This document shows, one piece after another, positions 1 through 64,000 of a DNA stretch of 64,000 nt. A program made the translations under genes and the position numbers. The notes under the pieces were generated by a model. It was given only the letters and a program-made list of their open reading frames with translations, was not told where the DNA came from and did no database searches. Every line of letters begins with the position of its first letter. Within the stretch, counting starts at the first letter, position 1. Origin of the DNA: a virus. Location: positions 12,070 through 76,069 of the IMG/VR virus record IMGVR_UViG_3300028837_003734. The stretch is one strand, 5' to 3'.

Positions 1-642
1 ATAACCTATGCTATTTATACCCTGCCAATCCCGATAGAAGCCGAAGAGTCAAAATACTTTATTATGACTTCGACGGCTTATAGTAATCACCAAAATTGTA
101 TTGCTGATAAATGGCGGGATGGCAAAACTGCAACTGGGACCCCTATAAGGGAAGGTATTGTAGCTATTAATGTGGATCTGATTGATGGTAAATGGGTAGT
201 TAAAAGTCCTCTCAAACTTGGTCAAAAGATATATATTGAAGGAATGGGATATTTTAGTGTAGAAGACACGGGGCCATTTACTGAGAAAGATTTTCATTTC
301 GATATCTGGAATCTTGATGTCTATAAAGAAAATTATGAACAGGCCAAAGAATGGGGAATTAAAAGAATCAAAGTTTATGTATTAGGGGGGATTAAAAGAA
401 TGAGAAGAGATGAAACAGTACGGGAAAGATATAAAAGATGGTGGGAAGGGAAATATTGTAAGTTGGCAAAACAAGACAGGAAATTCAAATACGTACAAAC
501 GGCAGAGTTCATTGGTCCTCCAAGCGGTGTTTATGGCACTGTAATTCTTCATTATTTAGATGGTACTTTTGAACACGTTATTCCATTTAACCCGAATGCA
601 TTCAAGCCAAGAAAAATGGATGTTGAGGTGGAGGATGAATAA
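1..642 (+). CDS. 3D-domain (MltA-like) protein, 5'-truncated; reads through into an apparent second cistron (MRRDETV...)
   Basis: STAYS, TATGTPIREGIVAIN, GQKIYIEGMGYFSVEDTG and LDVY motifs are typical of 3D domains; frame is open from base 1. Confidence 0.75.
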   Translation: MTYAIYTLPIPIEAEESKYFIMTSTAYSNHQNCIADKWRDGKTATGTPIREGIVAINVDLIDGKWVVKSPLKLGQKIYIEGMGYFSVEDTGPFTEKDFHFDIWNLDVYKENYEQAKEWGIKRIKVYVLGGIKRMRRDETVRERYKRWWEGKYCKLAKQDRKFKYVQTAEFIGPPSGVYGTVILHYLDGTFEHVIPFNPNAFKPRKMDVEVEDE

Positions 643-900
643 ATGGAAATAATAGGCAAAGAATATAAAAAAAAACTGGTAAGTTCTAAGGTTGAGGTTA
701 CGCATTTTGTTAAAGTAAAATGTTCAATGAAAACCGAATTAACAAGGTTTATTTGGGGCAAAAAAAAATGTTTTATATGTGGTGGCAAATTCAAAGATGG
801 AGATAAACCGATAGCCTGCATTACTAAAAAGGGAAAGAATAAAATAATCTGTGAAAAATGTTACCTAGGTTTACCTAAGGAAAAAAGAGGAAATGAATAG
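643..900 (+). CDS. Hypothetical protein with CxxC...CxxC zinc ribbon
   Basis: CFIC...CEKC; SD GGAGG upstream. Confidence 0.65.
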   Translation: MEIIGKEYKKKLVSSKVEVTHFVKVKCSMKTELTRFIWGKKKCFICGGKFKDGDKPIACITKKGKNKIICEKCYLGLPKEKRGNE

Positions 901-905
901 TAAAA

Positions 906-1172
906 ATGTGTGATTGTATTAATGTAAAAATGGATAGTTATGATAATCAAATTACATTAAAAATGCCTAATGGTGAGTTGATGGGGATAGACAAATGTAT
1001 AGCTGAAGAAATCAAACATTTGTGGTCATTAAAAATTAGTACAAATGGTTGTTGTTGTGGGCACAATATTAAAAAAGGCTATATAGGGGTTGATGATAAA
1101 GATATTGAGTTTATGAAAAAATTAGGATACAAAACAATTAAGTATTCTAAGAGAGTTTTGAATTTAGACTAA
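906..1172 (+). CDS. Hypothetical Cys-rich protein (ID..I...L...T..CCCGH motif)
   Basis: ORF track, SD upstream, recognisable phage motif. Confidence 0.6.
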   Translation: MCDCINVKMDSYDNQITLKMPNGELMGIDKCIAEEIKHLWSLKISTNGCCCGHNIKKGYIGVDDKDIEFMKKLGYKTIKYSKRVLNLD

Positions 1173-1251
1173 AAGGAGATAAATTTAGGCCGTATTTGGC
1201 ATAGTAGAGTCTGGCAGATCAGTAAGCTGGGCGTCAGAAAGATAAAAATTT

Positions 1252-1343
1252 AATCAAGGCAGATAAAATAATAGATTGTGGGTCCAAAAGCCTGCTAATT
1301 TAGCGGGTAGCACCTCCACGGTTTTTATTTGTTTGCCTTGATT
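1252..1343 (+). ncRNA. Structured leader motif, copy 1
   Basis: Closing stem AATCAAGGCA/TGCCTTGATT, inner TGTGG/CCACG and CCTGCTA/TAGCGGG hairpin, then a T-run; near-identical core at 2125-2212. Confidence 0.6.
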
Positions 1344-1449
1344 TTTTGGACATTTAGATCGTAAAGAGAATTAGATAACTAAGATACATAATATGATTAA
1401 CTAGGCAGAGTCCCGGCGGGAGACCTGAATTAAAAAAAGAGGTAAATTT

Positions 1450-1800
1450 ATGGATGCAATAGATATATTAACCAATTTTATGAACGCCTGGAAAGCTAAC
1501 AACTGGTCAGAGATGCTTAAATATACCCAGAAGACCTGGAGAAGTAAAGAAAATAACAATAGTGAACTGCTAAAGAACTGGTTTTATTTAAAGGATTTAC
1601 TTACTTTTAAAATATTAAAAATAAATCAAATAAGTGAATCTTGTGTGGATGTACTTCTCAGCATAAGATATGTATTTGGTGATTCAAAACTAAGAGAAAC
1701 GAAGATTAGGGCCCGGGTAATCTGTGAAATTGAGCCTTATAAGCCTGGCAAGGACGGGGAATGGGGAGTTAATCCAGTCGGTATATTAAGAGAATTTTAA
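1450..1800 (+). CDS. Hypothetical protein (possible NTF2-like fold)
   Basis: ORF with SD GAGGT. Confidence 0.6.
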   Translation: MDAIDILTNFMNAWKANNWSEMLKYTQKTWRSKENNNSELLKNWFYLKDLLTFKILKINQISESCVDVLLSIRYVFGDSKLRETKIRARVICEIEPYKPGKDGEWGVNPVGILREF

Positions 1801-1822
1801 AATTAAATAAGGGGAGAGATTA

Positions 1823-2035
1823 ATGGAATTTTTTGATAATTTTAGGTCATTTACCGTGACTGAAATAGCGGAGATAACTGGTTTTAAGGTGGATAAAATA
1901 ACCTTACTATTGAGGAAGGGGACATTGAAAGGCAGGAAGATAGGCCGGGTCTGGTACAGTAAAGGATGGGAAATTAGAAGGCTGATATCAGAAAATAGGA
2001 AGTTAGAAGAGCTAAAAAATAGATTTAGAAAATGA
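1823..2035 (+). CDS. Excisionase-like/MerR-type helix-turn-helix protein
   Basis: FTVTEIAEITG...LLRKGTLKGRKIGRVW. Confidence 0.8.
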   Translation: MEFFDNFRSFTVTEIAEITGFKVDKITLLLRKGTLKGRKIGRVWYSKGWEIRRLISENRKLEELKNRFRK

Positions 2036-2124
2036 TAAAAATCAGTGAATTAGTGTGGAAAAGTGTTATATCATTGCCCCTGGAAGGTGTTAATTATGAA
2101 GCAAGAACCAAAAAATAAAGACTT

Positions 2125-2212
2125 AATTAGGGCAAACATTCTTATAAAATTGTGGATTCATAAGCCTGCTATTAGCAGGTAGCACCTCCACGGTTGGGTG
2201 TTTGCCTTAATT
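2125..2212 (+). ncRNA. Structured leader motif, copy 2 (upstream of replication initiator)
   Basis: AATTAGGGCAAACA/TGTTTGCCTTAATT closing stem; shared core TTGTGG..CA.AAGCCTGCTA..TAGC.GGTAGCACCTCCACGGTT. Confidence 0.6.
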
Positions 2213-2252
2213 TTTTTATATCAGCCATCTAAAAAAAAGGGGTATTTATCTG

Positions 2253-3122
2253 ATGCAAAAAAAAGGCTGGATTAAGCTTTGGAGGAAGCTACAAAATAGT
2301 AATATCTGGAAGAGCAAGCCATTTTCTAAGGGGCAGGCTTGGGTGGACTTATTACTCAGAGCCAGCCACGATGACTATACTTTCGATTTTAAGGCTGCAA
2401 AAATAAAGATAAAATCTGGGCAAATAAAAAACATGAAAATAAAGATAAAATCTGGGCAAATCTTTGTTTTTAAGAAGTCTCTGGCTACAGATTGGGGCTG
2501 GTCTAGACATAAAGTGAGCAATTTTTTAAACGGACTAGCCGGAAACAACGGTAAAATAAAGGAAAATGACGCGTCGCAAATGAAGAAAAAAGGACACCAT
2601 CGCATCAAAATTGGGACACCTTCAGGGACACCTTATGGGGTGCTTGTAACTATTATAAATTGGGGGCCATATCAATTTAAAGAAAAAGAAGAGACGACTT
2701 CAGGGACACCTACCCTAAAACGCAAACGAATTGAAAAGGACACTAACAAGAATGTTCTTAACAAGAAGATAATACATATATACTCCGGATTGCTAAATTT
2801 CTGGAATAGTAGGGATATTGTGATTCATACCAGTTTATCTCCCAAGACCGAAAAAAATATCCAGGACCGGATAAAAAGGATGTTGAAATATACCACTATT
2901 AAAGAAGTTAAGCAACGAATATCTAATTATGCAATTTTACTAAAGGGAGAAGAATATGACTTATGTACTTATACCTGGACTTTTCAAGAATTTCTCACCC
3001 GCTTCGAAAATGGGAGGACCGATAAGTTTGCAGACCTAGAAAAGGCTAAGCTTAATTTGAGAAAAAATAAGGGTGATGGAATGGAGGAATCTTTAAGAAA
3101 GATGGAGGAAGAAGATGGATAA
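2253..3122 (+). CDS. Phage replication initiator (replisome organiser)
   Basis: N-terminal GWIKLWRKL...AWVDLLLRASH motif; precedes helicase loader and DnaB. Confidence 0.8.
   Translation: MQKKGWIKLWRKLQNSNIWKSKPFSKGQAWVDLLLRASHDDYTFDFKAAKIKIKSGQIKNMKIKIKSGQIFVFKKSLATDWGWSRHKVSNFLNGLAGNNGKIKENDASQMKKKGHHRIKIGTPSGTPYGVLVTIINWGPYQFKEKEETTSGTPTLKRKRIEKDTNKNVLNKKIIHIYSGLLNFWNSRDIVIHTSLSPKTEKNIQDRIKRMLKYTTIKEVKQRISNYAILLKGEEYDLCTYTWTFQEFLTRFENGRTDKFADLEKAKLNLRKNKGDGMEESLRKMEEEDG
2400..2461 (+). repeat. In-frame 26-bp direct repeat, period 36 bp (KIKIKSGQI twice)
   Basis: AAAATAAAGATAAAATCTGGGCAAAT at 2400 and 2436. Confidence 0.9.
2590..2743 (+). repeat. Putative replication-origin iterons (GGACACC) inside the initiator gene
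   Basis: GGACAC(C) at about 2592, 2614, 2626, 2704 and 2738; lambda-type origins lie inside the initiator gene. Confidence 0.65.
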
Positions 3123-3351
3123 GAAAAATTTTAACGAGATGATGAAGATATTCGGTAAGGTGTACGAAAAGAATCTGAACCCCGATGTCTTAAAAATATA
3201 TTTTGAAATATTTAAAGAGATATCTGACGATAAAACCGAATTTATTACCAAAGAATGCCTTAAAAAGTGCAGATACTTTCCCAGACCAGCCGATGTTTTT
3301 GAGTGTCTTGAAGAGGAAGGTCAAGCTTCTGATTTACCCGATCTGGAATAA
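3115..3351 (+). CDS. Helicase loader/inhibitor-like protein
   Basis: Located between initiator and DnaB; YFPRPADV motif. Confidence 0.65.
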   Translation: MDKKNFNEMMKIFGKVYEKNLNPDVLKIYFEIFKEISDDKTEFITKECLKKCRYFPRPADVFECLEEEGQASDLPDLE

Positions 3352-3361
3352 GGAGAAAATT

Positions 3362-4642
3362 ATGTTACCGATAGAATCAGAACGGAATATTTCGGCGGAA
3401 CAAGCCTCTTTAGGCTCGATGTTACTATCCCCGAGGGCCGTCTATGCTAGTGTGGAAATTCTGGAGCCTAATGATTACTATAAGACTTCTCATAGTAGAA
3501 TATACCAGGTAATCCTCGAGCTATTCAATAAAAATATAGCTGTGGATCTGGTGACTTTATCAGAAGAATTGCAGAACAAAAACAAACTAATAGATATAGG
3601 AGGAATAACCTATCTGACCCAGCTGGTTAATAGTGTACCTACTCCCGAGAATATAGAATTCTATAACCAGATTATTAAGAAAAAATCTAATCAACGAAAA
3701 ATATTATTTATTTTAGAGGAACTAAAGTTAGAGAAGATAGACACCCAGAAGGCACTTGAAAAAATATCCCTGATACCGATAATCGAGATAAAGGAAGAAA
3801 ACTTAAAAACACTATTGAAGAATACCTTAAAAATATCGGCAGAAGGAGTAGCCCACCGGTTTAAGATGGGACATCTTAATAGATACCTCGGGGGGATAGA
3901 CAAAGGAGAAATAATAACTATTGGAGGATTTACCAGCCAGGGGAAAACCTCATTTGCTATACAACTGGCTATAGATTTTATAGATGTGGTGGAAGAAAAA
4001 AAGATTCTTTATTTATCTTCAGAGATGACTGCACTAGAAATTTCTCGAAGATTGTTATCCAACTTGATGCCCAAGAATATCATGGATTTTAGGAAGGGAA
4101 TATTCGATAAAGGAGAGAGAGAGGCCCTGGATAGCATCGCTACCATAGTAGGGGATCATTGGAATTTGAATATCAAGAAGGTATTTGATATAGAGGACAT
4201 AAGAAGATATATTCAAAAATATAATCCTGAAATAGTATTCATGGATTACCTCCAGAACCTAGATAGGAAGAAGGCACTAACCGATTATCAGAAAGTGACT
4301 GGGAACATAAAAGACTTGCAGGGCATAACCCTGGGACGAGAAATATCCACTTTTGTGGTGAGTCAACTATCACGAGGCAATAAGAACATAATTAGAAAAC
4401 CTAGACTCTCTGACCTTAGGGATAGTGGAAGAATTGAGGAATGCTCTCCCATCGTCCTTTTTGTTTACTGGGAAGAGCGACTCAAAGAAAAGATTGAGAT
4501 GAGGACAGGTGGCGAATTACCAGAAAAGATGGAAATTCTGATTGCGAAGAATAGAGATGGGACGATTGGAAAATTTGCCTTAGATTTTTATCCAGAATAT
4601 TGCCGGATAAAAGAAAGGGAATATACAGCACATGAGTATTAA
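3362..4642 (+). CDS. dnaB: Replicative DnaB-like helicase
   Basis: AEQASLGSMLL N-domain, Walker A GFTSQGKT, SEM, DYLQ, SQLSR, DLRDSGRIE, KNRDG; start moved to ATG 3362 behind SD AAGGAG. Confidence 0.95.
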   Translation: MLPIESERNISAEQASLGSMLLSPRAVYASVEILEPNDYYKTSHSRIYQVILELFNKNIAVDLVTLSEELQNKNKLIDIGGITYLTQLVNSVPTPENIEFYNQIIKKKSNQRKILFILEELKLEKIDTQKALEKISLIPIIEIKEENLKTLLKNTLKISAEGVAHRFKMGHLNRYLGGIDKGEIITIGGFTSQGKTSFAIQLAIDFIDVVEEKKILYLSSEMTALEISRRLLSNLMPKNIMDFRKGIFDKGEREALDSIATIVGDHWNLNIKKVFDIEDIRRYIQKYNPEIVFMDYLQNLDRKKALTDYQKVTGNIKDLQGITLGREISTFVVSQLSRGNKNIIRKPRLSDLRDSGRIEECSPIVLFVYWEERLKEKIEMRTGGELPEKMEILIAKNRDGTIGKFALDFYPEYCRIKEREYTAHEY

Positions 4643-4852
4643 ACCGTTCGCAAATCAAAAGAATAAGATGCATAGAGATAATAAATGGGAGACCTATGAG
4701 CAGAACAAGAAAAAATTATCCCATAAATATGGTTGGGATTCGAAACAGAATCCGGGCAGATATGGGCGGGCAGTAAAGTTGTTATGCAAGATAATGAAAT
4801 TATAAGATCCAATAAAAAGGAACTTTTTAAGGGAGAGGAGAGGGATGTAGCG

Positions 4853-5038
4853 ATGAGAAAAACATCTGGAGGAGCAAAGAAGCACGGCCGGAATAAGGAA
4901 AAATGCCAAAAATATAAGGAAGCGAATCGGAGGGAAGAGAATAAGATCAGGAAATGGAAGAAGCTAATTAAGAATTTATCCCCAGATAATAGCATGAGAA
5001 GACAGTTGGAAAAACGGATTAAAGAGGTGGAGAGATGA
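4853..5038 (+). CDS. Small basic hypothetical protein
   Basis: MRKTSGG... start within ORF 4733-5038. Confidence 0.5.
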   Translation: MRKTSGGAKKHGRNKEKCQKYKEANRREENKIRKWKKLIKNLSPDNSMRRQLEKRIKEVER

Positions 5039-5277
5039 GAAAGTTCGAGAATCTATTAATTGTGCTTATAGTCATAATGGTTTTAGTAGGATTATGGGTC
5101 TCGTATTTGAGCTTTAAGATAGAAAAGAATGAACTTCTAATTAAGATTTTAATTAGCCGGGATGGGACCAACGTAGAGCTGATTGGAGCAATACAGGACA
5201 GGCTGGAGAGGCTGGAAGAAAGGTACAGTGATTTTAAAGAGAACAGAGGATTGCTACTGTTAAGAGGATATCCTTGA
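5035..5277 (+). CDS. Hypothetical membrane-anchored protein
   Basis: N-terminal hydrophobic helix; ATGA coupling. Confidence 0.6.
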   Translation: MRKFENLLIVLIVIMVLVGLWVSYLSFKIEKNELLIKILISRDGTNVELIGAIQDRLERLEERYSDFKENRGLLLLRGYP

Positions 5278-5330
5278 CTAATGTATTGAGCAAATAAGAG
5301 GCAGAAAACTAAATTAGAAAGGAAGGCAGT

Positions 5331-5564
5331 ATGCAGAAAGCGATTAGAAAATATCTCAAGAAAGAGGCTGAAAGGATAGATAGTAGCATGGGTAAGGACT
5401 ATATTAATCAGACCTTCGATATGCTCGATTCTGAGATCGACAAGGCAAAGAGAAGGGAAATTAAGAGGGCCAGAAGGAAGAAGTTAGGAGAATGGAAGCG
5501 AATAGAGAAAATGAACTGCGGGCATGATAAGAAAAGAAGGTTAAAAGGGAGGTCGAGAAGATGA
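5331..5564 (+). CDS. Hypothetical protein
   Basis: ORF with SD. Confidence 0.55.
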   Translation: MQKAIRKYLKKEAERIDSSMGKDYINQTFDMLDSEIDKAKRREIKRARRKKLGEWKRIEKMNCGHDKKRRLKGRSRR

Positions 5565-5779
5565 CAAATAAAAGAGAAGAATTTAATCTGATTACAATTT
5601 ATGGGGATGAAATTAAAATCATAACAGATTTAGACTGTATTGATGCTGTATATACAGAAATGCTAAGTGATCTAGACGCTAATAATATTTATTATGTCGG
5701 GGGGAATGGCGAATCAGCGATATTCAAAGGTCATGAATTAAGCGTGATAGATTTCAAAAAAGTTATAGGAAGAGATTAA
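5561..5779 (+). CDS. Hypothetical protein
   Basis: ORF with SD GGAGG, coupled. Confidence 0.6.
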   Translation: MTNKREEFNLITIYGDEIKIITDLDCIDAVYTEMLSDLDANNIYYVGGNGESAIFKGHELSVIDFKKVIGRD

Positions 5780-6018
5780 AAAGAAGAAATGAAATTTAAA
5801 AAAAAGTATTTTTATTGGAGGTTAAATAAAATGATAATAATTAGGAATATTATTATTGGTTTACTTCTACTTTTTATGTTATTTGTCTTAATAGACCAAT
5901 TTAAAAGAAGTAGAATGCTGAATGAAAGACGAAAAAAAAGAATAATTGATAGTAAGCAAAAATTAAAACCAGAGATGCGAGATCCAATATTAAAAAGAGG
6001 TTAGAATGCAGGCTAAGA

Positions 6019-6351
6019 ATGAAAATTAGAAACCGGCTTTTAGATAAAAGAGAATATAAAGGGCGATTGACTGGGGCAGCAGATAAAATGTGCCCTTGCC
6101 GGGTCTGTTGGAATCCCCACGATTGCGGGTACCGAGCAGGCAATGGTAAATGGATAACGGTAATGCGTTGTGTGACAAATTATAAAAGTGGCTGCCCATT
6201 CGATATCAATAAAGAACTACCAAGACCGATTCATGTTATCCGCGCAAAAGCTGGAAGGAAGGGGCAGACAAGAATATGTTTAAGGTGTGGCCAGAGAATA
6301 GTTATTGGAGAGGCCGATTTTATTACATTTGAAGCATATAAAAAATTATGA
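6019..6351 (+). CDS. Cys/His-rich putative zinc-binding protein
   Basis: CPCRVC..HDC, CLRC. Confidence 0.6.
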   Translation: MKIRNRLLDKREYKGRLTGAADKMCPCRVCWNPHDCGYRAGNGKWITVMRCVTNYKSGCPFDINKELPRPIHVIRAKAGRKGQTRICLRCGQRIVIGEADFITFEAYKKL

Positions 6352-6532
6352 GGAGGCAAGATGATGTTTCCTACCATAAAGACTTATTATGAGCAGATAA
6401 AAAGAAACAGTGAATTCAATGATTTTTCGAAGAGACTTAAAAAAAATATTGAGAAATTAGTGGTGAAGGATAAGAAATATTCCTGGGAAGATGAAGCTGA
6501 CGTAAATTTTAGAAAGGCTGCGGTGGAAGAAA

Positions 6533-7261
6533 ATGAAAAATAAAATCGGGTGGTGTTCGATGACGTGGAATCCGTGCTGGGGCTGCAGGAACAACTGTAG
6601 CTATTGTTACGCCAGGGCAATAGCAAAGAGGTTTTGGAAACAGAGATATAGTGATGAGTTTAATTTTTATTATATGGCACATCCTAATTGGGTTTGGACA
6701 GGAGGTTACTTATCGGGTTTAAAGAATTTTAAACCTACATTTTTATATTCTCAATATGCTAAAAAATTTCCCCAAAAGACCCAAAAGATATTCGTGGGAT
6801 CAATGAGCGAAATAGCTCATTGGAAAGATGAGTGGTTAGAAAAAGTGTTGGAAAAAGTAAAACAATATCCCCAACATATCTTCCAATTTCTGACAAGATA
6901 TCCGGAGGTTTATGATAGATATATTTTCCCGAGAAACTGCTGGCTGGGAGTAACCATAACAAGAGAAAAAGATTTTGAGAGAGGGATCCCTTATCTATTT
7001 ATTACGAGCTGCAATATAACCTTTGTGTCAATCGAACCTATACTCGAATATATTAACCCCGGACCTTTTTTAAATGCAAATATTGATTGGGTGATCCTGG
7101 GAGCAGAGACCGGGAAGAGGAAGGGGAAGGTCATACCAAAAAGAGATTGGGTAGAGAATATAGTAAATTATTGTAAATGGAATAATATCTCGGTCTACTT
7201 GAAAGATAGTCTGAAAGAAATCTATCCGGAAAAGATAAAAATGTTTCCTAAAATTAATTAA
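6533..7261 (+). CDS. Phage Gp37/Gp68 (DUF5131) radical-SAM-like protein
   Basis: IGWCSMTWNPCWGCRNNCSYCYA, FVGSMS, FVSIEP, IDWVILGAETG. Confidence 0.9.
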   Translation: MKNKIGWCSMTWNPCWGCRNNCSYCYARAIAKRFWKQRYSDEFNFYYMAHPNWVWTGGYLSGLKNFKPTFLYSQYAKKFPQKTQKIFVGSMSEIAHWKDEWLEKVLEKVKQYPQHIFQFLTRYPEVYDRYIFPRNCWLGVTITREKDFERGIPYLFITSCNITFVSIEPILEYINPGPFLNANIDWVILGAETGKRKGKVIPKRDWVENIVNYCKWNNISVYLKDSLKEIYPEKIKMFPKIN

Positions 7262-7279
7262 GAAAGGAGGAAAGAAGAG

Positions 7280-7576
7280 ATGACAGGAGAATTAAGCAGT
7301 GGAGAAAGTAAGAAACCAGCGACTACTGGGGATATATCAAAAGTCGTTTTTTCCGTATTAGATCGGGCTAAAGAACTGAATATAATTATATCTGAAGTAA
7401 ATAGCGAGCTAGTTGGTTCCCCGATGGAAGTGCAAGAGGAAAAGGATCTTGCCAAGAAGGCTTCCGAAGGATGGATTGAAAATGAATATAAAAGACTCTG
7501 CGAAATTAGAGAACAAATGAATAGAGTATCAGAGAGAATGCAGTTATTAAAAAGCCGGCTAAAGACGGAGAAATAA
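7280..7576 (+). CDS. Hypothetical coiled-coil protein
   Basis: SD AGGAGG, ORF track. Confidence 0.6.
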   Translation: MTGELSSGESKKPATTGDISKVVFSVLDRAKELNIIISEVNSELVGSPMEVQEEKDLAKKASEGWIENEYKRLCEIREQMNRVSERMQLLKSRLKTEK

Positions 7577-7591
7577 GAGAGGTGAACAAAG

Positions 7592-7663
7592 ATGTGGTAT
7601 TGGTTCATAGGAATTGTAGTAGTGGTGGCAATAGTAACATATTTAATATTAAAAAGAAGATAG
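7592..7663 (+). CDS. 23-aa single-pass membrane peptide
   Basis: MWYWFIGIVVVVAIVTYLILKRR with SD GAGGTG. Confidence 0.6.
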   Translation: MWYWFIGIVVVVAIVTYLILKRR

Positions 7664-7673
7664 AAATGAGAAT

Positions 7674-8516
7674 GGGGCGGAGTACTATTGGTATGTTATG
7701 TCTAAAGAGCTAATAGAAGAGGCATGTCTCTGTCCTAGTGGACCGGAAAGCTATAATAAAATTGCTTAAATTGCTACAATAAAGATGCTTCCGGTAGAGG
7801 ATCGTGAGGCAGAATGCTAAAGGAATGGTGATATAAAAAAGCTTGTAATATATCTGCTTTTGCCTCCCAAAAAAAAGAAAATTGAGAGATAGAACGCTAA
7901 TAGGGAACTGTAGACTGGAGAATTGCTACTAAATATATGCTTCTATTATTAGATGACAGAAAGATCAAAGAGATGGGCAGAGAGCTAGGATGGTATTGAT
8001 TTATTTAGTTGGCGAATGCCTCTGTCCGTCTCTAAGGATGGGGAGGCGGAGTACTGAAAAACATTTTATTCCGAAGATAGATAAAAGCCTTATGTCTCTG
8101 CCTAAATCTCCTCGGAAAGCTAAAAGGAAGATGCTTAACATGCTATTAGCGAGGTTACTTCCGAGAAGAAGATACTGTGGGCAGAATGCTACTAATTCGA
8201 TATCGATAGACTAAAGAATGTTTGCTTCTGCCTTAATAAAAGCTGGGACAGGCAAAGAGCTAAAATTATAATGACTTATTCGTTTAGGCCAAAATTGCCT
8301 TTTGTCTATCTTAGATATTAGAAAAAAAGGGAAGGAGAACTATTATAGCATTATATTCGAAGGGATTACTAATAGAAATATGTCTCTGACTGACAAAACG
8401 GAAAGTTAAAGCGATAATGTTTAATGTGCTGATCAAGAATTGCTTCCGAATAAAATACTGCAGACAGAATGCTAGCGTAAGAATACGAAAAAGCTATTTA
8501 TAGATTGCTTCTGCCT
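7674..8516 (+). ncRNA. TIGR-like stem-loop guide RNA array, 12 units
   Basis: Units at 7674, 7742, 7806, 7889, 7969, 8044, 8111, 8179, 8250, 8334, 8399 and 8462; each is stem-(C/T)TA-N9-T(G/A)-loop-(C/T)TA-N9-TG-stem with unique 9-mers (units 1, 3, 6, 7 partly degenerate). Confidence 0.85.
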
Positions 8517-8542
8517 CGCTAAAGAAAGAAAGGTGATTTAAA

Positions 8543-9475
8543 ATGTATTTTGTTAAATGGTCCATTAAAAAGGAATTAAAGGTCTTTGATCTCGCGAATG
8601 AGAAATCCAAAACCATGGCCCCGAGCGTCGGAGAATTCTCCAAATTTCTGGATAAGATTGAAAAGGAAAATTCCTTCTATTTCGAGGAAGGTGGCGGAGA
8701 CTCCTTTAAACTCTTAGCTAGGAGAAGGGGCCATCAGGTATTTACACTGCCGGGAATCAGAACTAAGGAGTGCCGGGAGAACCTGAAGCTACCAAAAACA
8801 GACAAGAACGACGCTTTTGCCGTAAAACATTTAATTAAGGAGCACCCTGAAGATTTTTATGAATTCAAAGAGCTAGACGAAATGACTGCCCGGATCAGCA
8901 TAATATTCAAAGAGCGTGCTGATACTGAAAAGATTATGGTGGCGACTAAATTAAGGCTGTTCGCTCTAAAGAATAGATTAGAATTGGTGAATCTGAACGG
9001 ATACGAGAAAGAGGCGGTGGAGAAAAAGGAGGCAGTTATCCAGGCCCTAGAAGAAGATTTCGAACTTCAAACTAAACTATTACAAGCAGAAGTAAGGAAA
9101 CATCCTGTCTGGAAGGATTATCTAAAGGGGATAAAGGGAGTCGGACCTGCAGTAGCCGGTGGCCTGATAACCGGTATTAAAAGGGCTTCCCGGTTTAGCG
9201 ATAAGTATGCCCTGAGACATTATGCCGGAATGGTAGCCAAGAAGGGGAATCAGAGATTTAACCACCAATTGAAGAGGGCATTATTTCATTTTGCCGAACA
9301 GGTTATACGACAGAATACTCCGATCTGGCGAAAGCTATATGATGATATGAAGATTTTTTATGGCAATAAACACCCGGATTGGAGTAAAGGCAAGATAAAT
9401 AATTACAGCAAAAAGTTTATAGAAACACGATTCTTGAATGAATTATTCGAAGAGATAAAGATGGTGGAGAGATGA
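8543..9475 (+). CDS. tasR: TasR-like protein (RuvC-like + coiled-coil + Nop domain; IS110-related)
   Basis: FYFEEG and KTDKNDA (IS110-type DEDD), LKGIKGVGPAVAGGLI...RF...ALRHYAG (Nop/IS110 C-terminal domain); no serine loop; embedded in the dual-9-nt array. Confidence 0.8.
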   Translation: MYFVKWSIKKELKVFDLANEKSKTMAPSVGEFSKFLDKIEKENSFYFEEGGGDSFKLLARRRGHQVFTLPGIRTKECRENLKLPKTDKNDAFAVKHLIKEHPEDFYEFKELDEMTARISIIFKERADTEKIMVATKLRLFALKNRLELVNLNGYEKEAVEKKEAVIQALEEDFELQTKLLQAEVRKHPVWKDYLKGIKGVGPAVAGGLITGIKRASRFSDKYALRHYAGMVAKKGNQRFNHQLKRALFHFAEQVIRQNTPIWRKLYDDMKIFYGNKHPDWSKGKINNYSKKFIETRFLNELFEEIKMVER

Positions 9476-9904
9476 TGCTAAAAGCAATGTGCCCTTAGGC
9501 TAGAGTATGATTGCTCATCTCCGATAAAAAAATGGAAAGTTGAAAATGTTAGGATGTAAATGTGAATTAGCATATCATTAATAACTTGTTGCTTTTTGAC
9601 TTTCTAACTGAGGGGCCGGGTTATAAGGAATGTTAGATATTGCATGTAATAAAATATTTACTGCTGGTCTTGTGCCTCCTCATAATCCAGTCTGAGCTAC
9701 TGTAACGGAATAATATAGGGAAGGGATAAGGAAATGAAAATGGTGGAGAGAGGCTGACAATGAGAGGCTGACAATGACGAACTGAGCTGTTGAGATGACG
9801 TTATTTTTAATCTGCTCTAAACAGAATGATATAGGAAAAAAAAGAATAGAGAGATAATGCTACAGATGAAGTGCTTTTAAGCTAATTAGAATATGCTTAT
9901 TTCT
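9466..9904 (+). ncRNA. Downstream continuation of the TIGR-like array
   Basis: Clear units at 9466-9522, 9534-9605 and 9850-9904; degenerate units near 9610-9682 and 9745-9820. Confidence 0.75.
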
Positions 9905-9923
9905 AAGAAAAGGAGGAATAAAT

Positions 9924-10208
9924 ATGTTAACCATCTATAAATATCCGATCCCTGTAGAAGACCATTTCACTTTAGAATTGCCTAAGGATGCTAAAATACT
10001 GACGGTCCAAACTCAAAGAGGCGCTCCTTATTTATGGGCAATGGTAGATTCAGAAACAGAAAAGGAAACTAGGTATTTTAGGCTAAGTGGGACCGGTCAT
10101 CCTTTGGGTGAAGATTACCTCAGAATAATTAATTATATAGGAACTTTTCAAATAGAAAATGGGGCATTAGTATTTCATTTGTTCGAGATTAAGAAAGGAG
10201 AATTTTAA
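9924..10208 (+). CDS. Conserved phage hypothetical protein
   Basis: TIYKYP...LP..AKILTVQ.Q...LWA.V...GTGH...YIGTFQ...VFHLFE. Confidence 0.7.
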   Translation: MLTIYKYPIPVEDHFTLELPKDAKILTVQTQRGAPYLWAMVDSETEKETRYFRLSGTGHPLGEDYLRIINYIGTFQIENGALVFHLFEIKKGEF

Positions 10209-10210
10209 AA

Positions 10211-10831
10211 ATGAGCGATTTTTATTGGGGGAAGAAAGAAGAAATACCACCCAAAGAGGACTCGAAGTCTCAGCAGGAAGAGAAAGCCCGTCCGTCTTTT
10301 GTCGAAGTGGTAGAAAATAGGATTTATTTCTATTCTCGTATTGAAACAGAAAAAATATTACAACTTAATAGAAATATATTGAGCATGGGAATTAATTTGC
10401 AACGCGAGGCCACAATTCAAAATCGGGAGCCTGCTAATATCTATCTTCATATCCAAAGTTACGGTGGCAGTATCTTTGCAGGGATGGCGGGAATGGATGA
10501 AATAATTAAGAGCGTTGTTCCTGTCCATACAATGATTGATGGGTGTTGTGCTAGTGCAGCAACCTTCTTGAGCGTTTGTGGAAAAAGGAGATTTATCAAT
10601 CGTCATGCTTATATGCTCATCCATCAACTGAGTTCCTTTATGTGGGGCAAGTATGAGGAGTTTAAGGATGAGATCCAGAATCTGGATAAGATTATGGTGA
10701 TGATAAAGCAAGTCTATAAAGAATATACGCAGATTCCCATGAGCAAACTTGACGGAATATTGAAGCATGACCTTTGGTTTGACGCTGGCCAATGCAAGGA
10801 ATATGGTTTGGTGGATGAAATCATTGTTTAA
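10211..10831 (+). CDS. ClpP-family (S14) serine protease
   Basis: IYLHIQSYGGS, CASAAT (Ser), LIHQ (His), DLWF, YGLVDEI. Confidence 0.9.
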   Translation: MSDFYWGKKEEIPPKEDSKSQQEEKARPSFVEVVENRIYFYSRIETEKILQLNRNILSMGINLQREATIQNREPANIYLHIQSYGGSIFAGMAGMDEIIKSVVPVHTMIDGCCASAATFLSVCGKRRFINRHAYMLIHQLSSFMWGKYEEFKDEIQNLDKIMVMIKQVYKEYTQIPMSKLDGILKHDLWFDAGQCKEYGLVDEIIV

Positions 10832-10877
10832 AATTTGGGGAAGATATTTAAAAAAAAAGAAAAGGAGATTTCTTATC

Positions 10878-11264
10878 ATGGATAAACACTATAGACACGG
10901 AGATATTTTGTTAATTAAAATTGATAAATTACCTGAAAACATAAAATTTAAGGCTGAAGAGGATAAAATAATTCTAAGAGGAGAAGTTACCGGGCATGCT
11001 CACAGATTAAAGGGAAATGCTAAGATATTGGAAGTAGCCGAAAGGATTGCTAATAATCCGATTGGAGTTTGGGATGGGCAGATGCTCGTGGTGAACCCCG
11101 TTACGGCAGAACCAAAATCACAGGTAATAGGCTACGCAATGGTTAAAGAGCCAACAGAATTAATCCATGAAGAGCATAATGCCATAACTTTGCCTGTTGG
11201 AACTTATGAAATTAGGAGACAAAGAGAGTATGATACAGATTATATCAAATTCGTTGAGGACTAG
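10878..11264 (+). CDS. His-rich conserved protein (RHGD...GEVTGHAH...HEEH...RRQREY)
   Basis: Motifs as listed; start at ATG 10878 after SD AGGAG. Confidence 0.75.
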   Translation: MDKHYRHGDILLIKIDKLPENIKFKAEEDKIILRGEVTGHAHRLKGNAKILEVAERIANNPIGVWDGQMLVVNPVTAEPKSQVIGYAMVKEPTELIHEEHNAITLPVGTYEIRRQREYDTDYIKFVED

Positions 11265-12072
11265 ATTAAATTCATGGAAAACTGGGGAGAATGTAAGGCA
11301 TACCGAATATGGGGTCTACTACATACTGGAGGGGAGAGTAAGTGAATCGGATTTAAGATCATCACATTTTAATCCTTATGTTATTGAATTATATTTTGAG
11401 GTGGGAGAGGAAAGATTATGTAGTTATCATATAGGGATACCTCCGATAAATGTGGCAAGTAGAATTCATACCATAATATTTTTTCCCTGGGATATAACTC
11501 TAGGAATTCTAAACAAGAGGAACTTAGCTGAAATCCTCTCCGAGGATATGAGCTTATTTAGTAACTTTCTGGATATAAGATTAATTCTTGGGGAGAGTTT
11601 GAGTTTGGGAAGAGATAGTATTATTTCTCGTGGATTTAAAACTTATCTGGAACGGTATCTCCAGGATATAGAGACGAAAATAAAACTGGAGATGGATTAT
11701 CCTATAACATTTGGGGATATAGAAGGAACAGAAAATCTAGAATTAAGGGAGCAGGCATTAAGGAAATTTGGCTATGGGAACTATATAAGAGAAGGATTTG
11801 AGATGAATAAAATTCAATATATCATTCTTGGAGATGCCACCTTTCAGTATCCTCCTGATTTTTATGGTAGTATTCCAAGAGGGTATTTTAATGACAGAGA
11901 GGATAAAATCATAATCTTAACAGATGGCATAGCATTTTTACAGGTTAAAGATTCTTCAACTGGCAAACGATATTTTCTCAAGGTGCCTCCTGATATGTGT
12001 AGTGTGCAAGAGGCAAAAGCCTGGACCTTTGGATTAGAAAAGGATGAATATGATCCCACGATAGAAACTTAG
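11230..12072 (+). CDS. DUF6745-like protein
   Basis: C-terminal VKDSSTGKRYFLKVPP....QEAKAWTFGL...Y.P..ET. Confidence 0.7.
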   Translation: MIQIISNSLRTRLNSWKTGENVRHTEYGVYYILEGRVSESDLRSSHFNPYVIELYFEVGEERLCSYHIGIPPINVASRIHTIIFFPWDITLGILNKRNLAEILSEDMSLFSNFLDIRLILGESLSLGRDSIISRGFKTYLERYLQDIETKIKLEMDYPITFGDIEGTENLELREQALRKFGYGNYIREGFEMNKIQYIILGDATFQYPPDFYGSIPRGYFNDREDKIIILTDGIAFLQVKDSSTGKRYFLKVPPDMCSVQEAKAWTFGLEKDEYDPTIET

Positions 12073-12085
12073 GAGGAAGTAATAG

Positions 12086-12340
12086 ATGAGAAAACATAGA
12101 CCGGTAAGTGACGAAGAATATAAAGACATTTTACAATGGCTAAACGAAGAAGTAGATATTAGGGCAGTATCACTTTGTGAGGAGCAAATTATAGTGATGA
12201 GGAATACTTTTTCATTCCAGAGATGGCAGTTGAGGAAGGCTTATCGTGAACTTGTGGTAGCCATGAGAGGAACCCGTATAGGTTCTATTTTAATATCGGT
12301 TGTAGAAAGAATTGACAAGATATGTGAAAAAATATTTTAA
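12086..12340 (+). CDS. Hypothetical protein
   Basis: SD AGGAGG. Confidence 0.55.
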   Translation: MRKHRPVSDEEYKDILQWLNEEVDIRAVSLCEEQIIVMRNTFSFQRWQLRKAYRELVVAMRGTRIGSILISVVERIDKICEKIF

Positions 12341-12366
12341 AAAATAGCGATCAGGAGGTTTTTTAA

Positions 12367-12621
12367 TTGAAGGTAAATGAAGTTGAACCTGGACAAATTT
12401 TTACTACTGATAAGACCCTCACCTATCCGAAGCTAAAACTTCATAAGGGATTTATAAGTATGGGGACCCAATATGTTTATTTATGCAGAGGGGACGTTTT
12501 GGCTTGGCCACTATCAGAGACTCAACTTAGAAAGATTATGAATAACTGGAGAATGAGCCAGGAGGAATTTGATAAATATAGGGAGGAGTTAATTAAGAAA
12601 TATGACGTCCTTGAAATGTGA
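12367..12621 (+). CDS. Hypothetical protein
   Basis: SD AGGAGGT, TTG start. Confidence 0.55.
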   Translation: MKVNEVEPGQIFTTDKTLTYPKLKLHKGFISMGTQYVYLCRGDVLAWPLSETQLRKIMNNWRMSQEEFDKYREELIKKYDVLEM

Positions 12622-12967
12622 TTACGAAAAGGCTTGGAAGGAAATTGAAGAGATGTTCGGTGATGAAATAGTATATTACGAAGATAAAAAAGTGGGTAAT
12701 ACTGCAGGAAAATTAAAGCTTTACATGAAAGAGATTGAGGGAAGGCATAGGAACATAATAGATATCAGAAGGCGTAGTAATGAAGAGGTAGCCGGGCTTT
12801 TTATGAGGAAGTTCATGAATCTATTTGCCAAATACCTTAATTTGAAGAATAGGTTAGAGGAATTAAATCAAGAAAGTATGGATGAAAAGGAAGAGATCTC
12901 TTATTTTAGACATGAGCTAAATCAGATCTATCAATCTGTTAGGAGGGATATTGAGGAATATAAATAA
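12602..12967 (+). CDS. Hypothetical protein
   Basis: ORF track. Confidence 0.55.
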   Translation: MTSLKCDYEKAWKEIEEMFGDEIVYYEDKKVGNTAGKLKLYMKEIEGRHRNIIDIRRRSNEEVAGLFMRKFMNLFAKYLNLKNRLEELNQESMDEKEEISYFRHELNQIYQSVRRDIEEYK

Positions 12968-12988
12968 AATAAGAAAGGAGGTAAAACG

Positions 12989-13246
12989 ATGATTAAAATA
13001 GGCGATAAAGTAAAAGATACGGTTACAGGACTTGAAGGTATGGTTGTTGCTAAGATTATTTATATGAACGGTTGTATTCAATATGAAATTCAACCTAAAG
13101 GATTAAAGGATGGCAAGATTATCAAGAGTGCATGGATCGATGAAGGACAGCTCATCGTCAAAAGTAGAGCAAAGATGCAAGGGGAGAAAAAAGAGCTCCC
13201 CGGTGGGTCTGGCCATTTACCTGGTGAATTTAGCCATCCAGATTAA
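12989..13246 (+). CDS. SH3/KOW-like phage protein
   Basis: IGDKVKDTVTGLEG.V...YMNGCIQYEIQP...WIDEGQL. Confidence 0.7.
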   Translation: MIKIGDKVKDTVTGLEGMVVAKIIYMNGCIQYEIQPKGLKDGKIIKSAWIDEGQLIVKSRAKMQGEKKELPGGSGHLPGEFSHPD

Positions 13247-13264
13247 GGGGAGGAGAGTAATCAA

Positions 13265-13498
13265 ATGGGTATTGAAGGACTGAACGGTAGTGAAAAATTA
13301 CATAGGTTAGGGAATAAAAATAGGATGACGGATTATAATTTGCAATGTGTTAATTGCAGAAAAGAACGAAATATAAATTTAGTAGCACATCGAAATGACA
13401 AAGGATATATTACCGGATTTGTGATAGTTTGTAATGATTGTCTTAGGCTATTAGAGAAATTAAATAAAGCGGTTAAGATAGTTATAGAGAATGAATAA
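13265..13498 (+). CDS. Zinc-ribbon hypothetical protein
   Basis: CVNC...CNDC. Confidence 0.55.
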   Translation: MGIEGLNGSEKLHRLGNKNRMTDYNLQCVNCRKERNINLVAHRNDKGYITGFVIVCNDCLRLLEKLNKAVKIVIENE

Positions 13499-13524
13499 TT
13501 AAAACTAAAGAGGAAGGTGATTAA

Positions 13525-13677
13525 ATGAAATTAAAGATAGGCGAAGAAAAAATTAAAGGATTCAGCAATCCGGTTAAAAAAGCAGAGAGAACTAACGATT
13601 GGTGTTGGTGGACTTTGTTTGGTGCAGTAGTGTTTATGATAATTTTGGTGATATTAAAAATGCTGGGGAAGATATGA
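13525..13677 (+). CDS. 50-aa membrane protein
   Basis: SD AGGTGA; C-terminal hydrophobic helix. Confidence 0.55.
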   Translation: MKLKIGEEKIKGFSNPVKKAERTNDWCWWTLFGAVVFMIILVILKMLGKI

Positions 13678-14000
13678 TAAATGACAATTTAAAAACTCAA
13701 ATAGGTGAATATTGTTATCTGGTACAAAGAGGAAAACCTTCTGCAATGCTGCCAGTGCAAAATAGATATGTCAATGAAGCAATGGAAATTGTAGAGGGAT
13801 ATAAAGATTTATATTATATTAACAAATATCTTTCAGATGGCTGGAGGGAATTTTGGATTTATAGAAAAACATTTATGTCGGAGGTAATAAAAAATTTACC
13901 GGAAAAGCCGAAGACGATATATGATCATTGGATTATAGGTAAAGCTTTTGGCTACTCAGACGAGGCAATTGAAGAATATATTAATAAGGAGCAATTATGA
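13674..14000 (+). CDS. Hypothetical protein (GKP.A...GKAFGYS..AI..Y)
   Basis: ATGA coupling at 13674. Confidence 0.6.
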   Translation: MINDNLKTQIGEYCYLVQRGKPSAMLPVQNRYVNEAMEIVEGYKDLYYINKYLSDGWREFWIYRKTFMSEVIKNLPEKPKTIYDHWIIGKAFGYSDEAIEEYINKEQL

Positions 14001-14039
14001 TGCACATATTTGTGATGGCATTCGAAAGAAAAGGAAAAA

Positions 14040-14990
14040 ATAAAATTGATGAAAATTAAATAACAATATAATGCTCCTGCAAGAGCATTAGAATGTTATT
14101 AAAAATTGATGAAAAATAAAGATATGCCTAAAAATGAAGTTCTGTAATGCTTATTATGTAAGGCTTTCGGAGTGCAAAAAACAAAATTAATTGTACCTCT
14201 AGAAAAAAGACTAAAAATATTGAAACGAAACGCTAAAAAAGTATAAAAAAAGAGAAGTACAATTTGGGTTTGTAAGGGGTCAAACGCAGTGCTCAAAAAT
14301 ATCTTATTTTATTTTTAAGGAAAAAAACAGCATTAAAAATGACCTCTGCAAAACTCTAATCTACACCTTAAAAAAAAAAAAAACGAAATTCGGAAAATCA
14401 CAAAAAAATGAGCATTAGAATCGAGTCTTGCAAAAACAAGATCTAATGCTCCAAAATCTCTTAAAAATATTTTAAGGAAAATCTGAGCATTAGAAATGAG
14501 TCTTGCAGAACCGAAATGTAGTGCTCTAAAAATGCTAAAAATAAAAATAGGGATTTTTCGAGAGATAGAAATAGCCACCTGCAAAACCGAATTCTAGATC
14601 TCTTTTTTTTCCCGGAAACTAAATTTAAAAATTCTGAAAACGAAAGACGTTTTTTAACCTCTTGCAGGAGCATTAGAAAGACGATAGAAAAAGCACGAAA
14701 AATAAAATAAGGGAATTTCTGCGGGTGCTGAAACGCTTATAAATAAAGAGTTACAAGACACTAAAAAAGGTTTTAATTGTACTTCTCTAAAACTACGCCA
14801 AAAATAAAATAACTAACGGTAAAAATGAAGGTAAAAAAGAGATGTAGGTTTTGGGTCTGCAAGGGGTCAAATGCAATGCTCGAAAAAACCTTAAAATATT
14901 TTTAAGGAAAAAAAGAGAAGTAGTTTTACTGTTTGCGAATGACAGAATGTTGCTGCCCAAAATATTGTAAAAATAAAATAAGAAAATTTG
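14040..14990. repeat. Non-coding array of 42-43-bp imperfect palindromes centred on TGCA, with A-tract spacers
   Basis: Example GAGCATTAGA-N9-TGCA-N9-TCTAATGCTC at 14410; related units at 14252, 14328, 14485, 14560, 14839 and 14915. Confidence 0.75.
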
Positions 14991-15003
14991 GGAGAAAAAG
15001 TAT

Positions 15004-15879
15004 TTGAAAATTGGCATTTTTGATATTGATAGCAAATATCATAATTTAGCTTTGATGAAATTATCAGCATGGCATAAGAATTTTGGGGATCATACGGAAA
15101 TATATTTGCCATTAATGAAAAAAACTTATGATAAGGTTTATGTTTCAAAGATATTTTCAAAGGGAAATATTAAAGAAGAATATATTCCTGAAAATGCTAT
15201 TATCGGCGGATCGGGTTTTAATCTAAAAACTGTTTTACCTTATGATATGGAACATATTAAGCCAGATTATTCTCTTTATAATCTTGATTATTCTCTGGGC
15301 TTTACTACCCGGGGCTGTATAAGAAATTGCAAATTTTGTATTGTAAGGGAAAAGGAAGGCTACATAAAGGAACACGCAGAAGTGGAGGAATTTTTAAATT
15401 CTAAATCAAATGTAGTGGTTCTGTTGGATAATAACTTTTTAGCCTTACCGAGCCATATTAAAAAATTAAAAAAATATATAGATAAGGGCTGGATAATGGA
15501 TTTTAACCAGGGGCTGGATATAAGATTGATTAATGAAGAGAATGCTGAATTGCTGGCCAGAGTGAAACATCTAAAGCAAATACATTTTGCCTGGGACCTG
15601 ATGGATTATGAAAAAGAAGTAAAAGAAGGATTAAAAATATTATTTAAAGCAAGAGTCAAGCCGTATAGGATAATGGTATATATCTTATGCAACTACAATA
15701 CTAATTTTAAAGAAGATATGTATCGGTTTGAAGAATTAATCAATTTAGGCATAGATCCCTTTATAATGATTTATGAAAATGGGAATAAAAAAATAAGAGA
15801 CTTTGCCCGGTGGGTAAATAAGAGATTATATAAGGTTTGCGATTGGGATAATTATAAAAGGAGCAGTGATAATAAATGA
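15004..15879 (+). CDS. Radical SAM protein
   Basis: TTRGCIRNCKFC (CxxxCxxC), DNNF, DFNQGLDIR. Confidence 0.85.
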   Translation: MKIGIFDIDSKYHNLALMKLSAWHKNFGDHTEIYLPLMKKTYDKVYVSKIFSKGNIKEEYIPENAIIGGSGFNLKTVLPYDMEHIKPDYSLYNLDYSLGFTTRGCIRNCKFCIVREKEGYIKEHAEVEEFLNSKSNVVVLLDNNFLALPSHIKKLKKYIDKGWIMDFNQGLDIRLINEENAELLARVKHLKQIHFAWDLMDYEKEVKEGLKILFKARVKPYRIMVYILCNYNTNFKEDMYRFEELINLGIDPFIMIYENGNKKIRDFARWVNKRLYKVCDWDNYKRSSDNK

Positions 15880-16122
15880 ATCTTATTAAATGGTTAAAAA
15901 TAAATAGCGATATAAAATTAGGAAAACTTAAAAACAGGGATTAAAAAGGATGATGTAATAGTAATTGAATCTGTATCTCCTATTGGAGATTATATTAAAA
16001 AAAATTTTGTAGATCAGTGGCGTAAGATATTTCCGGATAATCTCATTATATTCCTTGCCGGAGATGTTAATTTAGAATATCTGGATGAGAAAGAAATGAA
16101 TAGAGCTGGATGGTATAGATAA
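15876..16122 (+). pseudogene. Frameshifted small hypothetical gene
   Basis: MNLIKW... stops after 22 aa; the +1 frame continues IKKDDVIVI...EMNRAGWYR to a TAA abutting the next ATG. Confidence 0.45.
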
Positions 16123-16559
16123 TGAGGAATGTAGCGAGGGGCGGTTACCGGGAAGATTTAAAACAATATTTCAGGTCAAAGATGGAGGCTAATATTTGCA
16201 GGTATTATAAACTTACTGAGATCGACTATATCTATGAACCGAAAGAATTTGAATTTAAGACCATTAAACGTGGTAATCGATATTATAAACCAGATTTTTA
16301 TTTACCTATAATAGATTTATGGGTAGAATGTAAGGGATGGTTTCGACCAGAAGATAAAACTAAACTTAGACGATTCAAGAAATATTATCCAAAATTATTC
16401 AAGAAATTAAGATTTATAATACCGGATAAATATTCAAGAAGTAAATCAAATGGTGAGATGATTAAATTCTTGTGTGATGATTTAGGAATAGATTTTGATG
16501 ATATAATAAGCTACAAGGAAATAGAAGAGCACGGTAAGCTGATCCCCGGGTGGGAATAA
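16122..16559 (+). CDS. PD-(D/E)XK nuclease
   Basis: FRSKMEAN, YEP, YKPDFYL, VECKG. Confidence 0.8.
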   Translation: MRNVARGGYREDLKQYFRSKMEANICRYYKLTEIDYIYEPKEFEFKTIKRGNRYYKPDFYLPIIDLWVECKGWFRPEDKTKLRRFKKYYPKLFKKLRFIIPDKYSRSKSNGEMIKFLCDDLGIDFDDIISYKEIEEHGKLIPGWE

Positions 16560-16578
16560 TTGGCTAACCCAAATTATG

Positions 16579-16754
16579 AGGCATAGGTAGTTCCTAAAAA
16601 ATACATTGGCGTAAATTACTACCCGCCTTTAAAATCATAAGGCATAAGTGGTTCCTATAAACAATTCTGAACAATTGAAATTACCACTCGCCTTAATTAA
16701 AAAACATAGGGCATAGGCAGTTCCTATAATTCAGGTTTGATTTACTGCCCGCCC
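16579..16754 (+). ncRNA. Three tandem covarying hairpins with variable loops
   Basis: GGCATA-stem-TCCTA-variable-stem'-CGCC at 16579, 16639 and 16709. Confidence 0.8.
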
Positions 16755-16770
16755 GAAAAAGGAGGTAAAA

Positions 16771-18765
16771 ATGTTAGCGACAATTCGGTTATTTAAGGCC
16801 TTGCCAATTAAAACAAAACAAAAAAAATCACCCACTGAAGAATTATTGAAAGAAACTATTAAACGGGGGTTTATCTTTTCCCCGACAGTTATTAGTAACT
16901 ATTCGGAAAGTCAATTACATGAATTCATAAAATTAGTTGGAGAAATAGAAGGGATAACTAAAGAAGAGCTCAACGCCTCTTTTCATAAATCTTGGAAGAA
17001 GGTAAAGGAAGCAGACATAGAGCAGTTGGTTGTAGAGCAGGTTGCCCATTATCTCACGACTTATGGCAAAAAAGACCCCATAAGATATCTATTTCAAAAG
17101 GAACATTTGGAGAATTGGAAAGTACAAAATCTATCTGAAAAAATATTTAGCTTAAAGGATTTTGATACAAGTAAGATTTACGATAAAGATTACGTCTACA
17201 TTCCTAAAGAAATATTGGAAATCCCTGAAATAAATGTAGATGAAATAAAATTGGTAGTTATAAAAGGATATACCAAACATGAAATTAAAGATAAATTGAT
17301 GAAACTGCTTAATTCTGGGATTGCCTTAAAAGAAGACACGATAAATGATGTTGTAGATGTGGCTTTGTTTGTAGATATAAATGAAAAAGAAATCGAGACT
17401 GTAAAAAATAAGGAAGTCAGGGTTATTTTATATGAATATCTGAATCTGATTCCCGAAAAACCTGTCGAATTCCTTCGGTATCTTGTTTATGTTGCAACAG
17501 ATAAAACATTATTGATTAAAAACAAAGAATTAATAGATGAGATAAAGGAAAAGAAGAATATCAAGATTGTTAAACTTTTTAGAGATTATGATAAAAAATA
17601 CGGATTAGAAAAATTAGCGGAAATATTTCTGAGATTCAAGCCCCTATTTTTGGGTTTTCGTACTAATAGAGAATTAAAAACAATTATTAATCGGATAAGG
17701 AAACTTGCCATCAAATATCATCGGCCAATGCCAGAAGACTTTTTAAATTGTGTAACAGCAAAAATCAAAAAGGGTGAGAAAATCGATAGGGATAAATTAG
17801 AAAGTGAATTAGAAAGGGTTAATGTTTGGAGAAAAGTAAGATTGGCTTATGCCTTAAAATTCAGGACGAAAGAAGACATCGACTCGATTTTATACAGAAT
17901 ACGGAATGGAAAAGCGTTCGCTGAAGACTTCTATTTTAAGAACAAAGAGATGGCAAAAAATATTTTAGATATTGTCTTAGATTCTACCATTAAAGACATT
18001 GGGAAAAATCTAAAAGGCAAGAAAATTTATATCCCCGATTTTATGCATTATGCTTTACCTACCTCCTTAAAACAATTCACGGGTAACTTTCCCTCAGGGA
18101 CGTATATCTCTGTTCCACAGGATATGATTGTTGGAATTCATTGGGGAAATGTTAAACATAATAGGATAGATTTAGACCTTTCTTTAATCTCTCCATCAGT
18201 TGGAAAGATTGGCTGGGATGCTAATTATAGGACAAACGAAGGGAATATTTTATTTTCAGGTGATGTTACCGACGCGCGTGAACCTAAAGGGGCTACAGAA
18301 TTATTTTATGTGGAAAGACAATCAAAAGATGAGTTCATCCTTTTCTTAAACTACTTTAATTATGATAGTGAAATAAAAGTCCCTTTTAAAATAATTGTTG
18401 CTAAAGAGAAGGTCAAAAATTTCAGAGAAAATTATATGGTTAATCCCAATAACATTGTTTCAGTTGTCCAGTCTGAGATTAGTCAAAAACAAAAGATACT
18501 GGGATTATTGATTACTACAGTAAATAGAAGTAGATTCTATTTTGCCGAGACATCAATAGGCATGTCAATCACGTCACGTAATAATGAAGTTGCTGAAAAT
18601 GCCAGAAAATATCTTATAAATTTCTATCAGAATAGTATAGAACTCAAAGATATTTTATTGAAAGCTGGAGCTAAATTAGTTGACGATAAGGATAAGAGCG
18701 ATATTGATTTATCTCCTGAAGTATTAGAAAAAGATACAATTTTGAATTTACTAATTGAAAAATAA
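16771..18765 (+). CDS. Large helical (ROT/TROVE-like) + TerD-like domain protein
   Basis: C-terminal GIHW...DLDLS...GW....SGDVTDA...GATE (TerD-like); N-terminal F.KSW..V...EQVAHYLTTYG; long helical middle. Confidence 0.65.
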   Translation: MLATIRLFKALPIKTKQKKSPTEELLKETIKRGFIFSPTVISNYSESQLHEFIKLVGEIEGITKEELNASFHKSWKKVKEADIEQLVVEQVAHYLTTYGKKDPIRYLFQKEHLENWKVQNLSEKIFSLKDFDTSKIYDKDYVYIPKEILEIPEINVDEIKLVVIKGYTKHEIKDKLMKLLNSGIALKEDTINDVVDVALFVDINEKEIETVKNKEVRVILYEYLNLIPEKPVEFLRYLVYVATDKTLLIKNKELIDEIKEKKNIKIVKLFRDYDKKYGLEKLAEIFLRFKPLFLGFRTNRELKTIINRIRKLAIKYHRPMPEDFLNCVTAKIKKGEKIDRDKLESELERVNVWRKVRLAYALKFRTKEDIDSILYRIRNGKAFAEDFYFKNKEMAKNILDIVLDSTIKDIGKNLKGKKIYIPDFMHYALPTSLKQFTGNFPSGTYISVPQDMIVGIHWGNVKHNRIDLDLSLISPSVGKIGWDANYRTNEGNILFSGDVTDAREPKGATELFYVERQSKDEFILFLNYFNYDSEIKVPFKIIVAKEKVKNFRENYMVNPNNIVSVVQSEISQKQKILGLLITTVNRSRFYFAETSIGMSITSRNNEVAENARKYLINFYQNSIELKDILLKAGAKLVDDKDKSDIDLSPEVLEKDTILNLLIEK

Positions 18766-18772
18766 ATATTTA

Positions 18773-18993
18773 CCTGCCCTGCGTGCATTGCGGTAACAAT
18801 GCTGAAAGTGGAACTAAGGTTAACCGGCGAAAGGGCGTCGTCTTAGTCTGGGATAAGTTACTAAATGTCGGCCAGAGGCTAAGTCCCGACCGTCTTGCAA
18901 AGGTTAGTAGCTGGATATTGCCTTTGCGTAGCGACCCTAAAAATGCGTTGGCGGAAAAAAGTAACAAAGCAGGTTTAACCCTGTCAGGGCAGG
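18773..18993 (+). ncRNA. ~220-nt GC-rich structured RNA (raiA-motif/GOLLD-3'-domain-like candidate)
   Basis: 9-bp terminal stem CCTGCCCTG/CAGGGCAGG, GCATTG/CAATGC hairpin, T-arm-like 3' hairpin; GC content above flanks. Confidence 0.65.
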
Positions 18994-19082
18994 CGAAAAA
19001 GAAATAGAAAGAATAATTACAAATTTTCGTGATGCCATATTAAACTATAATAATCAAAATTGGGAACGGAAAAAGGGGCTAG

Positions 19083-19349
19083 ATGATAATAATATTTAGG
19101 AGTCTGTCTATCGCTATACTTATTTGGATGCTAATATTTTTTCTACATGGCTTCTTTAGAGAGCTTTATAAGATTTTAAAAGAAAGATATGAAGATTGGG
19201 AAAATAAGAAAAGGATTTTACATGAAGTAGACAAATTAATTAAAGAAGGTTTTTTTGAGCGGGAAAATAGAAAAAAAGGAAGTATGAGAATAACGGTAAA
19301 AGGAAATAAAATAGTTATAAAAGAAGAAAAAGGGGGAATAAGGGAATAA
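19083..19349 (+). CDS. Membrane-anchored hypothetical protein
   Basis: N-terminal TM helix. Confidence 0.55.
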   Translation: MIIIFRSLSIAILIWMLIFFLHGFFRELYKILKERYEDWENKKRILHEVDKLIKEGFFERENRKKGSMRITVKGNKIVIKEEKGGIRE

Positions 19350-19374
19350 CAATAACAATGGATTGATTCTGTTT

Positions 19375-19403
19375 TTGACAGAAATCAATTAGTTTGATAA
19401 AAT
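19375..19403 (+). promoter_or_regulatory. Sigma70-like promoter of the DNA-modification block
   Basis: TTGACA-N17-TAAAAT. Confidence 0.7.
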
Positions 19404-19445
19404 TCAATTAGACAATCGAATAAGATAAGGTCTAAAAGTTAGGTC

Positions 19446-19505
19446 AATGGCCTAGGCTCTTTAGGATTATTTAAGAATAATTTGAAAGGGTTTAGGTCAT
19501 TTTTT
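19446..19505 (+). terminator. Long leader hairpin with T-run (attenuator-like)
   Basis: AATGGCCTAGGCTCTTT...AAAGGGTTTAGGTCATT followed by TTTT. Confidence 0.55.
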
Positions 19506-19527
19506 ATTTCTTAGGAGTAAACCATCA

Positions 19528-20223
19528 ATGGACAATAGAAGGCATGTAGTTAATGTATCAGGGGGTAAAGATAGTGTAGCGATGTTGCTTAGAATGTTAG
19601 AGCTGGGCCAAAGAGTTGACGAGATCCTATTTATGGACTCTCAATTGGAATTATCAGATACCTACAAATATATAGATAAGTTAGAAAATCATATCGGAAG
19701 GAAGATAACCAGACTAAGGTCGGAAAAGAATTTTTTTAGGCTTTTCTATACTCTAATTACTCGAGGCAAGATGGAAGGAAGAATCAGAGGTTTCCCCATG
19801 GTAAATTTCCCTTGCTGGTGGGAGCGGGACGGCAAGGGCAAGATAATGGACCGACATAATCGAGGGCAGATTGTCTATGTAGGATATGCAGCAGACGAGG
19901 AGAGGAGACTGAAAAGATTTTCTGATAAAGGTAAAAATATTGAATTTAGGTTCCCTTTGATCGAATGGGGATGGGAAGAGAAGGATTGTTTTAAATATCT
20001 AGAAAAGAAGGCCCTAGTTAATCCCATTTACAGGCAGGGATATAAGAGAAATGGCTGCTGGTTATGCCCCAGGCAAAACAAAGAAGCTCTGAGATGCTTA
20101 TATAATAATTATCCGAATTTATGGAGAATATTAAGGACATTGGAAGAAGATAGCCCCTTGGGATTCGGGTTTCATTCTCCTCTGAATAAGCTTGAGGAGG
20201 AATGGAATAAGAAATATTTTTAA
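19528..20223 (+). CDS. PAPS-reductase-family (adenine nucleotide alpha-hydrolase) protein
   Basis: SGGKDS PP-loop, GYAADE..R, FPL, RNGCWLCP. Confidence 0.85.
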   Translation: MDNRRHVVNVSGGKDSVAMLLRMLELGQRVDEILFMDSQLELSDTYKYIDKLENHIGRKITRLRSEKNFFRLFYTLITRGKMEGRIRGFPMVNFPCWWERDGKGKIMDRHNRGQIVYVGYAADEERRLKRFSDKGKNIEFRFPLIEWGWEEKDCFKYLEKKALVNPIYRQGYKRNGCWLCPRQNKEALRCLYNNYPNLWRILRTLEEDSPLGFGFHSPLNKLEEEWNKKYF

Positions 20224-20242
20224 AACTAGGGAGATATTTTGA

Positions 20243-21679
20243 ATGAAATATCCCGAAGATTTTATAAATAAAATAATATGTACTGATTGCCGGGAAGGCA
20301 TGAGAGATATTCTGGATGGGAGTATTGATTTGATGGTAACGGATCCCCCTTATGGTTACGCATTCATGCAACGGAATTGGGATAAAGCTTTAGTAAATAT
20401 GGGCACTTGGAGGGAATGTTTAAGGGTGTTAAAACCAGGAGCCTTTGCCTTTATTATGTGTGCTCCCAGACAAGACGTATTAAGCAGACAGATAATAAAT
20501 CTAGAGGAAGCGGGATTTATAACTGGATTTACAAGTCTATATTGGGCCTATGCCAGTGGTTTCCCGAAGGCAAGTAATATTGGGAAAATGGTAGATAAGA
20601 GATTGGGAGTAGAAAGAGAAAATGGAATTAAAGTACCTAGACACTATCCGGACCAACAGCATTGGGGGAAACCTACAAGTAGAAACATAATAGCACCATT
20701 TACTCCAGGCGGAAAATATGAAGGAGAAATTGAAATTGCTATGAAAGAAATAACAATTCCCGCTACTCCCCAAGCTAAAGTTCTAGATGGCTCTTACAGT
20801 GGATTCCAACCTAAACCTGCAGTAGAAGTTATCCTTGTGGTGATGAAACCATTATCAGAGAAAACTTATATGGAGCAGGCCCTAAAGAATAGGAAAGGGA
20901 TAACTTGGCTTGATAAGGGGAGGATACCTTATAAGGGGAAAAATGATTTTATAATTTCCCACCATAATAAACAATTAAAAGAGAAGGATAAATCAACGGG
21001 AATGTTTGGAGCTACAAATGGATTCGGATTACTCGAATCAAATATATCCCAAGGCCGTTTCCCTGCCAATCTTTTAGTAAGTGATGATGTATTAAATGAT
21101 GGAAATAAACATTCATCAAAACATACTCGATTACGAGAACGATTTAAACAGTATAGACAGAGAAGCAATATTTATATGGATACAAATAAGATGCTTAATT
21201 GGAAGAATATTTATTACGATTCTGGCTCATTTTCTCGTTATTTTGACCTCGATAAGTGGTGGGTAGAGAAGATCAAACAACTACCTGAATCAGTCCAAAA
21301 GACTTTTCCTTTTCTAATTGTGCCAAAGGCAAGCAAGACTGAGAAGAACAGAGGATGTGAGAAATTAGAGGAGAAAGCAAGGGCAAATATAAATAAAATG
21401 ATGGGAGAAGCAGGGAATTTTAAAACTGGGAGTGGCAATGTAAGGACTGTTAAATTTAAAAACCACCATCCCACCGTGAAACCAATCAAACTAATGAGCT
21501 ATTTAATTATTTTAGGCAGCCGTACAAATGATATTATACTGGATCCCTTTGTAGGAAGCGGGACGACTTGTATTGCAGCTAAGATGCTAAACAGAAGATA
21601 TATCGGATTTGATAATGACGGGGGATATGTCGAGATTGCACGGTCTAGAGTAAGAGCGATAGAAGCAGTTTTAATTTAA
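20243..21679 (+). CDS. N6/N4 DNA methyltransferase (beta class)
   Basis: TDPPY, HPTVKP, DPFVGSGTT. Confidence 0.92.
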   Translation: MKYPEDFINKIICTDCREGMRDILDGSIDLMVTDPPYGYAFMQRNWDKALVNMGTWRECLRVLKPGAFAFIMCAPRQDVLSRQIINLEEAGFITGFTSLYWAYASGFPKASNIGKMVDKRLGVERENGIKVPRHYPDQQHWGKPTSRNIIAPFTPGGKYEGEIEIAMKEITIPATPQAKVLDGSYSGFQPKPAVEVILVVMKPLSEKTYMEQALKNRKGITWLDKGRIPYKGKNDFIISHHNKQLKEKDKSTGMFGATNGFGLLESNISQGRFPANLLVSDDVLNDGNKHSSKHTRLRERFKQYRQRSNIYMDTNKMLNWKNIYYDSGSFSRYFDLDKWWVEKIKQLPESVQKTFPFLIVPKASKTEKNRGCEKLEEKARANINKMMGEAGNFKTGSGNVRTVKFKNHHPTVKPIKLMSYLIILGSRTNDIILDPFVGSGTTCIAAKMLNRRYIGFDNDGGYVEIARSRVRAIEAVLI

Positions 21680-21717
21680 ATGATATTCTTTGGGTATTTT
21701 TGAGGAAATTATAACCA

Positions 21718-22344
21718 ATGTCAAAAATAATTCTTGATTTATGCGGTGGAACAGGGGCTTGGAGTAAAAAATATAAAGAGGCTGGATATATCGTGATAAA
21801 TGTTACTTTACCTTTTTATGATGTTTTAAAGACTGAGATAAAAGGCAAATATATAATCTTCAAAGGTGGGATCGAAAAACCGCTCAGGTTTAGGATTGAT
21901 GATATCTATGGAATATTAGCCTCACCTGTTTGTACTATGTTTAGCCTGGCTAGGACAAGTGCTAAAACACCGAGAGATTTTAGGCAAGGTATGGAATTGG
22001 TAATAGCCTGCCTAAATATAATTTGGGAATGCCGTTATGATCATAAATTAGCTTTTTGGTGTTTAGAAAATCCGATGGGCTATTTAAGACAATTTTTAGG
22101 TAAGCCGGTATTTACTTTTGACCCTTGCGACTTTGGGGATTCTTACACGAAAAAAACTGATTTATGGGGATACTTTAATATACCAAAAAAGAAGCCAGTA
22201 GAACCTATTTTTGTTACAGACAGTAAGAGTAGAAAGAGATATAGCCAAATACATTTTTCGGCCGGAAGTGGTCAAAAATCCAAAATGTTAAGAAGCATTA
22301 CCCCATCGGGTTTTGCTCGAGCATTCTTTGAAACGAATAAATAA
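21718..22344 (+). CDS. Short C5-cytosine methyltransferase-like protein
   Basis: LDLCGGTGAWS, ASPVCTMFS, LENP. Confidence 0.75.
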   Translation: MSKIILDLCGGTGAWSKKYKEAGYIVINVTLPFYDVLKTEIKGKYIIFKGGIEKPLRFRIDDIYGILASPVCTMFSLARTSAKTPRDFRQGMELVIACLNIIWECRYDHKLAFWCLENPMGYLRQFLGKPVFTFDPCDFGDSYTKKTDLWGYFNIPKKKPVEPIFVTDSKSRKRYSQIHFSAGSGQKSKMLRSITPSGFARAFFETNK

Positions 22345-22381
22345 ATGATGGCTCGGGATCTCGACTAAAGGAAGTTTATCA

Positions 22382-23995
22382 ATGATTAATACAATAATTT
22401 TAGGACACGCTTTAGATGTCTTACCACAATTACCAGCAGAATCAGTCAGTTGTATCACTACCTCGCCACCTTATTGGGGTCTCCGGGATTATGGAATTGA
22501 GCCGGTAATATGGGATGGGGATAAAAACTGTAAGCATGACTTTGGCGAATATAACTCAAAATTGTTACATGAAAATAGGCAAAATTTAGATGGTGGCACG
22601 TTAGGCAATCCAAAATATAGAGAAAATCTGCATGGTTTTGGTAATGCAAAAGCAGGATTTTGCTCTAAATGCGGAGCTTGGCGCGGTAGCCTTGGCCTTG
22701 AACCGACCTTTGAATTGTATGTAAAGCATTTATGCAACATCTTTGACAGAGTAAAACGGGTATTAAGGAAAGACGGAACCTGCTGGGTAAATATAGGAGA
22801 CAGCTATGGAGGCAGTGGGAATGCTTCAGGACACAGAGAGGACACAAGAAATTTAGGCTATAAAACTTCAGAGATGGGAGCTACTAAGGGTAATCAAAAA
22901 ACTACTAGACAATATGCTAAAAGTTTATTGGATATCCCCTATCGCTTTTCAATAGAGATGATTAACCGGGGTTGGATCAAGAGGAATACAATTATCTGGT
23001 GGAAACCGAATTGTATGCCTGCAAGTGCAAATGACCGGTTTACCATAGATTTTGAATATTTATTTTTCTTTACCAAAAACAATAAAGCTATATTCTGGAC
23101 CAACGAAAAGACTTTAGAATGTGTAGATAAAAAACCACTGGGAATTAAGGGGGTAGAGGGAGAAGACTGGGAATGGAGACTAATCGGAGAAAATTATAAT
23201 ACTAAAATAAGCAGGGAGGATGCTGAAAGATATAATTCTCTTAAAGCAAGAAAATATAGAAAGAAAGAATGGAAAAAGGTTTCATTATGGAAAGGACATG
23301 ATTATTGGTTTGAGCAGCAGTTTGATAAATATGCACTTAGTACGTTACCTCGGATGAAAAGAGGAGTCAACGTTAATAAATGGACATTCGGGGCTGATGG
23401 ACAGACCCCACATAATTTGAGCCAACCGAGATTAAATAAGAAGAGGGGATACAAAACAAAGCAGCCGGAGAAGGAAATACAAGGACCGCAATATCATGGC
23501 AAAGATATCAGTTATGGCAAACAAGGCCGCAATAAACGTTGTGTCTGGAAGATACCAACAAAAAGTTTTAAGGCAACCCATTTTGCAACTTTCCCCGAAA
23601 CATTAATCGAACCGATTATTAAAGCAGGATGCCCTGAATTTGTCTGTAAGAAGTGTGGGAAGGCAAGGTTAAGGATATATAAGTTTACAGGAAAGTATGA
23701 AAAATGTGGGGGCAAAGATAGCATAACAGCAGAGAAAATACATAAAGCTAGTCCCACAAGCACATTATTGACCGGTAAGAGAAAAGTTAATGAAGAAATT
23801 GGTTACACTAACTGTGGCTGCGATGCAGGTTTTGAGGGCGGTATAGTTTTAGATCCCTTTATGGGGGCCGGGACTACCGCGTTGGTAGCCTTAAAACAGA
23901 GAAAAAGATTTATAGGGATTGAAATAAAGCGAGAATATATAGATATGACAAATAGGAGAATCAGAAAGGTTCAGCAAGAATTCAATTTAGGATGA
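22382..23995 (+). CDS. N4/N6 DNA methyltransferase with zinc-ribbon inserts
   Basis: TSPPYW, HFATFP, DPFMGAGTT. Confidence 0.92.
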   Translation: MINTIILGHALDVLPQLPAESVSCITTSPPYWGLRDYGIEPVIWDGDKNCKHDFGEYNSKLLHENRQNLDGGTLGNPKYRENLHGFGNAKAGFCSKCGAWRGSLGLEPTFELYVKHLCNIFDRVKRVLRKDGTCWVNIGDSYGGSGNASGHREDTRNLGYKTSEMGATKGNQKTTRQYAKSLLDIPYRFSIEMINRGWIKRNTIIWWKPNCMPASANDRFTIDFEYLFFFTKNNKAIFWTNEKTLECVDKKPLGIKGVEGEDWEWRLIGENYNTKISREDAERYNSLKARKYRKKEWKKVSLWKGHDYWFEQQFDKYALSTLPRMKRGVNVNKWTFGADGQTPHNLSQPRLNKKRGYKTKQPEKEIQGPQYHGKDISYGKQGRNKRCVWKIPTKSFKATHFATFPETLIEPIIKAGCPEFVCKKCGKARLRIYKFTGKYEKCGGKDSITAEKIHKASPTSTLLTGKRKVNEEIGYTNCGCDAGFEGGIVLDPFMGAGTTALVALKQRKRFIGIEIKREYIDMTNRRIRKVQQEFNLG

Positions 23996-24955
23996 TGCAA
24001 AAGGAGGTTGAAATCGAGTTAGAATTTATCGAATTATTTGCAGGGATAGGGGGTTTTAGATATGGACTTGAAAATTGTAGAAATGTTTTACAAAGCAAGA
24101 CTGCCAAGAATATACAAAAAACTATGCCCTGCGTTGAGAAAGGGGAGGCAAGGTTTGCTTGTGTTTTTGCCAACGAATGGGATAAATACGCCTGCAAAAT
24201 CTACCGAAAAAACTTTGGGGAAGGAGAATTATATGAAGGAGACATTAGAAAAATCCCAGCCGGGTCTATTCCAAACCACGACCTTCTCACTGCGGGATTC
24301 CCTTGTTAGGCTTTTCTCAATTGCTGGAAAACGAAAAGGATTCAACGATACTCGCGGAACTCTGTTCTTCGAAATATGCAGGATTGCGGAAATTAAGAAA
24401 CCTCGTTTACTTCTGCTTGAAAACGTCAAAGGGCTACTTAATCACAAAAAGGGGGACACTTTTAGAATTATCCTCGATTCGCTTTCAGAATTGGGGTATG
24501 ACTGTGAATGGGAGGTGTTTAACAGCAAGAATTTCGGAGTCCCGCATAACAGGGAAAGGGTGTTCATTGTCGGACATCTTAGAGGAAGAAGCGGACAAAA
24601 AATATTTCCTATCGGAGGAATCAGAGAAGCTCCTCGTAAACAGGATGGGATTGACTTTAAGATAATACACAATATATATGGAGGCTTCGGGGAAAAAACG
24701 GTTAGAGAATTTAAAAAATATTCTCCAACAATTAGGACATCCAAGGGCGGAGGACACCTGCCCATGATAGTGAAAGATAATAAAATACGAAAGATAACCC
24801 CGATAGAATGTGAAAGATTACAAGGCTTTCCTGATAACTGGACGAAAGGAATAAGTGATATTCAGAGATTAAAGTGTTTAGGGAATGCAGTTACAGTGAA
24901 TGTGGTTGAAGAGATAGGAAAGAGAATTGCCAAAGTTCAGCAGGAGATATTTTAA
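23992..24955 (+). pseudogene. Disrupted C5-cytosine DNA methyltransferase
   Basis: Motif I ELFAGIGG and GFPC end at TAG 24307-24309; FSIAG, ENVKG, RER, RLQGFP and GNAV continue in the +1 frame. Confidence 0.85.
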
Positions 24956-25789
24956 ATGAAGTATCCTGAAGATTTTATAAATAGAATAATATGTGGGGAC
25001 CATTTAATAGCAATTAAAGATATTCTCAATGATGTAATTGATTTAACAGTAACAAGTCCACCCTATGAGGAATTGAGAGACTATAGAGGGTTTATATTTG
25101 ATCATAAAAAATTGATAAAAGAATTGTTTAGAATTACTAAGATAGGTGGGGTATTGGTTTGGGTGGTAGGAGACCAAACCATTGATGGTAGCGAATCAGG
25201 TAATTCTTTTCGGCAAGCTCTTTACGCTAAAGAGATTGGATTTAATTTACACGATACAATGATTTATGAGAAGAATAATTGCAGATACCCAGCAGGAAAA
25301 AGATCTGTAAGATATAGTAATTTTTTTGAATATATGTTTGTATTTTCAAAAGAAAAACCTAAAACAATAAATCTTATTAAAGATAGAAAAAATAGATGGG
25401 CAGGAACTAAAGGCTTTGGTTTACAAAGTTTTAGGCAGAAAAATGGGTCATTATTAAGGGAAAATCATAATGAAATTTCAAGAAGAAAGAGGACCGATTT
25501 TTATGGATGTAGGAGTAATATCTGGCGTATGAATACAGGATATGGATATAGCACAAAAGACAAAATAGCTTTTGAACATCCTGCAATATTTCCAGAACAG
25601 CTAGCACAAGACCATATAATCAGTTGGAGCGATAAAAATGATATTGTTTTAGATCCGATGTGTGGAAGCGGAACAACTTGCAAGATGGCAAAAAAATTGG
25701 GTAGGAGATTTATTGGAATTGATATAGGTCCAGAATATTGTGAAATTGCAAGAAAAAGGGTTAATTCTATTCCAGAATCTTTATTTTAG
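24956..25789 (+). CDS. N4/N6 DNA methyltransferase
   Basis: TSPPY, HPAIFP, DPMCGSGTT. Confidence 0.92.
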   Translation: MKYPEDFINRIICGDHLIAIKDILNDVIDLTVTSPPYEELRDYRGFIFDHKKLIKELFRITKIGGVLVWVVGDQTIDGSESGNSFRQALYAKEIGFNLHDTMIYEKNNCRYPAGKRSVRYSNFFEYMFVFSKEKPKTINLIKDRKNRWAGTKGFGLQSFRQKNGSLLRENHNEISRRKRTDFYGCRSNIWRMNTGYGYSTKDKIAFEHPAIFPEQLAQDHIISWSDKNDIVLDPMCGSGTTCKMAKKLGRRFIGIDIGPEYCEIARKRVNSIPESLF

Positions 25790-25798
25790 AGGTTAGTT

Positions 25799-25990
25799 AT
25801 GGAAAAAATAAAAATAGAATTCATGGCGAGTCTTCCACCGATACAGTCGGCAATAAATATTGACGGCCAGGGAGATGGGGCGAGGATAAAGCTGGATATC
25901 CCGGCAAGCGAGATGGAACAGGTAATAGAATTGCAAAAATTAACTAGGAAGTCCTTTAAAGTTATTATCGAGGAGATGTCAGATTATTGA
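25799..25990 (+). CDS. Hypothetical protein
   Basis: ORF with SD. Confidence 0.6.
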   Translation: MEKIKIEFMASLPPIQSAINIDGQGDGARIKLDIPASEMEQVIELQKLTRKSFKVIIEEMSDY

Positions 25991-26005
25991 GGTGAGATCT
26001 AGATA

Positions 26006-26425
26006 ATGCATGAATCAAATGAGATGGAAATGGAAAAAAGAATATTAGAGGTATCGGGGATGCTCTTAAGTGGATTATCTACCAAAGAAATACTTCACTA
26101 TGCTTCACAAAATTGGGGTGTTTCAGATAGGCAAATCAAAACATATATAAGGCGTTGCTATACCTTGTGGCGTCGAGATTTTCAGAAGAAGAGAAAAGCG
26201 GGTTTAGACTATCATTTGGCTAAACGAGAAGTCCTATATAATAAAAATTTTAAGAGGGGGGATTTTAACGCTTGTTTGGAAATTGCTAAGGATGAAGCGA
26301 GATTGGAAGGATTATACGTAGAACGAAAAGAAGTTGGGACTCCTGGCTCTTTTGCAGAATGGGTCAAAGCGGTAAAAGAGGAGAAGGAAAGGAGACGAAA
26401 GAAAAATTCTAGCTCAAATAGATGA
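26006..26425 (+). CDS. Terminase small subunit
   Basis: HTH-like N-terminus (WGVSDRQIKTYI); directly upstream of TerL. Confidence 0.75.
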   Translation: MHESNEMEMEKRILEVSGMLLSGLSTKEILHYASQNWGVSDRQIKTYIRRCYTLWRRDFQKKRKAGLDYHLAKREVLYNKNFKRGDFNACLEIAKDEARLEGLYVERKEVGTPGSFAEWVKAVKEEKERRRKKNSSSNR

Positions 26426-26486
26426 AAAAGATATACATCTATACGATGAATATGATAATGACTGGAATAAGTTTGCCAGGGATGGT

Positions 26487-27872
26487 TTGGGAGTTCGGCT
26501 AGACCGAAAGCAAAGACAGATATTGGAAACAATACAGGTATACCGGAGAACATCGGTCAGATCGGGCCACGCAGCAGGAAAAGACTATATGGCAGCGGTT
26601 GCCTCTTTGTGTTTTTTATATCTTAATGTTCCCTCAAAGGTTATCAATACAGCACCGACCGATAGACAAGTTATTAATATTATGATGGCTGAGATAGGCA
26701 GGATATATAGAAATGCCCAGATAGATTTGGGGGGGGACCTATGGACTCATAAGATAACCTTCGGAGATCCAGACTGGTTTTTGTTGGGCTTTAAGACCAA
26801 AGACAAGAAGCCAGAAGACTGGACTGGTTTTCACTCTCCCAATCTTATGGTAGTGGTTACTGAGGCGAGCGGGATAGATCAGGTAACTTTTGATGCTATA
26901 GAGGGAATACTTACTGGTAATAGCAGATTAGTTTTGATATTTAATCCGAATAGGACTACCGGAGAGGCATACCAAAGTACCAGAAGTCCTCTATATAAAG
27001 GAAAGTTTAAGATAAGCTGTCTAAATTGTGTGAACGTCAGGGCTAAAAAAATATTGATCCCCGGACAGGTGGATTGGGAGTGGATTGATGAGAAGATCAG
27101 AAAGCCAGGCTGGGTAGTAGAAATTAGCGAGGGAGAAGTGAATGGAGACTCCTATGATTTTAAATGGGAAGGCAAATGGTATAGGCCTAACGATTTGTTC
27201 TTAGTTAAGGTTATGGGAGAATTCCCTCGAGCAACTGAAGACACCCTAATTCCTTTAAACTGGATAGAGATGGCCAATGATAGATGGCGAGATTTAAAAG
27301 GTAAAGGAGAAGGCGCTTTAAAGTTAGGGGTCGACGTAGCCGGCATGGGAAGGGACCTTACCGTATTCGCTTTCAGAAGGGGAAGTGTTATTGAAAGAGT
27401 GAAAGCTTACAGTAAACAGGATCATATGGTGACCGTGGGGAGAGCAAAAAATGAATTAATAAAGAAAGAGGATATCACCTATATAGATTCAGCAGGAGAA
27501 GGGGCTGGAGTCTTTTCGAGATTAATAGAACTAAAGGCTAACGCGGTCGGAGTTAAGGCCTCAGAATCAGCAAAGGGCATGACCGATCTAACTGAGCAGA
27601 GGACCTTTGCCAATATGAGAGCCTATCTATATTGGGCTGTAAGAGATGCCTTAGATCCCGCATTAGATGGGGAGTTAGCTCTGCCTCCCGTAGATGAGTT
27701 GACTCAGGACTTAACCGAGGTGCATTGGAGCACCAGAAGTAACGGAGATATCCTAATCGAAGAGAAGGATAAAATTAAAAAGAGATTAGGCCGGTCCCCG
27801 GACTACGGAGATGCGGTAGCCAACACCTTCTCGGGGAAGAAGAAGCGAAAAGAGGCGGAGGTATTCGTTTAA
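26487..27872 (+). CDS. Terminase large subunit (true start probably further upstream)
   Basis: Walker A RSGHAAGKD, VVTEASG, FNP, RNase H-like LGVDVAGMG.D, SPDYGDA. Confidence 0.92.
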   Translation: MGVRLDRKQRQILETIQVYRRTSVRSGHAAGKDYMAAVASLCFLYLNVPSKVINTAPTDRQVINIMMAEIGRIYRNAQIDLGGDLWTHKITFGDPDWFLLGFKTKDKKPEDWTGFHSPNLMVVVTEASGIDQVTFDAIEGILTGNSRLVLIFNPNRTTGEAYQSTRSPLYKGKFKISCLNCVNVRAKKILIPGQVDWEWIDEKIRKPGWVVEISEGEVNGDSYDFKWEGKWYRPNDLFLVKVMGEFPRATEDTLIPLNWIEMANDRWRDLKGKGEGALKLGVDVAGMGRDLTVFAFRRGSVIERVKAYSKQDHMVTVGRAKNELIKKEDITYIDSAGEGAGVFSRLIELKANAVGVKASESAKGMTDLTEQRTFANMRAYLYWAVRDALDPALDGELALPPVDELTQDLTEVHWSTRSNGDILIEEKDKIKKRLGRSPDYGDAVANTFSGKKKRKEAEVFV

Positions 27873-27899
27873 TATTTGATTAAGTGAGGCGAAAAAAAT

Positions 27900-29393
27900 A
27901 TGACCGAAGAAATAAAGAAAAAAAAGCAGGCCGCCGAGGTTCACGTTACCCTTACCAAAGGGCAACAATTTATACAGACTTCAAAAGGAGTTTATCCTTT
28001 GTCTGCTCTAAAGAAATACGAAGTCAAAAAGACTTCCAAACAGATTAAAGAGGAAGAGCAATTTGGAATTAATGAGCTGGTTGCTCCCCCCAATTCTCCC
28101 ACCAGTCTGCTTCAATTATACGATATGAATTCGACCTTTAGTGCTTGCGTAAATCAGATAGCCGAAGATGTAGCTGGACTGGGCTGGAGGCTGGAGTTAA
28201 AAGAGGGGGAAGAAGAAGATGAAGATGAGAAAAAGAAGATTAACGGACTCTTGGATAAACCCAATCCGGAAGAGTATTTAAGGCACATATTGAAAGAAAT
28301 GCTTATCGATGTAGGGATAATAGGCTGGGGTGGATTCGAGATAGTGAAAAATAGAATCGAAGAAGTAGCCGAGATATGGCATATTGCTGGACATACTTTC
28401 AGGATCCATAAAAAGAAGAAGAAATTCTGCCAACAAAGAAATAATGATAAGGTCTGGTTTAAGAGGTATGGGGAAGAAAAAGATATCTCTCCAGAGACTG
28501 GAAAGGTAAGCAAACTTGGCTTAGAGGATAGAGCAAGCGAGTTAATCTATTACAAAAGATACTACCCGAGATCGGATTATTATGGAGCCCCTCCTATCCT
28601 ATCAGCAGTAGGTTCTCTGGTCGGACTTATTGGGATCAGGGATTATAATTTATCTTTCTTTGAAAACTACGGGGTTCCTGCAGCCTTAATCACCCTCACC
28701 GGAAAATGGAAAGATGGTTCAGCGAAAAAAATTAAGAATTTCTTGGATACCGAGATTAGGGGATCCGAAAATATGCATAGGACTATGGTCTTCCAGGTCC
28801 CGGATGAGAACGCTAAATTTCAATGGCAGCAATTGTCCGTGGACATAAAAGAGGGAAGCTTCAGGCTGTATAGAGAATCCTTGCAAGAAGATATACTCAT
28901 TGCCTATTCCATGCCTGGGGAACGAATTGGAGTTAGGCCAAGAGTAGGAAAATTAGGTGGGGGTAGTATGACTACGGAAGCGACTAAGATATATATAGAA
29001 TCGGTAGTAGAACCCTTACAGAAGGATATGGAAGACATTATTAATGGCCCGATTATCGAGCAAGGACTGAACTGCCATAAATATGTGTTTAAACTTAATA
29101 CTCTGGACATTCGAAATATTGATGCAGAAGGAGATAGATATATTAAGTATATTGAACATGCCATGATGACCCCCAACCAGGCTAGAAATAAATTAGGTCT
29201 GGGAAAGCCCTATATTGGTGGAAATAATTACTACATGAAGAGCGGTCTGGAAGTAGTAGGTGAAGAGGAGCTGGAAAAGAGGGAAGACAAATTTATTAAG
29301 GCGATGGAAGATCTTAAAGAGGGAATTAACAGATTAACTGAAGATGATTTTCTTAAAGAAGTGGGGAAAGACGAAGGAAAGTTAGGGGACTAA
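27900..29393 (+). CDS. Portal protein (PBSX-like)
   Basis: YYGAPP, FFENYGVP, MTPNQARNKLGL; position after TerL. Confidence 0.92.
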   Translation: MTEEIKKKKQAAEVHVTLTKGQQFIQTSKGVYPLSALKKYEVKKTSKQIKEEEQFGINELVAPPNSPTSLLQLYDMNSTFSACVNQIAEDVAGLGWRLELKEGEEEDEDEKKKINGLLDKPNPEEYLRHILKEMLIDVGIIGWGGFEIVKNRIEEVAEIWHIAGHTFRIHKKKKKFCQQRNNDKVWFKRYGEEKDISPETGKVSKLGLEDRASELIYYKRYYPRSDYYGAPPILSAVGSLVGLIGIRDYNLSFFENYGVPAALITLTGKWKDGSAKKIKNFLDTEIRGSENMHRTMVFQVPDENAKFQWQQLSVDIKEGSFRLYRESLQEDILIAYSMPGERIGVRPRVGKLGGGSMTTEATKIYIESVVEPLQKDMEDIINGPIIEQGLNCHKYVFKLNTLDIRNIDAEGDRYIKYIEHAMMTPNQARNKLGLGKPYIGGNNYYMKSGLEVVGEEELEKREDKFIKAMEDLKEGINRLTEDDFLKEVGKDEGKLGD

Positions 29394-29720
29394 AAGATGG
29401 TGGATATAGAAAAATTCATTAAAAAGATAGAATTAGAAGGTTATGTAAAGGAGACCCTGGCGGAGATAGTGCAGATGTTAGATAGGAAGATTAAAGAGGA
29501 TATGCCGGGAGTCAGGATAGCCATCAGAGTAGAATTGGGAATAGCAGATGGCCGGACTCCCCAGAGGAAAAATAATGAACGAAATAGTTAATAAAGCAAA
29601 CTGCCGAATAATACACTATTATGGTTCGGCGTCTTTTACCAATGGTTCTTACTTTTTATACGGATATGAGGAAGGTAAAGACTTGACTGGAAATGTTGTA
29701 GTAAAGGAGCTAAGGGAAGT

Positions 29721-31286
29721 ATGCCGTTAACCAGTGAAACTGCAGAAGAATTAGATAGACTTTTGGATATATTCTTTGAAAAGATTGGCCGCAAAGAAAG
29801 GATGAGGAAGCAGATACTTAAATTGATGGATGAGTGTGAGGCCTATCTCTATCCTAAGATCCGGGATTGTATGCAACTATCTCGGAAACAGATTATCAGG
29901 GATATCAAAAATAGGATCTTAAAATTTGAAAAGAAGTCCAAGTCTCAAATAATAGTGGATTACGTGGACTGGGAGACCATAGAAAGAAGTGAAACGAGCA
30001 TAATCAAACCGGCCTATCTAAATATAATGGAGAGAGCTGGCAATTTATCCCTTGCTCAGGCCAGGATCGAGGCCTCTTTTGACGTAATAAATCCCCGTTC
30101 GGTAAAGTGGGCCGAGAAATACTCCTCAGAATTGGTCACCCTGGTAGGCAAAGAGACAAAAAAGGGATTACGAGAAATAGTGACTCAAGGGGTAAAAGAA
30201 GGAAAGACTCTTAAAGGGATAGCAAAAGATATTGAGAAGATGGGCATTGGACTTAATGGAAGGCAGACTAAGGCTTTGTATAAATATAGGGATTTGATGG
30301 AAACCCAGAAATTGCCTTCAAAAGTAATTAAGGATAAGTTTGACAAATACTACAATAGGCTACTAAGGGAACGTAGCGAAATGATATCCAGGACAGAAGT
30401 TAACCGGAGTGTAAATGAAGGATATTTGGATTCACTGGAGGGAACTCGGTATGAAGAAGTAGAGATATCTTCAGCCGGAGATGCCTGTCACCTATGTTTA
30501 GATATGGCCGGGATAAGGTATAAAAGAGCTGAGGCAAGAGGGCGCTTGCCCGCTCATCCTGATTGTCGATGTCATTGGATTGTAGTAATTCCCAGAGCAA
30601 AGAAACCAAAAGTCCCCAAGAAACCCAAAAAACCGGCACTTGAGATTCCGGGTTTTTCACCTGCCCGGACTTTTAAAGAAGCGGAAAGATATGGGGAAAA
30701 CTTAGTTAAACCCGAAGGGAATATATCTGGGGCTAACTTTGGTAGGATGAGCTTGGATAATGCTAATATGGTTAATGAACGGCTAACCGGTTTAATAAAC
30801 GATTATAAAATTAAACCTGATTTTATCGGGAGTTCTCAGGCTGTAAGAAGGGCGATTAAAAGAGTGTATCCAGGGGTAAAGTTTTTCCCGGTTAGTGGCC
30901 ATACATTTGCTGAAACAGTAACTCTACCAAATAATGAAATAGCTATAGCTTTTAATGAGAAATATTTTAAAAAGGGTGGGGAGGTTCTGTTAAAACAACA
31001 ATTAGAAAATTGTTTTGCTAGCGGCTTCCATAAATTAAAGAATATAGAGCATATAGTTGACCATGAATATGCTCATATTTTGGATATAGTTAAAAAGTTA
31101 TCTGTAAAGTCTGATTTTGTAAAACATTATACCTTCTTAAAAGACAGGTCTTTGGTAAAAATGGCGATAAGTGGGTATGCTGAGGCCGATGGTTTAACCG
31201 AAAGTTGGGCTGAAATATTCGCTCTTTATAGGGCGGATAAACTGCCACCTTTAAGAAAAACATTAGTTGAGGAGTTATTAAAATGA
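29721..31286 (+). CDS. MuF/SPP1 gp7-like minor head protein with C-terminal HEXXH domain
   Basis: RSEMISRTEVNR, CHLC...PAHPDCRC, then DHEYAH...ISGYA...ESWAEIF. Confidence 0.85.
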   Translation: MPLTSETAEELDRLLDIFFEKIGRKERMRKQILKLMDECEAYLYPKIRDCMQLSRKQIIRDIKNRILKFEKKSKSQIIVDYVDWETIERSETSIIKPAYLNIMERAGNLSLAQARIEASFDVINPRSVKWAEKYSSELVTLVGKETKKGLREIVTQGVKEGKTLKGIAKDIEKMGIGLNGRQTKALYKYRDLMETQKLPSKVIKDKFDKYYNRLLRERSEMISRTEVNRSVNEGYLDSLEGTRYEEVEISSAGDACHLCLDMAGIRYKRAEARGRLPAHPDCRCHWIVVIPRAKKPKVPKKPKKPALEIPGFSPARTFKEAERYGENLVKPEGNISGANFGRMSLDNANMVNERLTGLINDYKIKPDFIGSSQAVRRAIKRVYPGVKFFPVSGHTFAETVTLPNNEIAIAFNEKYFKKGGEVLLKQQLENCFASGFHKLKNIEHIVDHEYAHILDIVKKLSVKSDFVKHYTFLKDRSLVKMAISGYAEADGLTESWAEIFALYRADKLPPLRKTLVEELLK

Positions 31287-31462
31287 ACGAGATAATTTGC
31301 GCAAGATGTATTCATTTTATTAAATCTGAAAAGAAATTTAATAAATGTAAAGCGTTTCCCGAATTGCCTGGAATCCCCTGGGAAGTTGTATCGGGGGAAA
31401 ACGACCATAGTCGTAAAATAAAAGGCCAGACAGGCGATTATGTGTTTAAAGAAAAAAGATAG
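31283..31462 (+). CDS. 59-aa Cys-rich protein coupled to MuF (candidate immunity/partner)
   Basis: CARCIHF...CKAFP..PGIP....GENDH; ATGA overlap. Confidence 0.65.
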   Translation: MNEIICARCIHFIKSEKKFNKCKAFPELPGIPWEVVSGENDHSRKIKGQTGDYVFKEKR

Positions 31463-31524
31463 ACTTTAAGATTAAAAAATTAACTGATATACCAGATTTG
31501 GTATGTTAGTTATTAGATAAGTAG

Positions 31525-34419
31525 GTGATACTATTGAAATTAGAAGATATAACGAAATCGAACTTAAAAAAAGTTACTGATTTAGGGTTATATGAATTGA
31601 GATTAAGGTTTGAAGGAGTACATCATAGTCTTCATCACAGATATCTGAAATTTGAAAAAAAGGAGCCTTTAATTCAAATAAATTGGGATAATTTCTTCAA
31701 GAGATATAAGTGGCTAGCGGAAGAACTTGCGACCAGAAGACTGATATACAGTCGGAAATCTATCGATTTAGATTTAGAAAAAAGCGAAAAAAAATTTGAT
31801 ATAGAAATATTAGGAACTTATGCCCAACTTAATTCCCCTCTCGGCAAACACTTTTCTCTGCTTATCCGTCACAAGGATAAAAGGATTCTTATCGACCCGG
31901 CAGTACATAAGAAAGATATAAAAGAGGACTTGGATCTTATAGTTGTGACTCAAGCCGATAAGGATCACTGGGAATATCTTAATGAATACAAAGGTATCTC
32001 GGTCTATACGGTAGGAGCAATATTCGACCGGCTACCCAAGAGCGAGGATACGCATTTATTCCTTAAACTGCTAAAGATTGACGGGTTAGAGATTATCCCG
32101 ATCAAGACTACTCCGGCAGTCGGAACACCCTCCATGGGTTTAAGATTAGGCCTAGGAAAGAAGAAAATATCGATCTTACCCGAATTCTTAGAATTAGGGA
32201 GGGCGCAGAAGGACCTGATACGAGGGACTGTCTGGATTTGTGGAGTGGGAGATTATGAGACAGATCCGGAGAAAGAGGAAAAGAAACTTTCCTTTCTCTC
32301 TCTCCTGCGATTGGCAGAGGAATTGAAACCGAAGGCAATATATCTTACTAATTTAAGAAAGGATATTTTAAGACAAAAAGAGAAAGTTAATACCGGACTT
32401 AGGTTATGGAATGGTAAAATTTTATATGATGGTGATATCTTGGAAGAGAAGGATTTTGAGAAGAGAGAAAAATGGGGCTTGAACAAGCCGGCCTATCGAA
32501 TATTTACTTTCGAGGATCTTAAGAATACTCCCCATTTCCAGGAAGGAAAAGCAGTTGTAGAAGCCAAGTTTGATGGGATGAGAACGAAAATTATAAAGAA
32601 AGGCAAAGATATAATTATAATGAGTGATCCCGAAGATATTAAAGGCTCTCCTATCAAGACTGAGAGATTACCCTGGCAGGTAGAAGAGCTTGAGAAGATG
32701 AAGGGAGATTTTGTAGGTGATGCAGAAGTTATAATGATAGATAAGGAAAAGAATGAATGCTTACATAGAACCGCTACTAATTCTCTCTTAAACGGGAAAT
32801 TTGACCCGACTGAAGCTAGTAAGAAAGCTCATATTTACATTTTTGATATTGTGGAATATGAGGAAAAAGATATTAAAGACTGGCCCCTTAAAGAACGAAA
32901 AGAGCTACTTAGCAAATTCAAGGATTCTGAGCACATTCATTTTCTCACAAGTTCAACCAATTTACAGAAAGATGCCTTATCTTATATTATGAATTTAGAG
33001 GATCTCAAGCAGATCGAAAAGGCTAAAGATAAAATAATGGGCTATGCTCATAAAGGCGGTCCTTATCCCAAATATATTGCCGAGGGGGTAATGGTTAAAT
33101 TACTCAATACCCCTTACGAAGTGCCTCAAGACCATGGTGCTTGCAAATGGAAAGAAAAGTATGAGATTGATTGCCTGGTAGTAGGCAAAGAGGAAATTAT
33201 CAGGGAAGGAAAGAAGACCGGGAATTGGAATTATGAATTAGTTGTAGGACCCATCGATGAAGAGTGGGCAGAGGCCATAGGCAGAAAAGACAAGAAGGCA
33301 GTAACAGAATTTAAAGGAAAGTTTTATAACCATATAGGAAAGTCAGATAATACGAAACAGGATGTGGCGATAGGCTCGATACTAAGGGTGGCCAGCGAAG
33401 ATGTTAATAGTTACGAGACCGACGTTCCTAAATATCCCTATTATAAAGCTTATGTGAGCGTGGTATTACAACCGGTTCCGGAAAAGAATGTACCTGATAA
33501 GATATTTGTATTGGAAAGACTCTCCGGATTCACTCCGCGGAGAGAGGCCCTTGTAGAGAAAGGAATTAAAGATGATGTCAAAATTAGCATAGACGAGGGG
33601 AAGATCCCAAAAGAAATATATAAAACACATGCCAAGGAAAATGAACCACTTCCTAAGGAATTTTATAATGATTACCGGGAGGGGGAGGCCTTTATGCAGA
33701 CCCACATCCGGGGATTGGAGCCGGAGGAAGTAGAGAAATACAAAAAGGGGAAGATAACCTTAGCCAAGCTTTTCGAGGGTCATTCGATACATCTTGATGA
33801 TAGGATGAGCTTCTCCGGATTGAAAAGGCTGGTGCAATGGGTAATTACCGATAATAATGTAGAAAGTTATTTACGGATGTTGAAAGGTGAATTAGTAGAG
33901 ACGGCAAGTGGAGTGAAGAATGTGGCAAAATCCTTTGCCTTAGTAAAGCCCAGTGCCGAAGAACCGGGAATGGTTAAGAAAATAGAGGGGATAAAAGAAC
34001 CGAGCATAAGCAAGAAGGGAGCAAAGATACTTGCTGATTTACAGATAGTGAAGGGTTCGTATTTTATCTCTCCGGGAGAAGTAGGGGCTACTGCATACAA
34101 ATATGCCTGGATGGGCCTTATCTGGCGAGGGAAAGTTAAGAGCGGAATCGGAAGGAAAGATTATCATGAGTATTTTTATTATCCTGATGAAAAATTGCCA
34201 GAAAAGAATAAAGAATTAGTAAAAGGAAGATATGTTGTTAAGGCTTTTAAGAGGCCGAAAGGAGCAGGTAATTACTGGCAGATTTGGAAAGCTACAGAAG
34301 GATTCCCAGCAGATCCTATCGAGCATAAGGATTCGGGATATTATATCCTCGTACCTGCTGGGGAGCTTAAAGCGATTGGCCGGGAGCACTATGAATATGG
34401 GAGGAAAGAACCAGAGTGA
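31525..34419 (+). CDS. Multidomain protein: degenerate metallo-beta-lactamase fold + ATP-dependent DNA ligase + C-terminal domain
   Basis: RILIDP...TQADKDH; ligase motifs EAKFDGMR, DAE, FD, EGVMVK, KWK. Confidence 0.8.
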   Translation: MILLKLEDITKSNLKKVTDLGLYELRLRFEGVHHSLHHRYLKFEKKEPLIQINWDNFFKRYKWLAEELATRRLIYSRKSIDLDLEKSEKKFDIEILGTYAQLNSPLGKHFSLLIRHKDKRILIDPAVHKKDIKEDLDLIVVTQADKDHWEYLNEYKGISVYTVGAIFDRLPKSEDTHLFLKLLKIDGLEIIPIKTTPAVGTPSMGLRLGLGKKKISILPEFLELGRAQKDLIRGTVWICGVGDYETDPEKEEKKLSFLSLLRLAEELKPKAIYLTNLRKDILRQKEKVNTGLRLWNGKILYDGDILEEKDFEKREKWGLNKPAYRIFTFEDLKNTPHFQEGKAVVEAKFDGMRTKIIKKGKDIIIMSDPEDIKGSPIKTERLPWQVEELEKMKGDFVGDAEVIMIDKEKNECLHRTATNSLLNGKFDPTEASKKAHIYIFDIVEYEEKDIKDWPLKERKELLSKFKDSEHIHFLTSSTNLQKDALSYIMNLEDLKQIEKAKDKIMGYAHKGGPYPKYIAEGVMVKLLNTPYEVPQDHGACKWKEKYEIDCLVVGKEEIIREGKKTGNWNYELVVGPIDEEWAEAIGRKDKKAVTEFKGKFYNHIGKSDNTKQDVAIGSILRVASEDVNSYETDVPKYPYYKAYVSVVLQPVPEKNVPDKIFVLERLSGFTPRREALVEKGIKDDVKISIDEGKIPKEIYKTHAKENEPLPKEFYNDYREGEAFMQTHIRGLEPEEVEKYKKGKITLAKLFEGHSIHLDDRMSFSGLKRLVQWVITDNNVESYLRMLKGELVETASGVKNVAKSFALVKPSAEEPGMVKKIEGIKEPSISKKGAKILADLQIVKGSYFISPGEVGATAYKYAWMGLIWRGKVKSGIGRKDYHEYFYYPDEKLPEKNKELVKGRYVVKAFKRPKGAGNYWQIWKATEGFPADPIEHKDSGYYILVPAGELKAIGREHYEYGRKEPE

Positions 34420-34629
34420 AGGAGGAAATATTCGGTGGCTCGTTTTGATTGGATGGAGAAGATAAAGAGGAAAGAAGACAAAATCACAATAGATCAAGCA
34501 ATAGAATGGTTAGAGAGTCAGCCTAGAATAGGACGTAATGTGAATAATTGTTATATTGAGCCTGAGGATGATGCATTGGATAAAATTATTGATTTACTCA
34601 AGCGTTTGAGAAAAGGAAAATAATTAATA

Positions 34630-34732
34630 GCTTGCCTAGCGTTTTGGACGTAGGGGATAGGTCTGTTCCACGATATCTAAGATATGGAGGCTGATCACCA
34701 CCGATATAGGTTCGAATCCTATCAAGACAAGC
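34630..34732 (+). ncRNA. tRNA-like structured RNA (no canonical cloverleaf)
   Basis: Perfect T-arm ATAGG-TTCGAAT-CCTAT; GCTTG/CAAGC terminal stem; two internal hairpins. Confidence 0.55.
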
Positions 34733-34786
34733 GTCTTAATAATCAGTAGGCAGATAGACAGATAGAAAGAAAGGAGACAGATAGAT

Positions 34787-35095
34787 ATGATATTGAAATT
34801 TAGAATGATGACTCATGGAAAACCGGCTGCTTGGAGAATAATTGATAAGGTTAGAAGGGTGGATTGGGAATATGTAGATGCAACAGACGTTTTAAAGAAA
34901 AGAGCCGAGAAAGCGGGAATTGTGTTTATATGTTTACGTAAGGAAGACCCTGATGCGCCAGGAAGTAAGCGAGTGGCCGAGGTGCGGATTATGTTTGAAA
35001 GTGGAAATCAAGATATGTTTTATACTGATGAAATGGTGTTTATTTTAAACGATGAAGGAAAGACTTGCGATACTATTAATAGCCCAGTTCATTAA
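34787..35095 (+). CDS. Hypothetical protein (TDEMVFILNDEGKT motif)
   Basis: SD AGGAG; flanked by a 13-bp inverted repeat. Confidence 0.7.
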   Translation: MILKFRMMTHGKPAAWRIIDKVRRVDWEYVDATDVLKKRAEKAGIVFICLRKEDPDAPGSKRVAEVRIMFESGNQDMFYTDEMVFILNDEGKTCDTINSPVH

Positions 35096-35151
35096 ATAAA
35101 TCTTACTGCCTACTGGTTGTTCATTTTAAGGAAAGAGATGAGGTGATTTAA

Positions 35152-38100
35152 ATGGAGTTAAAAGAAATAAAAAAATTAACAGAACAGGGAGAGGGAGAAT
35201 ATTTTGAGGATGTAGAAAAGGGTTGCAGACCAGCCTTTGGATCTCCTGGTGGTAAAAGGTATTTAGCTAAGACTATAGTTAGTTATATTCCAGAACATAA
35301 AACTTACGTTGAGAATTTTGTGGGTGGCGGGGCAGTATTTTTTGCTAAAGAACCGAGTGAAGTCGAAGTTATAAATGATTTGGATAAAGATATCGCTTTT
35401 GCCTATAGGTTTATGAAAAAAATTAGTGATGAGGATTTAAAAAAACTAAAAAAGAAAAATTGGGTAGGGAATAAAAATCATTTTGATAACCTTAAAAAAA
35501 GTAAACCCGAAAATGATTTAGAGCGATTTTATAAATTCGTATACACGATGAGATTTTCAAGATTTAAAAATTATGTTAGTTCCTTTGAAGGTCAAGAAGC
35601 TGACTGCACCTCCGCACTCCCCAACGTAAAAGAGAGATTAAAAAATGTAAAGATAGAGAATAATGATTATAAAGAAAGTATTAATTATGATTCTAAAGAA
35701 ACTTTTTATTATCTGGACCCACCCTACCCTGATACCGAGAATAAAACAATTGGTGGTAATATCAGTCTAGTAGAACTTCATGATTTTTGCAAAAAAATAA
35801 AAGGAAAATTTATACTTTCTCTTAATGATGTTAACACAATTAAGGAAGCATTTAAAGATTTTCACATAAAAAAAGTTAAGGTATTACAAAGCTTTTCTAA
35901 TACGGAAGGAACACAAGAATTCAGGAGGGAACTTCTTATCTCTAATTTCCCACTTAAGAAAGAAAACATCTATTTATCAAAGAGTGATGAAGTTTTAATT
36001 GAGGACCTTCCTTCATTTGTGTGGATCCCTGAGTTTATAAATATTGCCGGGTCTCTCTTTTACGAGAGGGAGGGCAATCGAAAGCCTAATGATATCGATA
36101 TCTTAGTGAGAGCAAAAGAAGAAGACGATAAATTTACCATAACTCTGGATAAATCTTTAAGACTAAAGATAGATAGGATCTTGGAGCAGAGGGTGGGAAA
36201 GATGTCCGGAAAATGGTTAACTCCGGAATGGCTGGGATCGACTTTCGGGCCCAACTGGAGATACCAGACCGGCTGGGATTTAGTATTAGTGCCCCATCAG
36301 CCACAGGAGATTAGAGAGATGAATGAACCGGAGTTCGCATCAGAATTTTATAAAGAAGAAAATTACGAGGAATTTTGTGATTTTGGGGGCGGGCACTTCT
36401 CTAAATTTGTTGAGGAACACCCAGAATTTGAATCTGAGGAATTTAGAGAGTATGTGATTGTGCATAATAGAGCGGACCGGGACTCTGGAGAATTAGAAGA
36501 CATTGCTGCTTCTGAGATTTTAAGACTCGCAAAAGAATTTGCCCAGGAGAAAAATATCCAAATTAATAAAAGACATAGCAGAGAAAAGTGTATGGAATGT
36601 GACAAGCCACCCTTTTGGGAATGTTTATGGGCTGAAGGAATAGGCCATGCTTGGTTTTGTAAGAAGCATTTTAAAGAATGGGCCACAACCGGTGACGGCA
36701 AGGGTGAAATAGTTTATGTCAAAGAAGTAAAAGATGGCATAGCAGCCAAGAAATTTGGGGAAAATAGAAATCCAAATATCTGGGCTGAATTAAAGAGAGA
36801 ATTCGCCAAGGAATTTTATAAGAAATTATCAGATAAACAAAGAGAAGAATATGAGAAAGAGACAGCCGTTATTAATGAGAATAAAAAGAAACCTCAAGCT
36901 GAGAAAGTTCACAGGTTTAAATCAGCTAAATGGACACACCCTAATGGGCATCCACGTTGTTTGATATGTGGCAGTGATTCTCCAGTAGGTGGAGTTTGTA
37001 ATATGCCAAATAGTTGGTATGAAAAACATAGATACGACGATGAGGAAGCCTGGAAAAAAGAAAGAGAAATTCTAAGGGAAAAGGGGATAATAAAACAGGG
37101 AATAGATTGGGTAAATTCTCCCACTTTAGCCTACTTGAGCGTATATGGAGAAATGCCTAATACACCTTTAAGAGGCAGAAGTAATTATCCTAAACGAATA
37201 TGGAATGATAAAGAGGTTGATAAAGAATTTAAGGATAATTGGTTAGAAGACTTAAATAGTATTCCTGATATAGAAGTAAGAGCAACTGATATCGGGCATT
37301 CTGCTGATAGAGTTGCTTTTGTAGTATTTAGATTTAAAGACAAAAAGAATGATAGCAAAGCTAAAGATATAGCGGATAGTCTGAATAAATTAGCGGAACT
37401 ATATTGTAAAAGCGATATTGGAACAGAAGGACGACCTCGAATTTGTGTAGCTGGCAAAATAAAATTAGGAGATAAAAATTGGGAGGAATGGTGGAATAGT
37501 TTAGCCGGGAAGATTAAGGGAATTGTTAAAGAAGAGTTTGAAAAGCTTGACCTTGAACAATTTAAAGCAGAGGGAATAGACGATGATCTTAAAAATCCTG
37601 CAAAGCGATGGCGGGAATTACTGGCCGACATTAGATATTTATTCAATAGTGGTTATCCCAAACTCAAAGAAGGAGAAAAATGGGGAGAATGGGATTTAAC
37701 TATACTACTTAAATATGGATCTAAAATTGTGGATACGCTTAGAAATAAATGTTATTTCACTTTGATACCGGCAAAGATAGGAGAAAAAGAATATAAAAGT
37801 TCATATTGGAAAGCATACAGAGAAGCAAGAGAAAAAGGGTATATAAAATCTAAACCGCCCACGGAGAGAGAAGTTAAAGAATGGGATGAGAAGCGAAAAG
37901 AAATAATTAAGGATGGGCAAGAAATAGCCAAATTTACTTTTAAGAAGATCGATGAGGCAGAGCATATAGTTGGTGGAGTAGTCTATTTTAGTTATAAAAC
38001 GGATTCGCAGCAGGACTGGACCTCGCCTCCGGAAGTCTGGAAAGCTCTAAAGCATTTTATGCTCAAGAAAAAGACTATAAAAGTTATGCACCAAGGAGTT

Positions 38101-38307
38101 AAAAGAGATATACCAATTATAGAGAATTATTTTTCGGAAGAACAGCACCATAAAGGTGGCATGTCTCCAAAGAATCTTTTGGAAAAAGGAGATTGGTGGA
38201 TGAGCGTATATCTTGGGGATAAAGAAAACAAAGATATTTGGGAAAGAGTATTAAAAAAAGAACTGACTGGATTTAGCATGGCCGGGAGGGCTTCGAGTCC
38301 TAGATAA
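35152..38307 (+). CDS. Polyprotein: Dam/D12-class adenine MTase + nucleotidyltransferase-like + Zn-finger domains + XkdF-like prohead protease
   Basis: PGGKRYLA, F.GGGAV, YLDPPY; GS...DIDILV; C-terminal IVGGVVY...DSQQDW...MHQG...LTGFSMAG. Confidence 0.8.
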   Translation: MELKEIKKLTEQGEGEYFEDVEKGCRPAFGSPGGKRYLAKTIVSYIPEHKTYVENFVGGGAVFFAKEPSEVEVINDLDKDIAFAYRFMKKISDEDLKKLKKKNWVGNKNHFDNLKKSKPENDLERFYKFVYTMRFSRFKNYVSSFEGQEADCTSALPNVKERLKNVKIENNDYKESINYDSKETFYYLDPPYPDTENKTIGGNISLVELHDFCKKIKGKFILSLNDVNTIKEAFKDFHIKKVKVLQSFSNTEGTQEFRRELLISNFPLKKENIYLSKSDEVLIEDLPSFVWIPEFINIAGSLFYEREGNRKPNDIDILVRAKEEDDKFTITLDKSLRLKIDRILEQRVGKMSGKWLTPEWLGSTFGPNWRYQTGWDLVLVPHQPQEIREMNEPEFASEFYKEENYEEFCDFGGGHFSKFVEEHPEFESEEFREYVIVHNRADRDSGELEDIAASEILRLAKEFAQEKNIQINKRHSREKCMECDKPPFWECLWAEGIGHAWFCKKHFKEWATTGDGKGEIVYVKEVKDGIAAKKFGENRNPNIWAELKREFAKEFYKKLSDKQREEYEKETAVINENKKKPQAEKVHRFKSAKWTHPNGHPRCLICGSDSPVGGVCNMPNSWYEKHRYDDEEAWKKEREILREKGIIKQGIDWVNSPTLAYLSVYGEMPNTPLRGRSNYPKRIWNDKEVDKEFKDNWLEDLNSIPDIEVRATDIGHSADRVAFVVFRFKDKKNDSKAKDIADSLNKLAELYCKSDIGTEGRPRICVAGKIKLGDKNWEEWWNSLAGKIKGIVKEEFEKLDLEQFKAEGIDDDLKNPAKRWRELLADIRYLFNSGYPKLKEGEKWGEWDLTILLKYGSKIVDTLRNKCYFTLIPAKIGEKEYKSSYWKAYREAREKGYIKSKPPTEREVKEWDEKRKEIIKDGQEIAKFTFKKIDEAEHIVGGVVYFSYKTDSQQDWTSPPEVWKALKHFMLKKKTIKVMHQGVKRDIPIIENYFSEEQHHKGGMSPKNLLEKGDWWMSVYLGDKENKDIWERVLKKELTGFSMAGRASSPR

Positions 38308-38401
38308 ATTATTAAAAAATATCCCTTGACTGGGGTATTTTTTTATATTAATCGGGTTTGGTGCGGTGTGGCGTGGTGAGCGACTGCCTTTCGGGCAAGA
38401 T

Positions 38402-38430
38402 TTGACAAAGTATATTTTTTTTAGTATTAT
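38402..38430 (+). promoter_or_regulatory. Sigma70-like promoter upstream of scaffold/capsid genes
   Basis: TTGACA-N17-TATTAT. Confidence 0.65.
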
Positions 38431-38486
38431 AATTACGAAAATAGAATAGAGCTTTAAATAGGGAAATAATGTTCAGGAGTTAAAGC

Positions 38487-38656
38487 AAAACGCTTTAGGC
38501 TTTCTAAAATTATTAGAAAAGTTTAAGGCGTTTTTTTATTTTAAAATTTAATATTCAAAAAGCAAGTTTAGGAAGATGAGATCCTGAAGAAAAAGCGGAT
38601 GCTCAGGCTTTTAAATTGTAATGAAAATTTAAAGGTTTGGGCGTCCGCTTTTTTTT
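38487..38656 (+). terminator. Two long terminator-like hairpins in the capsid-operon leader
   Basis: 38487-38537 and 38590-38656, each ending in a T-run. Confidence 0.6.
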
Positions 38657-38692
38657 ATTTTCGAGGCACCCTAGCTAGTAGAAGGTGATTAG

Positions 38693-39580
38693 ATGCCGAG
38701 AGAATTATTGGATATCGATATTGACGAAATTAGTCTGGTCGATATTCCGGCAATAAAACGAAAATTTCTAATTGTTAAAAAAGATAAAAAAGATATGCAG
38801 AAGTCAATTGAGCAAAGACAAGGTGATTCTGATATCGAAAATTTAAATAAGGAGGGAAAACTCGAAATGAAAGAACTGATAGAGATTTATAAAAGTTTAA
38901 CTGGTGATAAAGAAGATTTTTCTGAAGAGCAAATTGAAATCCTAAAGCGGCTTTCTCCCGAGGATGTTAAAGCCATCAAAAATGCTATAGGCGTCCTAAC
39001 TAAATTCAAGGGAGATATGTCCAAAGAATTACAAGATGCCATAGCAGTCTTAGCTAAATTCACAGCAAAATATCCTTACCCCTATCCTTACCCAGCTAAG
39101 AAATCTGACGAAGACTTAGAGAAAGCGGGAAGGAAAATTTCTAAGGATACTCTGGCGGCGATTAAAAAGGCTATCAATATACTCAGTGGCGTTCTCACCA
39201 AGGGAGATGAGACTAAAAAGGCTATTGCTGTCCTTTCTGATCTCCTTTCTGAGGAAGAGCAGAAAGCCCTTAAGAAATCTGATGAGGAAAAAGAAAGAGA
39301 CGATAGGGAAAAAGAAATGGTCGATAAAGAAAAAGAACGAGATGAAAAGTTTGATAGTGCTATAAAAGGTGCCAGCGAGACCATAGAAAAATTAGGAAAG
39401 GATTTAGGGGAAAAGGATAAGAACATATCTGAACTAACTAAAAGACTGGAGACTTTGGAAAAAGCTAAGGGCACTAAGAAACAGATAGAAGGTCAAGATG
39501 AAGACGATGGAGACGGAGAGGTCAAGAAAAGTGATGACCCCTGGCCTTCTTTTAACTTTGAAGTAGTAGCCGAAGAATAA
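38693..39580 (+). CDS. Capsid scaffold protein
   Basis: N-terminal EISLVDIPA, charged coiled-coil, directly before the capsid gene. Confidence 0.75.
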   Translation: MPRELLDIDIDEISLVDIPAIKRKFLIVKKDKKDMQKSIEQRQGDSDIENLNKEGKLEMKELIEIYKSLTGDKEDFSEEQIEILKRLSPEDVKAIKNAIGVLTKFKGDMSKELQDAIAVLAKFTAKYPYPYPYPAKKSDEDLEKAGRKISKDTLAAIKKAINILSGVLTKGDETKKAIAVLSDLLSEEEQKALKKSDEEKERDDREKEMVDKEKERDEKFDSAIKGASETIEKLGKDLGEKDKNISELTKRLETLEKAKGTKKQIEGQDEDDGDGEVKKSDDPWPSFNFEVVAEE

Positions 39581-39601
39581 TTTTAACCATAAAGAATCGA
39601 G

Positions 39602-40732
39602 GTGAAAAAAATGATAACTAATAAAGCATTATTAAATAAAAGGAGCTTTTTAAAAGCCATGAAGGCTCTGCCGGATATTACTCTGCTTCCAGAAGAGGCC
39701 GATAAGTTTATTGATTACGTAGTGGACCAATCCTTCTGGAAGAATAATGCCCGGATCGTAAAAATGGAAAAGGTCGAAAAGAACTTAAGGTACCTAGGGT
39801 TTAAAGCCGGCACCAGGTTTTTAAAGCCGGCAAATAAATTTGCCGCTTCGGATTATCTAAAAGAGTTTGCAGAGGGCAAGGTTACCCTACAAGCACAGAA
39901 AGTGCGGGGTGCGGTGGTAATCTATGATGATGACCTGGAAGAGGGCATCGAGGGACAGGCCTTTGCCGATCATCTTATGAAGATAATAGCCAAGAAGGTA
40001 GCCAACGAGATCGATGAGGCGTCCTATTGCTCCCATCCTGGATTTGCCGATACGGATATTAGAAGCCTGTGGGAAGGTTTTAGATATAGACTCTTATACG
40101 GATTTCTTTCGGAAGGAGGGAGAGAAAAAACTGGGACTTTCCCGAAAGCAGCAACCATTCTGGATGCTTCCAATAGCTTAGCTGGACACGATTCCGACTT
40201 TGCCAAGACCGGCAAGATAGCTGAAAGGATTAAAGTGGATACTACTTATACCGGAGACTGGGAATTCAAGTTTTCCAAGATGCTGGCAGTAATGCCTTCT
40301 AGGTATAAATTACTGGGATTGAAAAATCTGAGGTTCTTCTGCAATGACATCATTCCTAATGATTATGCCGAGGCCTTAGCTACTCGAGCCACTATCTTAG
40401 GGGATAAGGCCCTCTTAGGTGAAAATGACTTACCATTCAGGACTGTTCCCATTGCATCAGTACCACTTATGCCTATCACTTACCAAAAGGTAGGGGCAGT
40501 GGGATCCACCCTCGGGCGAGAAGCCTATGAAGGAGACGATGCTGATGTGTACGCCGATGCTATTTTAACTCCTAAGAACAATTTCATCATCGGCATCCAG
40601 AAGGAGCTGACTCTGGAGAGCAAGCGTGCCCCAGAAGACCAGGCCCAATACGTCTTCTACAACCTGAAGATAGACATAGCAGTTGAAAACCCCGAGGCAG
40701 CGGTAATATTGGTAAATGTGACTCATGGCTAA
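39602..40732 (+). CDS. Major capsid protein (HK97 fold, XkdG-like)
   Basis: LLPEEADKFID, DDLEEGIEG; size and position. Confidence 0.85.
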   Translation: MKKMITNKALLNKRSFLKAMKALPDITLLPEEADKFIDYVVDQSFWKNNARIVKMEKVEKNLRYLGFKAGTRFLKPANKFAASDYLKEFAEGKVTLQAQKVRGAVVIYDDDLEEGIEGQAFADHLMKIIAKKVANEIDEASYCSHPGFADTDIRSLWEGFRYRLLYGFLSEGGREKTGTFPKAATILDASNSLAGHDSDFAKTGKIAERIKVDTTYTGDWEFKFSKMLAVMPSRYKLLGLKNLRFFCNDIIPNDYAEALATRATILGDKALLGENDLPFRTVPIASVPLMPITYQKVGAVGSTLGREAYEGDDADVYADAILTPKNNFIIGIQKELTLESKRAPEDQAQYVFYNLKIDIAVENPEAAVILVNVTHG

Positions 40733-40749
40733 AATGAAGGAGAATAACT

Positions 40750-41025
40750 ATGCGATTTAAGATAATCAACCGGGCAGGTTCTCGGGATATATTTTCGGGC
40801 GGGGTGAGGTATTATCTCGCTCGAAATGAGATATTTCCCACCAATGATCCTCAACTTGCTGGGGATGCAGGCAAACTGCCCTTTATAAGTGTAGTTAAAG
40901 ACTTATCAGAGTATGAAGCGATGAATTTCTTCAAGCTAAAGAAAATAGCTAAAGGGAAAGGAATCGAATTTGATAAGAGAATTAAAAAGAGAGAACTAAT
41001 TAATAGGTTAAGTGAGGTGAAATAG
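40750..41025 (+). CDS. Small head-associated protein with HeH/Rho-N-like C-terminus
   Basis: LKKIAKGKGI...KKRELI. Confidence 0.6.
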   Translation: MRFKIINRAGSRDIFSGGVRYYLARNEIFPTNDPQLAGDAGKLPFISVVKDLSEYEAMNFFKLKKIAKGKGIEFDKRIKKRELINRLSEVK

Positions 41026-41026
41026 A

Positions 41027-42109
41027 ATGAAAAGGGATTTAAGTACCTTAGATAGAGACATAGGTCAACCTTGGAGCAGAATAATTCAGGAGGCATTCAA
41101 GCATGGGATTGACTGCACTATAATGCAAGGTGGTTTGCTACCGGGTAGGAAAGTTCAAGGCATTCACGAAGTGAGTAAGACCCAGAATTATCTTTTAGAG
41201 TCACGTCTCATGACAAGGGATGGTAGGGTATTTTATTATGCTAAGGCAGGTGCTGCTTGTTCTGCTGGCATAGGTTGTAAATTTTACGGCACCTTGAAGT
41301 GGGATGGTGGTACCGCCGTAGCTGTTAAAACTAAAGGCAAGACTGTAATGATTAGAAACGACGGTGTCAATTTTACGAAAGATGAGCTTTATGGTGGATA
41401 CCTTTTACTGCACCATGTTACCAATATGCAGAACAGGCGTATAATCGCTAACGATGCAAATCCTGCTGCAACTGCTCAAACCATAACCGTTGTTACTGCA
41501 GGAGCAGCGGGGGCAGGTAGTTTTGGAGTAGCAGATGATAAGTCATTGCTATTTACTAAAGGCACAAAAATAGAAGTATATGGTGACACAGCCAATGACG
41601 GATTTTATACCGTGAAAGCCGATGCAACTTTTTCGGTAGACACCACAACAATAACTGTTGAAGAAGCAGTACCATCAGCTACTGTCGCTGGAACCATCAC
41701 AGGCATAGTAACTCTTACTCTCGAGGAGGCTTTATCGGGAGATTTTGCTGTAAATAACTGGACGGAAATACTTCCAAACCCCTACGCTGATTTACGAGGG
41801 GCAAAACTAGCTAATGAGAGAGTTTCACATGCAGGTATACCAGGAACTGAGGCCGCAGTAGATGAATATTTCTGGGTGCAGACTTGGGGACCTTGCTGGA
41901 TTGAACCAGGTGGCGGTTCTCCTAATGGAGTGGGAGTTGGAGTTAATGAACGGACTGTCGTCTTTGTAGGTGACGGTAGTGTAAATGCGGTAACAGATAT
42001 TTCACCTGCAGCTGCCTCTGAAGTTGGCTACCAAGTTGCAGGGTTTATCATTCAGAACGATAGTGGCGGCGCAGGCCCTCCATTAGTTATGCTCCAGATT
42101 AGACCTTAA
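41027..42109 (+). CDS. Virion structural protein (probable capsid decoration)
   Basis: DGRVFYYAKAG, YFWVQTWG; Gly/Ala/Thr-rich. Confidence 0.6.
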   Translation: MKRDLSTLDRDIGQPWSRIIQEAFKHGIDCTIMQGGLLPGRKVQGIHEVSKTQNYLLESRLMTRDGRVFYYAKAGAACSAGIGCKFYGTLKWDGGTAVAVKTKGKTVMIRNDGVNFTKDELYGGYLLLHHVTNMQNRRIIANDANPAATAQTITVVTAGAAGAGSFGVADDKSLLFTKGTKIEVYGDTANDGFYTVKADATFSVDTTTITVEEAVPSATVAGTITGIVTLTLEEALSGDFAVNNWTEILPNPYADLRGAKLANERVSHAGIPGTEAAVDEYFWVQTWGPCWIEPGGGSPNGVGVGVNERTVVFVGDGSVNAVTDISPAAASEVGYQVAGFIIQNDSGGAGPPLVMLQIRP

Positions 42110-42124
42110 TAGGAAAGGCTTTTT

Positions 42125-42160
42125 AGGGGTTGTGCCGTAAACAGCCCCTTTAAACTTTTT
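42125..42160 (+). terminator. Rho-independent terminator
   Basis: AGGGGTTGT/ACAGCCCCT hairpin followed by a T-rich tail. Confidence 0.6.
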
Positions 42161-42200
42161 TGTAAGTGAAGAGAATTAATTGGATTGCGAGTGATCTTTA

Positions 42201-43823
42201 ATGCCAGAAAAAGCTAAAGGCAATTATATAACCGAAGATGATGTAGATAACTGGGGATTAGCGATCAGTGCTACTGCTGGATTTGTTCCAGATAATGTGG
42301 ATACCACAACCGAGCAAATTACGGTGGGTCTAGATATTCCTACCGGTTCGAAGATAAGGTTTAGTTCTACCGGGGTCCTGCCAGGGGGACTTGAGGCAGA
42401 TATAATTTACTATGCAATCAAAATTAGCACTACTGACTCTATTACCATTATCCAGGTCGCAAGGTCTCCGGTTAATGCTGCTGCTGAAACTCCTGTTGCT
42501 ATCGATATAACTTCACTGGGAGTAGGAACCCACACCATAGATGTTGGCGAAGGAGAAACTCTAGCCGACCGTCAAGCCGTCATAGACGAAGTGGAAGCCC
42601 AAGTCGAACGGATAACCAAGGACTATTTTTATCCCAAGACCTTTTATGACTTTTTAGATGGCAACGGCAGGGATAGGCTATTTCTTCCTATCAGGCAGAA
42701 AATATTATCGATTAACTATATGGCCATAAGCCAGGTCGAAGTTTCTACCATAGATAAAACTGGCACAGATATAACGAGCGCTAGTTTGTTTGTTAATGAT
42801 GATAAGGCTAATAATAAAGCTTTTACCGACGGCGTTGGTGATTGGAAGGTTACCAGTACCGGAGGAGCAACTTTTGCAAGTTCTACTGGTGGAGAGACCG
42901 ACAATGGTGGTAAATACACATTTGATGATAGTGGAGTAACGACTATTTTAACATTAGACGACAAGGACGGGACTGTTTTAAAATATTTAGAAGTAGGAAA
43001 AAAATATGGGATTACAATTTATGCTAAAAAAGGAGCTAACTGGACTGGTGGAAAGATAACTATAAAGTGCGACGGACAGAGTAAGGAATTACCTGATTTA
43101 ACTGCGGAGTTCGTTAAGACAGTATTCGATTTTACGGCTAATGGAATTGACGCCACTATAACTATCGATTGTGCTACTCCAGCTGCGGATGATGAATTAT
43201 GGATTGATACTCTGGAATTTGTCCAATATACCGGAATAGCAGGGAGATACACAGCTACTCTAACCATTTCTACTACTGCAGATTACTATAAAGGCAATTA
43301 TCTGGGGATCAAGGACGCTTCAGAACGAGTAAACAATTTATGGGGTAGCAGGATTTTAGGCAATACCGCAACTGATCCGGTCACGAAAAAATCCGTCTTT
43401 ACCTTAGAACAGCCACTTAAAGCTACACTGGTAGAAGAAGATGTCGTATCGATTATAACCAACTGGAACTGGGATAATGATTGTATTTATCGAAGTCCAC
43501 TGGGCATTACCCGCGAACTGGGAGCCCTTATGGAACCGTCGGAGTTTTTTCTTAACGGTTATTTCCCTAAAGGCCATGGCAATATAGAAGTTAAGGGAAC
43601 TATAGGCCATTATAGCTGTCCCGAGGCGATTAAAAATGCCTGCATAATCTTGGCTAGGGATGAGAATGATCCGACCTTATATGAGCATTATGAATTTGAA
43701 AAGGAGTCCATGGGCCGGGTCTATTCCTATGACCGGGGAGGAGAAGAATACTTGAGTGGGATTATCGAATGCGATAGATACCTAAAACGGTATGTTAATC
43801 GAAAACCGATATTAGTAGCTTAG
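42201..43823 (+). CDS. Head-tail adaptor (gp6/gp15-like) with inserted beta-rich domains
   Basis: NYITEDDV...IDEVEAQVERIT...FPKG..NIEV...G....PEAIKNAC. Confidence 0.7.
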   Translation: MPEKAKGNYITEDDVDNWGLAISATAGFVPDNVDTTTEQITVGLDIPTGSKIRFSSTGVLPGGLEADIIYYAIKISTTDSITIIQVARSPVNAAAETPVAIDITSLGVGTHTIDVGEGETLADRQAVIDEVEAQVERITKDYFYPKTFYDFLDGNGRDRLFLPIRQKILSINYMAISQVEVSTIDKTGTDITSASLFVNDDKANNKAFTDGVGDWKVTSTGGATFASSTGGETDNGGKYTFDDSGVTTILTLDDKDGTVLKYLEVGKKYGITIYAKKGANWTGGKITIKCDGQSKELPDLTAEFVKTVFDFTANGIDATITIDCATPAADDELWIDTLEFVQYTGIAGRYTATLTISTTADYYKGNYLGIKDASERVNNLWGSRILGNTATDPVTKKSVFTLEQPLKATLVEEDVVSIITNWNWDNDCIYRSPLGITRELGALMEPSEFFLNGYFPKGHGNIEVKGTIGHYSCPEAIKNACIILARDENDPTLYEHYEFEKESMGRVYSYDRGGEEYLSGIIECDRYLKRYVNRKPILVA

Positions 43824-43836
43824 TGAGGATTAGGAA

Positions 43837-44163
43837 ATGAGAATTATCGGACCTCGAAAGAGATTTATTCTGATAGAAAGAAGTACTGTGGGAGAAGAAA
43901 CATCCGAAGGGCAGGCAATCACCTGGAAAGAAACCGAAGAATTCGGAGGAGTGTTTGATTCGCTAAGAGGAAGGGAAGGCATCTCTTACGACAAGACCGG
44001 GGTGATTGCTGATTACCGTCTTTATACTGAACACCCTAATATCACCGAAAAGCATAGAGTGAAGCTAAAGGGAACGAGCAGGATTTTTGACGTTAAATAT
44101 GTCGATCCCAAGCTCTTAAAAAATAAGATATGGGTGGTGGATCTGTTTGAAAGGAAAGAGTGA
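43837..44163 (+). CDS. Head closure protein
   Basis: Size, position, ITEKHRV...FDVKYVD. Confidence 0.7.
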   Translation: MRIIGPRKRFILIERSTVGEETSEGQAITWKETEEFGGVFDSLRGREGISYDKTGVIADYRLYTEHPNITEKHRVKLKGTSRIFDVKYVDPKLLKNKIWVVDLFERKE

Positions 44164-44569
44164 ATTCAAATTTGAGTGGAAAGGTGACGAAGTTGAGGGG
44201 GTTATGAATAGAATTTCCCACACCCGACTTGACGACCTAGGCCATCTTTTAGTTAGAGAAATTAGAGAGGCTATATCACAATTAGGAACAGGAAGGAAAT
44301 ATATAAGGAAGGGCAAGGTCCATATAGCTTCCGCCCCCGGAAAGCCACCAGTCATCTGGTATGGTGGGTTACATGGCTCAATTTTCTTTATGGAAGCTGT
44401 GAAAGGAAATATCTTTTTTATGCATGTGGGCACCGGAGGAGAAATAGGAGAATATGGAAAATGTTTAGAGTTTGGAACAGAAAATATGGCTGCCCGGCCT
44501 TGGCTGGGAGTGACTTTAGAGAAATCTAGGGCCATGATTAAGGAATTCCTTGAGGAAGAGTGGTTTTAG
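44147..44569 (+). CDS. HK97 gp10-like tail completion protein
   Basis: ASAPGKPP, LEFGTENMAARPWL. Confidence 0.8.
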   Translation: MKGKSEFKFEWKGDEVEGVMNRISHTRLDDLGHLLVREIREAISQLGTGRKYIRKGKVHIASAPGKPPVIWYGGLHGSIFFMEAVKGNIFFMHVGTGGEIGEYGKCLEFGTENMAARPWLGVTLEKSRAMIKEFLEEEWF

Positions 44570-45008
44570 GATGGATGTAATCGCCGCAATAAATGCCGAG
44601 ATATTTAGATATTTAAGGGATGACAAGACCTTGCCTGGTAATTTAGCAGGAATAATGGGAAACAAAAATATCCGGGTCGGTCGGGCCTTAAGGTCAGATG
44701 TATTCCCTTATATCACTTTTGGGATCAGGCCTTTTGTGGACCCACTTATGCCCCTGTTAGGAACAGGGACTCTGGAAATCCATTTATGGGATAAACATAG
44801 TCTAACGACCAGAGTTAACAATATGAGGGACAGACTAATTTGGCTAATGGACCTCCATGAGTTTCCTCTCCTAGGAGAAGAGGCGAAAGGGGTGAGAATA
44901 TTTTTTGATAGTAGTGACATGATTGAAGAGGAAGAGGAATTTATTAGACATTTAGTTATTTTATGTACTGTGAAATATATCAGGAAATCAAATATAAATG
45001 TTAATTAA
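44550..45008 (+). CDS. Tail terminator protein
   Basis: FPYITF, EIHLW; position. Confidence 0.7.
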   Translation: MRKSGFRMDVIAAINAEIFRYLRDDKTLPGNLAGIMGNKNIRVGRALRSDVFPYITFGIRPFVDPLMPLLGTGTLEIHLWDKHSLTTRVNNMRDRLIWLMDLHEFPLLGEEAKGVRIFFDSSDMIEEEEEFIRHLVILCTVKYIRKSNINVN

Positions 45009-45031
45009 AAAAAGAAACGAGGTGATAAAAA

Positions 45032-46282
45032 ATGACAGTTAAGAGTGGAATAAGTGAAAAGACCCCAGGTAGTATATTAGTGGACGCGGGTGCCATATAT
45101 TTGAATTATGGTCTTCCGAATGTAAGGCTCTTGGGAGCTACTAGGGGCGGAAACGAATTTAATTTGAATAGAGTAACCAGAAATATAGAAATAGATGGTC
45201 TAAAAGGAGCAGTAAAAGGTTTAAAAAGAATAACCGAAGTGAACCCTCAAATTACAGCAAACTTGATTGAACTTACAGTTGAAAATTTAGTATTAGCAAT
45301 AGCAGGAGCGAAGGCTACGACTACTCCGACCACAGATGTATTAGCTGAATATCTGGGAGTGGGAACTGCGGCAGTAGACGATTTTGATTGTAATCACCTT
45401 ACGGTAGTACCTCTGTCGGAGAAAGTCTATATAGATGAGGTTCTTGTGAGTAGAGTTCTGGTAGGAGATTCGCTTTTCATAGGCGTTAATGCAGCACAGA
45501 ATAAAGGATTTGATTCAACAATAGGTGACTGGGCGGCAGGAACTGGTGGAACGTTCGTGAGTGCAGATGGAGGAGTAGTAGGTTTTGGAGGCAAATACAC
45601 AGTAGGAGACGATCCTTCAACTGATTTACCGAGTTTGGATGATGACGATGGTTTGGTCTTGACGAATTTAGTAGCTAACAAGACTTACAAATTCGTTATC
45701 CGTGCAAAATTTGAAACTGCCTGGACCACTGGGGGAGTAGTAACTGTACACATAGATGGACAAGATTTCGCATTACCTGAGTTAACAGATTCTTATGCCC
45801 AAACTGTAATTTATTTTACAGCCTCAGGAACAGATGCAACAATTACATTAACTTGCGCAACTGCACCGACGAAAAATGATATTTTATGGATAGACAGTTT
45901 AGAGTTTAATGAATATGAGGGAGATTACACCATAGATTATACTACGGGAGATGTGCAGTTCATATTCGAAGGCGTTCCCGATGTAAATGAAGAAGTAACA
46001 ATTGCGTATGCTTACTATACTCCCGGAACTCCAACCCACTATGCCATAACTGGAGGAGAAATAGAGGATTCCGACTATATAGATAACGTAGCACTAGTGG
46101 GTGAAATTTCTGGCAAGGGACAGCCGGTTATCTGCGTAGTGAAAAATGCTCTTGCGGATGCAGGGTTCGCTTTAAGTACGGCACCAAGGGACGAATCGGT
46201 TCCGAGTATAGTTTTTACAGGCCATTACTCCGGAGCAACTGCAGACGAGGAACCCTGGGAAATAAGATACCCGCGAGTATAG
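45032..46282 (+). CDS. Major tail protein with internal carbohydrate-binding-like insertion
   Basis: LVDAGAIY..LGATRGG..F; FTGHY...PWEIRYP. Confidence 0.85.
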   Translation: MTVKSGISEKTPGSILVDAGAIYLNYGLPNVRLLGATRGGNEFNLNRVTRNIEIDGLKGAVKGLKRITEVNPQITANLIELTVENLVLAIAGAKATTTPTTDVLAEYLGVGTAAVDDFDCNHLTVVPLSEKVYIDEVLVSRVLVGDSLFIGVNAAQNKGFDSTIGDWAAGTGGTFVSADGGVVGFGGKYTVGDDPSTDLPSLDDDDGLVLTNLVANKTYKFVIRAKFETAWTTGGVVTVHIDGQDFALPELTDSYAQTVIYFTASGTDATITLTCATAPTKNDILWIDSLEFNEYEGDYTIDYTTGDVQFIFEGVPDVNEEVTIAYAYYTPGTPTHYAITGGEIEDSDYIDNVALVGEISGKGQPVICVVKNALADAGFALSTAPRDESVPSIVFTGHYSGATADEEPWEIRYPRV

Positions 46283-46309
46283 TCTTAATTTAAAAATTAA
46301 CTAAGGAGA

Positions 46310-47088
46310 TTGGTAATGCCTGAAGAAAAAAAAGATAAGAGGACCTTCGAGAAAGAAATAGAGCCACTTATTGGTGATACACCTATTGTTACAATTAAAG
46401 GCAAAGAATACAAGATGAGACGCCTGGGGATGGCCGATACTTTCAAGCTGGCCCGGATTATAGCCATCGGTGCAGCCGGCATAGGAAAAGAAATCAGTAG
46501 CTTAGAGATGACTCCGGAGGCTGCAATCGGATTATTGATTGTGGGATTTCCCTATGCAGACCAACAAATCTTAAATTTATTTGCTGATGTACTCGGGGTC
46601 AAGCCCGAGGAGATAAGGAACCCCGATATATTCCCGATGGGGTCAGAAATAGAAATAATCAAGGCCTTAGTTGAGCATATAGACGTGAAGGCTTTTTTTA
46701 CCAGATTAACCGGGTTGCTGGAGATGCCGATATTGAAGGAGTTTTTGAAAAAAACCTCGACCTCATCCAGGAACGATACGGCTGGACCGACGAAGAAATA
46801 AAATACCACATACCCTATGCCCGGTTTATGCAATTAGTCAGAGTCGCTTCCAGTCAAAAAGTAGAAGAGATTAGATTGAGGATGCGAGAACAGGCCTATC
46901 TGGGATGGCTGATATATCTATTGCAACCGATTGCAATTAGAGAACACCGGATGACTTTTCAGGAATGGCTAAGAGGTTTGGGTCTTGCTGAAGGAGAGGA
47001 GAAAGTTGAAGACCTAGAATCAATGAAAAAGAAAGCCTTGCAGATAGCCAATAGAATAGTGGAGATGGATAAGAAACCTAGGAGTTGA
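46310..47088 (+). CDS. Tail assembly chaperones (G, and GT via -1 frameshift)
   Basis: Short ORF 46310-46801; slippery T TTT TTT at 46693-46699; -1 frame open to 47088. Confidence 0.8.
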
Positions 47089-47094
47089 TAAATA

Positions 47095-49968
47095 ATGGCA
47101 ATGGAAATCTTTAAATTAATGGGAACGGTTGCCATAAATAAAGACCAGGCTTTAAAAGATATTAAGGCAGTACAAGATCAAGCCAAGCGAGCCTCTACAG
47201 AAATGGGAGGCTCTTTTACTAAATTTAGCGGATATGTGGAGCAGCATTCTGCCCAGATAAAAAAGGCTGGCAAGATGATGACCATATTCGGCGGGATTGC
47301 CACTGCTGTCTTTACCGTTGCGGTTAAAGGTGCGGCTGATTTCGAGACCCAATTAGCCAATGTCTCCACCATGCTTGACGCTTCAGCCATGAGAATTTTG
47401 CCGGAGTACAGAAAGGGTTTGCAATCTTTATCCGTAGAATTTGGGGAATCAACTGAAACACTTTCTAAAGGACTTTATGATATTCTATCAGCCAGTATAC
47501 CTCCCGCTGAGGCCTTAGGTGTATTGGAAGTTTCTGCCAGAGCAGCAGCTGCCGGCATCACCGATACTGGAGTGGCAGCCGATGCTATAACTACCATATT
47601 AAATTCTTATGGGTTTAGTGCTGATAAGGCTGGGATGGTGAGTGATAAATTATTTGCCATCGTCAAGGAAGGTAAGACTACCTTTGCTGAGTTGGCACCT
47701 TCGATCGGAAAGGTGGCTGCCACCGCTTCAATGGCCGGATTAAGTTTTGACGACTTAGGTGCCTGTATTGCCACTATGACTAGGGCTGGTATCCGGACAG
47801 AAGAAACCATGACCGCTATTAATGGTGTGCTGATAGCATTTCTCAAACCAACCGATGAGGCCATAGCAGCAGCGGGAAAATTCGGTTTAGAGCTTAATAC
47901 CACAACCCTTCAGACCGAAGGCCTGACCGGAGTAATGGAGAAACTGACCGACGCAACTGCTGAACAGCTTGCCGAAATATTCCCTAACATCAGAGGTTTA
48001 AAAGGAATGGCCGCGGCTTTAGGAGATGCCGAAGGGTATGCTAGAAGTTATGCACTAATGTTAGAATCGGCTGGTCTTACCCAGGAAGCCTTTGCTAAAC
48101 AATCGGATACCCTGAATTTTAAACTGGATCAACTGAAATCAATGTTTAATGTCATAAGAGTTACTATAGGCGATGCATTGATTCCCGCTGTGGAAGATAT
48201 CACTGAAAAAGTTATGGGAGCCATCATAAAAGTTAAAGAATGGACCGAAGCAAATAAACCTCTTACCGAGAGTTTAGTCAAATGGGGGGCCGGTGTTAGT
48301 GGGGTGATGTTAGTCTTAGGACCACTTATGATGATGCTTCCGGGCTTGGTTATTGCTTTGCCCAAGATTGTTGTTGCAATAAAAGCAATAAGTTTGGCAA
48401 TATCGGGAGCTGTTGGTGGGTTAGCCCTGCTTTCACCCCAAGTAGCCGGAGCAATATTATTGACCTTGGCGGTTTATGATATTTATACAAAAGTAGTAAA
48501 GGTTTTAAAGGAGGGCGAAGGGATTTTAGAGGAAGGCAAAAGAATCAGGGAGGCTGAAGCTGGAGCTATTGAAGCTCAAACTAGAGCAAATGAAAAGCTA
48601 CGAGAAGCTTATAACCTAACTGATGAGGAGATGCAATATTGGATTGAGAATCACAAATTATCGGCCTCTGTGTTGGAACGGGTCGCACAGCATTCAAGAG
48701 ATTTAGCTAAAATTCAATATCAATTAATTAGTACTGGAAGTGACCTTAGTGAAGTTACAGCAGAGACTACAAAGTCTTTTGAGGAGCTCGATGGGGCTAT
48801 CCTAAATACGATTATCAAGGGAGGCGAGCTTTCTGAACAGCAAGAGGATTATATGGAAAGACGTAAGCGGGTGTCTGATCTTGACCGCACAGTAACTCAA
48901 AGGAAGATTGACGATTTAGATATGGAATGCATTACTTTATTAGCTAATATGGATACTAATTTAATGACGATGGAGCAGATTGATGAATATAGGCAACTTA
49001 TGCTTGATCATATTATTGCAGGATCTTCAGAGAGAGAAGAACATTTAAGAAATTTGCAAGAAGTTGAGGATAAGTTATTTGAACTAGAACATACCCAAGT
49101 TGAGGTTAGAATTAGAGATTTAGAAAAGGAACGAGATGCCCGAATTGAGGCTGCAAAAGAAGCTATGCTGTCAGCAGAAAAACAGGCTGAAGCAATTGAG
49201 AAATTTAAAGAAGCCTTTGACAGGGAGAAAGCCTCGATTTTGGAACTTGCAATTGCGAGAAGTGAGAAGGAGATAGCCGGTATAAATGAAGCTATTGAAC
49301 GTCGTAAAGAGGCAGGCGAGTCAATTGATGAACTAATTAAAAAACGAAATGCAGAGATTGAAAATCTTAATAAATTAAAAGGGTCTTACGGCGAGACGGC
49401 TGTGGCTGCAGAAAAACTTGCCGCTGCGGAGGCCAAAAAGAAATTATTTAAAGTGGTTGATGCCGAAGGAAAGACAATTGGATTTAGGTCTCAGCATCAG
49501 TTGAGTCAAGAGGAATCCGCTGCTGGCGTAACCTTAGTGCCTATGATGAAGGGTGGTTTGGTTCAAACTTTTATAAATGCTATTAAACATTTGGCTGGTG
49601 GTGGAACCACAGATACCGTTCCCATTATGGCCACTCCCGGAGAATATGTGATTAAAAAAGAAATGGTAGATTTTATCAGAAGGACCGGAATGGTGACCGG
49701 GGGTTTAGTAGAAGCAATTAGAAAAGGCCTACCTACACCGAATCCTGCTTTTGCTGAAGGAGGAATAGTAGGAAGATGGACAGGAGCTCAGCTGGGTACT
49801 GCCCCTTCTGGGGGAGTTTGGAGCGGTAGCCTTGTTTTTGGCAGTGGGTCCATTGTTATAAATGCCAAAACTCTTGATGATGCTACTATAGACCAAGCGG
49901 GTGACAAGATAATGCAGGTAGTGCACAAAAAAGCCAGAGACGCTGGTTGGGTTTTCGGGAGGAGTTAA
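47095..49968 (+). CDS. Tape measure protein (TP901 family)
   Basis: FETQLANVSTM, GLYDILSA, GKTTFAELA; Ala-rich. Confidence 0.92.
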   Translation: MAMEIFKLMGTVAINKDQALKDIKAVQDQAKRASTEMGGSFTKFSGYVEQHSAQIKKAGKMMTIFGGIATAVFTVAVKGAADFETQLANVSTMLDASAMRILPEYRKGLQSLSVEFGESTETLSKGLYDILSASIPPAEALGVLEVSARAAAAGITDTGVAADAITTILNSYGFSADKAGMVSDKLFAIVKEGKTTFAELAPSIGKVAATASMAGLSFDDLGACIATMTRAGIRTEETMTAINGVLIAFLKPTDEAIAAAGKFGLELNTTTLQTEGLTGVMEKLTDATAEQLAEIFPNIRGLKGMAAALGDAEGYARSYALMLESAGLTQEAFAKQSDTLNFKLDQLKSMFNVIRVTIGDALIPAVEDITEKVMGAIIKVKEWTEANKPLTESLVKWGAGVSGVMLVLGPLMMMLPGLVIALPKIVVAIKAISLAISGAVGGLALLSPQVAGAILLTLAVYDIYTKVVKVLKEGEGILEEGKRIREAEAGAIEAQTRANEKLREAYNLTDEEMQYWIENHKLSASVLERVAQHSRDLAKIQYQLISTGSDLSEVTAETTKSFEELDGAILNTIIKGGELSEQQEDYMERRKRVSDLDRTVTQRKIDDLDMECITLLANMDTNLMTMEQIDEYRQLMLDHIIAGSSEREEHLRNLQEVEDKLFELEHTQVEVRIRDLEKERDARIEAAKEAMLSAEKQAEAIEKFKEAFDREKASILELAIARSEKEIAGINEAIERRKEAGESIDELIKKRNAEIENLNKLKGSYGETAVAAEKLAAAEAKKKLFKVVDAEGKTIGFRSQHQLSQEESAAGVTLVPMMKGGLVQTFINAIKHLAGGGTTDTVPIMATPGEYVIKKEMVDFIRRTGMVTGGLVEAIRKGLPTPNPAFAEGGIVGRWTGAQLGTAPSGGVWSGSLVFGSGSIVINAKTLDDATIDQAGDKIMQVVHKKARDAGWVFGRS

Positions 49969-50319
49969 ATGGAGATTAAATTGGGCATTCTAGATTCAGA
50001 AATTCCTTTTTATTATGTAAATGTAAATGACGAGACCATTAAGCCAAAATCTGAGCATGGAGTTATTTCAGGTGGTATTAAGTTTCAGGAAGCTCATAAC
50101 TCCCACAAAGTTTATTCTTTTGAGTTTGTCTATTTAACTTATGCTGAGAAAGTAGCTTTGGAAGCGATCTTTGTTCTACCAAATATTTTAAATGTCAAGT
50201 TTGAAACTGAGAGTTTTGATGTTAATCATAGCATAAAATTCAGAAATCCGTTTAGTGTGATCCGTAGCCAGAGAATACCATCTGGCTACGAAGCTACTAT
50301 TGTGGGGGTGGAGGTTTAA
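49969..50319 (+). CDS. Distal tail protein-like
   Basis: Position after the tape measure gene. Confidence 0.55.
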   Translation: MEIKLGILDSEIPFYYVNVNDETIKPKSEHGVISGGIKFQEAHNSHKVYSFEFVYLTYAEKVALEAIFVLPNILNVKFETESFDVNHSIKFRNPFSVIRSQRIPSGYEATIVGVEV

Positions 50320-50322
50320 TTT

Positions 50323-51951
50323 GTGCAAGATTTAAAGGGCTTGGCTACTACGGATTTTGATGTAAAGTCACATGTAGCTGTGGGAAAAATAAAGGTTGAT
50401 ACAACGGGTTGGAATAATTTTCAGGAATTACCCGACGTCGAATCATGTAGAATTAGCAGCAATTTAATCGATGAAGTAATGTTGTTTTCAGCTGCAAGTT
50501 TTACTATAACCTGTTTGAATACTGATGATAGATATTCGTGGTTAGATGAGGGGGCGACCCATTATAATTGGTTACGCCAGGGAAGAAAAATTAAATTATA
50601 CATTGGAATTAGGGTAAGTGATACAAATTACCATTGGAAATGGATTACCGGCAGGATAGATGAACCTAAATTTACTCAGGAGGCAGGCGAGGAGATTTGT
50701 ACTATAACTGGCAGATGCCTTATGAGAATGCTCATTGAAAATAGAATGAAGCAAGTTTATTGGGGGGCTCAGAGATTTTTTAATACTTATGATAGTAAAG
50801 ATGAATATCCAATGCCGGCAGGTTGTACGGGAGTTCGTTGTACGGGGGTTCACCGGGCTTTTCTCGATGCGAAATATCCTTATGATGGCACTAACTTGAA
50901 GGAAATTACTCTCAATTCGGGCTGGACTTACGACTGGACAACTAATATATTCTTGTTATTAAGAAATATTATTCCTTATTATGACGGTAATAATAATTTG
51001 GTGGTTTATTATTTCAAATCTCAGGTTCCGGAGGAAGTAGTTGCCGATATTTTAGTTGAATCAGGATTTCTAAGAGAAGATGAACGTATATCCTGGCTTG
51101 CAAATAGTGATTACGTAACGCCTACCGGTAAAACTATTGACAGAGTTTGGTTTAATAAGGGAACCACTTGTTTGGAGGCCCTTAGGTTGGTAGCGGAGGC
51201 AGTTCAGTATCGATTTTATCCCGATCACGATGGCAATCCTATTTTTAAGCCACCGCCAACTTCCAGCGCTGCGGTTAAGTTAATAACTGTAGATAATATT
51301 ACTATTAATAATCGCAGGGAGTTAGTTGGTGAAGTTAAAAATCATATAATTGTTAAAGGTGAGGAGAGAAAGAAATTAGTTAAAATACCAACCGTTACCA
51401 CTCATGCAGCAACTGTTGATGTTGATCTTGAAGTTGCGATATTGTATGGAGTAATGGATTCAGATGGTAAGGGTGGCGTGAATAGAAGAGGATTTCAGTG
51501 GGGTGTTGCTTTACTTGCTACCGGAGATTGGTATGAAGATGGTCCTTTTGAAATAGGACAGTTTGAGCATCAATTGACTGAATCGGAGTTAGATGATTTT
51601 GTGCTTGAGGACGGGAATATAACAATTTATGATATTAGTGTTGCTGCGGATAAGATTAATGTATCCTTTAGCATTTCTACAGGCACGAAGATCTATTTTA
51701 GCTCAACTGACACTCTGCCTGACCCTCTGGTTGCGGGAACAGCATATTATGCCATTAAGACGGATCCGTTGCGTATTCAGGTAGCAGCAACAAAGGATGA
51801 TGCTTTAGCGGGAATCCAGATAGATTTAATCGATCGGGGAATTGGAGTTCATACCGTGACATTGAGCATAGGTCACTGGTATCGGGCATTTGTAAGAAAT
51901 TCACAAGGAATGTTTTTTGGTAAATGGATTTGGATTGAAGTAACATTTTAA
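50323..51951 (+). CDS. Baseplate hub/Tal-like protein (N-terminal part)
   Basis: LEALRLVAEAVQYRFYPDHDGNPIF, VKNHIIVKG. Confidence 0.7.
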   Translation: MQDLKGLATTDFDVKSHVAVGKIKVDTTGWNNFQELPDVESCRISSNLIDEVMLFSAASFTITCLNTDDRYSWLDEGATHYNWLRQGRKIKLYIGIRVSDTNYHWKWITGRIDEPKFTQEAGEEICTITGRCLMRMLIENRMKQVYWGAQRFFNTYDSKDEYPMPAGCTGVRCTGVHRAFLDAKYPYDGTNLKEITLNSGWTYDWTTNIFLLLRNIIPYYDGNNNLVVYYFKSQVPEEVVADILVESGFLREDERISWLANSDYVTPTGKTIDRVWFNKGTTCLEALRLVAEAVQYRFYPDHDGNPIFKPPPTSSAAVKLITVDNITINNRRELVGEVKNHIIVKGEERKKLVKIPTVTTHAATVDVDLEVAILYGVMDSDGKGGVNRRGFQWGVALLATGDWYEDGPFEIGQFEHQLTESELDDFVLEDGNITIYDISVAADKINVSFSISTGTKIYFSSTDTLPDPLVAGTAYYAIKTDPLRIQVAATKDDALAGIQIDLIDRGIGVHTVTLSIGHWYRAFVRNSQGMFFGKWIWIEVTF

Positions 51952-51965
51952 GGATTATAAATAAA

Positions 51966-54512
51966 ATGACAGATAAAGTTAACCTTATTATGGCTAATAA
52001 TGCTACTGGGAAGATCATAACTAAAAATGGTTTGGGTAGTAGTAACTCAAGTGAGATTTCGGCTCCATATGGAAGCCCTGGTGGGCTTACTTTTGATCAC
52101 AATACGGGTCAATTGATTAGTGCGTATACTCCCTCGGGAATGAATATAGGTAAGATTATCATTCATGTGGGAGTGACTGCTGCCATCAGTAGTGAATTTG
52201 TAATTCCGTCTGTTAATGGAGATCCTGAGAAGGTCACAAAACCCTATGGGTTGGCCTTCGATGGGGAGAATATAATTGCTGTAGTATACGACGAAGAACC
52301 AGCTCCGTATCAGAGCGGCCATATAGTCATATTCTCAGGCAAGACTGGAGTTGTCGCAAGTAGATTTGACGTTCCACATGGCACTCCAAAAGGGCTCACT
52401 TGGGATGGAGAAAACTTAGTATATATTGACTCTAGTGGAGAAGAGATTTATATTTTGGTAGGAAAGACAGGAGTGGTAAGTAGTCATTTTGATTCCCCTT
52501 CCTGGGGCGTGAATGAAGACCCTTGGGGCGTTGCCTGGGATGGGATTACACTCGCAGTTATAGACAAAGGACAGGATGTATGGGTTCGCTGTACATATCC
52601 GGCTGGAGCTTATATAAATTTGTATAGTTCTTCTACATATGTTTTCGGTTGTACGGTGGATGGCAGGATTATTGTTCCTACAGTTATAACAAATGTGGCT
52701 GATGATGTTACTTTATCAAGAGCAAGGATGCATGCCGAAGTGACTGATGCTGGCGGGGAGAGTGTCAATTTACTTAGACAGTTTGAGTATAAAAAAGGAT
52801 TAGAAGGTGCAATTTCTACTGTATCGGGAATAGCAGGTCTTGAGGGTAATTACAGTAAATTGATAACAGGATTGGATGCTGATTCACTTTATTATTTTCG
52901 AGCGAAGTCAGGCAAATATACAGACCCTGCTTATGGGGAATGGCTGACATTTTACACAGGCCCAGAGGTTTTAAATATTAAAGCCGAATTAAACAGCGTC
53001 TTTGCAAGGGTTCTCTTGTATGGGGAAATAGTAACTTTGCTTGGTACGACTATGGTTGAGAGAGGTTTTGAATATAAAATTCAAGATGCAGAACCTGGCA
53101 TTGAGGATACGGGGACTGAAGTAAAGGAATTCAGCGCAGGATTTGCTGCAGAGGAATATTCTTTAAGAAATAAAACGCTGTATGACCAGCAATATATTGC
53201 TGACAATATCATTTGGTGGTTTAGGGCATATTGTAAGGACGATGGTGCTAATAAATATGTTGCAGGTACTTGGATGAAGAATATGCCTACTGTTATAACA
53301 GAAGCTGTTAGTGCGATTAATTATAATCAAGCGGATGGAAATGGTATAGTTGTAAAAGAGGGAGCGTCGGGATTAACTGAACGTGGTTTTGAAGTAAAGC
53401 ATAAATTTTCTGGTCGGTTATCAGACTCTTGGAAATTTGAGATAGCAGGTTTTGAGGGTGAGTTGGAAGCTAAAACAACAGTAAATGACATTGGTGTTAT
53501 AACTGATTTTTATTGGGCTGGAGATTTGATAAAAACTGTCTTGGAAATAGATGATTTAGAATTAGGCGTTTTTGTTATAACAATTGGAGAAATGATTGGG
53601 AGTTGGCCTGTAGCAGATGATTGTTTAATTGAAGGAAAGGTATATAAGTGTAGAGCTTTTGCTTCAAATGAGTTTGGTACTGTCTATGGAGAAGAGGTGG
53701 ATTTTCCGACTCCACCGAGATCTTATCTCACAAATGAACCTAATGGCAATGGCGGTGGGGGTGCGGAGCCCACAGTAGGAGAGACAACTGTTGTTAAACA
53801 CGAAGGTATTATAAATTTACCTGAAGAAATTTATGCGACAAGAAGAGGATTTAGATATGGTACTACCGAAGCGGCAGATGAATTTGATGTTCATGAAGAC
53901 GGGAGTTTTACGAATGGTTCATTTGATATGATGTTGCCGGATTTATTGCCCGCTACTACCTATTATATTTATGCTTACATTGTGGTAAACGGGATTACTT
54001 ATGAAGGTGAAATGGAAATAGTTCCGACTGATTCTGAGGGGACAAAGGATGAGGATGAGTATCCTACCCCACATTTTAGCCCTCATGGACAGGACTACCG
54101 TGAAATGTCAACAAAAGTTTTTGCAGAATCTCTGGCCAGCCAGGGGGTAATAGATTTTAGCGGGGGAAAGAAAACATTATCGATTACTAACCATTTGATT
54201 CAAGCAAATCCCAATGCTAAGGTAATTGCGAATAATTATTTAGATAGGTTTAAACTTGCAAAGACGCGGATGACAGTTACGTTTCCTACCCCGCTGCCTT
54301 TTGAGCGGGAGGACACGGTCGATTTTAGTTATGGAGCTCTTTTATTCAAGGAAGATGATGAAGGAGTAGTTCTTTTCAAAGAAGATGGTGAGGGTTTGTC
54401 TGTGCTTTTAGATAAGGTAACGATGATCATTAAAAAAATTAATAGTGTTGGTTTAGTTAAAACAGAGGAATCTATTGAATATGTGGCGGAACTTGATTTA
54501 GAACACGAATAG
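51966..54512 (+). CDS. Tail protein: beta-propeller + FN3-like repeats + hub C-terminal part
   Basis: GL(A/T)(F/W)DGEN repeats; PTV.T...RGF.Y...YYFRA repeats. Confidence 0.7.
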   Translation: MTDKVNLIMANNATGKIITKNGLGSSNSSEISAPYGSPGGLTFDHNTGQLISAYTPSGMNIGKIIIHVGVTAAISSEFVIPSVNGDPEKVTKPYGLAFDGENIIAVVYDEEPAPYQSGHIVIFSGKTGVVASRFDVPHGTPKGLTWDGENLVYIDSSGEEIYILVGKTGVVSSHFDSPSWGVNEDPWGVAWDGITLAVIDKGQDVWVRCTYPAGAYINLYSSSTYVFGCTVDGRIIVPTVITNVADDVTLSRARMHAEVTDAGGESVNLLRQFEYKKGLEGAISTVSGIAGLEGNYSKLITGLDADSLYYFRAKSGKYTDPAYGEWLTFYTGPEVLNIKAELNSVFARVLLYGEIVTLLGTTMVERGFEYKIQDAEPGIEDTGTEVKEFSAGFAAEEYSLRNKTLYDQQYIADNIIWWFRAYCKDDGANKYVAGTWMKNMPTVITEAVSAINYNQADGNGIVVKEGASGLTERGFEVKHKFSGRLSDSWKFEIAGFEGELEAKTTVNDIGVITDFYWAGDLIKTVLEIDDLELGVFVITIGEMIGSWPVADDCLIEGKVYKCRAFASNEFGTVYGEEVDFPTPPRSYLTNEPNGNGGGGAEPTVGETTVVKHEGIINLPEEIYATRRGFRYGTTEAADEFDVHEDGSFTNGSFDMMLPDLLPATTYYIYAYIVVNGITYEGEMEIVPTDSEGTKDEDEYPTPHFSPHGQDYREMSTKVFAESLASQGVIDFSGGKKTLSITNHLIQANPNAKVIANNYLDRFKLAKTRMTVTFPTPLPFEREDTVDFSYGALLFKEDDEGVVLFKEDGEGLSVLLDKVTMIIKKINSVGLVKTEESIEYVAELDLEHE

Positions 54513-54523
54513 GAGTTGAGGTT

Positions 54524-55372
54524 ATGACGATCCATAAATTTTATCAGACAGATGTAAATGGCAAGGTAACGACTGCTCATCATGTTGATGAGAAGAATAT
54601 TATTAATGAACTAAGGAGGATTCTTAATGATATTGCCACCACTTTTGGACAGACAAAATTGGGAGATGGTTTTTATCCTAAGGATGATGAGCAGGGTTTA
54701 GAGTTTGATACAAATAGAATTACTATTATAACCGTTGCAGATACTTTAACTATAAGACAATGTGGCTTGGTAAAGCTATCTGCAGCATCGCCTTATGCTT
54801 TAGGTTTACCCACAGCGATTGATAATACCGGAAGATATTATTGCCTTTATAAATCTGATTATAATAGTAATTTGATAACCATTGATGCCCATGAAGAGGA
54901 AAAAATTAATGGTCAACCGACATATGCAGGCTTAAATTACCAGTATGCTTTTGTAATTTTAAGGTCTAATGGTGTTGAGTGGATTATCCTTTCTTCCGGG
55001 TTTAAGAATGTGACGGATGATGCCCAGTTAAAAAGAGCGGCTGGGGATATGATCACTTTTGAGGAGAAGAACCCTCCTCTTGATGATGATGACGTTATTC
55101 TTATCGAGGATAGCGTGGCAGGCCACGTGAAGAAGATGGCAAAGGTTTCCAGTCTGTTGGAAACCAAAGCAGAAATGGGTAAGGTTTTAGCTTTTAATTA
55201 TGATAGCAATGGGGATGTGCAACCGGCGGAAGATCCCGGTCCAATGGATATCTATCATGAGAGGGATGAGCATAATGATTTAATGCCTATTCTTAATCTT
55301 AAGGTTCCTAACACTATTAATTTTTTCTTTGAGATTGATACAAACGGCGATATTGAGCCGAGAGAAGTTTAA
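54524..55372 (+). CDS. Tail fibre/baseplate-associated protein
   Basis: LPTA..NTGR...K...ITID...INGQ...LRSNGVEW motif. Confidence 0.55.
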   Translation: MTIHKFYQTDVNGKVTTAHHVDEKNIINELRRILNDIATTFGQTKLGDGFYPKDDEQGLEFDTNRITIITVADTLTIRQCGLVKLSAASPYALGLPTAIDNTGRYYCLYKSDYNSNLITIDAHEEEKINGQPTYAGLNYQYAFVILRSNGVEWIILSSGFKNVTDDAQLKRAAGDMITFEEKNPPLDDDDVILIEDSVAGHVKKMAKVSSLLETKAEMGKVLAFNYDSNGDVQPAEDPGPMDIYHERDEHNDLMPILNLKVPNTINFFFEIDTNGDIEPREV

Positions 55373-55392
55373 AAGAAAGGAAGGTGATTTAA

Positions 55393-56496
55393 ATGACTAC
55401 TCCGAATCAAGTACCAAGAGCAACTGGAGAGGGAGAAATTGGAACCAAGTCTAAAAAATGGGGGAAGGGCTGGTTTAACCAGTTATTTCTCGGTTCTAGC
55501 GGAATAGTGGATGCTAATGAATTATCAGTAATAAAGATAGAATTAACTGCATCTGCCGTAAATGAGATTACTCTTAAGAATGCAGCGACGTTGAATGCGC
55601 CTCAAGCGAAGGCCACGGGAACGGATGAGGATATCGATTTTAAGATTAAGACGAAAGGTGTAGGAAATTTTGTAGTTGTTGATGGTTCAGATAATGCGAT
55701 AGTAGAGTTCCACACTATTGCAGATGCAGTTAATTTTTTGAAGTTTATTGCCTCAGCTACATTGAATACTTTGACTATTCAAGCAATAGGCGAAGATACA
55801 GATATTGATATTACATTGACACCTAAAGGGGCGGGCAAGGTCAAAACTGCATTTGGAGTTGAGCTAAATGGGACTGGCAAGGAATTATTAGCAAAAATTA
55901 ATACTTTGAGTTTTACTGAGCAGGTTCTCACATCAGGAGAGGCTATTGCTTGGGATTTGACGAAGGGCAATAAGGCAACTCTTACGGCCGTGCATAACTT
56001 TACAATTACAATTGCAAAACCGTCTGGAGCTGTTGATGCTGTGTTAATTATTACTCAGGATGCAATGGGTAGCAAGTTATTAGATGAAATTATAACTCAA
56101 TCAGATGCCGTAATAGATGTGGCTGATGTGCATGCAGAAACGGATATTATAGATGTATCAATTGATATCCCCACAGGAGCAAGAATCAGATTTAAGACTA
56201 CTAATGCTTTGCCAACAGGTTTACCGGGAGTCGATACAATTTGTTATGCGATTCGTATTAGTGATCATGAAATCAAAGTAGCAGACACAAAAGCTCATGC
56301 CCATGCCGGAACAGATATCTTTGATATTACCGATCAAGGGACAGGAACTCATACTGTTCAGCAGTTAGTTAAATGGCCAGGAGGCACAAAAGGAGTTTTA
56401 CAGACCGGAAAAGGTCTTGAGGATATATTAAAGCTCCATTACAAAACTGCTGATGAACAATGGTATGCAGAAGCACTTATTGCGAATCTTAGTTAA
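55393..56496 (+). CDS. Tail fibre-like protein
   Basis: Repeats A.G.D.DID...KG.G; C-terminal WD...LIITQD..G...VKWPGG. Confidence 0.6.
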   Translation: MTTPNQVPRATGEGEIGTKSKKWGKGWFNQLFLGSSGIVDANELSVIKIELTASAVNEITLKNAATLNAPQAKATGTDEDIDFKIKTKGVGNFVVVDGSDNAIVEFHTIADAVNFLKFIASATLNTLTIQAIGEDTDIDITLTPKGAGKVKTAFGVELNGTGKELLAKINTLSFTEQVLTSGEAIAWDLTKGNKATLTAVHNFTITIAKPSGAVDAVLIITQDAMGSKLLDEIITQSDAVIDVADVHAETDIIDVSIDIPTGARIRFKTTNALPTGLPGVDTICYAIRISDHEIKVADTKAHAHAGTDIFDITDQGTGTHTVQQLVKWPGGTKGVLQTGKGLEDILKLHYKTADEQWYAEALIANLS

Positions 56497-56514
56497 AAAT
56501 TAGAGGAGTGATGA

Positions 56515-57885
56515 ATGATGTTTAAGAAAAAGTTTGCAATTATTGCGTTAATACTTTGTATAGTTTTAATGGCTGGTTATTTTGTTGTAAATACAGGAGC
56601 GGCATCGACGGTTTTATTGGCTATACAAGGTGCGATTACTGATGGTAATTTAATTAAATTTAGTGGGACTAAAGGATTAGGAGAGGATGCAGGAGTTGCA
56701 ACCGAGACGACTTTAACAACTGATTCGGATGCCAAGATACCAACTTCGAAAGCAATTAATGATTTTTGTGAGACTACCCAGGGTTATTTAACTACCGAGG
56801 TTGATCCAACCGTGGATTCTGACGCAAAGATAAAAGCAATATTGGTTGATGAAGTAACTAAGACCGGTGATTTTACTCCTGGAAGAATGGCAAAGATAAA
56901 TAATGCTACTGGAATTATAGAGCAAGGGACTAATACTGATACTGATGTAGCCGATGCGGTTACCAAGAAGCATACCCAAAATACCGATGCCGATTTAGAT
57001 GCTACCTTTGAGGCAACCTTCGTTAAGAAAGTAGATACCGTAAATGTTTTATCTGATATAACCTCTCCCGGAGCGAATATCGAGGATGCGGTTACCAAGA
57101 AACATACTTCAGGAAGTGAAACTCAGGGTGGAGATGTATCTGGGACAGTAGGAAATGCTTCTGTCGATAAGATTAAAAGAGGATTGGATGCCAGTAAATC
57201 GGCCACTCCTGCCGTAGGAGATATATATTTAGCAACCGATACCGATAAATTATATAAATGTATAACCGCTGAGGCCTGGACCTTACTTAAAAACTTAGAT
57301 TTATCAGGGAATAATGTTGCGGATTTAGCGGACATTACTTCTGCTGGGGCTGATATCGAAGACGCGGTAGCCAAGAAGCATACCCAAAATACCGATACCG
57401 ATTTAGATGCTGATTTCGAGGCAACCTTTGTTAAGAAAGCAGATACTGTAAATGTTTTAAGTGATATAACTTCTCCTGGTGCAGATATTGAAGATGCAGT
57501 AAGTAAAAAGCATACCCAGAATACGGATACTGCAGCTGGCGGAGAGTGGGATTTTGGTGCTCATTCAGCAGGATTTACCATACAAACTGCTGGTGGAGAT
57601 GGTACCACAACTATAGATTGGACACTGGGGAATTACTTTAAATTTACACATGGTGCCACGGATGAGACTTTTACCTTTGACCCAGCACCGACTAAACCTA
57701 GTCATTTAACCCTTATAATTATTCAAGATGGTATAGGTGGTAGGGATTCTACCTGGCCTGTGTCTGTAAAGTGGTTAGGGGCAGAGCCGACTTGGACAGA
57801 TGGTGGAGCAGGTAAAGGAATAGTAATGGCTATAGTTTATGATGGAACATCATATTGGTCACAAGGCACACCGTGGGAGGAATAA
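56515..57885 (+). CDS. Fibre-like repeat protein with N-terminal signal peptide
   Basis: DAV.KKHT repeats; C-terminal IDW..GN...LIIIQDG.G.R..TWP.SVKW domain. Confidence 0.65.
   Translation: MMFKKKFAIIALILCIVLMAGYFVVNTGAASTVLLAIQGAITDGNLIKFSGTKGLGEDAGVATETTLTTDSDAKIPTSKAINDFCETTQGYLTTEVDPTVDSDAKIKAILVDEVTKTGDFTPGRMAKINNATGIIEQGTNTDTDVADAVTKKHTQNTDADLDATFEATFVKKVDTVNVLSDITSPGANIEDAVTKKHTSGSETQGGDVSGTVGNASVDKIKRGLDASKSATPAVGDIYLATDTDKLYKCITAEAWTLLKNLDLSGNNVADLADITSAGADIEDAVAKKHTQNTDTDLDADFEATFVKKADTVNVLSDITSPGADIEDAVSKKHTQNTDTAAGGEWDFGAHSAGFTIQTAGGDGTTTIDWTLGNYFKFTHGATDETFTFDPAPTKPSHLTLIIIQDGIGGRDSTWPVSVKWLGAEPTWTDGGAGKGIVMAIVYDGTSYWSQGTPWEE
56947..57530 (+). repeat. Internal ~150-bp coding duplication
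   Basis: KKHTQNTD.DLDA.FEATFVKK.DTVNVLSDITSPGA.IEDAV occurs twice. Confidence 0.85.
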
Positions 57886-57886
57886 C

Positions 57887-59299
57887 ATGAAGAAATATTT
57901 ATTACTATTAATCATAATTCTGATATTAATATTTAGTGCTAAATGTTTTGTTAATGCTTGGGATGTTAGCAAGGCGGTTTATGGTGGTAAATTTATAGAT
58001 GTTTCTCCGCAAGATACTTATCCCTATGCAGTTACGTTTAGCATAGATGGATCTAAAATGTATGTGCATGGGACGTATAACGAAAGGGTTTTCCAGTATG
58101 ATTTATCTACTCCCTGGGATGTTTCTACAGCGGTTTACTCCGGGAAATATCTAAAGACAACCGGACAGGATAGTGCAATGAGAACGATCATGTTTAAACC
58201 GGATGGTACAAAATTCTATTCGTGGGGATCCAATGCTTTTAGGTTATTTCAGTATAATGTAGTTACTCCCTGGGATATTAGTACCGGAGTTTACGAAAAG
58301 GAATCTCCTTCGTTCTTTGTGCCCGCTGTTGGTATAAATGGATGTATAATTTCAGTGGACGGAAACAATTTATATTTAAGCTTTTATAGCGATGATAAGA
58401 TACACCAATATAGCCTTCCTACTCCCTGGGATGTTGAGGTTACGAATGATACCGGAAAGTATGTAGATGTATTAAGCGAAGATAATAGGGTAAACAATGT
58501 AAAATTTAAACCGGACGGGACTAAAATGTATCTTATAGGTGAGGAAAATAGTACTGTATATCAATACGGTCTTTCTACTCCCTGGGATGCTAATACAGCG
58601 GTTTATGAAGGCAAATTTAAATGCGTTATTCCGGAGGAAACAACTCCAAAAGATCTTGCTTTTAAAGAGGATGGTACCGCTTTATATATTATCGGTCTAA
58701 ATGCTGATAAAGTATTTCAATATACCCTACTTCCACACACATCACAATACCCACCAGCACAGTCGGATACTTATGTGAAGGCGACTACAAGATATGATGA
58801 GTTCAATTATTTGGCACACTTTGCTACTGACCCTGCAAAATCATTAACTGGAACGGCGGCTGGCAATGTTTGGGTGGCAGCAGAGGGGGTTAGAACTAAC
58901 CAACGGTTTCACATAGATTTAGGTTCTGCAAAAGTAATAAGAAGGATATATTATGAGAATTACCATAATAACGGTGGGGCTACAAACCAGGGGGTTCAGA
59001 ATTTCACCTTTTGGGGAAGTAATACAGCAGGTTCTTTTGCTGAATTAACTTATGCCACCGATACTGGTTGGACAGAATTAACTGTTGCCCAAAACATTTT
59101 AGACCAGCATATTGCAGCAGACCAAGCTGACCCTAAATACATAACTGTTACTAATGAAACCTCCTATAAATATTATGCTTTTAAGTTTGCAGATGATTAC
59201 GGTAGTGTGGGAAGTGTGGGTATCAGAAGAATAGAGTTGCAGACAGAGGATGCACCGCCTTCGGCAGTTAATGTAATATTTTTTTCGACCCCTTATTAA
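57887..59299 (+). CDS. Signal-peptide protein with STPWD beta-propeller repeats and discoidin/F5-8-like domain
   Basis: MKKYLLLLIII start; FKPDGTKMY...QY.LSTPWD repeats; HIDLGSAKVIRRI. Confidence 0.75.
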   Translation: MKKYLLLLIIILILIFSAKCFVNAWDVSKAVYGGKFIDVSPQDTYPYAVTFSIDGSKMYVHGTYNERVFQYDLSTPWDVSTAVYSGKYLKTTGQDSAMRTIMFKPDGTKFYSWGSNAFRLFQYNVVTPWDISTGVYEKESPSFFVPAVGINGCIISVDGNNLYLSFYSDDKIHQYSLPTPWDVEVTNDTGKYVDVLSEDNRVNNVKFKPDGTKMYLIGEENSTVYQYGLSTPWDANTAVYEGKFKCVIPEETTPKDLAFKEDGTALYIIGLNADKVFQYTLLPHTSQYPPAQSDTYVKATTRYDEFNYLAHFATDPAKSLTGTAAGNVWVAAEGVRTNQRFHIDLGSAKVIRRIYYENYHNNGGATNQGVQNFTFWGSNTAGSFAELTYATDTGWTELTVAQNILDQHIAADQADPKYITVTNETSYKYYAFKFADDYGSVGSVGIRRIELQTEDAPPSAVNVIFFSTPY

Positions 59300-59311
59300 G
59301 GAGGTGGAATT

Positions 59312-60115
59312 ATGGTTATTATAATAATTGTGGTGATAGGAATTATAGTGGCTGTCCTTTATAAAAAATATTCGACACCCAAACCATCGCCGTATCCACC
59401 AGTACCTGTGCCAGACCCTGACCCACATTATTGGAAGTGGCAACTGGTTGATAAAACTACTGAGAGATGGAAGAATTATTGCGATTATATGAAGAAGATA
59501 ACTTCAGATACTTTGATGGCTTTAGAATTACAAAAGAAAGTTTTGATTGATGGCAAGTGGAAGAAATTTTACAAATGGGTTTCAGATTGGGACTTATTCC
59601 ATAAGCTTGATTATTGGGATTTACCTGACGAGGTATGGAAAAGAGGGACTTGTGATTGTGATGGATTTGCTCGGTTAGTTTGTGATGTATTAGGTAGATT
59701 TGTAATGAAGGTTTTAAAACTAATTACAGAAGTCCATTGGTTAGAATATTATGGATTTTATCGAAAATATACTTATAATTCAGACACGGGAGAATTCAGC
59801 TATAAAATTGTGGCAGGCGGACATGCCATTTGTGCTTATAGAAAGGAAGGTGTTTTATTAGCCTTTTCCAATACATCTTGGTGGAATAATTTGAATTTTA
59901 AAGATTATATTGAGATTGGCGAGCAGACTTTTCCCGAAGGATTATATTTGGTGATAAGTAGACATTGGGAAACTGGTAAAATGGAGTGGATATTAAAGGC
60001 AAAACAGGGGGAAATCATTGAAGGAACAAACATATTCCATAGAAAATTAAAATTAATGAGAAATCTAAAACCGTTAAAAAGAGGAGAAAGAAAAAGAATT
60101 AAGGGGATGATGTAA
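59312..60115 (+). CDS. Membrane-anchored transglutaminase-like cysteine peptidase
   Basis: TM helix, Pro-rich linker, DYW.LP.E...GTCDCDGFA, GHA. Confidence 0.7.
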   Translation: MVIIIIVVIGIIVAVLYKKYSTPKPSPYPPVPVPDPDPHYWKWQLVDKTTERWKNYCDYMKKITSDTLMALELQKKVLIDGKWKKFYKWVSDWDLFHKLDYWDLPDEVWKRGTCDCDGFARLVCDVLGRFVMKVLKLITEVHWLEYYGFYRKYTYNSDTGEFSYKIVAGGHAICAYRKEGVLLAFSNTSWWNNLNFKDYIEIGEQTFPEGLYLVISRHWETGKMEWILKAKQGEIIEGTNIFHRKLKLMRNLKPLKRGERKRIKGMM

Positions 60116-60513
60116 TGAATCCAATAGATTTAGGTAAAGCAATAGCTGAGCATGGAATACCAATTATAACAGCAGTAATGTTAATTTTGGTAGTAGGTCT
60201 GGTGTGGTATTTAATAAAACGACAGTCGAAACGAGAAGAAAAATTTGACATCGAAAGAGTAAAAAGAGAAGAAAGACATGATAAACAACAAGACGAGGAT
60301 AGGAAATTCAACCGGAACATAATTGCCAATGAATTGAAAGGATTGCACGAAATAAGTCTCAAAAACACGGAATTAAATATCCAAGGAATCGGACTACAGA
60401 AAGAAATGATGAAGGATTTTAAAGATCATAATGGACATGCAGAAAAGTTTTCGAAGGAAATAATTAAATCAATCGATCTTGTATGTAATAAATTAAATAA
60501 TAAGGATAAGTAA
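60115..60513 (+). CDS. Holin-like protein
   Basis: N-terminal TM helix + coiled-coil upstream of the endolysin. Confidence 0.6.
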   Translation: MNPIDLGKAIAEHGIPIITAVMLILVVGLVWYLIKRQSKREEKFDIERVKREERHDKQQDEDRKFNRNIIANELKGLHEISLKNTELNIQGIGLQKEMMKDFKDHNGHAEKFSKEIIKSIDLVCNKLNNKDK

Positions 60514-60797
60514 ATAATGATTGATGATTTATGAATTAAGATTTCTTCTTAGTTTATTTTTGCGTTATTGGCTTGGGTATAGGTATTGATGCAAGATATT
60601 ACTCTAAGCATTTCAAAGGAGATAGAGTTGGCAGAAAAAATAAATCCTGAAAATGGAAATATTATTATTGTTTTAACTTCAGAAGAATATGAGACTCTTC
60701 GAAAAGGATGTATCGACCTTTTAGAGTACTATGAATTGAGTAAGTCTAGAGCTTCCAAAGTTAAGAACATTTTAGATAAACTTGAAGGAGCAAAGAA

Positions 60798-61325
60798 ATG
60801 AATGCTAGACAATATCTCTGGTGTATTCGCACTCTACGTCAAGCGTACAAAAGTAAAGAAATTACGAACCTCCCGGCATCAGCAGTTGCTGCTCAAGCGA
60901 GGTTAGAATCGGGATTTGGTCAAAGTGAACCAATAGATGTAATTACCGGAAAAAGGTCTTATAATTTATTTGGTGTAAAAGCTATCGTTAAGAACGGGAT
61001 ATTAATTGCTGGAGGTAACAATGGTTGCGTTCAATCCTACACACATGAAGAAATTAATGGCAAAGATGAACTAAAGTTATTATATTTTAGAGCATATTAT
61101 TCTCATAAGGACAGTTTTACAGACCATGCAAGAATATTATCTATTTCAAAGGATGATAATGGTGAGCAAAGATATCGGAAGTCTTTTGATTATTTAGACG
61201 ATGCCGAACAATTTATAACAGAAGTGTGGAAAGCAGGATATGCATCGGATTCGAAATATCTCGAAAAAATTATTCCCATAATCAGACAATTTAACCGAAT
61301 TCCCGTTTGGGTTTTAAAACTCTAA
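60798..61325 (+). CDS. Endolysin, GH73 glucosaminidase/muramidase
   Basis: AAQARLESGFG, YNLFGVKA, FRAY, GYASDSKY. Confidence 0.9.
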   Translation: MNARQYLWCIRTLRQAYKSKEITNLPASAVAAQARLESGFGQSEPIDVITGKRSYNLFGVKAIVKNGILIAGGNNGCVQSYTHEEINGKDELKLLYFRAYYSHKDSFTDHARILSISKDDNGEQRYRKSFDYLDDAEQFITEVWKAGYASDSKYLEKIIPIIRQFNRIPVWVLKL

Positions 61326-61340
61326 AGGAGGTAAATAAAA

Positions 61341-61421
61341 ATGATTTTTAGTTGGCTTATCGGGGGAGGCTTACTTGCGGCGTTAATTATGTGGTGGTTA
61401 AGTTTATTTCAATATTTCTAA
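61341..61421 (+). CDS. 26-aa membrane peptide
   Basis: SD AGGAGGT; MIFSWLIGGGLLAALIMWWLSLFQYF. Confidence 0.6.
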   Translation: MIFSWLIGGGLLAALIMWWLSLFQYF

Positions 61422-61439
61422 AACAAGGGGGTAGTTAAA

Positions 61440-61520
61440 ATGATAGAATTAGCCTGGTATTGGTGGGCAGGCATTATTGCTGCAATTAGTTTTTTAGTGT
61501 ATTATTTTTGGATTAAGTAG
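61440..61520 (+). CDS. 26-aa membrane peptide
   Basis: SD AGGGGGT; MIELAWYWWAGIIAAISFLVYYFWIK. Confidence 0.6.
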   Translation: MIELAWYWWAGIIAAISFLVYYFWIK

Positions 61521-61541
61521 AATCAAAAAAGAAAGGAGGTT

Positions 61542-61823
61542 TTGATAATGGTTGTTATGAAAGAATCGGGTATGGAAGTTTTTCCGGGCTTTACAATAAA
61601 ATGGGAATGGATCGACGGTATTCTTTGCGGAATAATTGAAAAAGGAGAAGCCGGAATTAACGACTTGGCAGAGAAGGGTGTAAATAAACTGGATGATAGT
61701 CTTCAGGCACTTGTAGATAATAATGCACTTCAATTTGATAATGTTGGGAAAGACAAAATCGATAAAGCGTTTACTTTGGCAATGGTGAAGAGACACATGC
61801 CGGAGCTACTGCCGAGCCCTTAA
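61542..61823 (+). CDS. Hypothetical protein
   Basis: SD AGGAGGT. Confidence 0.6.
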   Translation: MIMVVMKESGMEVFPGFTIKWEWIDGILCGIIEKGEAGINDLAEKGVNKLDDSLQALVDNNALQFDNVGKDKIDKAFTLAMVKRHMPELLPSP

Positions 61824-61915
61824 AGAAGGGCAAGTTTGAATATAGCGTGCCTAAGAAGAAGAGACAAAAGGATTTTGGCCATACATTTTAAAGTTTCTTC
61901 ATCTAAATATCTCCG

Positions 61916-61954
61916 AAAGCTACCGGGATTTAAGTATCCTGGTAGCTTTTTTTT
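61916..61954 (+). terminator. Rho-independent terminator ending the late operon
   Basis: AGCTACCGGGAT/ATCCTGGTAGCT followed by a T-run. Confidence 0.85.
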
Positions 61955-62272
61955 ATTATTCTGCTAAAAAATCAAGGATCCTCTGGATATTTCATCTTAA
62001 ATAAAGCCGATTTTCGGGGTCATTTTCGGCGAAAATCAACGTAAAGCTTTGTTTATAAGGGTTTCAGCGTTTTTTGCCGACGCACCAGAACGCTCCCTGT
62101 GCGATTATTCGGAAAGGGCTGGTATCATTGGCTATGTATAGGCAAAAGAGGGGGCTTAAAAGCGAAATTTGAAGGCCTAAATTTTCCCGAACTGCTTAAA
62201 TAAGAGAAAATTAACGAAATGATAAAATATTTGGAGAATATTGAAAAATATGGGTTTTTTTTCAAAAAAGAC

Positions 62273-62302
62273 TTGACAGATGACTATGCAAACGCTTATA
62301 AT
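62273..62302 (+). promoter_or_regulatory. Strong sigma70-like early promoter
   Basis: TTGACA-N18-TATAAT with AT-rich upstream tract. Confidence 0.75.
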
Positions 62303-62341
62303 GTAATTGGAAGGATAGAGAAATAAGGAGGTAAAAAGAAG

Positions 62342-62569
62342 ATGAGCTTTCGATATGAATTATATCCCCTCGATAAAGGAGAGAAAAAGATGACTAGGAA
62401 AAAAAGAATTGAAGAAATTACTATTCCGGACGACTTATTCTTTTGCATTAATGAGGCGCTTGAGGAGCATCTTAACAAAAATTTAATGGGGAAAGATTTA
62501 AAAAAAGTAGAGATTAAACCGGGCAAAGATTTTAATAGCTACAAGATGAAATTTTATTACTCCGGATAA
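62342..62569 (+). CDS. Early hypothetical protein
   Basis: SD AGGAGGT. Confidence 0.6.
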   Translation: MSFRYELYPLDKGEKKMTRKKRIEEITIPDDLFFCINEALEEHLNKNLMGKDLKKVEIKPGKDFNSYKMKFYYSG

Positions 62570-62586
62570 TCTAAGGAGGAACATCA

Positions 62587-62895
62587 ATGCAAGTTAAAAT
62601 GAGTTCTTTAAATAAACTGATAGATAAGAAAGACTTAGAAAATTTTACCAGAAGACTATATCTATATAGACAGAAGGACAGGAAATTAAAAAACGGAAAT
62701 GGAGGAATCCCAGAAATGACTAAAATAACTAAAGAGGACTTTGAGGCCTATGCCAGGATACAGAGAAGTGGTGCTATCGACATGTCAGACATAACCCTGG
62801 TATCAAAGCTCTCGGGATTAAGCAAGGACAAGGTTCGCAATATCAGGGGCAGATACCGGGAGGTGAGCAGACGGTTCAAATTTATAAGAGACTGA
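62587..62895 (+). CDS. Early hypothetical protein
   Basis: ITKEDFEAY..IQRSG..DM motif. Confidence 0.6.
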   Translation: MQVKMSSLNKLIDKKDLENFTRRLYLYRQKDRKLKNGNGGIPEMTKITKEDFEAYARIQRSGAIDMSDITLVSKLSGLSKDKVRNIRGRYREVSRRFKFIRD

Positions 62896-62896
62896 A

Positions 62897-62959
62897 TCGA
62901 AACCCGGGGCAACCCGGGTCTACGGATGTTAGCCGAACCGTACTGATGAGAATGGCTGG
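62897..62959 (+). ncRNA. Hammerhead ribozyme, type II
   Basis: GAAA, stem III ACCCGGG-GCAA-CCCGGGT, GTC cleavage triplet (C62920), stem I TACGG/CCGTA, core CTGATGA, pseudoknot TAGCC/GGCTG. Confidence 0.92.
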
Positions 62960-62977
62960 ATAAAGGAGGATTTAGAA

Positions 62978-63244
62978 ATGAAAAAGATGACTTCAGAAGA
63001 GCTTCAAAAAGAAACTGAAAATTTTTTAAATTGCTTTTGTAATGGGAAAAATGAAGATAAATTCATAGAGCTGATGAGCCAGAGCCACAGGACTTTACAA
63101 CAGAGCTACACAGGGTTCGTCTTGAAATGGATAAAAAAGATGGCAGACAGCCAATACTTTGATGGGAGAAATGAACAAAGCGTTATGAAATGCAGAAAGA
63201 TAATGGAAGCAATAGATGATGAAATCTTTTTACCGCTAATATAA
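62978..63244 (+). CDS. Early hypothetical protein (HRTLQQS...DGRNE.S)
   Basis: SD AGGAGG; recognisable phage motif. Confidence 0.7.
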   Translation: MKKMTSEELQKETENFLNCFCNGKNEDKFIELMSQSHRTLQQSYTGFVLKWIKKMADSQYFDGRNEQSVMKCRKIMEAIDDEIFLPLI

Positions 63245-63290
63245 GAGCAGGCATTTTGCCTGCTAGTGTGAAAATAAAGGAGGATTTAAT

Positions 63291-63551
63291 ATGACAAATG
63301 AGGTTTTAGAAAACAAGGACAGAAGAATAGCCCGGAAAATAAAAAAATTATTAGACGATGCCAGGCAAACACTCAAAGAAAATAAGGATTGTAAAGAGGT
63401 AGACGTAGCGAACGCAAAATACAACTATTATTTAGAAGGATTAAAAGATGCTTACGGATTAGATAAGACCAGAAGATTGGTAGACTTATCTTTTACCTTA
63501 GACGAAGGAAAGACTCCGGGATTCAAATTTGAAGGAGGGTATACAAAATGA
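63291..63551 (+). CDS. Early hypothetical protein
   Basis: SD AGGAGG. Confidence 0.6.
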   Translation: MTNEVLENKDRRIARKIKKLLDDARQTLKENKDCKEVDVANAKYNYYLEGLKDAYGLDKTRRLVDLSFTLDEGKTPGFKFEGGYTK

Positions 63552-63862
63552 CCAATTATCCCAGAAGAAAAAATGACGGCACGAAGAGCATAACCTTGAG
63601 GAAAGAGTTTTGGAACGAATTTAAAGGTGAAATAGAAAAGAAGGTTAGTGATTTACACGGAACACACTGTTATTATTCAGGTTATGCTTGCGGACTATTC
63701 AGGTCTAAAAGAATAACTGAAGAGCGATATACAGAAATGGTGAAGCATTTAAATGATGCAATAGTTTGTGAAGAAGCCAAACGAAAGAGGGAACCTATCC
63801 AAATTATAAAAGGAGGCCAATTAAAAAATGAAAAGAAAAGTTACAAAAGTAAAACTATCTAG
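63548..63862 (+). CDS. Early hypothetical protein
   Basis: Coupled ORF. Confidence 0.6.
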   Translation: MTNYPRRKNDGTKSITLRKEFWNEFKGEIEKKVSDLHGTHCYYSGYACGLFRSKRITEERYTEMVKHLNDAIVCEEAKRKREPIQIIKGGQLKNEKKSYKSKTI

Positions 63863-64000
63863 TGTCACGTCACATTTCATACGTCGGATAGAGTCGTTTT
63901 AGTTTTATCCGAGCTTTATTTGTTGTAAATTGCCAATTGATTTTTGCATTCAGGTTATTCCGATGATTCTGCCACGCATCAGTCTCTCTTCTGATTACTG
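63860..64000 (-). mobile_element. IS630-family element, end with transposase C-terminus
   Basis: Minus strand 63998-63870 reads AWQNHRNNLNAKINWQFTTNKARIKLKRLYPTYEM*; element ends at TA within CTAG. Confidence 0.85.

Follow-up and report, generated by a model that had tools for sequence, protein, structure and literature searches.

The phage locus described here is, in our judgement, likely a stem-loop TIGR-Tas system in which an array of dual-spacer guide units surrounds the gene for a compact TasR protein, and whose effector binds its targets without cutting them. TIGR-Tas systems, found in 2025, are compact, PAM-free RNA-guided DNA-targeting systems that are of interest as genome tools. The locus occupies positions 7674-9904 of the window, by which we mean the whole 64-kb stretch of viral DNA that was analyzed. 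Manual curation yielded 16 guide units, all on the + strand, 12 of them upstream and 4 downstream of the 310-aa tasR (Table 1), and each is laid out as closing stem, CTA, 9 nt, TG, loop, CTA, 9 nt, TG and closing stem. The carrier is a tailed phage from marine sediment, whose record also carries genes for a DnaB-like helicase, a head protease, a methyltransferase and a major tail protein; no tRNA genes were found in the window.

Anatomy of the guide array

A sequence-only reading of the window had described about 16 closing-stem units with doubled CTA-9 nt-TG motifs at 7674-9904, and this description stands. On the + strand of the window, CTA-N9-TG occurs 55 times, with 16 of the 55 matches lying between 7.7 and 9.9 kb. 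A full-unit scan, which called for two half-sites with up to 2 box mismatches, 3-30 nt of loop and a closing duplex no weaker than -7 kcal/mol, recovered 14 units from the 1,418 non-coding bases on either side of tasR, as against a mean of 0.58 and a maximum of 3 in 200 shuffles. With at most 1 box mismatch, the scan returned 9 units in the array flanks, 1 inside tasR, 2 elsewhere on the + strand (~61 kb) and 1 on the entire - strand. The curation to 16 units drew on orthologous units in relatives. Two of the three examples quoted in the earlier reading start where it had placed them, at 7742 and 7889, while the third starts at 9851 rather than 9850. Its statement that the 9-mers differ while boxes and spacing are fixed holds in general but needs qualification: several units carry variants of box C (TTA, CTG, ATA or TTG) or of box D (TA or TT), the second spacer of U7 is probably 10 nt, and that of U1 may be 12 nt. 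The variant-box units may be non-functional. CUA and UG prevail at both half-sites, and identical box motifs in the two halves are what binding by a symmetric dimer would require.

Table 1. Features of the tasR locus (window coordinates).
Feature	Position	Strand	Organization	Remarks
U1	7674..7735	+	stem GGGGCGGAGTA / TCTCTGTCC; CTA-TTGGTATGT-TA ... ATA-GAAGAGGCA-TG (or CTA + 12-nt spacer)	orthologue in L002
U2	7742..7795	+	CTA-TAATAAAAT-TG, loop cttaaattg, CTA-CAATAAAGA-TG; zero box mismatches	spacer pair recurs in several relatives
U3	7806..7866	+	CTA-AAGGAATGG-TG ... TTG-TAATATATC-TG	second box C TTG also in L002 orthologue
U4	7889..7946	+	CTA-ATAGGGAAC-TG ... CTA-CTAAATATA-TG	unit scan, relatives
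U5	7975..8027	+	CTA-GGATGGTAT-TG ... TTA-GTTGGCGAA-TG	strongest closing stem, -21.7 kcal/mol
U6, variant boxes	8042..8102	+	CTG-AAAAACATT-TT ... ATA-AAAGCCTTA-TG	L015 holds identical unit
U7	8111..8165	+	CTA-AAAGGAAGA-TG ... CTA-(T)TAGCGAGGT-TA	second-spacer register taken from relatives
U8	8179..8232	+	CTA-CTAATTCGA-TA ... CTA-AAGAATGTT-TG	spacer pair kept in 7 related loci
U9	8247..8306	+	CTA-AAATTATAA-TG ... TTA-GGCCAAAAT-TG	unit scan, relatives
U10	8329..8390	+	CTA-TTATAGCAT-TA ... CTA-ATAGAAATA-TG	
U11	8398..8449	+	TTA-AAGCGATAA-TG ... CTG-ATCAAGAAT-TG	
U12, final unit 5' of tasR	8462..8516	+	CTA-GCGTAAGAA-TA ... CTA-TTTATAGAT-TG	unit scan, relatives
Shine-Dalgarno-like AGGTGA	8531..8536	+	6 nt 5' of tasR ATG	read from sequence
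tasR, 310 aa	8543..9475	+	RuvC-like, coiled-coil helices, Nop-type C-terminal domain	
U13	9466..9522	+	CTA-AAAGCAATG-TG ... CTA-GAGTATGAT-TG	5' arm overlaps tasR final codons and stop codon
U14, TTA boxes	9534..9605	+	TTA-GGATGTAAA-TG ... TTA-ATAACTTGT-TG	closing stem 12 bp
U15, weakened stem	9623..9683	+	TTA-GATATTGCA-TG ... CTG-CTGGTCTTG-TG	L026 orthologue has perfect stem
Degenerate stretch	9684..9849	+	box-like fragments; 15-nt tandem duplication 9748-9777	
U16	9850..9904	+	CTA-CAGATGAAG-TG ... CTA-ATTAGAATA-TG; zero box mismatches	

The flanks are palindromic though variable, and close every unit as a hairpin. In the closing stem a single bulged nucleotide, at position -2 relative to box C, is conserved; with the bulge placed there, 318 of 351 cells are paired (91%; 39 units from 5 loci), permuted arms averaging 231 and never exceeding 255. 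Each stem position shows several pair types among these 39 units, with G-U pairs allowed, and such covariation points to a structure at the RNA level. Loops of 8-9 nt mostly have C as their first base and G as their last, in mirror image of the G-C pair that closes the stem, whereas longer loops do not. The degenerate stretch in front of U16 possibly consists of unit remnants; some relatives lack it, and one contig of run X9 skips 9604-9840. The box-like unit inside tasR (8911-8973) has its stem outside the canonical register, and synonymous diversity there is only slightly lower than the gene mean (0.23 vs 0.30). The global MFE fold of the tasR flanks was uninformative. The longest direct-repeat families are imperfect and reflect the unit scaffolds, unlike a CRISPR array with its identical repeats of at least 23 nt and spacers of ~30 nt.

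The TasR protein

The protein consists of a RuvC-like domain (residues ~1-105, with K5, E48, D87 and D90), coiled-coil helices (110-186) and a Nop-type C-terminal domain (188-309), the last in agreement with the Nop domain that had been read from the sequence. In its AlphaFold2 model (pLDDT 93.4, pTM 0.88), the last helix (residues 282-309) reaches almost to the end of the 310-residue chain, and a C-terminal extension is absent. Comparison of the model with TasR, Nop5 and IS110 structures, which had been proposed as a check, placed TaTasR (9MTY) first (Foldseek E 4.7e-13), ahead of IS621, TasH and Nop5, the match to Nop5 being weak (E about 3e-3). A family profile gave the same first hit in the PDB (TaTasR 9MTY, E 4.5e-24; TasH, 1e-6; IS621, 6e-3), and the best NCBIfam model was TIGR_Tas_endo, at 78 bits, below its curated equivalog cut-off of 100. 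Grouping of the protein with TasR and not with IS110 is supported. The anatomy of the units likewise matches that published for stem-loop TIGR arrays, which is box C, spacer, box D, loop, box C, spacer, box D within a palindromic stem (PMC12045711 section 9; bioRxiv 10.64898/2026.09.09.750476), and the original assignment of the architecture to TIGR-Tas is upheld on both counts.

A homodimer model of TasR makes its contact through helices 117-182 with an ipSAE of 0.60 (best control, 0.00), a pass that may be explained by likeness, because a similar complex (9MTY) has already been solved. Contacts agreed among runs to at least 94%, with partner pLDDT of at least 86; of proteins with solved structures, 20 of 30 known as pairs attained that mark, compared with 1 of 23 known as single chains. 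A search of representative bacterial and archaeal genomes returned no relative of the protein. As they stand, NCBIfam, Pfam and PHROGs would call tasR a transposase or leave it unnamed.

Loss of the first catalytic aspartate

The family motif AVDW aligns with residues 9-12 of TaTasR, so that position 5 corresponds to D11. Three of the four residues of the RuvC tetrad, which had been described as IS110-like, are indeed present in the window protein (E48, D87 and D90), but the first Asp is replaced by Lys5; the protein thus lacks the set of four acidic residues expected of a TasR with an active RuvC. Among 65 relatives, position 5 is K in 15 and D in 50, and E48, D87 and D90 are retained. The K5 sequences form a monophyletic clade with 100/100 support, nested among the D sequences, and on this phylogeny the substitution has a single origin. 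Alanine at the equivalent position (D11A) abolishes cleavage by TaTasR (PMC12045711, sections 6-7), and published stem-loop TasRs whose catalytic positions are substituted have been found to bind DNA and to act as transcriptional repressors (bioRxiv 10.64898/2026.09.09.750476). Lysine in place of the first aspartate makes the effector likelier to be a binder than a cutter, and the window protein is probably a nuclease-dead RNA-guided DNA binder. Only two stem-loop TasRs are known to have been tested so far, and both are dead. Active stem-loop TasR nucleases may nonetheless exist, because the D-bearing sister clades keep the full DEDD tetrad beside stem-loop arrays.

Proposed mechanism and alternatives

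We infer that transcription of the 16 units runs along the + strand and probably takes in tasR, the stop codon of which lies inside the U13 stem. Each unit would fold into a hairpin whose stem, with one base bulged, closes on a G-C pair and on a pair between the C of box C and the G of box D. Inside the hairpin two spacers of 9 nt would be displayed, both with box C (CUA) in front and box D (UG) behind. One processed unit would then be bound by a TasR dimer joined through its coiled coil, and the two spacers would pair with opposite strands, in the adjacent 9-bp halves of an 18-bp DNA target. Given the lysine that this lineage has in place of the first RuvC aspartate, the complex would most likely bind without cutting, as a programmable repressor or blocker.

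It is also conceivable, although we consider it unlikely, that the effector has remained a nuclease or nickase, Lys5 being tolerated or E48, D87 and D90 being sufficient, and that the phage cuts rival elements or host DNA with it. E48 and D87 are invariant across the K clade and D90 nearly so, the RuvC domain is as conserved as the rest of the protein, and the sister clades with stem-loop units retain the full tetrad, all of which speaks in favour of this view; conservation of the three acidic residues could reflect residual or altered catalysis, or merely a structural role. Such activity would have to be reconciled with the D11A result in TaTasR (PMC12045711), with the absence of any K-clade-specific compensating acidic residue, and with the failure to cleave DNA of both CsTasR, which has the basic residue R8 at the first catalytic position, and PateTasR, in which an arginine (R91) fills the catalytic pocket (bioRxiv 10.64898/2026.09.09.750476).

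Binding without cutting by guide RNAs, the reading that we prefer, presupposes that the hairpins are guides. They could instead be structured repeats with another role, such as protein-binding sites, terminators or recombination sites, beside a domesticated IS110-like gene, with CTA-N9-TG acting as a motif at the DNA level. Promoter-like and terminator-like sites occur at shuffle level only, no RNA run was listed as containing this DNA, and no Rfam family matched at E up to 1, as this view would allow; it is made improbable by the strand specificity of the unit pattern and its co-orientation with tasR, by the covariation of the stems with G-U pairs allowed, by a box and spacer geometry that fits experimentally processed stem-loop tigRNAs, and by the persistence of the motif beside TasR homologues down to 36% identity. 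We give scarcely any credence to an IS110-family mobile element composed of a transposase and nearby bridge-like RNAs. Pfam Transposase_20 does score above its cut-off (E 4e-7), DEDD_Tnp_IS110 matches weakly (21 bits vs a cut-off of 29) and PHROGs name relatives transposases, but the NCBIfam IS110 model NF033542 reaches 47 bits vs a cut-off of 140, the first Asp is missing, and the RNA is a 16-unit array, not one two-loop bridge RNA. The serine loop of IS110 is absent, as had been noted from the sequence: the alignment with IS621 ends at chain residue 240, just before the serine nucleophile, which we take to be residue 241, and the window protein goes on with KKGNQRFNH, where its segment (KKGNQRF) is shorter than that of IS621 and contains no serine. 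The sequence-only reading had also named grouping with true IS110 transposases and a transposed unit as observations that would speak against it; the protein groups with TasR, tasR is present in a single copy in the 76-kb record, and the related phage G001 has the locus in synteny, among the same neighbours.

Relation to known systems

The stem-loop kind of TIGR-Tas has already been published (2025-2026), with thousands of such arrays catalogued, and the window locus adds no new principle. Compared by their descriptions rather than by sequence, PateTasR and CsTasR (Xu et al. 2026, bioRxiv 10.64898/2026.09.09.750476) resemble the window system in having tandem hairpins, each with a pair of ~9-nt spacers set between box C and box D (UG), units that flank tas on both sides and extend into the tas 3' end, a compact effector (about 310-330 aa) composed of RuvC, coiled coil and Nop domain, and no C-terminal Y/H processing loop; CsTasR, in addition, shares a basic residue at the first catalytic position (R8, K5 in the window TasR). 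In contrast, those systems come from a CPR bacterium and not from a marine-sediment tailed phage, PateTasR has CUU rather than CUA as box C, the window RuvC and Nop domains are without large insertions, and the window TasR has one of four catalytic residues changed, its close sister clades keeping all four. TaTasR (PDB 9MTY; Faure et al. 2025, PMC12045711), a dual-repeat nuclease, is the best match to the window TasR in both sequence and structure, and agrees with it in domain order, positions of the AVDW, E and KxDxxD motifs and the coiled-coil dimer (as modelled for the window TasR), as well as in box D (UG) and in 9-nt spacers downstream of box C. It differs in that D11 is present and DNA is cut, in its low identity to the window TasR (about 22%), and in its array, where fixed edge and loop repeats yield 36-nt tigRNAs and box C is CCA.

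The array of PlTasA, from a Peromyscus gut contig, is likewise of the stem-loop type and split into sub-arrays, and its units are expressed and processed singly, although the effector has no RuvC domain (PMC12045711 section 9; bioRxiv 10.64898/2026.08.11.744272). IS110/IS621 (PDB 8WT6), the second-best structural match, shares the RuvC-like N-terminus, coiled coil and Nop-like RNA-binding domain, whereas the window locus shows no serine nucleophile loop, single bridge RNA or sign of mobility. The archaeal box C/D sRNP (Nop5, PDB 3PLA/3ID5), like the system proposed for the window, combines a dimeric Nop-domain protein with a guide RNA that has two segments between C- and D-type boxes; the window units, however, have CUA and UG in place of RUGAUGA/CUGA boxes and have no K-turn, and their guides are predicted to target DNA, not RNA.

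Target searches

Targets were sought as spacer A and then the reverse complement of spacer B, allowing gaps of 0-2, a geometry that was deduced from the published 8-nt 3' overhang and C-5 cleavage rule. The phage's own 76-kb genome contains one 17-of-18 match, for U3, at window positions 239-256 within ORF 64-642; such a match is expected from ~4% of random 16-guide sets (p about 0.04). Between the window phage and the related phage G001, the guides of either gave no match to G001 with at most 2 mismatches. Exact targets of U8 and U13 were each found in 3 scattered contigs of the viral collection, and that of U13 in 31 contigs of the genome collection, across unrelated phyla, counts that are about those expected by chance for an 18-mer, by our own estimate rather than from a control pattern. 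In an Omnitrophota genome with a U13 match, two more guides gave 3-mismatch matches only, the same as a reversed control pattern. The sequence-only reading had suggested about 16 targets of 18 bp, perhaps in rival phages or host genes; no convincing natural target emerged from the phage's own genome, G001, or the viral and genome collections searched.

Conservation and replacement of guides

The window locus is a well-sampled natural case, with 16 guides and a phage effector one residue from full-tetrad relatives, and more than 20 related arrays permit conserved guides to be told from replaced ones, a comparison that bears on the targets of the guides and on the origin of new spacers. Arrays were compared unit by unit, because gain and loss of units disturbed a global multiple alignment. 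Scaffolds were common to the 20 related K-clade loci scanned, and the 14 that include at least 1 kb of upstream sequence have 7 to 12 units 5' of tasR. Some guides are conserved across these loci, and others have been swapped as spacer pairs on an unchanged scaffold; the U12 position, just before tasR, is occupied in 21 loci by five different spacer-pair alleles on one scaffold. The 21 loci together contain more than 40 spacer pairs. We know of no spacer acquisition mechanism for TIGR systems. Taken together, a single Asp-to-Lys change in this sediment-phage lineage may have made a DNA binder of a full-tetrad TasR lineage whose arrays exchange the two spacers of a unit and preserve its stem and boxes, often with the loop as well, a compound proposal that we offer tentatively and with considerable doubt that all of its parts hold. 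If it is true, the five alleles at the pre-tasR position would point to a scaffold-preserving route of spacer replacement. Other guides are more stable: the spacer pair of U16 is found in four relatives, exactly in two and with 1-2 changes in two, and in U13 the spacers are conserved among relatives (0.17-0.22 differences per site) while the loop drifts (0.42).

Architecture of the array and its units

The sequence-only reading had described a stem-loop array surrounding a 310-aa gene, here called tasR, and this description was borne out, with 14 units recovered by scanning and 16 after curation, which was aided by the orthologous units of relatives (U1–U12 upstream of tasR, U13–U16 downstream; Table). 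The flanks of tasR are non-coding and rich in CTA-N9-TG, 16 of the 55 plus-strand matches of the 64-kb window lying within 7.7–9.9 kb. To be scored, a unit needed two half-sites (box C, a 9-nt spacer and box D) that together had no more than 2 box mismatches, a 3–30-nt loop, and box-adjacent arms able to form a duplex of −7 kcal/mol or below. The 1,418 non-coding bases contained 14 such units, versus a mean of 0.58 and a maximum of 3 in 200 shuffles. When at most one box mismatch was allowed, 9 matches fell in the array flanks, 1 in the gene, 2 in the remaining ~61 kb of the plus strand and 1 on the entire minus strand. The stem of the box-like unit inside tasR is out of the canonical register, and its synonymous diversity (0.23) is only slightly lower than the gene mean (0.30).

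Features of the tasR locus and other sites in the window, with unit-by-unit comparison to the related phage G001
Feature	Position	Strand	Remarks
TIGR array	7674–9904	+	U1–U16, surrounding tasR
tasR ORF	8543–9475	+	310 aa; Shine-Dalgarno-like AGGTGA 6 nt before ATG
Box-like unit inside tasR	8911–8973		CTG-N9-TG-7 nt-CTA-N9-TG, flanked by AGAGCG/CGCTCT; coiled-coil coding region
Segment omitted	9604–9840		absent from a contig of a related population
Degenerate stretch	9684–9849		may hold unit remnants
Tandem duplication	9748–9777		15 nt, two copies of GAGAGGCTGACAATG; degenerate part of downstream array
Candidate U3 target	239–256	+	17/18 match, inside ORF 64–642
Dyad repeats	14040–14990		~1 kb, non-coding
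U2, U4			spacers identical to G001
U9, U13			one base different from G001
U3, U5, U12			stems and boxes as in G001; each spacer differs at 5–6 of 9 bases
U6–U8			units with other stems in their place in G001

The consensus unit reads 5′ arm, G, CUA, 9 nt, UG, loop, CUA, 9 nt, UG, C, 3′ arm. The base 5′ of box C and the base 3′ of box D form the closing pair, one base is bulged next to it on the 5′ side, and the stem then resumes for ~8 further pairs. Across 39 units from five loci, 318 of 351 cells are paired in this bulged register, against only 202 in a bulge-free register and a mean of 231 (maximum 255) in 1,000 trials in which arms were permuted between units. Several pair types, including G-U, occur at every stem position. 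Most loops of 8–9 nt have C as their first base and G as their last. Such ends mirror the closing pair, which makes a unit pseudo-symmetric in its two halves; loops longer than this do not keep to the rule. Box C also appears as TTA, CTG, ATA or TTG, and box D as TA or TT. An Rfam search returned no family match.

TasR fold and loss of the first catalytic aspartate

In Pfam, the protein matched Transposase_20 (E 4e-7), with DEDD_Tnp_IS110 under its cut-off, while both NCBIfam models scored below threshold (TIGR_Tas_endo, 78 bits, cut-off 100; IS110, 47 bits, cut-off 140). A single-sequence search of the PDB placed 9MTY_A, from the TaTasR-tigRNA-DNA complex, at the top (E 3e-13), and a profile of 25 relatives gave 9MTY at 4.5e-24, TasH at 1e-6 and IS621 at 6e-3. 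The AlphaFold2 model (65-row alignment; pLDDT 93.4, pTM 0.88) has a five-stranded N-terminal domain, long helices at 110–146 and 154–186, and a helical C-terminal domain ending at residue 309 of 310; Foldseek ranked 9MTY best (4.7e-13), ahead of IS621, TasH and archaeal Nop5. The serine loop of IS110 proteins had been reported missing, and indeed the segment carrying the serine nucleophile of IS621 is shortened to KKGNQRF, without a serine. A homodimer interface is predicted at residues 117–182, with an ipSAE of 0.60 versus 0.00 for the best control. Among proteins of solved structure, 20 of 30 known as pairs and 1 of 23 known as single chains attain this mark. Contacts agreed between runs to at least 94%, with partner pLDDT of at least 86. 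Since the TaTasR dimer has already been solved, this score may reflect likeness to it.

These comparisons support the TIGR-Tas-like interpretation, but its RuvC assignment must be corrected, as the effector is probably disarmed by a lysine at position 5. Relatives carry the N-terminal motif YA[VI]DWA, whereas the window's protein has YFVKWS. In an N-terminal-domain profile, AVDW aligned to TaTasR residues 9–12, and position 5 therefore corresponds to D11, whose replacement by alanine abolishes DNA cleavage by TaTasR (PMC12045711). Among 65 full-length relatives, position 5 is Asp in 50 and Lys in 15; E48 is the same in all of them, and D87 and D90 in nearly all. The 15 Lys sequences form a single maximum-likelihood branch (support 100/100) nested among Asp sequences, for which one Asp/Lys change would suffice. 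A sequencing error does not account for Lys5, because its codon, AAA, is two base changes from each Asp codon and the lysine is common to the whole clade. In addition, the stem-loop proteins CsTasR (R8 and V126 substituted) and PateTasR (R91 fills the pocket) bind DNA and repress transcription without cutting (bioRxiv 10.64898/2026.09.09.750476). Based on the D11 correspondence, the single Lys clade and these published proteins, we predict that the window's TasR is a nuclease-dead DNA binder.

Asp5 and the remaining DEDD tetrad are kept in sister clades (loci L003, L004, L005 and L007; 50 of the 65 relatives), and canonical units were seen in L003 and L004. These clades are candidate active stem-loop TasR nucleases.

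Conserved and exchanged guides

Related loci numbered 10 among viral contigs and 24 among metagenome contigs. Units of the form CTA-N9-TG ... CTA-N9-TG, closed by the G/C pair seen here, are present even where the proteins are only 36–52% identical, and 7–12 units were detectable upstream of tasR in 14 of the 20 scanned Lys-clade loci (those with at least 1 kb of upstream sequence). The genome of G001 is syntenic with that of this phage, its protein is 90% identical, and its array is alignable unit by unit (Table). Throughout 21 loci, the last unit before tasR retains one scaffold (aggcagaatg ... cttctgcct) with five discrete spacer pairs, three of which have similar A-rich loops; differences per site are 0.44–0.47 in spacers, 0.12 in boxes and 0.17–0.25 in stems. 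The unit overlapping the tasR stop codon (U13) shows the opposite pattern, with conserved spacers (0.17–0.22 per site) and a drifting loop (0.42). Purifying selection therefore acts on some guides, while others are exchanged pairwise on a retained scaffold.

L006, a relative with 36% identity, has three canonical units (ggtg-CTA-N9-TG ... CTA-N9-TG-ccc) at 515–855. These fall within the TasR match at 391–1479 and coincide with a Gly-rich insertion of that subgroup's proteins, consistent with the intragenic tigRNAs of Xu et al. 2026 (bioRxiv 10.64898/2026.09.09.750476).

Target searches

In the assumed target, spacer A comes first and spacer B, as its reverse complement, second, an order compatible with the published C-5 cleavage rule and 8-nt 3′ overhang; the opposite order served as control. 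In the phage's own genome, the sole match with at most one mismatch was to the U3 guide (AAGGAATGG plus the reverse complement of TAATATATC). The chance of such a match is 0.26% per random guide of the same composition, or ~4% per 16 guides, and none of 240 re-paired combinations of real spacers gave a match of this quality. The mismatched base is number 4 of spacer B, a position within the seed as we derived it from the published cut-site rule, and seed mismatches were deleterious to TaTasR cleavage. G001 has no equivalent match, and we regard the site as a candidate target and a lead only. Exact targets of two conserved guides in public collections were few and dispersed over unrelated contigs, by estimate at about the chance level for an 18-mer. 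For two more guides, matches in an Omnitrophota genome were no better than the reversed control.

Relation to known systems and genome setting

Stem-loop arrays, with palindromic flanks in place of edge repeats, were also described by Faure et al. (PMC12045711). The catalogue of Xu et al. 2026 contains 2,559 stem-loop arrays out of a total of 20,096 tas loci in public genomes and metagenomes; these authors showed units upstream, downstream and within tas, stem-loop Tas proteins lacking the Y/H processing loop, and two catalytically dead stem-loop TasRs acting as repressors (bioRxiv 10.64898/2026.09.09.750476). The window's locus agrees with that description in every testable feature and may already be within the catalogue. 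It differs in that box C is CUA, the carrier is a tailed phage, a single catalytic residue is altered, and close sister clades retain the full tetrad. The principle is already known, but nature provides in this lineage a clean comparison between effectors with Asp5 and with Lys5, and between guides that were conserved and guides that were replaced.

The window comprises bases 12070–76069 of a 76,069-bp IMG/VR virus record, in which tasR is single-copy. Neighboring genes match a DnaB-like helicase, head maturation protease, DNA methyltransferase and major tail protein, and nearly all long ORFs are on the plus strand. No host could be named from a tRNA scan of the window or a search of representative bacterial and archaeal genomes. 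Contigs from three other sediment studies (2019–2024) also carry the array; two sets show zero differences across 7934–9907, and the third, with partial coverage, shows 3 differences in upstream pieces. Inheritance of the array is therefore stable. Elsewhere in the window, dyads of the form GAGCATTAGA-N9-TGCA-N9-TCTAATGCTC recur every ~75–80 bp with no adjoining Tas-like gene (Table), and could represent an origin or another structured-RNA array.

What the first reader, a model, noticed from the sequence alone, without database searches (positions are those of the whole stretch)
16579..16754. Three tandem covarying hairpin RNAs with variable loops directly upstream of a TROVE/TerD-like gene
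Seen: each unit is GGC-ATA-stem-TCCTA-variable-stem'-C-GCC, with compensatory stems GGTAGT/ACTACC, AGTGGT/ACCACT and GGCAGT/ACTGCC, a fixed ATA/C internal loop, and unrelated loop sequences of about 13-22 nt. Established: Ro60/TROVE proteins bind bulged terminal helices of Y RNAs. Inference: a mini-array of Y-RNA-like or guide-like RNAs loaded on the downstream protein, with the variable loop possibly giving specificity. I know of no description of this arrangement.
Basis: partly seen in the sequence, partly recalled or inferred. Interest (0 to 1): 0.8.

Follow-up and report, generated by a model that had tools for sequence, protein, structure and literature searches.

The report
Phage Y-RNA-like hairpins with TerD protein
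Three small folded RNAs in front of an unannotated phage gene belong to a large, apparently undescribed RNA family found beside this one protein family in phages, bacteria and archaea, which points to an RNA-protein particle built like, but not detectably related to, Ro60 with its Y RNAs.

Summary
Three tandem units (16577-16756, + strand) share a two-helix "handle": outer stem, AUA/C internal loop, a 6-bp inner stem, then an invariant UCCUA. The loops between are variable.

A covariance model built from them finds the handle 1-7 times beside the homologous gene. This holds in all 69 viral loci with upstream DNA and in most of 79 bacterial or archaeal loci. Every hit is on the gene's strand, and covariation is heavy. 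In three whole bacterial genomes the only hit lies beside the gene.

In relatives the variable loop carries a circularly permuted tRNA body, which matches Rfam YrlA below threshold. Alternatively, a capped handle replaces the anticodon loop of a complete tRNA. The window's units are the minimal, cargo-less form.

The 664-aa protein has a helical N-terminal part and a C-terminal TerD fold. TROVE kinship is not shown: sequence tests are negative and structural matches to Ro60 are weak.

Best reading (about 0.7): these are Y-RNA-like small RNAs bound by the adjacent protein. The guide-RNA idea has no support. No paper or Rfam family was found. The scan has flagged this same system before on other DNA (31 notes, at least 26 genomes).

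The parts
16577..16630 (+). Handle RNA unit 1. Outer stem (G)AGGC/GCCU(U), AUA/C internal loop, inner stem GGUAGU/ACUACC, invariant UCCUA, 21-nt variable loop.
   Evidence: Sequence; R1 match 56.7 bits, E about 1e-14; fold.
16638..16695 (+). Handle RNA unit 2. Outer stem UAAGGC/GCCUUA, inner stem AGUGGU/ACCACU. The variable loop holds a small 5-bp hairpin with the 6-nt loop CUGAAC.
   Evidence: Sequence; R1 match 64.2 bits, E about 4e-17; fold.
16707..16756 (+). Handle RNA unit 3. Outer stem GGGC/GCCC, inner stem GGCAGU/ACUGCC, 17-nt variable loop. It ends 5 nt before the ribosome-binding site.
   Evidence: Sequence; R1 match 54.2 bits, E about 6e-14.
16760..16765 (+). Shine-Dalgarno AGGAGG of the 664-aa gene. 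It is not paired within any unit.
   Evidence: Sequence; fold leaves it single-stranded.
16771..18765 (+). 664-aa protein P0001, the presumed RNA partner. It belongs to an unannotated family: 1440 clusters at 50% identity with E<=1e-3. No Pfam or PHROG match.
   Evidence: AlphaFold2 model pLDDT 90.5, pTM 0.89.
16771..18105 (+). N-terminal part (aa 1-445): a small alpha/beta head followed by helical repeats (aa about 165-415). Fold affinity to the Ro60 HEAT ring is weak and unproven.
18109..18615 (+). TerD-fold beta-sandwich domain (aa about 447-615). DLDLS and SGD..T.A....GA.E are kept; the acidic GDGDDE calcium motif is replaced.

Best explanation
The three hairpins are the minimal, cargo-less members of a large family of small non-coding 'handle' RNAs. 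They are most likely transcribed with the downstream gene on the + strand and cut at the A/U-rich linkers into stable RNAs of about 50 nt. The adjacent 664-aa protein (helical repeats plus TerD fold) would then bind their conserved two-helix handle, forming a ribonucleoprotein. The nearly invariant handle features are the C-G pair at the outer stem, A7/A9 of the AUA loop, the bulged C, the G-C and U-A closing pairs, a U.U apposition and UCCUA. The plan is that of Ro60 with its Y RNAs: a protein-binding stem plus an exchangeable module. In relatives that module is a hairpin, an anticodon-loop-like hairpin, a circularly permuted tRNA body, or a whole tRNA with the handle in place of its anticodon loop. 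The likely role lies in tRNA or RNA surveillance, repair, or manipulation of host RNA enzymes during infection. Shown here: the structure, its conservation, strand specificity, exclusive co-location with the gene, and the tRNA-like relatives. Inferred: physical binding, processing and biological role.
For: (1) Covariation: 150 units, 94.4% of cells paired, inner helix 99.6%, 10 of 12 pairs with double changes, 0 of 500 shuffles as high, slid registers 36-51% paired. G.U pairs are tolerated (about 50 cells), while non-pairs are nearly absent from the inner helix. That fits an RNA read from the + strand.

(2) Association: 187 R1 hits in 72 viral homologue loci and 89 in 79 genome loci, all on the gene's strand. 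Every viral locus with upstream DNA has at least one. The association holds down to 25-30% protein identity. In genomes of 13.7, 6.9 and 7.5 Mb the only R1 hit lies beside the gene. The own virus record holds only these three.

(3) Not merely a leader. Copies lie downstream of the gene in L135, L138, L163, L173, L199 and S-CRM01. In L004 a NUMOD3 endonuclease gene and a Lar-like ORF separate the array from the gene by 1.2 kb.

(4) Y-RNA likeness. Some units carry a T arm, a closed acceptor stem and a D arm, and match Rfam YrlA RF02553 over the full model at 35-49.5 bits. In 14 of 14 loci tested, a tRNA-model hit of 49-68 bits carries a 41-48-nt anticodon-loop insert that is a capped, circularly permuted handle.

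(5) Context. The gene sits inside same-strand tRNA arrays in cultured cyanophages S-CRM01 and S-CBWM1, with handle units beside it. Canonical tRNAs lie within 2.5 kb in 17 of 64 viral loci, and all 103 are on the gene strand. RtcB lies within the flanks in 5 loci, including the same-strand cluster RtcB-handles-gene in L233.

(6) The protein model is confident (pLDDT 90.5), with many invariant Arg, Lys, His and Tyr residues.
Confidence: 0.7

Rival explanations
1. Cis-regulatory leader. The hairpins stay in the 5' UTR of the 664-aa gene's mRNA and act as operator sites where the protein, or a small ligand, controls its own translation or mRNA stability.
For: In most loci the array lies directly upstream of the gene on the same strand, and the last unit ends a few nucleotides from the ribosome-binding site. 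UCCU resembles an anti-Shine-Dalgarno sequence and could pair with the AGGAGG (sequence). Tandem aptamers are known for some riboswitches (own knowledge).
Against: Copies lie downstream of the gene in at least six loci. In L004 they are separated from it by two inserted ORFs. There can be up to seven copies. Relatives carry tRNA bodies with their own acceptor ends, which implies independent, processed RNAs. The ribosome-binding site is not sequestered in the predicted fold. No riboswitch family matches: preQ1-I scores 15.7 bits against a gathering score of 39.
Confidence: 0.12
2. The RNAs are substrates or free-standing decoys rather than stable partners. In one version the protein is an enzyme that processes or modifies them. 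In the other the RNAs act alone as tRNA-part mimics that soak up host RNases or tRNA-targeting defence nucleases, and the gene linkage reflects co-regulation only.
For: Relatives display tRNA bodies, and a few display anticodon-loop-like hairpins: 9 seven-nt loops among 138 small units, 8 with U at position 2. The module is embedded in tRNA arrays. RtcB is an occasional neighbour.
Against: The invariant part is the handle, not the cargo, and the window's units carry no tRNA part at all. That is hard to explain unless something reads the handle. The only component that always co-occurs with the handle is this protein. No catalytic fold or motif was found in the protein.
Confidence: 0.12
3. Guide RNAs. 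The protein is loaded with the hairpins and the variable loops base-pair with target RNAs or DNAs to give specificity.
For: Loops vary while the scaffold is fixed. The units form arrays.
Against: The longest complementarity of the three loops to the 64-kb phage sequence (10-11 nt) equals that of shuffled loops, which average 10.5-11.3. In relatives the loop position is filled by folded modules (GC hairpins, tRNA bodies) rather than by unstructured guide-like sequence. Related phages share loop segments such as CAUUGGCGUAA, so the loops are conserved rather than diversifying.
Confidence: 0.04
4. DNA-level element, for example a replication origin, a packaging site, or hairpin promoters formed in single-stranded DNA.
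For: Tandem inverted repeats in an intergenic region of a phage.
Against: All of more than 450 hits are on the gene's strand. G.U pairs are tolerated but A.C pairs are not. The same handle is fused to tRNA-like RNAs. It also occurs in bacterial chromosomes beside the same gene.
Confidence: 0.02

Closest known systems
Ro60 (Rsr; TROVE + vWA) with Y RNAs, especially YrlA/YrlB of bacteria and phages (Rfam RF02553; Chen et al. 2014, PMC4201824; phage phiLo Ro60 with Yrl1/Yrl2, PMC12135203)
   Same: One to several small RNA genes lie beside, and on the strand of, one large helical-repeat protein gene. The RNA is modular: a stem formed by the 5' and 3' ends with an internal loop, plus an exchangeable module. 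In relatives that module is a tRNA-like body (T arm, closed acceptor stem, D arm) with the protein-side stem in the anticodon position. These score on the YrlA model over its full length. Cargo-less short forms exist, comparable to YrlB. The system occurs in phages and is occasionally linked to RtcB.
   Different: The protein has no TROVE signature, and its C-terminal domain is a TerD fold, not vWA. The handle sequence (GGC-AUA-RGNNGU-UCCUA ... UAC-NNCY-C-GCC) lacks the GNCGAA Rsr-binding motif. No unit reaches the YrlA gathering score. A circularly permuted topology also exists, in which a whole tRNA carries the capped handle in place of its anticodon loop; I know of no such form for Y RNAs. 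The window's units have no tRNA-like part.
TerD-domain proteins (tellurite-resistance TerD/TerE; PDB 2KXT, 3IBZ, 2QZ7)
   Different: Known TerD proteins are single-domain proteins of about 190 residues tied to calcium binding and stress resistance, with no RNA partner. Here the domain is fused to about 440 N-terminal residues. It is not recognised by the Pfam TerD model at E up to 5 in any of 44 members, and the acidic calcium-binding motif is replaced.
MXAN_6230/SCO0854 family RING-domain proteins (NCBIfam NF041916)
   Same: 36 of 44 family members match positions 543-623 of this 842-position model, best E 1.3e-10. This region is the TerD-like segment.
   Different: Only that segment matches: 22 bits against a cut-off of 600 for P0001. 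No RING finger is present. Whether the helical parts are related was not tested.
Permuted tRNA genes and tRNA-like ncRNAs (tmRNA; permuted tRNAs of red algae)
   Same: Relatives of these units contain circularly permuted tRNA bodies.
   Different: There is no anticodon loop and no evidence of maturation to a decoding tRNA. The conserved element is the non-tRNA handle. The window's units contain no tRNA part (ARAGORN finds 0 tRNA genes).

Membership tests
Y RNA / YrlA (Rfam RF02553) | Match to the Rfam covariance model at or above its gathering score (69 bits) | tested here: not met
   There is no YrlA hit on window 15500-17500 at E<=10, and no family at gathering score on the whole window. Relatives with tRNA-like cargo reach only 35-49.5 bits.
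Y RNA / YrlA (Rfam RF02553) | Stem formed by the 5' and 3' ends with an internal loop or bulge that holds the protein site, plus a variable module | tested here: met
   A two-helix stem with an AUA/C internal loop is supported by covariation. The loop is variable.
Y RNA / YrlA (Rfam RF02553) | Rsr/Ro60-binding motif GNCGAA(N)G (vertebrate GGUCCGA) on the 5' strand (PMC4201824) | tested here: not met
   The 5' strand consensus is nnGGC-A(U)A-RGNNGU-UCCUA. No GNCGAA is present in any of the three units.
Y RNA / YrlA (Rfam RF02553) | tRNA-like domain (T arm, D arm, acceptor-like stem) | tested here: not met
   The window units have 17-25-nt loops and ARAGORN finds nothing. The feature is met only in relatives.
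Y RNA / YrlA (Rfam RF02553) | Encoded within a few kb of a TROVE-domain Ro60 orthologue | tested here: not met
   PF05731 has no match in the 76-kb virus record. The adjacent protein has no TROVE hit.
Y RNA / YrlA (Rfam RF02553) | Physically bound by the neighbouring protein | not testable with these tools
   This needs RIP, gel shift or a structure. No RNA run holds the locus.
Ro60 / TROVE protein family (Pfam PF05731) | Sequence match to the TROVE profile | tested here: not met
   0 of 44 family members match at E<=5. hhalign of the family alignment A3 against a 26-sequence TROVE alignment A6 gives probability 0.07%, E 0.67.
Ro60 / TROVE protein family (Pfam PF05731) | HEAT-repeat ring fold | tested here: inconclusive
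Ro60 / TROVE protein family (Pfam PF05731) | C-terminal vWA domain with a MIDAS site closing the ring | tested here: not met
   The C-terminal domain is a TerD-fold beta-sandwich. True Ro60 relatives carry PF05731 plus PF25045; this family carries neither.
TerD domain (tellurite-resistance TerD/TerE) | TerD beta-sandwich fold | tested here: met
TerD domain (tellurite-resistance TerD/TerE) | Match to the Pfam TerD sequence profile and the acidic calcium-binding motif (GDN..GEGDGDDE) | tested here: not met
   No Pfam TerD hit in 44 members at E<=5. The sequence keeps DLDLS and SGD, but the acidic run is replaced by a stretch of the form A.EPKGATE.
preQ1-I riboswitch (RF00522) / cis-regulatory riboswitch | Match to the aptamer model at its gathering score | tested here: not met
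   15.7 bits against a gathering score of 39, E 5.9, and the match spans two units.

The most novel reading that the evidence does not exclude
This is an undescribed ribonucleoprotein system, independent of or only anciently related to Ro60/Y RNA. One conserved RNA handle, read by a helical-plus-TerD protein, presents interchangeable cargo. The cargo can be nothing (as here), small hairpins, anticodon-loop-like hairpins, circularly permuted tRNA bodies, or a whole tRNA with the handle in its anticodon position. The system is spread through hundreds of phage lineages and several bacterial and archaeal phyla. Phages would use it to protect, repair or hijack the host's tRNA and RNA-processing machinery.
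Probability: 0.5. Interest if true: 0.85.

Novelty: new variant of a known kind. Interest (0 to 1): 0.74.

Why it matters
Ro60/Y RNA is the only well-studied case of a protein paired with tRNA-mimicking small RNAs in bacteria and phages, and its function there is still unclear. Here a second protein family shows no detectable sequence kinship to Ro60 and has a different C-terminal domain. It travels with its own RNA family in more than a thousand protein clusters. That RNA family follows the same modular logic and adds a circularly permuted tRNA form.

If the pair forms a particle, then protein-held tRNA mimics are a recurrent solution in phage-host conflict, not a Ro60 peculiarity. Two cultured cyanophage systems (S-CRM01 g174, S-CBWM1 gp22) make this directly testable. 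It would also correct annotations: the handle units are unannotated or overlaid by a probably spurious ORF (S-CRM01 g173c), and the tRNA-embedded form is likely called a pseudo-tRNA or an intron-bearing tRNA.

For this window specifically, the array is the stripped-down form. It shows that the handle alone is kept under selection, so the handle is the part that matters to the protein.

Tried and rejected
- **blastn against phage records:** the locus (window 15000-19500) has no match.
- **Loose DNA pattern scan of viral contigs:** it returned only single, probably chance matches and was not used.
- **Thermodynamics:** the z-score of the three-unit stretch is -1.8, not significant by itself.
- **Promoter and terminator scan of 15800-19600:** promoter-like sites are at chance level and no terminator was found. 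It is uninformative about transcript ends.
- **Expression:** no RNA holder is listed among public runs for window 16100-17600. The DNA occurs in marine-sediment metagenomes.
- **TROVE kinship by sequence:** Pfam on P0001 and on 44 members, the own genome, and hhalign against a TROVE alignment built from mycobacteriophage Bxz1 Ro relatives were all negative.
- **PDB sequence profile search:** no hit at E<=1.
- **Foldseek of the N-terminal model:** no match.
- **ESM Atlas:** only unnamed viral clusters and one automatically named 'TerD family' cluster, all below 0.9.
- **preQ1 riboswitch idea:** prompted by a 15.7-bit hit and nearby radical-SAM and PAPS-reductase genes, and rejected.
- **Guide-RNA idea:** loop complementarity is at chance.
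- **RtcB operon link:** RtcB is not adjacent in five whole genomes and lies within the flanks in only 5 of about 150 loci. The link is real but rare.
- **Search for a true SCO0854-family protein:** the five genomes returned only this family's own gene.
- **GC-rich element downstream of the gene:** it is not conserved beside homologues, so it is not part of the system.
- **Burroughs & Aravind 2016 paper on RNA-repair systems:** it is not held, so I could not check whether a ROT/TROVE-TerD architecture is described there.
- **Complex prediction:** not used, because it cannot take RNA.

Full report
**1. What is in the window**

The + strand between the stop of a phage endonuclease-I-like gene (16122-16559; Pfam Phage_endo_I) and the AGGAGG/ATG of a 664-aa ORF (16771-18765) holds three tandem units. 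Each reads GGC-AUA-six nt-UCCUA-variable-(A/U)UU-six nt'-C-GCC.

The inner stems are GGUAGU/ACUACC, AGUGGU/ACCACU and GGCAGU/ACUGCC. They differ at three positions and all changes are compensated. The exact pattern GGCATA-N6-TCCTA occurs only three times in the 64 kb, all here. No tRNA gene and no Rfam family is found.

The window is part of a 76-kb linear virus record, estimated 80% complete, from marine-sediment metagenomes.

**2. The motif is a conserved, strand-specific RNA coupled to the gene**

The nine closest homologues of the protein in IMG/VR (49-78% identity) all carry 2-4 copies of the same unit on the gene's strand. I aligned 23 units (A2) and counted pairs. The inner helix is 100% paired with four of six pairs compensated. 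The outer helix is 85% paired with five of six compensated. No shuffle of 500 reaches the covariation score.

A covariance model (R1) was searched over further loci:

| Set searched | Hits | Strand |
|---|---|---|
| 72 further viral homologue loci | 187 | all on the gene's strand |
| 79 loci from bacterial and archaeal assemblies | 89 | all on the gene's strand |

- There are 1-7 hits per viral locus, nearly all within about 600 nt upstream of the gene.
- The only viral loci without a hit are three in which the gene is cut at the locus edge.
- The association holds down to 25-30% protein identity.
- On 150 units, 94.4% of cells pair (99.6% in the inner helix) and 10 of 12 pairs change on both sides. 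Slid registers fall to 36-51% paired.
- G.U pairs are tolerated while non-pairs are almost absent from the inner helix. Together with the absolute strand bias, this indicates a transcript and not a DNA element.
- In whole genomes of 13.7, 6.9 and 7.5 Mb the only R1 hit is the one beside the gene. The own virus record holds only the three units.

The consensus is nnnGGC-A(U)A-RGNNGU-UCCUA(UUAAA)...(A)AU-U-AC-NNCY-C-GCCnnn. The following are invariant or nearly so: C6, A7, A9, G15, U16, U17, C18, C19, U20, the U before the 3' strand, A154, C155, the bulged C160 and G161. The loop between the inner-stem strands is 15-100 nt, median 29.

**3. Relatives show what kind of RNA this is**

In some loci the variable loop is 60-90 nt and folds into a circularly permuted tRNA body. 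Its order is anticodon-stem 3' strand, variable region, T arm, acceptor stem closed by a loop, U8/A9, D arm, anticodon-stem 5' strand. These units match Rfam YrlA (RF02553) over the full model at 35-49.5 bits, E down to 4e-8, below the gathering score of 69.

A third topology also exists. In L003, which I noticed first, and in 14 of 14 loci tested, the Rfam tRNA model hits at 49-68 bits an RNA of about 110 nt. Its anticodon loop is replaced by a 41-48-nt insert. That insert is the same handle circularly permuted, with its outer stem capped by a 3-5-nt loop.

Intermediate forms carry a T arm plus an acceptor hairpin, or a single GC hairpin. A few small units display 7-nt loops with U at position 2: 8 of 9, against 8 of 27 in shuffles.

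So one constant handle carries exchangeable cargo. The three units of this window are the minimal, cargo-less form. Unit 2 has only a 5-bp hairpin with a 6-nt loop.

**4. The protein**

P0001 has no Pfam or PHROG match. It belongs to a large unannotated family: 1440 clusters at 50% identity with E<=1e-3, and 897 at 1e-30. All named members are called 'hypothetical'.

The AlphaFold2 model is confident, with pLDDT 90.5 and pTM 0.89. Residues about 447-615 form a TerD-fold beta-sandwich:

- Foldseek probability to TerD structures is 1.0.
- The Pfam TerD profile does not see the domain.
- The acidic calcium-binding motif is replaced.
- 36 of 44 members hit the TerD-like segment of NCBIfam RING_SCO0854.

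The other tests do not show kinship either. Foldseek finds nothing. Pfam TROVE matches 0 of 44 members. hhalign against a TROVE alignment gives probability 0.07%. TROVE kinship is therefore unproven: it is negative by sequence and inconclusive by fold.

**5. Context**

- In the cultured cyanophages S-CRM01 (g174) and S-CBWM1 (gp22) the homologue sits inside same-strand tRNA arrays.
- R1 finds three or four units upstream and one just downstream of g174. The upstream units lie under an annotated minus-strand ORF, g173c. R1 finds one unit upstream of gp22.
- Canonical tRNAs lie within 2.5 kb in 17 of 64 viral loci, and all 103 are on the gene's strand.
- RtcB is within the flanks in five loci. 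One is the same-strand cluster RtcB-handles-gene-HEAT protein in a Desulfobacterales assembly.
- RtcB is not adjacent in five whole genomes.
- In L004 a NUMOD3 homing-endonuclease-like ORF and a Lar-like ORF lie between the array and the gene.
- Copies lie downstream of the gene in six loci.

The last two points argue against an obligatory 5' leader.

**6. Mechanism**

The best reading (about 0.7) has the following steps. The units are transcribed with the gene and cut at the A/U-rich linkers into small stable RNAs; in relatives with tRNA ends, RNase P and RNase Z presumably do the cutting. The protein then binds the handle through its invariant nucleotides. The cargo position projects outward and, where present, engages tRNA-recognising enzymes. 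This is the plan of Ro60 with YrlA/YrlB (PMC4201824; phage example PMC12135203).

The structure, its conservation, the strand bias, the exclusive co-location with the gene and the tRNA-like relatives are shown. Binding, processing and role are inferred.

The rivals are:
- a cis-regulatory leader (0.12);
- free-standing decoys or enzyme substrates (0.12);
- guide RNAs (0.04), given that loop complementarity to the phage equals shuffled controls;
- a DNA element (0.02).

**7. Comparison and novelty**

The system works like Ro60/Y RNA but fails its membership tests:
- no TROVE signature;
- no vWA domain;
- no GNCGAA Rsr site;
- below the YrlA gathering score;
- no tRNA-like domain in this window's units.

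No Rfam family covers the handle. Full-text searches for Y RNA with TerD, TROVE with TerD, and YrlA with phage found no description. One possibly relevant paper (Burroughs and Aravind 2016) is not held.

Earlier notes of this scan reached the same reading on other genomes: 31 notes in at least 26 genomes. I reproduced their main claims here from this window's own data: co-location, YrlA-like cargo, the permuted tRNA form, the occasional RtcB link, and no detectable Ro60 kinship.

I class it as a new variant of a known kind.

Noticed in passing
window 18772-18996 (+): A GC-rich stretch of about 225 nt lies directly after the stop of the 664-aa gene in an otherwise AT-rich phage. It is closed by the helix CCUGCCCUG/CAGGGCAGG and folds at -75.5 kcal/mol (z -1.8). 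It has no Rfam match, and the overlapping 74-aa GTG ORF has no Pfam hit. It is not found beside any homologue locus held, so it is probably a separate structured RNA or an inserted element.
   Followed up: partly
window 14100-15000: This intergenic region holds several families of direct repeats of 47-90 nt (D3-D5). They contain long hairpins (for example GAGCAUUAGA...UCUAAUGCUC) followed by A/T-rich promoter-like sequence. They may be repeated regulatory or terminator-promoter cassettes, or an origin.
   Followed up: no
window 19375-19403 and 19420-19500: A near-consensus sigma-70 promoter (TTGACA, 17 nt, TG-extended TAAAAT; 11 of 12 matches) is followed by a conserved hairpin-rich leader. 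The same sequence stands downstream of the homologous gene in L002 and partly in L001. It is probably the start of the next transcription unit (PAPS reductase and DNA methyltransferases).
   Followed up: no
L003:2836-2949; also L004:1695-1808, L142:2302-2412, L203:2299-2410 and bacterial loci L222-L259: These are complete tRNA-shaped RNAs (Rfam tRNA 49-68 bits) whose anticodon loop is replaced by a 41-48-nt capped, circularly permuted copy of the handle. ARAGORN does not call them.
   Followed up: yes
L004:1964-2995: A Lar-like small ORF and a NUMOD3-motif (homing-endonuclease-like) ORF are inserted between the handle RNA array and the protein gene.
   Followed up: yes
L006/L007 about 2580-2730 and downstream of the gene (about 5150-5400): Tandem repeats of about 37-38 nt, of the form GAGCGAGCC-N10-12-AGAAACCCA-N8, flank the RNA-protein module on both sides. 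Their nature is unknown: repeat peptides, binding sites or a CRISPR-like array.
   Followed up: no
L297 (Synechococcus phage S-CRM01, NC_015569) 2747-2971 and 4828-4881: The annotated minus-strand ORF g173c (locus 2791-2937) lies over three handle RNA units on the plus strand and is probably a spurious call. The homologue g174 sits in the middle of the phage's tRNA array.
   Followed up: partly
L244:6847-8511 and L233:6972-8624: In two bacterial loci a HEAT-repeat protein of about 550 aa directly follows the gene on the same strand. The two share 28% identity. It may be a further component in cellular versions of the system.
   Followed up: partly
window 20230-20281, 24943-24994 and 21518-21570, 25628-25680: Duplicated gene starts and internal segments (92% and 72% identical) indicate paralogous DNA methyltransferase genes about 4.7 kb apart.
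   Followed up: no
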